Shown here: positions 1 through 5,363 of the stretch, one piece after another
Layout of the letters: every line of letters begins with the position of its first letter
How positions within the stretch are numbered: the first letter of the stretch is position 1
IMG/VR virus record: IMGVR_UViG_2913123054_000002
Location: 1-5,363 of that record
From: a virus
Taxonomy: Duplodnaviria; Heunggongvirae; Uroviricota; Caudoviricetes
Length of the DNA: 5,363 bases
Reading direction: 5' to 3' (one strand)
The notes under the pieces: generated by a model
Told to the model about the DNA's origin: nothing
Database searches by the model: none
What the model saw: only the letters and a program-made list of their open reading frames with translations
Program-made: the position numbers and the translations under genes

Positions 1-141
1 GAGCAGGTGATTCGACACAGCATCGCCAATGAATACCAGGGCTTGTTCGCGCCGAAAGGTGTTCGGCCTGAGACGTTGCCTCGGCAGGTTAACACCGTCT
101 CGTTTCCGGACAGTGCGATCCCACCAGGCTTCAGGGGGTAA
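1..141 (+). CDS. 3' end of an upstream gene (partial; probably the replication-initiator or primosomal partner of the DnaC-like protein)
   Basis: Frame 1 is open from the window edge to TAA at 139-141 (46 codons, ...NTVSFPDSAIPPGFRG*). It ends 6 nt before the DnaC-like gene, and AGGGGG at 133-138 serves as that gene's SD. Identity is inferred from position only; the fragment is too short to classify. Confidence 0.5.
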   Translation, partial: EQVIRHSIANEYQGLFAPKGVRPETLPRQVNTVSFPDSAIPPGFRG

Positions 142-147
142 CGAAGC

Positions 148-894
148 ATGAAAAATATTGCGACAGGCGGCGTTCTGGAACGTATCCGCAGACTGGCCCC
201 GCCACATGTAACCGCGCCATTCAGGACGGTGGCGGAGTGGCGCGAGTGGCAACTTGCAGAAGGCCAGAAACGTTGTGAGGAGATCAACCGTCAGAATCGT
301 CAGTTGCGGGTGGAAAAAATCCTGTATCGCTCCGGCATCCAGCCGTTGCACCGCAAATGCTCGTTTGCGAATTACCAGGTGCAGAACGACGGCCAGCGAT
401 ACGCGTTGAGTCAGGCGAAATCTATCGCTGACGAACTGGTTACCGGATGCACAAATTTCGCGTTCAGCGGAAAACCTGGTACCGGAAAAAACCATCTGGC
501 GGCGGCTATTGGGAATCGCCTGCTGAAAGATGGCCAGACAGTGATTGTGGTTACCGTGGCTGATGTTATGAGTGCTCTACACGCCAGCTATGACGACGGG
601 CAATCAGGCGAAAAATTTTTGCGGGAACTGTGCGAAGTGGATCTGCTGGTTCTTGATGAAATTGGCATTCAGCGCGAGACGAAAAACGAGCAGGTGGTAC
701 TGCATCAGATTGTTGATCGCCGGACAGCGTCGATGCGCAGCGTGGGGATGCTGACAAACCTGAACTATGAGGCCATGAAAACATTGCTCGGCGAGCGGAT
801 TATGGATCGCATGACCATGAACGGCGGGCGCTGGGTGAATTTTAACTGGGAGAGCTGGCGCCCGAATGTTGGTCAGCCAGGTATTGAGAAGTAA
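148..894 (+). CDS. DnaC-family AAA+ helicase loader (prophage replication protein, YdaV/DnaC-like)
   Basis: ATG at 148 with AGGGGG SD 9 nt upstream; 248 aa. Walker [16 protein letters not shown] at nt 469-513 and Walker [10 protein letters not shown] at nt 640-666. The N-terminal region (…[17 protein letters not shown]…) and C-terminal block (…[22 protein letters not shown]…NFNWESWR…) are collinear with E. coli DnaC as recalled from memory. Confidence 0.93.
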
Positions 895-916
895 TTTTTA
901 CCGGGAGGAAATTTTA

Positions 917-1678
917 ATGGAGACCGTTTTTGACGCACTGAAAGCGATGGGAAAAGCCACGTCGGTAGAACTGGCTACGCGACTTGATATCAGTCGAGAA
1001 GAAGTGCTGAACGAGCTGTGGGAACTGAAAAAGGCTGGCTTCGTTGATAAAAGCGTATACACCTGGCGCGTGGCTGATAACAACGTTCAGCAGGAACAGC
1101 CAGCGCCGGCAGAGCTGCCGGAAGAAACCACCATGGCAACAGTAGCGAAAATTTCGGAGAGCGATTTAAAAGCGGCGATTGAGCAACGTGGACCACAAAC
1201 GGCGGATGAACTGGCTACGCTGTTCGGTACCACATCCCGCAAAGTGGCTTCAACGCTGGCAATGGCAATCAGCAAAGGTCGTCTGATTCGCGTAAACCAG
1301 AACGGTAAATTTCGTTACTGCATACCGGGTAATAATTTACCAGCAGAGCCGAAACTTGAATCGGTAGCGGAAACTGATGGTAAAGCCTTTCCTCAGCCAG
1401 CAAGTGTTGCGTTACCGGTACAGAAAGATGCAACACAGGAAGATATTAAAACAGAAACTGTGGCGGACATTGTGCAATCGTTGCCATCGTTTACTGAAAC
1501 GCGCGCGGATGACCTGATTTTACCATCGCTGCATATGGCAAACCGCGAACTGCGTCGGGCGAAAGGCCATGTCCAGAAGTGGGAGCGTATCTGCGCCGCG
1601 CTGCGGGAGCTGAACAAGCACCGGGATATTGTCCGACAGATTGTCGATTCCTCCAGTCGTATTGTGTCGGAAAAGTGA
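917..1678 (+). CDS. Prophage protein with two winged-helix-like segments (possibly DUF1627/YdaW-like); putative DNA-binding protein
   Basis: ATG at 917 preceded by GGGAGG (903-908) at 8-nt spacing; 253 aa. The track start at 866 is upstream of the SD and overlaps the end of the previous gene, so 917 is preferred. Two HTH-like segments: [30 protein letters not shown] and [31 protein letters not shown]. The family name is recalled, not verified. Confidence 0.75.
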
Positions 1679-1693
1679 TTGCCGGGGGCGCTT

Positions 1694-2116
1694 ATGGCAA
1701 AAGTATTTACACAAGAAGAGCGGGAAAAAATTAAGGGGCAGGTTGTTGAACTCGTGCGCCAGAGTGGGCGCGAGACGTTACGACAACTGGAAACCAAGAC
1801 AGGTGCGACAAGATATTTAATGAGCGTTCTCGCAAGAGAGCTGGTCGCCAGTGGTGATGTATACAACTCTGGCTACGGATTATTTCCCTCAGAACAGGCT
1901 CGTAAGGACTGGCAAAACGCCCGCAAAAAACTATCGAGGGCAAAGGTGAAGAAACAGGTTGTGGTTGATCCTGACCTTATCTGGTCATTACCCGACGGAG
2001 AAATACGCCGCTACGACAGGCGTATGAACATAATCTGTCGCGAGTGTCGGAAGAGCGAGGTTATGCAGCGCGTGCTGGCGTTTTATCAGAGGAATTTTCA
2101 GGAGGCGGCGCAGTGA
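1694..2116 (+). CDS. Hypothetical phage protein (140 aa), nin-region-like small gene
   Basis: ATG at 1694 with GGGGG (1684-1688) 5 nt upstream; follows the previous stop by 15 nt. Contains ICRECRK (CxxC). A TTG at 1679 is an alternative start. Stop TGA 2114-2116 overlaps the next start. Confidence 0.7.
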   Translation: MAKVFTQEEREKIKGQVVELVRQSGRETLRQLETKTGATRYLMSVLARELVASGDVYNSGYGLFPSEQARKDWQNARKKLSRAKVKKQVVVDPDLIWSLPDGEIRRYDRRMNIICRECRKSEVMQRVLAFYQRNFQEAAQ

Positions 2117-2319
2117 GCAGGATTGACTACCAGGAATTGGCTGCTGCTAACGCTTTCCTGGCGGATGTGCGGGCGGGGGCGTTTAACGACCTTTGCGCGG
2201 CGTTTGTCAGGCACGCAAAAATTGCAGGACTGGACGATGGCGATCTCGTTACGGTGAAAGAAGCGACTGATGCGCTGCTGCACTGTGCAGAACAGCTTCG
2301 GGAGGGATTCAAGCAATGA
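2113..2319 (+). CDS. Hypothetical small protein (68 aa)
   Basis: GTG at 2113 overlaps the upstream stop (GTGA), with AGGAGG at 2101-2106 at 6-nt spacing. The in-frame ATG at 2044 would overlap the upstream gene by 73 nt and has no SD, so GTG 2113 is preferred. Stop overlaps the next start (ATGA at 2316-2319). Confidence 0.6.
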   Translation: MSRIDYQELAAANAFLADVRAGAFNDLCAAFVRHAKIAGLDDGDLVTVKEATDALLHCAEQLREGFKQ

Positions 2320-2570
2320 GTGAATCAAAATGCCAGGTTAATGGCAATCAGATAGAACCGTGTGTGGCACTGGCAAAATCCCTTGAGCATGATGCTGAAT
2401 GCTCAGTAAGAAAAGGCTTACTGCTATACAAAATCTGGAATGAGAGTTTAACCCGTGGACCTGATTTGGTGATGTTGCGTTCCGGTGAGTTTTCTAAATC
2501 ACCAATTCGAGTTTCATTTTGCCCGTTCTGTGGTGAAAGTCTGAAAACGTGGGAGGAAACCAATGAGTGA
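2316..2570 (+). CDS. Hypothetical small Cys-containing protein (84 aa)
   Basis: ATG at 2316 overlaps the previous stop (ATGA). Cys at positions 6, 16, 29 and a C-terminal CPFCG motif suggest possible metal binding. Stop at 2568-2570 overlaps the next gene start. Confidence 0.7.
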   Translation: MSESKCQVNGNQIEPCVALAKSLEHDAECSVRKGLLLYKIWNESLTRGPDLVMLRSGEFSKSPIRVSFCPFCGESLKTWEETNE

Positions 2571-2991
2571 CCAATGGCGACCAGAAATTTGTCCGATAAC
2601 CGGACGTGCATTTTTTATGTGGATTGAGCATCCAACATTGGGAAATGTGCCGACATATGGTGGCCCATTAGATAGTTACACCATTCCAACAAAGGACGGT
2701 GACGGTGAGTTTTCATGTGAGCGTTATGATCATGATTTTGGCGGTTGGGTAGAAAGCGAATGTCTTGGGTTATATCTGATTGATGATAAAGAGCAATGCA
2801 GAGTCTATGAACTGGAGGAACGCGTTAAAGAGCTGGAGGCGCGGACAGTAGATCTTCCTCAACGGTTACAGCCGGGTGCTGATGGTTATGATGATTGGTA
2901 TGTACACAGCGCAGATGATGGTGAATATCTCAAAGCTGATGATGTTATCGCGGCAATCCGCGCCGCTAGTATTTGCATCAAAGGAGAGTGA
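2563..2991 (+). CDS. Hypothetical acidic phage protein (142 aa) with a short coiled-coil-like segment
   Basis: ATG at 2563 with GGGAGG (2551-2556) at 6-nt spacing; overlaps the upstream stop. Contains ELEERVKELEAR and an acidic C-terminal region (DGYDDWYVHSADDGEYLKADDV). It vaguely recalls Ead/Ea22-like prophage proteins; this is not verified. Confidence 0.72.
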   Translation: MSDQWRPEICPITGRAFFMWIEHPTLGNVPTYGGPLDSYTIPTKDGDGEFSCERYDHDFGGWVESECLGLYLIDDKEQCRVYELEERVKELEARTVDLPQRLQPGADGYDDWYVHSADDGEYLKADDVIAAIRAASICIKGE

Positions 2992-2992
2992 C

Positions 2993-3349
2993 GTGGAAAT
3001 AAAACCAGAAGATGAGTTAAGTAATATTGTTTTATTTCCGGTAAAAGAGGATGACCCACGTAATCAGGTTAATTTTCTTTATGAGCCATCGGAAAGACCA
3101 TATTGCCATCACGCTTCTGTTCGGGTTGATGAAAAAGAGCGTCAGGTCCGATGCAAAATCTGTGGCGCGGTTGTGGAACCATTTGACTGGATGCTCTCTG
3201 TGGCGAAAAGAGAAACCAGACTGGCAGATGATGTAAGGCTATTGCGCCAGGAGGAACAGGAAAGGCGGAAAAATATAGAAAAGCTAATTCAGATTGAGCG
3301 TAACGCGAAAGCACGGATACGCAGGGCGGCAAAAGCCAGAACTGAATAA
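2993..3349 (+). CDS. Hypothetical zinc-ribbon-like protein with a basic, coiled-coil-like C-terminal tail (118 aa)
   Basis: GTG at 2993, 1 nt after the upstream stop, with strong SD AAGGAGAG (2981-2988). The track start at 2876 lies inside the previous gene and gives an out-of-frame Met-rich artefact. Motif PYCHH-x17-CKICG, then a highly charged tail RLLRQEEQERRKNIEKLIQIERNAKARIRRAAKAR. Confidence 0.65.
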   Translation: MEIKPEDELSNIVLFPVKEDDPRNQVNFLYEPSERPYCHHASVRVDEKERQVRCKICGAVVEPFDWMLSVAKRETRLADDVRLLRQEEQERRKNIEKLIQIERNAKARIRRAAKARTE

Positions 3350-3420
3350 TAAAATCAGCGATGTAAATAAAATTTAATCCTTAACCGGAGGGATTTCTGC
3401 ACCCTCAAATCATCCGGAGG

Positions 3421-3436
3421 CCGCCCGAAAGGGCGG
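3421..3436 (+). other. GC-rich hairpin with a GAAA tetraloop (CCGCCC-GAAA-GGGCGG) in the intergenic spacer; candidate RNA regulatory or processing element, not a canonical terminator
   Basis: Perfect 6-bp G/C stem with a GNRA-type loop, read directly from the sequence. No U-tract follows on the plus strand (TAATAAAAAT). On the minus strand the T-run precedes rather than follows the stem. A flanking CCGGAG direct repeat at 3385-3390 and 3414-3419 gives additional pairing potential. Confidence 0.35.
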
Positions 3437-3472
3437 TAATAAAAATAGCTGAACTAATCGGAGAATAAAACG

Positions 3473-3667
3473 ATGAAAAACCGTAAAGCAAAAATTCTGT
3501 TAGCTCGCAGAAACGGTGTTGGGGTCTGGCGATGGTTGAGGATTAGTAACAGACGAGTGAGGTTGACGGGGTGTTGCGGGGTGATGGGTCACAGTTGTTG
3601 CAAAAAGCCCAACGCGGCACAAAACCGCTGGAGAAATCACAGTTCTAAGCAAATTAAATGGGAGTGA
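3473..3667 (+). CDS. Hypothetical small basic Trp/Arg/Cys-rich protein (64 aa); coding status uncertain
   Basis: ATG at 3473 with GGAGA (3460-3464) at 8-nt spacing; the stop at 3665-3667 sits 1 nt before the next start, suggesting coupling. Against: unusual composition, several rare Arg codons (AGA, AGG, CGA), and G-rich DNA with GGGGTG repeats. Confidence 0.42.
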   Translation: MKNRKAKILLARRNGVGVWRWLRISNRRVRLTGCCGVMGHSCCKKPNAAQNRWRNHSSKQIKWE

Positions 3668-3668
3668 T

Positions 3669-3887
3669 ATGACTACACTATTCAGGAAAAATTATCCGCG
3701 AAAGAGCAGAGCAACAGAATTCCTGTTTCTCATTCTGTTTATCGTATTGATGACACCGATATCCCCGCTAATTTTTGTCTGGGTAATCGGGAAAATAATT
3801 GAGCCCGTTATTGAATTGTATAACGACGTGGTATGGGCGTCGTTTAACGCACTACACAATAAAATTAATCCGTATAAGGAAGGTTGA
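3669..3887 (+). CDS. Small single-pass membrane protein (72 aa)
   Basis: ATG at 3669 with GGGAG (3660-3664) upstream. Basic N-terminus (RKNYPRKSR) followed by a hydrophobic stretch FLFLILFIVLMTPISPLIFVWVIGKII. Stop TGA at 3885-3887 is 1 nt before the next start. Confidence 0.6.
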   Translation: MTTLFRKNYPRKSRATEFLFLILFIVLMTPISPLIFVWVIGKIIEPVIELYNDVVWASFNALHNKINPYKEG

Positions 3888-3888
3888 A

Positions 3889-4560
3889 ATGACTGAATTA
3901 ACCAAAGAACAATTAGTCGAAGAAGCTAAATTAAAAATAGCGATTGCGAAATGCCACCCAAATTCAGGGATGGCACAGGTAGAGGGTGAGTTATTCAAAA
4001 TTGCACTGGCATCACTGGAAGCAGAGCCAGTGGCGTGGAAGGCAACCTTCACGCAAATTGATAATGAATATAATACGTTCACTGCTCTGTATTCTGACAA
4101 AGCAGAAGCCGAACGGTGGGTGCAACTGCATGAAATAGGTGACTTTCGGGCAGAAATAACACCGCTTTACGCAGCGCCGCCAGCGATGGTAGTGCCTGAT
4201 GAAATGGATTTGCTTACCTGTCATCTCGACGGTGTAACTGAAACATATGCTGATGGCTGGAACGCCTGCCGCGTCGCCATGCTTCAGGCCGGAAACTTTC
4301 GGGAAAATAAGAATTCGTCAACCAACTCTCCGGGAACTCCGGCTGGCTGGGTAAGCTGTAGTGATGCAGTTCCTGCGGAATACTGCGATGTGATTCTTCG
4401 CGATGATCTCGGGAATGTATTCCCCGGTTCCTGGGATAAGGTTTTTTGCCCCATTCGTGGCGGGAATAAGATGGCTTTTGTGGACAAAGACGGCATCGAA
4501 GTAGGGAGCTCAACTCACTGGATGCCGCTACCGGAACCACCGCAGGAGGTGAATCAATGA
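3889..4560 (+). CDS. DUF551-like prophage protein (223 aa)
   Basis: ATG at 3889 with AAGGAAGG (3876-3883) at 5-nt spacing; the track start at 3799 overlaps the previous gene. The C-terminal region (GWVSCSDAVPAEY…SSTHWMPLPEPPQ) matches the W…HWMPLPEPP signature I recall for DUF551 proteins in enterobacterial prophages; not verified by search. Confidence 0.75.
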   Translation: MTELTKEQLVEEAKLKIAIAKCHPNSGMAQVEGELFKIALASLEAEPVAWKATFTQIDNEYNTFTALYSDKAEAERWVQLHEIGDFRAEITPLYAAPPAMVVPDEMDLLTCHLDGVTETYADGWNACRVAMLQAGNFRENKNSSTNSPGTPAGWVSCSDAVPAEYCDVILRDDLGNVFPGSWDKVFCPIRGGNKMAFVDKDGIEVGSSTHWMPLPEPPQEVNQ

Positions 4561-4640
4561 CCTGGCCTGAGGCATTCACCACGGTAGGAATCGCAATGGC
4601 GGTGGCACTGGTTGTGTATTCGATTTGCCGCTGGGGATAA
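4557..4640 (+). CDS. 27-aa hydrophobic micro-protein (MTWPEAFTTVGIAMAVALVVYSICRWG), absent from the ORF track
   Basis: ATG at 4557-4559 overlaps the upstream stop (ATGA). A perfect SD AGGAGGT (4544-4550) sits at 6-nt spacing. One predicted transmembrane-like segment. The stop TAA at 4638-4640 lies 17 nt before the terminator stem. Confidence 0.45.
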   Translation: MTWPEAFTTVGIAMAVALVVYSICRWG

Positions 4641-4657
4641 AAACTGTCAAATAGAAA

Positions 4658-4676
4658 AGCCCCGATAGCCGGGGCT
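4658..4676. terminator. Bidirectional rho-independent terminator (AGCCCCG-ATAGC-CGGGGCT)
   Basis: 7-bp GC-rich stem with a 5-nt loop. On the minus strand it is followed by TTTTCTATTT, a strong U-tract. On the plus strand it is preceded by AAAA and followed by AAATTTAT, a weaker one. It sits between convergent genes ending at 4640 (+) and 4685 (-). Confidence 0.7.
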
Positions 4677-4684
4677 AAATTTAT

Positions 4685-4840
4685 CTACGATTCACATTTT
4701 GTGCATTTTGGAATTGGGAAGGCTTTTGCTTTCACTGGGTATACGCGTTTTCCTGATTCATCGTGATAGAAGCGACGGAACAAAATTTCGCAAGGTTCTC
4801 CACATTTACTGCATATTTTTTTATTAACAGTCTTTTCCAT
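4685..4840 (-). CDS. Small zinc-ribbon protein (51 aa, MEKTVNKKICSKCGEPCEILFRRFYHDESGKRVYPVKAKAFPIPKCTKCES), absent from the ORF track
   Basis: Reverse-strand ATG at 4840-4838 with AGGA 8 nt upstream; stop TAG at 4687-4685, immediately before the terminator, whose strong U-tract is on this strand. Two CxxC pairs (C10/C13 and C46/C49) are typical of a zinc ribbon. It is convergent to the upstream operon and lies in AT-richer DNA. Confidence 0.6.
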   Translation of the reverse strand: MEKTVNKKICSKCGEPCEILFRRFYHDESGKRVYPVKAKAFPIPKCTKCES

Positions 4841-5014
4841 AAAAGAGTTCCTGTATAAAAACACAAACTGTATTCCTGTTCAGTATTGCGTTTATCTACA
4901 GACCTGATACCCTTGCACATGTCTTTTCTGTGTGCTAAAGGGTGTCAGATCATTACGATCAACCTCCTTATCAATCACACTAGTTGCGATGCTGTAACAT
5001 CACAATCTCTATAG

Positions 5015-5052
5015 CCCCTTGCATCTTGAGTTTTCAGGACAAGGGGTTTTCT
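5015..5052 (+). terminator. Terminator-like extended hairpin followed by TTTTCT on the plus strand; alternatively a structured element in the minus-strand leader
   Basis: CCCCTTG (5015-5021) pairs with CAAGGGG (5040-5046). An inner stem TCTTGA (5024-5029) pairs with TCAGGA (5034-5039), including one G-U pair, around a GTTT loop. TTTTCT follows at 5047-5052. No U-tract follows on the minus strand. Confidence 0.4.
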
Positions 5053-5327
5053 ATGCTCATAACCGAGACCATCTGATCCTGGCGTAAACAAGCCCGTGGT
5101 GCAACCCCTTGCAAGCATGTAACTCATTGAAAAATGATCATTTTATCTGTTGACACGGAATAACAAACTGTCATTGTGCGGCTATGGCAAGTGGCAAATG
5201 CTTATAAATCATATGGATATAAATAGTACAGAAAGAGTTGTTTTCTCTAGGATATGAGTATGCGTCTAATGCTGATTGGTTGAATTTTGTTCTTGTTTTA
5301 AAGGGTAAGAGTTTAAAGTGTTGGCAG

Positions 5328-5363
5328 TGATGTATTGGATAGTTAGAATTGCTGCGGGTGCTT
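5328..5363 (+). CDS. Possible 5' end of a plus-strand gene running off the window (…VLAVMYWIVRIAAGA…)
   Basis: This is the only frame open from 5319 to the window end. Candidate starts are GTG 5328 and ATG 5340, with a weak GAG/AAGGG upstream. Only 12 codons are visible, so this is very tentative. Confidence 0.2.

Follow-up and report, generated by a model that had tools for sequence, protein, structure and literature searches.

Four small genes of a prophage are packed almost without spacing between a structured spacer and a terminator-like hairpin, and the question is whether they form one functional module or are neighbors of another kind. The window in which they lie is a stretch of 5,363 nucleotides (nts) that makes up a whole contig, from a prophage of Escherichia sp. 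E4385. The four open reading frames (ORFs) and their Shine-Dalgarno (SD) sequences are laid out as follows.

3473-3667, plus strand: ORF1, with ATG at 3473, stop at 3665-3667 and SD GGAG at 3460-3463.
3669-3887, plus strand: ORF2, with ATG at 3669 after a 1-nt gap, SD GGGAG at 3660-3664 and TGA at 3885-3887.
3889-4560, plus strand: ORF3, with ATG at 3889 after a 1-nt gap, SD AAGGAAGG at 3876-3883 and TGA at 4558-4560.
4557-4640, plus strand: ORF4, with ATG at 4557 overlapping the TGA of ORF3 as ATGA, SD AGGAGG at 4544-4549 and stop at 4638-4640.

The tight packing with one SD for each gene, which the sequence-only reading had described, was confirmed by direct reading of these 1-nt gaps and the ATGA overlap, and the four ORFs are, as judged from the sequence, real and translationally coupled genes. 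The ratio pN/pS was 0.35 in frame for ORF1 versus 1.06 and 0.78 in the other two frames, 0.21 for ORF2 versus 0.68 and 1.46 off-frame, and 0.275 for ORF4 versus 1.5 and 1.7; comparison of the variants indicates purifying selection on all four ORFs, each in its own frame. The spacer ahead of ORF1 (3350-3472) is structured, as had been proposed, its predicted folding being stronger than that of shuffled controls (z -3.35). A simple sigma-70 consensus scan, which weak or activator-dependent promoters could escape, found no promoter-like site in it, and expression in the lysogen is therefore not indicated.

The wider gene order is supplied by a sister locus (L006), which contains recE/kil, ydaS/ydaT, a replication module, the four-ORF region, hok (10365-10577 of that locus), Rem, a Q-like gene and lysis genes. 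The four ORFs occupy an accessory-gene slot between the replication module (ydaV-DUF1627-DUF977) and the hok locus, and the slot is a feature of lambdoid prophages of the Rac-like type, in Escherichia and Shigella, that have this replication module. The upstream neighbors had been called nin-like, a label that is not supported: searches of the genes at 2113-3349 against Pfam, PHROG and NCBIfam matched no Nin family (NinB, NinE, NinG or others), and returned only PHROGs of unknown function.

The slot was compared among IMG/VR loci, which are mostly prophages of isolate genomes and many of them closely related, and its constant parts were also sought in a set of 5426 complete genomes of E. coli. 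The 96 non-identical homologous slots, 636 to 2899 bp in length, hold 45 gene orders made from 28 families, and the order ORF1, DUF4014, DUF551, ORF4 is found only in the window and in L006. E. coli O157:H7 has DUF4014, DUF551 and ORF4, followed by hok. For about half of this sample the anchor was ORF1, ORF2 or ORF3, which introduces a bias, and the unbiased subset, 49 unique slots anchored by the left element alone, agrees with it: DUF4014 is present in 22 of them, ORF1 in one, and all four families together in one. The four genes had been read as one co-inherited cassette, a reading that depends on their travelling together in related prophages; there they assort independently, and the cassette reading therefore fails. 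We consider it quite probable that the four ORFs, rather than making up a dedicated four-gene machine, happen to fill at present a hypervariable slot for early accessory genes, where small genes (0.6-2.9 kb in all) are exchanged one by one between two constant edges. The earlier placement in a prophage accessory slot was right. In sum, the region is an early accessory one with the usual mosaicism, and the two features that are conserved in it are small and unannotated.

At the gene borders, short sequences that contain an SD, for example GTAAACAYTGGCATCAAAGGAGAGTGAT-ATG, turn up repeatedly at the junctions of gene pairs that are otherwise unrelated. An identical junction sequence is seen at DUF551/N>F8, DUF551/N>DUF4014, F8>DUF4014, F12>F6, DUF551/N>F12 and F18>F12, and the SD of the next gene sets the final codons of unrelated proteins. 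Some slots carry an HNH endonuclease gene.

Profile searches gave families for ORF1, ORF2 and ORF3 and none for ORF4, and all matches in Pfam, PHROG and NCBIfam were to families of unknown function. The ORF1 product (64 aa, 17 K+R versus 1 D+E) belongs to phrog_1380 (E 2.2e-27, profile positions 1-60 of 62 in the PHROG search), with no family in Pfam or NCBIfam. Its relatives are few (8-21); they keep MKNRKAKIL..SNRR at the N-terminus and SAAQNRWKNH at the C-terminus and vary in between, the Cys residues included. Of the description of ORF1 as a basic Trp/Arg/Cys-rich protein, the basic character was confirmed; the variable Cys residues mean that there is no zinc motif, and a zinc-binding protein was rejected because CCGVMGHSCC is not conserved in relatives. 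A 909-aa protein with 12 ORF1-like stretches (P0179) is a low-complexity repeat protein and irrelevant to ORF1.

ORF2 encodes a 72-aa DUF4014 protein (PF13198, 94.9 bits versus a cutoff of 23.2, profile positions 1-71 of 72 in Pfam), which also matches phrog_1832 (E 1e-45). By hydropathy, its basic N-terminus is followed by one hydrophobic span (residues 19-37), which makes it a single-pass membrane protein, and ORF4 has one span at residues 10-24, in accordance with the two membrane products expected earlier. K-12 YdfC, also of 72 aa and encoded in the Qin dicB operon, was tried as a DUF4014 homologue and rejected (E 0.4). The DUF551-like call for the ORF3 protein was upheld, as residues 153-219 match PF04448 with 62 bits (Pfam cutoff 22) and retain the conserved motifs WISCSD and HWMPLPEPP. 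The protein is divided as follows.

3889-4560, plus strand: ORF3 product, 223 aa, with an alpha/beta N-domain (residues 1-97), a disordered linker (98-151) and the DUF551 small beta-barrel (about 152-219, nts 4342-4545).

DUF551 has a predicted SH3/Tudor-like binding fold and is described as a portable domain in Ea22_V2 and YfdS (PMC10834534; PMC4776307). The slot products may be early proteins of the exo-xis/ea kind that are non-essential and modulate the host. Among them, ORF1 would be small and basic, ORF2 and ORF4 would sit in the inner membrane, and ORF3 would carry a variable N-domain on a portable binding domain that is predicted to be SH3-like.

A different reading, which we regard as unlikely but as the strongest competitor, takes the slot genes as individual anti-defence or host-takeover effectors that are swapped in an arms race, with DUF551 as an adaptor bringing variable N-domains to a host target. 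The very high gene turnover, the apparently early expression and the predicted binding fold would suit such effectors, as would the fusion of DUF551 to many N-domains, including a DUF550 MazG-like domain (P0100; PMC10834534), and one family of the pool is weakly Mom-like (E 7e-5, below the cutoff). ORF1 to ORF4 gave no PADLOC match at E<=0.1, and none of them matched defence, exclusion, lysis or nin families. In accordance with the earlier remark that none resembles a lysis, replication or Q protein, no such match was found.

Comparison of the sequences indicates that the constant parts of the slot are its two edges only, a 68-nt leader on the left and the 27-codon ORF4 on the right. The left edge contains the following features.

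3373-3440, plus strand: left-boundary element of 68 nt, with UCCU at 3379-3382, hairpin 1, SD-like GGAGG at 3416-3420 and hairpin 2.
3388-3392 with 3402-3406, plus strand: hairpin 1, GAGGG paired with CCCTC.
3420-3437, plus strand: hairpin 2, GCCGCCC-GAAA-GGGCGGT, of the GNRA type, predicted at -14.4 kcal/mol.
3438-3472, plus strand: remnant of a displaced first gene's start, with the SD of ORF1 after it, from comparison of slot leaders.

The element has a mean identity of 92% over 32 variants and is present in 1526 of the 5426 complete E. coli genomes (28%), annotated in none, at a position that is always downstream of DUF977/DUF1627/ydaV and upstream of hok. In 83 of the 96 unique slots, the first gene starts 1-8 nts past hairpin 2 with no intervening SD, and the SD of the element is the sole one, about 24-31 nts ahead of the first start codon with the stable hairpin between them. 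This geometry suggests that the leader may serve as a shared translation-initiation socket for whichever gene comes first. From the geometry and the predicted stability, the GNRA hairpin would place the only SD of the leader (AGGAGG) beside the first start codon, and the upstream UCCU may pair with this SD. The element has no Rfam match at E<=1, and its covariation was not above controls, as 96% of cells were paired, a value equalled by 146-215 of 500 shuffles, with one compensatory pair. At 3438-3472 of the window, AATAAAAATAGCTGAACTAATCGGAGAA matches AATGAAAAATGACTGAATTAACCAAAGA or AATAAAAATGGCTGAACTAATCGGAGAATAA of other slots, with ATG changed to ATA.

The right edge and the DNA beyond it are as follows.

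4544-4640, plus strand: ORF4 unit, the conserved right boundary, with SD AGGAGG at 4544-4549 and the 27-codon gene MTWPEAFTTVGIAMAVALVVYSICRWG.
4641-5335, no strand assigned: insert of about 0.7 kb, specific to the lineage, that separates the ORF4 stop from the hok promoter and lies outside the conserved slot.
4658-4676, passing the scan on both strands: terminator-like hairpin, whose minus-strand tail (TTTTCTATTT) is a better T-run than its plus-strand tail (AAATTTATCT).
4685-4840, minus strand: 51-aa CxxC...CxxC ORF within the insert, convergent to the slot genes.
5321-5349, plus strand: promoter-like site, TTGGCA-17-TAGAAT.

ORF4 encodes a single hydrophobic helix. The 27 codons are intact in 49 of 57 unique variants, which give 26 distinct peptides keeping WPEAF..G..A..Y.ICRWG, and a census by IUPAC pattern scan placed the gene in at least 1055 of the 5426 E. 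coli genomes, about a fifth. It lacks annotation in both RefSeq loci inspected and has no family in Pfam, PHROG or NCBIfam. A fusion of ORF4 to DUF551, hinted at by a 90% cluster with 121-aa DUF551 proteins, turned out to be a clustering artefact, as the sequences contain no fusion. ORF4 closes the slot whichever gene precedes it, with an ATGA overlap in 83 of 92 slots, and the genes coupled to it in this way show three unrelated C-termini. Homology breaks at 4640-4649 in 145 of 218 matches, often exactly at the ORF4 stop, and at least 8 different sequences follow it among the prophages.

Taken together, the two edges allow a speculation that we hold to be doubtful: the slot would be a recombination-based expression socket, where the anti-SD/SD/GNRA-hairpin leader RNA drives translation of the swapped-in gene and the 27-aa inner-membrane ORF4 is the invariant partner, which might act on the membrane jointly with Hok or with the variable products. 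If true, it would amount to integron-like cassette logic in lambdoid prophages, operated via homologous recombination.

The terminator of the earlier description belongs to the insert. The hairpin is present and passes on both strands, but it does not bound a cassette, since it lies inside an insert whose whole length is found in 1 of the 5426 genomes; in other prophages, a different sequence or none stands at this place after ORF4. Most likely, the hairpin ends the convergent gene at 4685-4840, which is a single-member cluster on 8 contigs and has no significant family match in Pfam, PHROG, NCBIfam or PADLOC. The position right after ORF4 is an insertion hotspot, and a KwaB-like defence gene and methyltransferases are found there in other strains. 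In the basal arrangement, the site at 5321-5349 corresponds to TTGCGG-17-TAGAAT, about 8 nts past the ORF4 stop and ahead of hok, and 188-211 nts separate ORF4 from the hok ORF. This proximity, the presence of hok downstream in 174 of 231 contexts and the small membrane peptides encoded by both genes would suit a functional assignment of ORF4 to the hok/sok toxin locus, for example as a Hok-modulating membrane peptide, instead of to the slot. However, the ATGA coupling ties ORF4 to the upstream slot gene, the frequent breaks of homology exactly at its stop separate it from what follows, and 21 loci have more than 3 kb beyond ORF4 without hok; we judge this assignment to be improbable.

Even less probable is that the four genes are one module whose membrane and DUF551 proteins cooperate in superinfection exclusion, anti-defence or host takeover, as the sequence-only reading had suggested. 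Their tight translational coupling, the two membrane products, the accessory-region location and the KwaB-like gene nearby in another strain could be taken in its favor; nevertheless, the families co-occur in 1 of the 49 unbiased slots and ORF1 itself is in one, the gene order is restricted to one lineage, PADLOC gave no matches, the spacer has no sigma-70-like site for expression in the lysogen, and the KwaB-like gene is outside the slot, after ORF4. That ORF1 and/or ORF4 are non-genes conserved purely as DNA-level boundary sequences is scarcely credible in spite of their shortness, the missing RefSeq annotation of ORF4 and the conservation of ORF1 mainly at its two ends, as pN/pS is low in the proposed frame only and divergent versions of ORF4 keep the 27 codons, SD and motif despite many nucleotide changes.

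The preferred reading, a hypervariable slot with two constant edges, means that tight packing of small prophage genes does not by itself make a functional module. The comparison of slots also gives a map of a well-delimited and very common gene-exchange site of Escherichia prophages, its left edge occurring in more than a quarter of complete E. coli genomes, in which the constant parts worth attention are ORF4, the leader and the insertion hotspot after ORF4.

The closest known relative of this slot is the early-left exo-xis region of the Stx phage 933W, which is filled by the same gene families in the order ORF1-like, L0068, L0067 (DUF4014), L0066 and L0065 (DUF551); phage Dewey has the same gene pool in its early-left region. 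The 933W homologue of ORF1 is unannotated and has 64% amino-acid identity, L0067 is 93% identical to ORF2, and the DUF551 protein, EaA-like L0065, shares this domain with ORF3 at 39% identity. The exo-xis region consists of small, early, non-essential genes and is highly mosaic, with DUF551 as a portable C-terminal domain (PMC10834534; PMC4776307; PMC8614690), and in Shiga-toxin phages it reportedly affects the choice between lysis and lysogeny and hence toxin release. Unlike in 933W, the slot genes lie in the early-right operon, past the replication module and before hok, instead of between exo and xis, and the 68-nt leader and ORF4 belong to the slot and are absent from 933W. A literature search on DUF4014, the ORF4 peptide, L0065-L0068 of 933W and the PHROG label 'released from the phage upon host infection' found nothing relevant; this label fits poorly with an early-operon location.

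Genes 38 and 25 of phage T4 have hairpin-bridged (split) SD sites. The slot leader resembles them in its distant only SD and stable intervening hairpin, and differs in that the bridging is predicted, without support from covariation, and in that ORF1 of the window has an SD of its own, which leaves the bridged arrangement there as a relic. As with morons, accessory DNA is found between conserved genes, and the insert after ORF4 contains both a gene and a terminator; unlike morons, the four-gene stretch has no promoter-like site or dedicated terminator of its own, the terminator belonging to the separate insert. The boundary-sequence model of phage gene exchange is reportedly due to Susskind and Botstein (1978) and Clark et al. 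(2001). It concerns the gene junctions of lambdoid phages, in the form in which it is cited in a passage of PMC3029335. The slot shares with lambdoid boundary sequences the short conserved junctions between unrelated neighbors, the constant flanks and the variable interior, whereas its junctions coincide with SD sequences and stop/start overlaps, and its flanks are a conserved small gene on one side and a structured leader on the other.

The 5363-bp window makes up an entire contig of Escherichia sp. E4385. Its genes recur in a sister assembly, on a 58-kb contig (locus L006) whose gene layout is that of a Rac-like lambdoid prophage. In this prophage, recE and kil are followed by ydaS/ydaT, the replication module, four small ORFs, the four-gene region and hok, and beyond hok lie Rem, DUF1367, YbcO, a Q-like protein and the lysis genes, in that order. 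Heat-labile enterotoxin type II genes (PF01375 Enterotoxin_a and PF06453 LT-IIB; L006 16595-17738) are located directly after the lysis genes. Hereafter, the interval from the conserved 68-nt leader to the first ORF4-like gene is called the slot. The features of the window are as follows.

148-894, DnaC-like ydaV, replication module
917-1678, DUF1627, replication module
1694-2116, DUF977, replication module
2113-3349, four small ORFs of unknown function between the replication module and the four-gene region
2993-3349, phrog_1621 gene (118 aa; CxxC...CxxC followed by a coiled coil), directly upstream of the slot
3373-3440, left element (68-nt leader)
3473-3667, plus strand, ORF1 (64 aa)
3669-3887, plus strand, ORF2 (72 aa)
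3889-4560, plus strand, ORF3 (223 aa)
4557-4640, plus strand, ORF4 (27 codons)
4641-5335, 0.7-kb insert with the terminator 4658-4676 and a convergent 51-aa CxxC ORF
4685-4840, minus strand, the 51-aa CxxC...CxxC ORF, convergent with the slot and ending at the terminator
4909-4917, 5015-5023 and 5105-5113, three direct repeats of (A/C)CCCTTGCA within non-coding DNA of the insert
about 5016-5054, terminator-like hairpin CCCCTTG...CAAGGGG, then TTTTCTAT

The four genes had been read from sequence as one coupled cassette, and co-inheritance was not borne out. No complete E. coli genome carried 80% of the stretch 3350-4700. When IMG/VR loci were compared (237 fetched with ORF1, ORF2 or ORF3 as anchor, and further loci anchored on the conserved leader only), the four genes were found to assort independently. 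The 96 non-identical slots, bounded by the leader and the first ORF4-like gene, ranged from 636 to 2899 bp and drew on 28 gene families arranged in 45 distinct orders, and the order ORF1>DUF4014>DUF551>ORF4 was seen only in the window and L006. Of the 49 unique slots anchored on the leader, 22 had DUF4014, one had ORF1 and one had the full set of four families. These numbers indicate that the genes occur independently of each other in related prophages, which the sequence-only reading had itself named as evidence against a cassette. Within ORF3-type proteins, the DUF551 domain also recombines separately from the N-domain. Other occupants are DUF7167, a family with a weak Mom-like match and an HNH endonuclease (PF01844), whose gene lies between the DUF4014 and DUF551 genes in 18 of the 96 slots (L038, L002, L036 and others) and could favor gene conversion within the slot. 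The phrog_1621 gene, for which gene callers differ in the start (2942 versus 2993), belongs to the same shuffling pool, because its relatives sit within 12 other unique slots, directly 5′ of ORF4. A PADLOC search gave no match, leaving the suggested role in exclusion or anti-defence unsupported.

The gene organization itself agreed with the sequence-only reading: four ORFs with 1-nt gaps, an ATGA overlap and four Shine-Dalgarno (SD) sequences were evident on direct reading, and the DUF551 domain of ORF3 was confirmed at the C-terminus by profile search. ORF2 is a DUF4014 protein over its full length and ORF1 a member of phrog_1380; ORF4 had no family match in Pfam, PHROGs or NCBIfam. Purifying selection was detected on all four ORFs in the proposed frame only, with in-frame pN/pS of 0.35 for ORF1, 0.21 for ORF2 and 0.275 for ORF4, the last compared with off-frame values of 1.5 and 1.7. 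Divergent versions of ORF4, such as MNWPEAFAITGVAMAIAFLVYVICRWG and MSWPDAIVTLGMVFAVAFVVYSICRWG, keep the 27 codons, the SD and the motif WPEAF..G..A..Y.ICRWG. Judged from this conservation and the in-frame selection, even the 27-codon ORF4 is a genuine gene. Hydropathy supports one predicted membrane span each in ORF2 and ORF4. Relatives do not conserve the Cys cluster of ORF1. RefSeq gives ORF3 either 223 aa (WP_240727106.1) or 196 aa from M28 (WP_339374559.1); the longer form starts behind an SD, is coupled to ORF2 across 1 nt and opens with MTELTKEQL, which homologues conserve. In the AF2 model of ORF3 (pLDDT 67), a disordered linker joins an alpha/beta N-domain to a beta-rich DUF551 domain; modeled alone, the latter reached pLDDT 82.6. 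These models are consistent with a binding module and assign no function.

ORF4 marks the right boundary of the slot: homology to other prophages stops at 4640-4649 in 145 of 218 matches, and in 83 of 92 slots ORF4 shares bases with the stop codon of the gene before it. The preceding genes have three unrelated C-termini, namely DUF551 (...WMPLPEPPQEVNQ), a helical ...KLPDKAMDYLKRNGLISVEDILR type and an o118-like ...NIEQEVNR type, and they share the final residues QEVN[QR] because the SD of ORF4 is read in the upstream frame. One short junction sequence, roughly GTAAACAYTGGCATCAAAGGAGAGTGAT and then a start codon, recurs between differing gene pairs, and the ORF1/ORF2 junction of the window, AAATGGGAGTGATATG, is a variant of it. 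The similar endings of unrelated slot proteins at many loci (..IRIKGE, ..LRTKGE, ..RSNKGE, ..QEVNQ) arise because the final codons encode the SD of the next gene, and C-terminal likeness is therefore no evidence of homology. ORF4 is present in at least 1055 of 5426 E. coli genomes and was unannotated in both RefSeq loci inspected. In a pattern scan of species-representative genomes, it was confined to Escherichia and Shigella except for three tiny contigs, which look like contaminants.

In the basal arrangement, a promoter-like TTGCGG-17-TAGAAT begins about 8 nt past the ORF4 stop and the hok ORF lies 188-211 nt beyond that stop. The point between the end of ORF4 and the hok promoter is an insertion hotspot, where inserts range in size from 0.37 kb to over 3 kb. 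The supposed bidirectional terminator, whose T-run is better on the minus strand, does not bound a conserved unit, since it lies in the insert 4641-5335, which was present whole in only one complete E. coli genome. The 51-aa ORF of this insert forms a single-member protein cluster on 8 contigs with no family, and the three (A/C)CCCTTGCA copies are spaced 106 and 90 nt. At the same point, E. coli CEA224S carries a hypothetical gene and a KwaB-like (Kiwa) gene (L002 5992-7631), and strain 25-07233 a Dcm methyltransferase, an O-methyltransferase and an ATP-binding protein (L369 2936-5044). Defence-type cargo seems to be located at the ORF4-hok hotspot, not in the four-gene slot.

The left element is 92% identical over 32 variants and is found in 1526 of 5426 complete E. 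coli genomes, annotated in none. Its position is constant, 3′ of the DUF977/DUF1627/ydaV module, 5′ of hok and immediately 5′ of whichever gene opens the slot, at least eight families having been seen there. In 83 of the 96 slots, the first start codon lies 1-8 nt past hairpin 2 (GCCGCCC-GAAA-GGGCGGU; predicted -14.4 kcal/mol, stable) with no SD in between, and the sole SD-like AGGAGG abuts the 5′ side of the hairpin. The leader may be a hairpin-bridged translation-initiation region, whose SD might pair with a UCCU located upstream. Rfam gave no match to the element, and covariation analysis did not prove the structure. In the window, the hairpin-SD arrangement is a relic: the roughly 30 nt that follow hairpin 2 correspond to the beginning of a displaced gene, in which ATA has replaced the ATG, and ORF1 comes next with its own SD. 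The leader, the unannotated ORF4 gene and the ORF4-hok insertion hotspot merit follow-up.

The same families as in the slot fill the early-left region of phage Dewey and the exo-xis region of Stx phage 933W (L005), which holds an unannotated ORF1 homologue, L0068, L0067 (DUF4014, 93% identical to ORF2), L0066 and L0065 (EaA-like, DUF551-bearing). The ORF1 homologue (64% identity; 933W 2601-2768) overlaps the annotated start of L0068 (2719-3006); the real L0068 start is probably internal, at MAIAASY.... Published work describes DUF551 as a portable domain, in variant V2 of Ea22 and in CPS-53 YfdS (PMC10834534; PMC4776307), and exo-xis genes are early and non-essential and modulate the lysis-lysogeny decision (PMC8614690). 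What is new in the region is how known families are combined; as a mosaic early accessory region it is of a known kind.

Follow-up and report, generated by a model that had tools for sequence, protein, structure and literature searches.

The window, that is, the whole 5,363-nt stretch analysed here, is the early-right region of a Rac-like or lambdoid prophage. Its genes, and the spacer with which this study is concerned, are as follows.

148–894: DnaC-like loader
866–1678: phrog_630 protein with no function assigned, equivalent to the DUF1627/YdaW-type gene at the same position in relatives
1679–2116: Ren-like protein
Several small ORFs, with the last stop at 3349
2876–3349: ORF upstream of the spacer, stop codon TAA at 3347–3349, with a Pfam Zn_Ribbon_TF match below the cut-off
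3350–3472: spacer of 123 nt between the stop at 3349 and the start at 3473
3473–3667, plus strand: ORF of 64 aa
3669–3887: DUF4014 gene
3889–4560, plus strand: DUF551-type gene

The 64-aa protein is very Arg-rich, contains a CC..H..CC motif and matched no Pfam family; the phiV10 homologue of its gene overlaps the gene before it and has no hairpin upstream. Further along, a hairpin at 4658–4676 (AGCCCCGGCTATCGGGGCT), with a T-run on the minus strand, lies between the convergent ORFs 3889–4560 (plus) and 4685–4864 (minus) and is probably the real terminator of the region; a sub-threshold Rfam asX2 match overlaps it.

The spacer contains the hairpin CCGCCC-GAAA-GGGCGG at 3421–3436 (5′ arm 3421–3426, loop 3427–3430, 3′ arm 3431–3436), and the initial annotation had described it correctly as a GC hairpin with a 6-bp stem, a GAAA loop and no U-tract. 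A closing pair, G3420–U3437, extends the stem to 7 bp, and the fold was predicted at −15.5 kcal/mol (z = −3.9, with none of 200 shuffles equally stable); the unpaired probability of the arms was about 0.001 in every context folded. The motif CCGGAGG occurs twice in the spacer (3385–3391 and 3414–3420), the second time next to the hairpin, and the 25-nt pattern of Shine-Dalgarno (SD) sequence plus hairpin is expected to occur by chance 0 times in the window. No U-tract adjoins the hairpin on either strand (plus tail UAAUAAAAAUAG, minus tail CCUCCGGAUGAU), and terminator and promoter scans of the window and of loci L001 and L005 listed nothing at the spacer or element, in keeping with the earlier view that the hairpin is not a terminator. 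Rfam covariance models gave no match in 3340–3480 at E up to 10. The absence of a boxA-like sequence was likewise confirmed for the plus strand of the whole window (CGCTCTTTA-like, up to one mismatch), near-matches occurring elsewhere on the minus strand only. The 3′ end of the upstream ORF (3323–3346, AGGGCGGCAAAAGCCAGAACTGAA) is 71% identical to 3430–3453 (AGGGCGGTAATAAAAATAGCTGAA), which begins in the 3′ arm of the hairpin, and GGGCGGC at 3324–3330 is complementary to the 5′ arm; this likeness may reflect deletion microhomology or a competing pairing.

Comparison with other copies showed that the hairpin is one part of a larger conserved element, whose parts in the window are listed below.

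3341–3375, plus strand: AU-rich 5′ part of the conserved intergenic linker, starting within the upstream ORF, at its final codons and stop; CTGAATAA...AAATTTAATCC is common to unrelated upstream genes (alignment, haplotypes)
3376–3414, plus strand: A-half, AATCCTTAACCGGAGGGATTTCTGCACCCTCAAATCATC, with a weak hairpin (GAGGG 3388–3392 / CCCTC 3402–3406) and an SD-like GGAGG
3415–3420, plus strand: SD CGGAGG (consensus AGGAGG), directly abutting the hairpin
3421–3436, plus strand: hairpin CCGCCC-GAAA-GGGCGG, with G3420–U3437 as the seventh pair
3437–3444, plus strand: A/U-rich spacer of 8 nt, TAATAAAA, with no SD-like motif and mostly unpaired in folds
3445–3468, plus strand: dead start ATA (3445–3447) and vestigial 7-codon frame ATA GCT GAA CTA ATC GGA GAA TAA, left over from the 5′ end of an MTELTK.. 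(DUF551-type) gene
3460–3475, plus strand: the 64-aa gene's own SD GGAG (3460–3463) and start ATG (3473–3475)

The linker spans the distance from the upstream stop to the downstream start, with the aligned consensus ...CTGAATAATTAAATTTAGCACTGTAAATAAAATTTAATCCTTAACCGGAGGGATTTCTGCACCCTCAGAACATCAGGAGG-CCGCCCGAAAGGGCGG-TAATGAAAAATG. The A-half and the B-half are always exactly 30 nt apart, without indels, in 162 copies. The A-half shows no covariation support for a structure and is missing from some copies ('B-only' copies), in which the unit is set 4 nt 3′ of another gene's stop codon; the minimal unit that these share with full copies is TC-AGGAGG-hairpin-T. In one locus, L193, the A-half has decayed and the B-half has been retained. 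As candidates for small ORFs within the element, frames from ATT or CTG and the frame ending at the TAA after the hairpin were considered; they were rejected, as direct reading found no usable start codon for them.

The element is abundant. Its 75-nt core (3376–3450) is present in about half of the complete E. coli genomes (2661 of 5426, with 4812 sites in total), often in several copies (as many as 8 in a genome and 2 in a prophage), and also in 21 phage records. Scans of IMG/VR yielded ~200 copies, including loci from a scan aimed at the junction type of the window. An exact search for the A-half in one genome per species (185,579 species genomes) found it in E. coli and Shigella only, and the element is absent from the K-12 Qin prophage, so the K-12 transcriptome and ribosome-profiling literature is not applicable to it; its carriers include O157 Sakai and E2348/69. 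A copy at 94% identity in PP818812.1 (11351–11419), recorded as 'Actinobacillus phage vB_Apl-pPE4', may be a host misassignment or contamination, all other finds being in Escherichia, Shigella and Salmonella records. The hairpin sequence had no match in the literature searched.

In all nine annotated loci inspected, the element is intergenic, with different genes on each side. Upstream neighbours include ead/Ea22-like, a 103-aa hypothetical, SAM methyltransferase and DUF977 genes, as well as the window ORF 2876–3349; downstream neighbours include DUF7167, DUF4014, DUF551-type 'MTELTK..' proteins and the Q antiterminator, and in one locus a convergent gene. The element fronts at least five unrelated gene families. 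DUF4014 homologues hardly occur outside Escherichia and Salmonella records, and the most divergent of them bear the same element. Since the whole stop-to-start linker is common to unrelated genes on both sides, it also offers a homology stretch for cassette swapping. Three loci (L002, L005 and L006) carry, ~30–60 nt upstream of the element, AAATCA-GAAA-TGATTT followed by TTTATT, an AU-rich GNRA hairpin with a U-run, which is weakly terminator-like and was not called by the scan.

Start codons were surveyed in 119 unique contexts of ±150 nt. An ATG or GTG lies 6–11 nt 3′ of the hairpin in 115 of them and at +2 in two. Long ORFs begin 2–11 nt past the hairpin in 96 contexts, at +2 (n = 2), +6 (n = 22), +7 (n = 37), +8 (n = 1), +9 (n = 27) and +11 (n = 7), with peaks at 6, 7 and 9, and nearly all the remaining contexts have an ATG at +6 to +9 that opens a truncated ORF or a short upstream ORF. 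Among the 119 contexts, a start after the hairpin is lacking only in L007, L011, L171 and the window. The genes opened by these starts encode DUF7167, DUF4014, DUF551-type and other proteins. Given that the post-hairpin codons coincide with the PGAP starts in annotated loci, that residue 2 of DUF7167 aligns to position 1 of the Pfam profile, that the PHROG profile of DUF4014 aligns from residue 1 and that GTG replaces ATG in one lineage with the 277-aa ORF kept, these codons are the true gene starts. In locus L004, the PGAP start lies ~100 nt downstream of the +9 ATG (1571 vs 1673), though that ATG already opens a frame of 155 codons; with no SD at the usual distance, starts that follow the cassette may be misplaced by gene callers.

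Indeed, the 6–9-nt spacers between hairpin and start (TAAGAA, TAATGA, TAGTTAA, TAGTGAA, TAATGAAAA and TAACAAATA) are free of GGAG, GAGG, AGGA and AAGG, and no other accessible SD lies at the canonical distance. At the Q antiterminator junctions the start is at +11 and the spacer has its own GGAG. Away from the element, the same families have ordinary SDs (GGGAG 4 nt before the ATG at 3669; AAGGAAGG 5 nt before the ATG at 3889). AGGAGG, immediately 5′ of the stem, is the one strong SD. All 142 of the 142 A-anchored copies keep its GGAG core unchanged, and its pairing with the 16S 3′ end was predicted at −9.5 kcal/mol for the CCGGAGG of the window and −10.3 kcal/mol for the consensus CAGGAGG. 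The 3′ arm, GGGCGGU, can also pair weakly with 16S (−8.2 kcal/mol), but it is buried in the −15.5 kcal/mol stem (unpaired probability 0.001). In the relatives, the linear distance from SD to AUG is 22–25 nt (the 16-nt hairpin plus 6–9 nt), well above the functional 5–9 nt, and looping out of the hairpin would bring the effective spacing to 6–9 nt. In the predicted folds the SD is partly occluded, with a mean unpaired probability of 0.28–0.56, lowest in the window. The spacers seem to be related to one another (TAATGA(A)(AA)ATG), which means that the junction types cannot count as fully independent support for a constraint on spacing.

Degenerate SDs (GGGATG, AGGAAA) are almost confined to copies without a dependent gene: the ratio of intact to degenerate is 77:1 with a dependent gene and about 30:4 without one, counts that leave out unrelated AAAAAA/TCACTA hits. 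In the 'B-only' loci with an upstream ORF (L179, L181–L183, L185 and L187), GGGAGG has become GGGATG, which creates an ATG in frame with the ATG of the upstream ORF and read through the hairpin (ATG CCG CCC GAA AGG GCG GTA ATA AAA ATG). Scanning ~1.8 Mb of related prophage DNA for the layout SD-hairpin-ATG returned this element and one unrelated candidate; the latter, in L109, reads GGAGG-ACTGGC-AAAAAC-GCCAGC-AAGAAGAAA-ATG and precedes a 72-aa ORF.

Taking these results together, we propose a portable split (noncontiguous) ribosome-binding site (RBS) with the hairpin as its central part: an SD-hairpin-AUG cassette that Rac-like and lambdoid E. coli prophages carry on their early transcripts and that also marks mosaic recombination junctions. 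This reading, whose mechanism we infer from sequence and predicted folding, has in our estimate a probability of roughly 0.55. The 30S subunit would pair with the strong SD AGGAGG; the very stable 16–18-nt tetraloop hairpin 3′ of the SD would stay folded and loop out; and the start codon, 22–25 nt away in sequence, would thus be placed the equivalent of 6–9 nt from the SD. An intact hairpin nevertheless persists where no start is served, as in the window and L007/L171, and likewise at the Q junctions with their own GGAG; it may have another role there, or hitch-hike.

The 59 haplotypes are 96% identical, which makes covariation uninformative: the hairpin has one compensatory change (G-C to A-U), 24 wobble-compatible one-sided changes and 14 unpaired cells, and 83 of 500 shuffles pair as well. 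C-to-U changes in the 5′ arm are found in 28 of 142 copies and G-to-A changes in the 3′ arm in 6 of 142, although the copies are not independent and a G49-to-A change is also present; this asymmetry fits a constraint on the plus-strand RNA, where C-to-U keeps G-U pairs, but is only suggestive. Some lineages have weakened stems (−5 to −8 kcal/mol) with the downstream gene retained.

The copy in the window departs from the general pattern. In 12 of 12 sister copies of its junction there is an ATG at +8, which opens an upstream ORF of 7 or 13 codons that ends 4 nt before the ATG of the 64-aa gene or overlaps it; the window alone has ATA (3445–3447). The sequence after the hairpin, ATAGCTGAACTAATC (3445–3459), is a degenerate version of the MTELTK/DUF551-type gene start ATGACTGAATTAACC (3889–3903) and sits 444 nt upstream of the intact gene start at 3889. 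The stretch homologous to phiV10-type phages opens at 3460 with the GGAG that serves the 64-aa gene as its own SD, and that gene begins 36 nt past the hairpin. The 3445–3459 remnant reads as the scar of a cassette insertion. Recombination would have left a short remnant of the 5′ end of a former downstream gene, ending by 3459, and the ATG of the remnant would later have mutated to ATA. Judged by its sequence, the cassette in the window is orphaned, serving no start codon, and its hairpin is probably a relic with at most a residual role, for example in transcript stability or ribosome standby. The initial annotation had proposed that the spacer may control the downstream 3473–4640 cassette; the SD-hairpin-start layout of the relatives does link the hairpin to expression of the downstream gene, but in the window that link is broken by the ATA and by the separate SD of the 64-aa gene. 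The pairing implied upstream of the hairpin (CCGGA/UCCGG plus GAUUU/AAAUC) does form in the window, where the minority variant CCGGAGG and AAATC allow CCGGA to pair with UCCGG and partly occlude the SD. However, the C in CCGGAGG is found in 5 of 142 copies, and the second CCGGAGG repeat has the same limited origin; the pairing depends on substitutions of few copies and thus is not a conserved feature of the element.

Several other explanations of the element have to be weighed, and three of them are considered in turn below; each fits the SD-hairpin-ATG geometry less well than the split RBS does. The hairpin could be an operator for a phage or host RNA-binding protein that represses or activates translation of the gene just downstream, as do the MS2 coat protein, T4 RegA, or L31 on rpmE. 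Its position within the ribosome footprint between SD and AUG and its near-invariant sequence, with a GAAA loop in 134 of 142 copies, would suit such a role, and in the window the next gene after it encodes the Arg-rich 64-aa protein that matched no Pfam family. Near-invariance is, however, expected anyway from recent spread, the loop variants GGCA, TAAA and AAAA are tolerated, and no candidate protein co-occurs with the element. The 64-aa protein is itself unlikely to be the cognate binder, because its gene follows only 13 of the ~200 copies found and is present without the hairpin in phiV10. We therefore regard an operator as unlikely.

It is improbable to a similar degree that the element has no function at the RNA level and is a linker upheld only by its spread through homologous recombination, the palindrome being a breakpoint hot spot. 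Homology between mosaic relatives does stop at the element edges, and the multiplicity of copies (up to 8 per genome, 2 per prophage), their 96% identity and the lack of significant covariation are all consistent with this idea. It would, however, leave the downstream genes with no usable SD, and it does not account for the concentration of SD decay in copies without a dependent gene or for the retention of the B-half in L193 while the A-half decays.

An mRNA stability or processing element would be a 3′–5′ exonuclease barrier for the upstream segment, or would protect the 5′ end after an RNase E cut in the AU-rich leader, giving the two gene blocks different half-lives. The very stable hairpin after a long AU-rich stretch, and its preservation without a start codon in the window, L007, L011 and L171, agree with this possibility, which we consider a poor one since it leaves unexplained the invariant SD abutting the stem, the fixed 6–9 nt to the starts and the absence of any other SD.

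Very improbable, finally, are a boxB-like nut site used by an N-type antiterminator, intrinsic termination or pausing, and RNase III cleavage at the hairpin. The initial annotation had been drawn to boxB-type targets and RNase III by the GNRA-capped GC hairpin in an early phage transcript, and the tail past the hairpin is fairly U-rich in L007, but these readings are largely refuted by a plus strand without boxA, a tetraloop in place of a pentaloop on the 6–7-bp stem, a promoter-distal position in both early operons (in L191 between Abc2 and integrase, in the window after the replication genes), the lack of a U-tract on both strands of the window, no match in the scans or in Rfam, no gene annotated as N in the Rac-type relative L003, and a 7-bp stem far below the roughly two helical turns (about 20 bp of dsRNA) that RNase III needs. 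Pas and other prophage sRNAs, which surfaced through a mention of DUF1627, were also considered and rejected: by the paper's description they are separate loci beside the holin/lysozyme operon with U-tract terminators, whereas the element lacks a U-tract and lies elsewhere.

Returning to the split RBS, a tentative and rather doubtful extension of it is that the element acts as a self-contained, context-insulated 'expression adaptor', in which SD, rigid hairpin, spacer and ATG would ensure translation of any ORF recombined in at the ATG, while the ~65–105-nt unit would provide homology for swapping, duplicating and deleting small-gene cassettes in both early operons. If so, the element would be nature's counterpart to the insulated RBS parts of synthetic biology and would link the shuffling of genes to their expression. 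The split-RBS mechanism, if true, would itself account for the failure of gene callers to see an SD for these genes and for the occasional misplacement of their starts, and would connect expression with mosaic recombination in lambdoid prophages. For the window itself the outcome is modest, as its copy is decoupled from a start codon.

Among known systems, boxB of lambda nutR/nutL shares with the element the form of a small GC hairpin, the GAAA-type loop and the place on an early phage transcript. Its stem is of 5 bp and its loop a pentaloop, however, and it depends on boxA, adjoins pL or pR and binds N, whereas the element has a 6–7-bp stem, a 4-nt loop, no boxA and a promoter-distal position. 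The module boundary or linker sequences described for lambdoid phages are a parallel in another respect: both are short conserved intergenic stretches with interchangeable flanking genes and homology breakpoints at their edges. Unlike those sequences, the linker studied here is built internally of SD, hairpin, spacer and ATG, and this structure points to a role in translation as well.

To our knowledge, natural split RBSs are known from very few cases, chiefly genes 38 and 25 of phage T4, and, searching the literature by keyword for prophage split RBSs, we found the T4 and rpmE work only. In T4, a hairpin between SD and AUG cuts the spacing from 22 to 5 nt in gene 38 and from 27 to 11 nt in gene 25 (PMC3014915); destabilising these hairpins lowers translation, and the mRNA track of the ribosome tolerates such hairpins (PMC3014915, PMC7297116). 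The gene 26–25 junction (Nivinskas 1999; Malys and Nivinskas 2009) is like the element in that its hairpin shortens the effective spacing, and unlike it in having a longer linear distance, in lying in a gene overlap and in having been demonstrated by lacZ fusions and DMS probing. The gene 25 hairpin is conserved in close relatives only and is of recent evolutionary origin (PMC3014915), and the same holds for the element.

The closest counterpart is the gene 38 start, which by direct reading is TAA-GGAG-AGGGGC-UUCG-GCCCUU-CUAAAU-AUG. In both systems the SD abuts a 16-nt hairpin with a 6-bp GC-rich stem and an extra-stable tetraloop, followed by a short A/U spacer (6 nt in T4, 6–9 nt in the relatives here) and the AUG; SD and AUG are 22 nt apart in the linear sequence of T4 and 22–25 nt apart here, and the T4 site lies right after the upstream stop codon, like the 'B-only' copies. 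The 45-nt gene 38 initiation region folds at −16.7 kcal/mol, against −15.5 kcal/mol for the hairpin here. There is no sequence homology between the two: the loop is UUCG in T4 and GAAA here, and the stems differ. The T4 site serves one gene and its function has been demonstrated, whereas the cassette described here, with its inferred function, is multicopy, fronts at least five unrelated families and stands at mosaic junctions. As far as sequence and predicted folding go, the two sites are isomorphic but not homologous, and the element is apparently a new and undescribed member of the split-RBS kind. If the mechanism is true, it would be by far the most widespread natural split RBS and a handy test system.

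Follow-up and report, generated by a model that had tools for sequence, protein, structure and literature searches.

The window, meaning the whole stretch of 5,363 nucleotides of viral DNA analysed here, contains on its plus strand a reading frame of 27 codons followed by TAA (4557..4640), which would encode the peptide MTWPEAFTTVGIAMAVALVVYSICRWG. Read from the sequence, the start codon ATG occupies 4557-4559 and the stop codon 4638-4640, and this ATG is the first ATG, GTG or TTG of its frame past the preceding in-frame stop. Upstream of this micro-ORF lies its partner gene (3889..4560, plus strand), whose predicted product of 223 residues combines an Ead/EaA-like N-terminal part with a C-terminal DUF551 domain. 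The probable start of this gene is the ATG at 3889, which has its own Shine-Dalgarno (SD) sequence; in the list of open reading frames it begins at the TTG at 3799. The Pfam match to DUF551 (PF04448, E=1.3e-16) ends four residues before the stop, at residue 249 of the 253-residue listed ORF. The micro-ORF is not a part of DUF551, as it lies in another reading frame and is also found behind proteins without this domain.

The last codons of the upstream gene, encoding Q-E-V, contain the SD sequence AGGAGGT (4544..4550, plus strand), which is separated from the ATG of the micro-ORF by the 6-nt spacer gaatca (4551-4556). The TGA stop of the upstream gene (4558-4560) overlaps this ATG to give ATGA (4557..4560, plus strand), an arrangement typical of termination-reinitiation. 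Both the ideal SD at 6-nt spacing and the overlap with the upstream stop, which had been pointed out in a preliminary description of this DNA, are thus borne out. The energy of SD:anti-SD pairing is -11.6 kcal/mol, a value matched by only 1.5% of 1093 ATGs from 14 related phage regions. With its start overlapping the upstream stop and its SD inside the upstream gene, the micro-ORF has the layout of the second member of a coupled gene pair.

A G+C-rich hairpin with the form of an intrinsic terminator (4658..4676, minus strand) lies 17 nt after the micro-ORF stop. Its T-run (TTTTCTATTT) is on the minus strand, and the plus strand past the hairpin reads AAATTTATCT, so that the converging minus-strand ORF 4685-4840/4864 is the one it chiefly terminates; as a terminator of the plus-strand operon it would be weak at best. 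Hence the earlier statement that the micro-ORF ends just before a terminator holds for the presence of the hairpin, but not for the strand that it mainly serves. The hairpin belongs to an insert of about 700 bp that starts 4 nt past the micro-ORF stop. In the window, replication genes (DnaC/IstB-like ORF 148-894) are followed by several accessory genes of which the micro-ORF is the last, and in close relatives it is found ahead of hok, DUF1367, YbcO and a Q-like antiterminator. The micro-ORF stands at the 3' end of strings of early-operon accessory genes, which in the window lie between the replication genes and hok/Q and in other phages between ea22-like genes and xis-int, where it belongs to the leftward early operon and precedes xis-int by 2-3 genes. 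A scan of 4300-5363 detected no promoter-like site near the micro-ORF, and the single such site in this interval (5321-5349) matches the hok promoter region of 933W-type loci. This suggests that the micro-ORF would be a delayed-early gene expressed by read-through from the early promoters.

Conservation of the reading frame

In order to avoid selecting intact copies, we retrieved IMG/VR loci using the upstream 18-mer CAGGAGGTGAATCAATGA alone as an anchor. An uninterrupted frame of 27 codons was present in 123 of the 124 loci obtained in this way, which together encode 20 versions of the peptide that differ at up to 11 of the 27 residues. Pooling of all loci yielded 58 distinct DNA versions and 34 distinct peptides. 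Some of these data were obtained with search patterns that demand both termini of the peptide; since only the 18-mer-anchored set is free of this selection, the selection statistics that follow describe ascertained intact copies: the summed diversity at codon positions 1, 2 and 3 is 3.6, 2.55 and 8.6, respectively, and pN/pS is 0.33 in the frame of the micro-ORF compared with 1.1 and 1.8 in the two remaining sense frames, both of which contain stops. Parsimony reconstruction on a tree of the 58 sequences recovered 113 synonymous and 95 non-synonymous changes, distributed over the three codon positions as 41, 44 and 124. Only 25-27% of the changes are expected to be synonymous under neutrality, and the observed excess (p<=4e-16) corresponds to an omega of about 0.3.

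The antisense frame that shares its wobble positions with the micro-ORF is open in 55 of the 58 variants and has a similar pN/pS, as expected from those shared positions; it possesses neither a conserved start codon nor conserved flanks. The preliminary description had proposed that loss of the frame in homologous prophages would speak against a gene, and we observed instead that the frame is kept. Taken together, the comparisons indicate that the frame, its length and the flanking motifs W-P-[E/D]-A and R-W-G are held under purifying selection. The coding status of the micro-ORF is therefore well supported at the level of sequence comparison.

Changing neighbours on both sides of the gene

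The micro-ORF is preceded by at least six unrelated upstream gene ends. These include, written up to the residue before the stop, ...WMPLPEPPQEVNQ of a DUF551 protein, ...SERMPDDRQEVNQ of a DUF551 protein cut to the first 16 positions of the model, ...NDLKNIEQEVNQ of a zinc-ribbon/coiled-coil protein, ...RNGLISVEDILR and ...AAMLKKKGMNQ of proteins without a Pfam domain, and the further C-termini ...AVWRLEVR, ...IAGIGVEVK and ...HEEGDK. Across these contexts the start/stop arrangement is retained: the upstream stop is overlapped by 4 nt in 160 of 185 family instances and by 1 nt in 11 more, one relative has GTGA in place of ATGA, and in another an additional Met restores the overlap. Likewise, SD energies range from -6.9 to -13 kcal/mol in nearly all upstream contexts, with the different ends (VEDILR, KKGMNQ, LEVR and HEEGDK, each followed by the stop) providing their own purine-rich SD; the alternatives to AGGAGGT include GGAGGA, GAAGGGGA, TGAGGTG and GAGGAGGGGG. 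The cassette also persists where the DUF551 core has been lost, as in the class ending in SERMPDDRQEVNQ, and in the widespread P0022 class the upstream gene is reduced to a remnant of 7 codons with the SD and micro-ORF kept. Given that the SD and the overlap are preserved behind so many unrelated ends, the coupling appears to be to whichever gene lies upstream. The coupling to the DUF551 gene reported in the preliminary description is thus present in its arrangement, but it is not specific to DUF551.

The same comparisons bear on the proposal that the frame is open by accident and its SD a by-product of the C-terminal codons of DUF551, a concern which the preliminary description had itself raised and which the shortness of the ORF and the position of the SD within upstream coding sequence make a natural one. 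The SD-encoding tail QEVNQ lies outside the Pfam DUF551 model and moves together with the micro-ORF onto unrelated upstream proteins, and it is absent from YfdS of E. coli K-12, a DUF551 protein with no micro-ORF behind it (in CPS-53 of this strain yfdS is followed by yfdT). Together with the other contexts, which bring SDs of their own, these observations do not sustain the by-product explanation, and a chance ORF is effectively refuted by the intact frames and the low omega described above.

A further possibility is that a programmed -1 frameshift appends the peptide to the upstream protein as a C-terminal membrane anchor. In the window the frame of the micro-ORF is indeed open for 29 codons upstream of its ATG, and a few in-frame fusions are found in databases (P0031, P0047, P0084 and P0088). 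However, no slippery heptamer occurs in these last 29 codons, in other contexts a stop interrupts the frame 3-10 codons ahead of the ATG, and the fusions are rare, being confined to one or a few contigs each. We accordingly regard such a frameshift as extremely improbable.

On the 3' side about 20 different sequences are found directly after the micro-ORF stop. In 69 loci a DUF4222 gene begins 4 nt past the stop, in 14 loci a P1-type gene begins 2 nt past it, and in 47 of 187 family instances, or about a quarter, including the lineage of this window, the hok promoter and leader follow. Other loci have one of several terminators here, a toxin-antitoxin pair encoded on the opposite strand or another small hydrophobic ORF. 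In many annotated phages the micro-ORF exactly fills an unannotated gap of about 85 nt, with the next gene 2-5 nt past its stop, and its co-occurrence with any single neighbouring gene is weak. Such tight spacing could suggest an ORF whose translation matters but whose peptide does not, and which hands ribosomes to the next gene or shields the 3' end of the transcript from Rho. In roughly half of the contexts both the start and the stop are tightly coupled to the adjoining gene, and the next ATG, 2-5 nt past the stop, could use the final codons TGG-GGA as its SD. Yet about half of the instances have no coupled downstream gene, being followed by the hok leader, terminators or opposite-strand inserts, and encode the same peptide; moreover, purifying selection and conservative replacements are not needed in a mere coupling ORF. 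This makes a role restricted to coupling or spacing improbable.

BLAST comparison of the window with four loci (L350-L353) showed 99% identity beginning at exactly 4557, the A of the ATG, and with two others (L349 and L354) the identity begins at 4542-4544, at the SD. Mosaic junctions are thus placed exactly at the start codon or SD on one side and within 4 nt of the stop on the other. Homology that starts and stops at the ORF borders might also be produced by conservation at the DNA or RNA level, as in a recombination linker or a structured RNA element in which the open frame is incidental. Against this, the changes concentrate as 41/44/124 over the codon positions, and a linker would not hold 27 codons open in 123 of 124 copies. 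Nor did we find a conserved RNA fold over the micro-ORF: RNAalifold gave -3.3 kcal/mol with one covarying pair, the fold in the window has z=-0.8, and Rfam returned nothing at gathering score, with only a sub-threshold asX2 match (21.6 bits versus 70). Conservation of this kind thus appears very improbable, and if the 84-nt frame is a gene, junctions lying this close to its borders are to be expected. The junction patterns indicate that the gene and its ribosome-binding site act as a discrete mosaic cassette.

The predicted membrane helix and likeness to known small proteins

Hydropathy and a single-helix model predict that codons A6-C24 (4572..4628, plus strand) form the core of a transmembrane (TM) helix. 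This segment of 19 residues has a mean Kyte-Doolittle hydropathy of 2.11 (family range 1.71-2.76), and its hydrophobicity is equalled by none of the 92 short stop-to-stop segments of the window; the summed Hessa insertion energy, at about +0.2 kcal/mol, is marginal. An AlphaFold2 model of a 30-residue natural variant consists of one helix spanning residues 3-29 with a mean pLDDT of 86. The one transmembrane-like segment of the preliminary description is thereby upheld as a prediction, and with its 27 residues, where up to 50 are allowed, and one predicted hydrophobic helix of bilayer length the micro-protein would fall among the small single-pass inner-membrane proteins, a class defined by function and not by homology.

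The helix is flanked by W3-P4-E5 on its N-terminal side and by R25-W26-G27 on its C-terminal side. Among the variants W3, P4, A6, G11, A15, R25 and W26 are near-invariant, position 5 accepts E or D and position 21 accepts Y or F, and the core is confined to I, V, L, M, F, A and T, with replacements that are conservative and hydrophobic. W3 and W26 are separated by 23 residues, which is about the distance between the two interfaces of a membrane. Helical geometry places small residues on two opposite faces, G11/A15/S22 and A13/A17/C24, and the family tolerates in-frame lengthening of the helix by AM/AV repeats. Such a pattern of residues is in keeping with a membrane helix. We rejected a lipoprotein signal peptide on applying the lipobox criteria to C24, since Y-S-I precedes this residue and a basic n-region is absent. 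The conserved W-P and R-W-G-stop also led us to consider an arrest or leader peptide. Against it speak the centre of the peptide, where hydrophobic residues are exchanged only for one another, and the persistence of the ORF in contexts with nothing downstream to regulate.

Scans of Pfam, NCBIfam and PHROG detected no family that matches the micro-protein. The best hits stayed below threshold and reflect likeness between hydrophobic stretches; they were KdpF (TIGR02115), with 14.7 bits against a cut-off of 26.85 and over 12 residues only, there being no kdp genes nearby, and DUF883_C (14 versus 27). Additionally, phrog_4612, a PHROG without an assigned function, was recovered by the window-type variant only (E 0.014-0.08, about 16 bits) and by none of the other variants, which probably reflects a likeness between hydrophobic segments.

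In its general form the micro-protein resembles the small single-pass membrane proteins of E. coli, such as the 27-residue YohP and the accessory subunits KdpF, CydX, AcrZ and MgtS, which likewise have 25-50 residues and one helix with aromatic and charged residues in its interfacial flanks. Proteins of this type are too short for co-translational targeting, several of their genes stand last in an operon and have an overlapping or coupled start, and they act by binding larger membrane proteins. In contrast to them, the micro-protein is phage-borne and mobile and shows no sequence relationship to any of them; its neighbours are soluble and variable, so that no partner can be read from the operon. 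A different parallel is offered by the Pf3 coat protein, which has a short acidic N-tail, one helix and a basic C-tail, features that predict N-out/C-in insertion with no signal peptide. The analogy would extend to these topology determinants only, the micro-protein being a predicted non-structural protein of tailed temperate phages.

Among small inner-membrane effectors of phages, HK97 gp15 and T4 Imm, which function in superinfection exclusion, as well as the holins and antiholins, share with the micro-protein the character of a short phage membrane protein that lacks an enzymatic domain and behaves as a mosaic accessory element. The micro-protein is much shorter than these proteins, and is encoded in an early operon rather than in a moron with its own promoter and terminator that is expressed from the prophage. 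As for the holins and antiholins, no holin family was recovered in the Pfam, NCBIfam and PHROG scans, no PHROG homology was detected, and the micro-ORF does not lie in a lysis cassette downstream of Q with endolysin or spanin genes beside it, but in the early region between the replication genes and hok/Q or between ea22-like genes and xis-int. Of the roles put forward in the preliminary description, namely toxin, holin modulator or exclusion factor, the holin-related one is disfavoured by this position.

The type I toxins Hok/Gef, Ibs, ShoB, DinQ and TisB are also small hydrophobic proteins of prophage or plasmid origin, and a hok/sok locus often follows directly behind the micro-ORF. This brings up the possibility that the micro-protein is a membrane-damaging peptide, resembling a type I toxin, a mini-holin or Kil, which would oligomerise via its small-residue faces and depolarise the inner membrane. 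Its size and hydrophobicity are like those of DinQ, ShoB and the Ibs-type toxins, the two opposite small-residue faces and the tolerated helix expansions would suit such an activity, and in the hok-associated instances, including the lineage of the window, it stands directly upstream of the hok promoter. However, the Pfam and NCBIfam scans gave no match to a toxin or holin family; in particular, Hok/Gef (PF01848) was not recovered in a Pfam scan with two family variants at E<=1. There is only one charged residue on each side of the helix and no polar C-terminal tail. Type I toxins are typically under tight translational repression by a structured leader, the opposite of the strong SD and coupling seen here in a polycistronic early operon, and neither a local promoter nor an antisense RNA family, including any Sok-like RNA in Rfam, was found. 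Nor does the micro-ORF have a structured mRNA of its own with a mok-type leader, being joined to the upstream gene by the ATGA. A toxic, membrane-damaging function thus remains a minority alternative that we judge to be unlikely. This alternative is a matter of what the micro-protein does, and does not touch the reality of the micro-ORF as a gene.

Distribution and possible role

The preliminary description had suggested a tblastn search for conservation of the frame in prophages, and such a search with the peptide matched 94 phage records, including P1-like and other phages. Among the carriers are the Stx phages 933W, VT2-Sakai, Min27, BP-4795 and YYZ-2008. The peptide is also encoded in 181 plasmids, one of them from Klebsiella and the others from Escherichia and Salmonella; 174 are non-mobilizable, and most are P1-like with sizes of 90-100 kb. 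By blastn the micro-ORF DNA was located in 1738 of 5426 complete E. coli genomes, about a third, with up to 8 copies in each and about 3449 copies in E. coli overall. The host range given here rests on the phage and plasmid collections; a scan of genome contigs with a loose pattern returned 4 true members among at least 120 loci, the others being chance matches. Lambda and phi24B lack the micro-ORF, with the similarity to phi24B stopping inside the SD, and a location inside the exo-xis regions of these two phages was therefore rejected.

More distant relatives were recovered by a profile search of 1.84 billion representatives, headed by the 30-residue natural variant, which yielded 52 proteins; another search used a tandem query of two variants. 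These relatives have 25-52 residues, are found on metagenomic phage-like contigs and share the pattern WP[E/D]AF..G...[R/K]. A Klebsiella phage encodes a version of 22 residues (MDWPTAFCIVGCAFAIAWLFRS) with the same synteny and a TAATG overlap.

The claim that the micro-ORF is unannotated stands for the RefSeq/PGAP records and metagenome gene calls that we examined, which omit it, but some GenBank genomes do contain the exact 27-residue sequence under the names 'hypothetical protein' or 'bacteriophage protein' (for example, AOM45384.1). Gene callers sometimes provide it with false N-terminal extensions, and C-terminal extensions appear in gene calls where the stop has been lost at a junction. 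A cluster look-up assigned the peptide to a 90% cluster whose representative is a DUF551 protein of 121 residues, but this was set aside as a clustering artefact, as the proteins in it lack the peptide. No paper was found in a literature search with the peptide sequence, the study of the exo-xis region (PMC10789677) makes no mention of such an ORF, and the peptide is absent from the supplementary tables of a ribosome-profiling study of the Sakai strain, in which prophage early genes are expected to be silent.

Based on the above observations, we consider it probable that 4557-4640 is a genuine gene for a 27-residue single-pass inner-membrane micro-protein, representing an undescribed family of temperate phages. 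Judging from the sequences recovered, the family is carried by temperate phages that infect Escherichia, Shigella and Salmonella, and short relatives of it occur in Klebsiella phages and on metagenomic phage-like contigs. Ribosomes that finish the upstream gene would reinitiate at the ATGA with the aid of the strong SD, so that the peptide would be produced along with the early operon, upon infection or induction but not while a lysogen is repressed. As a chain of 27 residues is complete before it leaves the ribosome tunnel, it would be inserted post-translationally, as has been described for other very small membrane proteins. The acidic N-terminal flank (E5) and the basic C-terminal flank (R25) predict an N-out/C-in orientation, in which W3 and W26 would lie at the two membrane interfaces.

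The two small-residue faces are of a kind that favours close packing and suggest that the micro-protein acts through tight helix-helix contacts. These could join copies of it to one another, but a host inner-membrane protein that it modulates early in phage development is the more likely partner. We accordingly prefer a modulator, whether bound to such a host protein or self-associating, over a toxin. In this regard we tentatively raise the possibility that the SD and the 27 codons form a self-contained mobile micro-gene, exchanged by recombination exactly at its start and stop codons, whose product is a specific early effector binding a host inner-membrane protein and thereby changing the outcome of infection. 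If this were true, its effects might include, for example, the exclusion of superinfecting phages, control of a transporter or protease, or a shift in the balance between lysis and lysogeny.

That an 84-nt gene can be recognised from conservation of its frame, the codon-position pattern of its changes and junctions that hug its borders illustrates how far sequence comparison alone may reach. The micro-protein is also an easily testable candidate for addition to the few phage micro-proteins that act in the host membrane. For the genetics of ea22- and DUF551-type genes it calls for caution, as deletions or polar mutations in these genes would also remove or uncouple the micro-ORF wherever it is carried. 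The gene is present in clinically important Stx phages and in P1-like phage-plasmids, yet it is skipped in RefSeq and held by no family library. Were the proposed effector role to be correct, the micro-protein would be an unrecognised player in the biology of Stx-converting and P1-like phages, and its gene would be one found in about a third of E. coli genomes.

Gene order and an antisense frame around the DUF551 gene

Immediately 5' of the DUF551 gene lies a DUF4014 gene (3669-3887), which encodes a protein of 72 aa with a hydrophobic segment. We noted that the order DUF4014, variable Ea-like genes and micro-ORF recurs in several of the related phage loci (L001, L002, L004 and L349), and that it is absent from the loci of the xis-int type. 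On the minus strand an ORF of 122 aa (4214-4582) overlaps the DUF551 gene as well as the 5' end of the micro-ORF. This ORF lies in the antisense frame that has its wobble positions in common with the micro-ORF, its start is not conserved among the relatives, and it is probably spurious.

Length variants of the micro-protein and a second small ORF

Within the micro-protein family, several entries from the protein database (P0053-P0058, P0055 and P0061) display an in-frame expansion of a GCGATG/GCGGTG hexamer within the helix, which gives rise to AM or AV dipeptide repeats (GIAMAMAMAMAVAL...) and to variants of 29-35 residues. Directly 3' of the micro-ORF, a further small hydrophobic ORF was detected in L097, L108 and 9 other loci, starting about 36 nt past the micro-ORF stop and preceded by an SD of its own, AAGGAGGG. 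Its product, MSDDISLAMEGALAVIAVVGVYCLVVFLMDRLGN, has no match in Pfam.

The insert between the micro-ORF and the hok region

A comparison of the window with its relatives revealed that the common sequence stops 4 nt past the micro-ORF stop ('aaac'). In loci of the type seen in the Stx phage 933W the micro-ORF is followed directly by the hok leader. The intervening segment of the window, an insert of about 700 bp (4641-5340) between the stop of the micro-ORF and the hok promoter/leader, was recovered complete in only one of 5426 complete E. coli genomes, that of strain A30. It contains a minus-strand ORF with a CxxC...CxxC pattern (4685-4864), 59 aa as listed and 51 aa if counted from M9, with a probable start at 4840. 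This ORF corresponds to a single database cluster (P0078, on 22 contigs) and matched no family in a Pfam scan. The hairpin at 4658-4676 carries a T-run on the minus strand and looks like the terminator of this ORF, so the locus seems to be a small moron in converging orientation.

At the end of the window a promoter-like site (TTGGCA-17-TAGAAT, 5321-5349) and the sequence past it (attgctgcgggtgctt, 5340-5363) match the region immediately 5' of hok/sok in 933W and in strain CEA224S. Positions 5321-5363 probably comprise the promoter of hok and the 5' end of its mRNA; the coding part of hok is situated past the end of the window.

Phages phi24B and vB_Apl-pPE4

Phage phi24B (HM208303, locus L355) lacks the micro-ORF because the similarity breaks off within the SD. 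The annotated 24-aa vb_24B_5c of this phage (2830-2911) reads the 3' end of DUF551 out of frame; it follows the frame of the upstream extension of the micro-ORF and terminates immediately past the SD. An E. coli-type micro-ORF, encoding a 100% identical peptide and followed by the hok locus, was found in vB_Apl-pPE4 (PP818812, 1490-1950; locus L360), a phage whose recorded host is Actinobacillus. Given that this arrangement is typical of E. coli lambdoid phages, the assignment of vB_Apl-pPE4 to an Actinobacillus host may be worth checking.

Follow-up and report, generated by a model that had tools for sequence, protein, structure and literature searches.

Lambdoid phages carry Rho-independent terminators in their nin region, those of lambda being tR2-tR4. 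The hok/sok type I toxin-antitoxin system, which neighbours the DNA described here, is covered in Rfam by the sok model RF01794. Phages also contain morons, which are independent promoter-gene-terminator insertions (cited in PMC4104026), and the anti-sRNAs AgvB and AsxR, which are 51-60 nt long with a conserved 3′ portion of ~42 nt, are located downstream of Q/PR′ (Tree et al. 2014, PMC4104026). Lambda bar minigenes, finally, read AUG AUA UAA (PMC8012679).

We analysed a stretch of 5,363 nucleotides of prophage DNA, referred to as the window, in which three hairpins (H1, H2 and H3) had been described as related through a shared word, CCCTTGCA. The original prediction offered three roles for them, namely iterated operator sites for a dimeric DNA-binding protein, structural RNA modules in a long 5′ leader, and a small repeated element. 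On balance, we lean towards a plainer explanation, in which one ordinary terminator (H2), one stable hairpin (H1) and one short palindrome (H3) were joined by modular exchange. On this view, positions 4900-5115 would be a non-coding spacer of the nin region assembled as a patchwork. For the most part the finding is ordinary, and as it stands it matters little; if correct, it would illustrate that a striking repeated word can stem from a terminator, an unrelated hairpin and a palindrome set side by side by recombination.

Comparison with described systems places each component close to something familiar. H2 resembles the nin terminators in that it is a G+C-rich hairpin with a U-run directly behind it, on the strand that carries early rightward transcription, and in its location, with the replication genes on one side and a Q-type antiterminator gene on the other. 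It differs from them in its interrupted 13-bp stem and in having only 4 consecutive U residues; moreover, it occupies a rare swappable cassette instead of a conserved phage position. The cassette itself is moron-like, with a small opposite-strand accessory gene, its own terminator and a probable promoter and operator of its own, and it is swapped as a unit between otherwise similar prophages, but unlike morons it contains an extra 170 nt of structured non-coding DNA (H1, hairpin 4984-5005 and H2). The hok/sok locus is the immediate neighbour, but the three hairpins, 240-450 nt farther upstream, fall outside the Rfam model, and other hok loci are without these hairpins.

Prophage setting

The window comes from a Rac-like lambdoid Escherichia coli prophage and covers part of its nin region; among database sequences, a prophage of E. 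coli A30, accession NZ_CP028745, matches it best. The plus-strand genes of the window comprise those for a DnaC-like loader (148-894), DUF1627 and DUF977 proteins, several small ORFs, and genes for DUF4014 and DUF551 proteins, and beyond the window the A30 prophage continues with hokD, DUF1367, YbcO and a Q-like antiterminator. The hairpin region (4900-5115) sits between a minus-strand zinc-ribbon gene and the plus-strand hok/sok locus, within ~480 nt of non-coding DNA that extends from the zinc-ribbon ORF to the hok promoter (Table 1). The start of the sok model (111.5 bits) falls at position 6794 of the A30 locus L001, which corresponds to the window position given in Table 1, and the hokD coding sequence annotated in A30 lies 141 nt past the window end. 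Farther on, downstream of hokD, the Rfam model of the Hfq-binding sRNA isrK matches L001 7106-7187 weakly (30.5 bits, with a gathering threshold of 50; E = 0.004). A tRNA scan of the window detected no tRNA genes.

Table 1. Coordinates of features in and around the hairpin region (window numbering)
Feature	Position	Strand	Description
27-codon ORF	4557-4640		Precedes the bidirectional terminator hairpin
Exchangeable cassette	4637-5073		437 bp; holds the left terminator, zinc-ribbon gene, H1, hairpin 4984-5005 and H2
Bidirectional terminator hairpin	4658-4676		Left cassette end; followed on the minus strand by UUUUCUAUU
Zinc-ribbon gene	4685-4840	-	51 aa; ATG at 4840, stop at 4687-4685
LexA-box-like site	4866-4885		AACTGTATTCCTGTTCAGTA (CTG-N10-CAG); 26-45 nt upstream of the zinc-ribbon ATG, directly left of H1
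H1, long imperfect hairpin	4901-4951	+	GACCUGAUACCCUUGCACA : UGUGC-UA-AAGGGUGUCAGAUC; holds copy 1 of CCCTTGCA
Fourth hairpin/palindrome	4984-5005		TTG(C/T)GATG-CTGTAA-CATCACAA; absent from the original prediction
H2, candidate Rho-independent terminator	stem 5015-5046, U-tract 5047-5054	+	U-tract UUUUCUAU; holds copy 2 of CCCTTGCA
H3, palindrome	5100-5113		TGCAA-CCCC-TTGCA, in a conserved 45-nt patch; holds copy 3 of CCCTTGCA
hok promoter	5321-5349	+	TTGGCA-17-TAGAAT (promoter scan)
hok/sok element	from 5356	+	The window (to 5363) holds its first 8 nt

H1 and H2 belong to a rare exchangeable cassette

The mosaic structure of this region is directly visible in the comparison of homologous loci. 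At 97-99% identity, the block 4557-5363 is intact in A30 and in 22 contigs whose zinc-ribbon protein is identical to that of the window. About 118 complete E. coli genomes and 15 viral contigs retain the flanks (4557-4636 and 5074-5363) at ~92-94% identity, and in place of 4637-5073 they have a different cassette, in which a minus-strand KilA-N gene is accompanied by a terminator of its own. With 4865-5120 as the query, a sensitive blastn search of 5426 complete E. coli genomes recovered one place in one genome, and no match was obtained in phage and plasmid collections. Similarly, the exact linker pattern was not matched in viral contigs, and searches via the zinc-ribbon protein in viral, genome and metagenome collections yielded no divergent copy of the cassette.

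These distributions refute the proposed small repeated element: beyond the single genomic occurrence and the empty phage and plasmid searches, no further copies of the hairpins were found, and within homologous loci the word is confined to these three sites. REP-, ERIC- and MITE-like elements were likewise rejected, the likeness among the units being only 8-9 nt plus a few bases, with no genome-wide copies. Of modest practical interest is that the comparison defines a rare, exchangeable cassette beside a hok/sok locus.

The minus-strand terminator at 4658 (4676-4650) faces outward and ends the zinc-ribbon transcript, and together with H2 it brackets the cassette; in the explanation we favour, H2 would close the right end, with this second, oppositely facing terminator at the left. 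The two terminator tails (4651-4662 and 5043-5054) share GGGG(C)UUUUCUAU and thus form a 12-nt inverted repeat (11/12) bracketing the cassette, which may be a coincidence, as no target-site duplication is visible.

H2 as a candidate terminator

The predicted fold of H2, in which CCCCUUG pairs with CAAGGGG around an inner UCUUGA/UCAGGA stem, was confirmed. The stem comprises 13 bp (7 + 6) with a CA bulge, has a folding energy of -18.9 kcal/mol on the plus strand (z = -4.8), and forms with a pair probability of ~1 in context. On the minus strand it is weaker (-13.5 kcal/mol), because one inner pair is G-U there. The run UUUUCUAU, which had been overlooked, lies directly 3′ of H2 on the plus strand, and the minus-strand hairpin leads into CUAUAGAG, which contains no U run. 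H2 is therefore a candidate plus-strand Rho-independent terminator, and since it has this intrinsic-terminator anatomy, the previously suggested short plus-strand RNA ending at 5052 is the claim that survives best. Nascent RNA would fold into the H2 stem, after which UUUUCUAU would allow RNA polymerase to be released, ending rightward transcription.

We infer that H2 truly terminates transcription, and likewise which transcripts exist. No credible plus-strand promoter or gene was found within the cassette, the best candidate (TTGCGT-16-TACCCT, 6.7 bits) being in the null range; as there is no convincing plus-strand sigma-70 promoter, H2 would presumably act on read-through from the early operon past the weaker plus-strand terminator at 4658. 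A simple terminator scanner left H2 unlisted because its interrupted stem exceeds the loop limit of that program, and a structure-based DNA pattern of H2 matched only unrelated generic terminators in the viral contigs. A role in insulating hok is weakened by the finding that other hok loci have no plus-strand terminator just upstream; protecting hok is not a general need.

H1 and the overall fold of the cassette RNA

H1 is a real and very stable predicted hairpin. It folds as had been described but extends further (4901-4951 instead of 4910-4942), and it does so on both strands, with -25.4 kcal/mol on the plus strand (z = -5.1; 0/200 shuffles as good) and -23.0 kcal/mol on the minus strand (z = -4.7). 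In context its pair probability is 1.0, and it forms with a probability of ~1 on either strand. H1 was found only in the window and 11 near-identical loci, and no U-run follows the hairpin on either strand. Located just outside the zinc-ribbon promoter and the LexA-like box, it would be expected to form on whichever transcript crosses it. A nut site, with boxA upstream of a boxB hairpin, was considered and rejected, as no boxA-like sequence (YGCTCTTTA) was found in 4600-5363 at up to 1 mismatch.

The fourth hairpin (4984-5005) has -9.7 kcal/mol on the minus strand (z = -3.8) and -6.3 kcal/mol on the plus strand in the variant of the window; all other loci carry T at 4987, which makes the stem a perfect 8 bp. 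The homologous loci, 11 in number and all at 97% identity or more, are too alike for covariation to bear on RNA function either way. Five stem transitions occur among them, each of which keeps a wobble pair on one strand only, three for the plus strand and two for the minus strand. At E ≤ 1, Rfam gave no match in 4640-5355; the sole match of the window at that threshold, asX2 on the 4658 terminator, was judged spurious.

Of the proposed leader modules, what stands is that H1 and H2 are hairpins of RNA grade; they do not form a family of modules, and alternative pairings among the repeated segments are negligible, with probabilities of 0.0 on the plus strand and 0.042 on the minus strand for H2b:H3 and 0.0 for H1b:H2a. 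A multi-segment attenuator was rejected on these values. Leader-peptide attenuation by the plus-strand ORF 4886-5014, which ends 1 nt before H2, was also rejected, the ORF having no Shine-Dalgarno sequence and no family match.

The structure of the plus strand raises the alternative that H1, hairpin 4984-5005 and H2 together constitute an unannotated plus-strand prophage sRNA of ~130-150 nt ending at H2, which we regard as unlikely. The order of elements is typical of sRNAs, a 5′ hairpin being followed by an open linker, then a small hairpin and finally a terminator, and the plus strand of 4890-5130 is strongly structured (z = -4.55; 0/200 shuffles), but no credible plus-strand promoter was found to start such an RNA, and the U-tail, with only 4 consecutive U residues, would be poor for Hfq. 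Outward-facing terminators at both cassette ends are as expected for two divergent units, and the RNA would possibly be co-regulated with the divergent zinc-ribbon gene via the LexA-like box. The linker (4952-4983), with its anti-Shine-Dalgarno sequence ACCUCCUUA, would pair with targets, as could the CA-rich 4996-5005. The latter, AACAUCACAA, is perfectly complementary to GcvB nt 65-74, the R1 seed, a match equalled in 9/500 shuffles; however, it was sought post hoc and lies within a paired arm of the 4984-5005 hairpin. When the putative sRNA was paired with the zinc-ribbon and hok mRNAs in RNAduplex, the predicted duplexes spanned the whole length and were uninformative. Prophage sRNAs are common in E. 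coli (PMC4104026). The candidate here has no Rfam match and no conservation beyond one near-clonal lineage.

A possible short prophage RNA that ends in a terminator and is complementary to the GcvB R1 seed over a CA-rich stretch recalls AgvB and AsxR. Nevertheless, the position here is in the nin region, the would-be RNA would be ~150 nt long and no promoter was found; the sequence bears no likeness to these anti-sRNAs, including their conserved 3′ 42 nt, and they map downstream of Q. Membership of that family was rejected on the differing position and on the 933W AsxR terminator (GCCCGA...UCGGGCUUUUUU), which is unrelated to H2. A more specific proposal, that 4901-5054 is an undescribed SOS-linked sRNA divergent from the zinc-ribbon gene and ending at H2, appears quite improbable. 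In such an RNA, the ACCUCCUUA linker and the GcvB-complementary stretch could sponge a host sRNA or mask ribosome-binding sites, and the CCCUUGCA/CAAGGG repeats could be part of its folding or processing logic. If 4901-5054 were indeed an expressed sRNA, it would be a prophage riboregulator at a position, between the replication genes and hok, where none is known so far.

H3 is a palindrome in a separately inherited module

H3 had been presented as the third hairpin of the family, but its 5-bp stem (-4.7 kcal/mol, z = -0.2) is no more stable than shuffled sequence, 69/200 shuffles folding as well, and it does not hold up as a meaningful hairpin. It lies outside the cassette, with a high-identity junction at ~5099. 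Its core is not conserved. Eighteen loci have CGCCTTGCA in place of the word at H3, and one, L024, has CCCCTTACA. All 18 KilA-N-lineage loci read TGCAACGCCTTGCA (18/18), with the centre CGCC and both arms kept, so that the 8-mer is missing in that lineage, and L024, which belongs to the zinc-ribbon lineage, has TTACA at H3, with the arms broken. The full match to CCCTTGCA at H3 rests on a single base that differs between the lineages, in which ~8% of positions differ anyway.

Arms that are kept around a varying centre fit a DNA palindrome better than an RNA hairpin, and H3, if functional, would be a protein-binding site rather than a structured RNA. In the preferred explanation it would be a 5+5-bp DNA palindrome in a promoter-region module inherited separately from the cassette. 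The patch around H3 adjoins candidate divergent promoters, TTGACA-16-CATTGT on the plus strand and TTGTTA-15-TAAAAT on the minus strand, both of which score within the shuffled range. The H3 pattern was not matched in species-representative genomes. A sigma-54 promoter (TGG...TTGCA at H3) was rejected: the spacing is GG-N11-GC against the required GG-N10-GC, and the sister lineage lacks the GG.

The minus-strand promoter candidate leads to another reading, in which the hairpins form a long structured minus-strand leader that tunes translation or stability of the zinc-ribbon mRNA. Transcription would start at ~5133 in the shared module, and the mRNA would pass through H3, H2, hairpin 4984-5005, a Shine-Dalgarno sequence with a two-codon minigene, and H1 before reaching the zinc-ribbon gene. 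We consider this distinctly unlikely. The candidate promoter is kept in both lineages and presumably serves KilA-N in the sister lineage; with only 72 nt between the shared module and the start of the KilA-N gene, that module must contain the KilA-N promoter. The score of the candidate (9.0 bits) nonetheless falls within the shuffled range, and the zinc-ribbon gene seems to own a promoter-proximal LexA-like box, like its homologues. Segments reading CAAGGGG / CCCCUUG / CAAGGGG / CCCUU / CAAGGG alternate on the minus strand in an attenuator-like manner, yet the alternative pairings among them are negligible at the values given above. H2 has no U-tract on the minus strand, and hence no termination decision would be made there; the minus strand is also less structured overall (z = -2.56), and the ORFs across the hairpins have no family match. 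The minigene counts in favour of a leader in that a perfect 9-nt Shine-Dalgarno sequence, UAAGGAGGU, precedes AUG AUC UGA by 9 nt, and the coding bases of this minigene form the base of H1.

Taken by itself, minus-strand 4945-4970 contains UAAGGAGGU and AUG AUC UGA, a two-codon Met-Ile minigene. On the plus strand, the same bases read GAUCAACCUCCUUA, which is close to the 3′ end of 16S rRNA. The minigene resembles the AUG AUA UAA minigenes of lambda bar (PMC8012679).

Another minus-strand ORF (4978-5127) runs through H3 and H2 from an ATG at 5127 that is common to both lineages. The ORF spans 50 aa here, compared with 29 aa in the KilA-N lineage (MSY(M/I)LAR...; L002 ~3955-4041), has neither a ribosome-binding site nor a family match, and is probably not coding. 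The A+T-rich stretch 5166-5320, upstream of the hok promoter, is near-identical in the zinc-ribbon and KilA-N lineages. It shows no RNA structure on either strand (z = +0.3 and +1.5), its ORFs have no family match, and both the divergent minus-strand gene and hok may be regulated through this shared DNA.

The shared word does not define a repeated module

The three copies of CCCTTGCA were confirmed at 4910-4917, 5016-5023 and 5106-5113, all on the plus strand, with spacings of 106 and 90 bp (~105 and 90 in the original prediction). The word is found nowhere else in the window or in 12.8 kb of the A30 prophage. None of 200 shuffles contained three copies of CCCTTGCA itself, but this figure overstates the case, because some 8-mer occurred three times within 210 nt in 51/1000 shuffles of the whole window (5%) and in 22/2000 shuffles of 4641-5363 (~1%). 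Against a reading by chance, such a clustered triple is still unusual, at ~1% of non-coding shuffles, and the word opens the 5′ arm of a strong hairpin in both H1 and H2. Beyond the core, pairwise local alignment of the three units is marginal (p = 0.04-0.10), and the shared bases play differing roles, GCA pairing with UGC in H1 and CA forming a bulge in H2. H1 and H2 lie in a rare cassette and H3 in a different, shared module; the copies therefore have no common history. We conclude that the shared CCCTTGCA probably reflects similar G+C-rich stem starts together with chance, and no repeated functional module. What had been observed thus holds for the word, H1 and H2 and is weak for H3, and the kinship of the three as a hairpin family is unsupported.

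The clustering could also be read as a DNA word for one regulator, CCCTTGCA (or TGCAAGGG on the opposite strand), whose three sites organise divergent promoters. Three exact, same-orientation copies within 204 bp and none elsewhere in the 12.8-kb prophage, with a clustering p of ~0.01 for the non-coding region, are what such a regulator might leave, and the arms TGCAA/TTGCA of H3 are kept in both lineages around a varying centre, as at a dimer-binding palindrome. We nevertheless judge this very improbable. Conservation of the word fails at H3 (CGCC in 18 loci, TTACA in L024), and upstream of zinc-ribbon homologues the word is absent; the 106- and 90-bp spacings are out of helical phase, and the long H1 and H2 hairpins around the word would be needless for a simple operator. 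The sole cassette-specific candidate regulator is the 51-aa zinc-ribbon protein, whose AlphaFold model (pLDDT 62) is too poor to judge this and too poor for a fold search. Iterated operators for the neighbouring zinc-ribbon and winged-helix proteins consequently found no support, for no CCCTTGCA hairpins were detected upstream of six homologous zinc-ribbon genes. Only H3, taken singly, looks like a protein-binding palindrome.

A zinc-ribbon gene family with LexA-like boxes

The ORF left of H1, which PGAP leaves unannotated in A30, belongs to a real gene family, as shown by 9 protein clusters with invariant C-x2-C...C and F-I-P-x-C motifs. Members are found in prophage nin and SOS-accessory regions: homologues in other prophages follow an XRE/ImmA pair beside hok, Rem and DUF1367, or adjoin umuDC and dinI, and in Klebsiella phages the gene lies beside umuDC or dinI, both with canonical LexA boxes. 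The site AACTGTATTCCTGTTCAGTA scores 15.1 bits with a matrix built from a set of LexA sites, the best score in the window and one reached by 1.7% of shuffles. At the same relative position upstream of the zinc-ribbon gene, homologues have CTGT-N8-ACAG; the palindrome-bearing loci are L051 (1651-1845), L052 (2447-2634), L053 (2072-2261) and L059 (1960-2153). Judged by these motifs, the zinc-ribbon gene is probably an SOS-controlled accessory gene, one of a small family, probably under SOS control, whose members usually escape genome annotation.

The homologues also share a conserved non-coding element upstream, which has no Rfam match and is absent from the window. It reads GGTGTGTATGGAG-N6-8-CCACCGCTACAC ... 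TTGAC(A/G) ... TAGCGGTTCTC(C/T)(C/T)AACAA, followed by CTGT-N8-ACAG, and is located at 1910-2075 in L053 and 1860-1965 in L059, with equivalents in L051/L060 and L052. Within it lie mutually complementary CCGCTA and TAGCGG segments.

Follow-up and report, generated by a model that had tools for sequence, protein, structure and literature searches.

A two-codon open reading frame in a lambdoid prophage as a probable by-product of a structured leader RNA

Structured leaders that sequester a Shine–Dalgarno (SD) sequence include RNA thermometers and the expression platforms of translational riboswitches. [quoted passage not shown] Toxicity of the bar type has been linked with rare codons, AUA being one, with a drained tRNA pool and with strong expression (PMC2490762). 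In E. coli, start-stop sites such as those of yecJ and hslR were detected by retapamulin Ribo-seq and were proposed to fine-tune the genes that contain them or to neutralize inadvertent starts, an early stop limiting the damage, and mutation of the stop so that the reading frame was extended interfered more strongly (bioRxiv 10.1101/520783). Upstream ribosome-binding sites (RBSs) and open reading frames (uORFs) in bacterial leaders are in many cases occupied by ribosomes, and some of them affect the main gene, the mechanisms being translational coupling or, where the main RBS is closely spaced, its direct occlusion (PMC13285730).

The locus described here lies in a 5,363-nt stretch of viral DNA, which is termed the window. 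This DNA represents the nin-like, early-right part of a Rac/Qin-like lambdoid prophage, and carries ydaV/DnaC-like, DUF1627, DUF977, DUF4014 and DUF551 genes on the plus strand, with hokD just past its end. A sequence-only reading of this DNA had picked out a two-codon minigene behind a perfect SD on the minus strand, and had likened it to bar. The analysis reported here considers it on balance probable that a structured leader RNA gave rise to this two-codon open reading frame as a lineage-specific by-product, and that the frame is not a conserved or bar-like element.

The two-codon open reading frame and the zinc-ribbon cassette

Direct reading of the minus strand bore out the arrangement that had been described, with AAGGAGGT at 4969–4962, an 8-nt gap, and ATG-ATC-TGA at 4953–4945 (ATG 4953–4951, ATC 4950–4948, TGA 4947–4945). 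The first of these elements is a perfect SD, AAGGAGGU, and the spacer (4961–4954) is TGATCGTA. The pattern AGGAGG-N4–10-ATG-NNN-TRA was found at this single site in the window, and dinucleotide-preserving shuffles of the window gave a mean of 0.03 matches, with at least one match in 6 of 200 shuffles. Such an SD–start–stop pattern is unusual for one 5.4-kb window; by extrapolation from the shuffles, a 5-Mb genome would contain a few dozen sites of this kind by chance, and fewer with the full 8-mer SD. The stop codon of the two-codon frame is located 105 nt 5′ of the zinc-ribbon gene start. A 50-aa open reading frame (4975–5127, minus strand) is present 5′ of the SD; it has no SD of its own and no Pfam or PHROG match.

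The zinc-ribbon gene (4685..4840, minus strand) encodes 51 amino acids (MEKTVNKKICSKCGEPCEILFRR...FPIPKCTKCES) and is preceded by a weak SD, AGGA, at 4852–4849. An exhaustive HMMER search with this open reading frame returned 12 further matches at E ≤ 1e-3, most of them proteins of 44–49 aa. Because most of these share the motif CxKCGxxCE[VI]IFRR...FPIPxCxC, the open reading frame is, as judged by comparison of the proteins, a genuine gene and a member of a family of 44–51-aa phage proteins. The earlier placement of the SD–start–stop string in the 5′ leader of this gene therefore stands, the gene being real and having a family of homologues. The cassette is closed by an intrinsic terminator (4648..4676, minus strand, with the site itself at 4676–4658) that consists of AGCCCCGGCUAUCGGGGCU and then a U-rich tail. 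This was the sole terminator-like site on the minus strand and it lies 3′ of the gene; since no terminator-like element is found between the minigene and the zinc-ribbon gene, the attenuator role that had been proposed for the minigene, at least as classical attenuation, is unsupported. A consensus scan of the minus strand detected no sigma-70 promoter, and manual candidates were weak, for example TTGTTA-15-TAAAAT near 5165–5139.

Between the cassette and hok lies a widespread module (5074..5363) that 1155 of 5426 complete E. coli genomes contain. To the left of this module stands either a leftward KilA-N gene, which is the usual arrangement and is seen in L002, or the leader with the zinc-ribbon cassette, and the first ~50 nt of the window's leader (5125–5075) are common to the KilA-N leader. 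The module probably carries the hok promoter, at 5321–5349 on the plus strand, where TTGGCA-17-TAGAAT fits a promoter for hok mRNA, together with whatever drives leftward transcription. The segment that contains the minigene and the zinc-ribbon gene (~4680–5073) is rare: among the 5426 complete E. coli genomes only that of strain A30 has it, and no deposited phage does.

The 51-aa protein forms one 90% cluster from 22 contigs, and over 764 nt ten of the cluster loci, together with A30, match the window with at least 97% identity. SD-ATG-ATC-TGA was kept in 11 of the 12 known copies, the exception being E. coli A30, which has TGG through a G at position 4945, where the other 11 close copies have A. 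Given that the copies are at least 97% identical, this retention says little, and the copies are uninformative as a conservation test apart from A30. In that strain, the change from UGA to UGG converts an A-U pair to a G·U pair in the basal helix P2a of the leader described below, and the MFE structure is identical (−39.5 versus −40.4 kcal/mol), so that in the predicted fold the stop codon is dropped while the pairing of the helix is kept. A30 and its nearest relative, L005, share 12 A30-versus-window differences. TGG is by parsimony the derived state, since the sister L005, and all other copies, keep TGA. Among the close copies, 12 sites vary in 234 nt of the leader, which is about the variability of its flanks.

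The UGG in A30 opens a frame of 73 aa (4732..4953, minus strand) that overlaps the zinc-ribbon gene out of frame. This product had no homologue but itself among 5.8 billion clusters and gave no Pfam or PHROG match, and it was rejected as a gene on the grounds that it is an orphan without a family match. In the A30 locus (L001; NZ_CP028745, 5962–6904), RefSeq/PGAP shows no gene at all between the DUF551-neighbour gene and hokD, thus omitting both the zinc-ribbon gene and the 73-aa frame, while the GenBank version had called the latter a hypothetical protein. The small zinc-ribbon gene family is systematically under-annotated.

A leader RNA and its family

The MFE folds divide the window's leader, on the minus strand, into the hairpins P1, P2 and P3. 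P1 (4957..4976) pairs GAUUGAU (4976–4970) with GUUGAUC (4963–4957) around the loop AAGGAG (4969–4964), and the SD-like sequence thus takes in the P1 apical loop and two nucleotides at the beginning of the 3′ arm. Alignment to the covariance model R2, which is introduced below, also sets the stretch 4957–4976 against the family P1 and has AAGGAG in the loop. A 5-nt linker (4956–4952), the last bases of which are the A and U of the AUG, leads into the long hairpin P2 (4901..4951), which is predicted at about −18 kcal/mol when folded alone and comprises the helices P2a (GAUCUGA:UCAGGUC), P2b (ACCCUU:AAGGGU) and P2c (GCACA:UGUGC) with a loop of 11 nt. P2 is an extended version of a hairpin, H1, that the sequence-only reading had started 3 nt past the stop codon. 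That boundary needs correction: every fold extends the stem outward and pairs G4951-AUC-UGA4945 with UCAGGUC at 4907–4901, so that the 5′ strand of the basal P2a helix is made up of the G of the AUG, the sense codon and the stop. P3 (4852..4900, core 4893–4859) is enclosed by a 4-bp helix, UGUA (4900–4897):UACA (4855–4852), that touches the zinc-ribbon SD, and P3 is homologous in sequence to P3 of the L017 and L056-type leaders.

The leader folds better than shuffled sequence, with z −4.2 for 4830–4944 and z −2.9 for 4835–4983. Two natural substitutions fall in P2: G4918A in L003 breaks a C-G pair of P2c and is uncompensated, and A4922U in L006 lies in the P2 loop. From these substitutions, upper P2 is not under strict constraint inside the window's lineage. 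Repeats were also noted on the minus strand between 5103 and 4909, with two copies of GCAAGGGG and one of the shorter GCAAGGG in direct orientation; the complements CCCCUUG and ACCCUU would permit alternative hairpins (1:2 versus 2:3). The GCAAGGGG/CCCCUUG repeats (5103–5015) were rejected as an attenuator chain, since 4990–5125 folds like shuffled sequence (z −0.3).

The UGA followed by a hairpin was also considered as a recoding site. A selenocysteine reading was rejected because the natural variant is UGG and not a Cys codon, and because the open reading frame is an orphan; the apical loop of P2, CAGAAAAGACA, moreover seems unlike a bacterial SECIS loop. A prfB-like +1 frameshift at AUC-UGA-C was likewise set aside, as tRNA-Ile should be unable to re-pair on UCU and the SD spacing would be wrong.

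Relatives of the zinc-ribbon protein surfaced only through the exhaustive HMMER search and an alignment-based scan, the latter yielding 36 relative-encoding loci from Rheinheimera, Erwinia, Citrobacter and Kluyvera genomes and from IMG/VR contigs. A single-protein scan of genome contigs found no relatives, and one locus from the single-protein scan of viral contigs (L013) was a false lead, namely an unrelated small Cys protein in a different context. In 31 of the 36 loci (L014–L024, L029 and L031–L049), a conserved element made up of P1, P2a GGAG:CUCC, P2b and P3 was present 5′ of the gene, examples of the core type being L018 1346–1471 and L038 882–1010. The order of the core type is the terminator of the preceding gene, P1, the motif GUGUGUAUGGAGG, the long-range helix P2, P3, and the SD-AUG of the small gene, with P2 composed of P2a GGAG(G):(U)CUCC, P2b ACCGC:GCGGU and P2c. 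Across 14 distinct core sequences, 86% of cells were paired, as against 35–54% with slid partners. Both sides had changed in 16 of 32 pairs, and none of 500 shuffles reached the observed values.

Two covariance models were used, R1 from the core type only and R2 from the core plus the L017 type. R1 recovered the divergent L017 type at E 2e-6 to 4e-9; P2a in these leaders is GCAGG:CCUGC in place of the core GGAG:CUCC, the helix being kept and the sequence replaced. Rfam 15 contained no family for the leader in the window or, even at E up to 5, in 17 related loci, and the window's one Rfam match, to asX2, was at chance level and fell on the terminator. Taken from these alignments and models, the family leader is a conserved, covarying RNA, absent from Rfam, in phages and prophages of Enterobacteriaceae and Rheinheimera.

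The same RNA was found 5′ of an unrelated 45-aa gene (MKAHDVNRDDFIYEHDKPIYVRSYCRVRFGELENVRQHFRSYPSC), where R2 gave 46–66 bits, in L056 (278–396, minus strand), L079 (4506–4624), L058 (1091–1210) and L067 (10793–10912, minus strand). Because it precedes this unrelated gene as well, the leader RNA can be regarded as a portable module for different small cargo genes, and each cassette of leader and small gene ends in its own terminator. In the Klebsiella phage ST13-OXA48phi12.4 (L083; MK422450), a core-type RNA and a zinc-ribbon gene occupy 4996–5298, and the cassette lies between XRE/ImmA genes and dinI/DUF1367, which is the moron slot of the window (lambdoid nin-like region). The MK422450 record annotates a hypothetical protein across the RNA (4996–5184) and leaves the zinc-ribbon gene unannotated.

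Other features were observed at these loci. In L016, L038, L041, L042 and further leaders of the core type, the loops of P1, of P2 and of the terminator hairpin upstream share the sequence (G)TTGAC(G/A); this could be a site acting at the DNA level or a loop, present in several copies, that binds a protein, and its spacing is unfit for a sigma-70 promoter. The loci L025, L026, L027 and L030 (~1275–1626) carry two tandem zinc-ribbon paralogues with a hairpin between them, and the leader RNA model gave no match there. In three of these four (L025, L027 and L030), an ATG-TGA start-stop with GAGGTGA 12 nt 5′ of it is located inside the coding sequence of the first paralogue.

The window was then placed against this family. 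The top match of R2 in the window was 4862–4981 on the minus strand, with 15.3 bits and an E-value, which is rough, of about 0.0026; R1 alone gave the same top location, but with 6.3 bits and E = 0.39. A profile built on sequence alone from leaders of the L017 type aligned with 4889–4844, which covers P3 and the start region (nhmmer E = 0.016), and in the MAFFT/RNAalifold alignment 10 of 10 counted P3 pairs were kept in the window, one of them changed from G-C to A-U. The window, L029 and L017 have one MFE layout in common, in which P1, a linker of 5 nt, P2 in three parts, P3 and the start region follow one another, and the window's leader stands directly 5′ of a small moron gene as leaders of the family do, most often of a zinc-ribbon gene. 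Note, however, that the window's P2a is GAUCUGA:UCAGGUC and not the core-type GGAG:CUCC. For P1 and P2, homology to the family would consist in architecture, position and a modest model score, with no alignable sequence. The minigene itself did not travel with the leader: the conservation check proposed with the sequence-only reading found an SD-AUG-N3-stop 5′ of the gene in 0 of 22 distinct homologous leaders scanned, and at the depth of this comparison conservation of the minigene fails.

Translation of the minigene and rival explanations

In the predicted fold, the minigene SD and AUG are both largely open, with probabilities of being unpaired, P(unpaired), of 0.74 and 0.72. The SD:anti-SD duplex with the 16S 3′ end was predicted at −12.9 kcal/mol for the minigene and −4.3 kcal/mol for the zinc-ribbon SD, and freeing the 30S footprint (4969–4939) was calculated to cost ~16 kcal/mol as against 9.4 kcal/mol for the zinc-ribbon start region. 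In these terms the minigene could plausibly be translated, because the −12.9 kcal/mol duplex roughly offsets the cost of unfolding, and from the footprint costs and duplex energies together net initiation is predicted to be modest, and comparable, at the two sites. When 4969–4938 was forced to be unpaired, P(unpaired) of the zinc-ribbon SD fell from 0.45 to 0.13. Any effect in cis would therefore be expected to be mildly repressive, opening of the minigene region lowering the accessibility of the zinc-ribbon SD, and a weak cis effect of a ribosome on the folding of P2 and the leader is possible.

The leaders of the family may themselves act in regulation. In the core type, the invariant CUCC strand can pair either with the upstream GGAG (P2a) or with the SD of the gene itself, and the MFE structure of L038 pairs UUCUCC with GGAGAA. 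The predicted anti-SD:start-region duplexes ranged from −6.5 to −15.7 kcal/mol and for 9 of 22 members were better than shuffles (p < 0.05). A copy of the SD sequence, such as CAGGUAA, stands in the P2 5′ strand of the variants L058, L056 and L067 (p 0.02–0.06); in the longest-common-substring test of SD mimicry (P2 5′ strand against start region), the other members and the window were not significant. For the window, the anti-SD:start-region and P1-loop:start-region duplexes were no better than shuffles. That the family leader works as a switch of SD, anti-SD and SD-mimic is a reasonable but weakly supported model.

One interpretation of these data, and the one favoured here, is that the leader RNA of a small zinc-ribbon moron gene carried by a lambdoid prophage, consisting of P1, a 5-nt linker, a long P2, P3 and the start region, has produced the two-codon frame in passing. 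AAGGAG would serve as the P1 apical loop and G-AUC-UGA as one strand of the basal P2 helix. Selection would act on the RNA fold, which would probably control how the small gene is translated by hiding its ribosome-binding site. A ribosome on the minigene would have to melt P1 and P2, and the only likely consequence would be a local one, a modest alteration of access to the zinc-ribbon start. Against this by-product reading, a perfect 8-nt SD at a spacing of 8 nt is rare by chance, and SD and start are both predicted to be mostly unpaired.

In an alternative that we regard as rather unlikely, the frame is a functional, cis-acting mini-uORF. Loading of 30S or 70S ribosomes on the P1-loop SD and AUG would compete with P2 folding, and would tune zinc-ribbon translation or mRNA stability, the minigene acting as a sensor of ribosome availability or as a 5′ stabilizer acquired in this lineage. 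Main-gene-modulating upstream RBSs and start-stops have been documented (bioRxiv 10.1101/520783; PMC13285730). The predicted accessibility of SD and AUG, net initiation energetics comparable to those of the zinc-ribbon start, the drop in P(unpaired) of the zinc-ribbon SD from 0.45 to 0.13 on opening 4969–4938, and the ancestral state of UGA among the sampled copies all agree with such a role. It is weakened by the absence of the mini-uORF from all distant homologous leaders scanned and by the tolerance of stop loss in A30; the predicted effect is also modest and comes from thermodynamic modelling only, and the distance of 105 nt to the gene start is too far for direct occlusion or coupling. 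It could further be that the three-hairpin leader is an uncatalogued, portable cis-regulatory RNA of the SD/anti-SD/SD-mimic type, rewired in the window so that a ribosome on the P1-loop SD and two-codon frame toggles P2. This is considered quite unlikely; were it true, zinc-ribbon expression would depend on ribosome availability or initiation capacity, and the switch would gate translation of small moron proteins of lambdoid and other enterobacterial phages.

If neither RNA structure nor minigene mattered in this lineage, the string would be pure coincidence in a non-functional spacer. Dozens of such patterns are expected per genome by extrapolation, the leader varies about like its flanks (12 variable sites in 234 nt), and the G-to-A change at 4918 in P2c of L003 is uncompensated; but the leader's fold is far better than that of shuffled sequence (z −4.2 and z −2.9), the covariance model match is at the expected place and the window's P3 is homologous to the family P3, and coincidence of this kind is judged unlikely. 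UGA-C is a weak termination context, and the frame might instead be the start of a 73-aa protein, either a remnant carrying a W3* nonsense change in copies other than A30 or a leaky start with low-level read-through of UGA. The frame is in register with a 62-aa open reading frame (4732–4920), tryptophan at the UGA would yield exactly the A30 product, and that product was annotated as a hypothetical protein in the A30 GenBank record. This explanation is nevertheless very improbable, given that the protein has no homologue beyond A30 among the 5.8 billion clusters and no Pfam or PHROG match, that its frame runs out of register across a gene shown to be real, that relatives have no such open reading frame, and that UGG is derived by parsimony, L005 and all others having UGA. 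A trans-acting toxic minigene like lambda bar, from which release of fMet-Ile-tRNA would sequester tRNA and inhibit host translation when peptidyl-tRNA hydrolase is limiting, is the most remote of the explanations. It has in its favour the same Met-Ile-stop layout behind an SD and a lambdoid prophage as carrier (PMC8012679), but the codon is AUC and not AUA, toxicity being linked to rare codons, high expression or Pth deficiency (PMC2490762), a stable G+C-rich helix and not an A/U-rich sequence follows, and there is no lambda similarity, no conservation and no evident strong promoter. Such a minigene would have been a second natural toxic phage minigene, which the evidence does not support.

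The leader RNA family is the novel result and a more interesting one than the minigene. It precedes at least two unrelated families of ~45–51-aa phage proteins, in the lambdoid nin-like moron slot and beside integrases. Small moron genes are poorly annotated, and an RNA module that marks them, and probably regulates them, would help to find them and would aid study of how prophages control accessory genes. The locus also illustrates that a textbook-looking SD–start–stop can arise as a side effect of constraints on RNA structure.

Comparison with described minigenes and leaders

The window minigene contains the common codon AUC and not the rare AUA, and ends in UGA and not UAA. AUC is read by the abundant major tRNA-Ile. 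The minigene is embedded in a stable G+C-rich helix, whereas bar lies in A/U-rich sequence, and it has no sequence or positional relation to the bar regions. A blastn search of 4600–5363 against 50,697 phage records gave no match over 4648–5073, and hence no similarity to lambda bar. What is shared is a two-codon fMet-Ile open reading frame behind an SD-like sequence and a lambdoid phage as carrier (PMC8012679). The architecture that prompted the comparison with bar is therefore present, as SD, AUG, one codon and stop with the fMet-Ile layout, and the likeness ends at the codon and at the lack of conservation. Toxicity of the window minigene would not be expected.

In general terms, the family resembles leaders that sequester an SD, in that its CUCC strand can pair with either GGAG or the SD of the gene. 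It differs from them in that the family motif has no Rfam match and that the window's version has no GGAG:CUCC. The likeness to upstream RBSs in bacterial leaders is that the window also has a predicted SD and start in an mRNA 5′ leader; the mechanisms of coupling and occlusion do not apply directly, because the stop in the window is 105 nt 5′ of the gene start. A closer conceptual parallel than bar is provided by the start-stop class, with which the window shares an SD and start followed by a near-immediate stop. The start-stops of yecJ and hslR are inside coding genes and have no sense codon, whereas the window minigene lies in a 5′ leader and has one. The UGG of A30, in turn, parallels the extended start-stops, in that it opens a 73-codon, out-of-frame open reading frame across the zinc-ribbon start.
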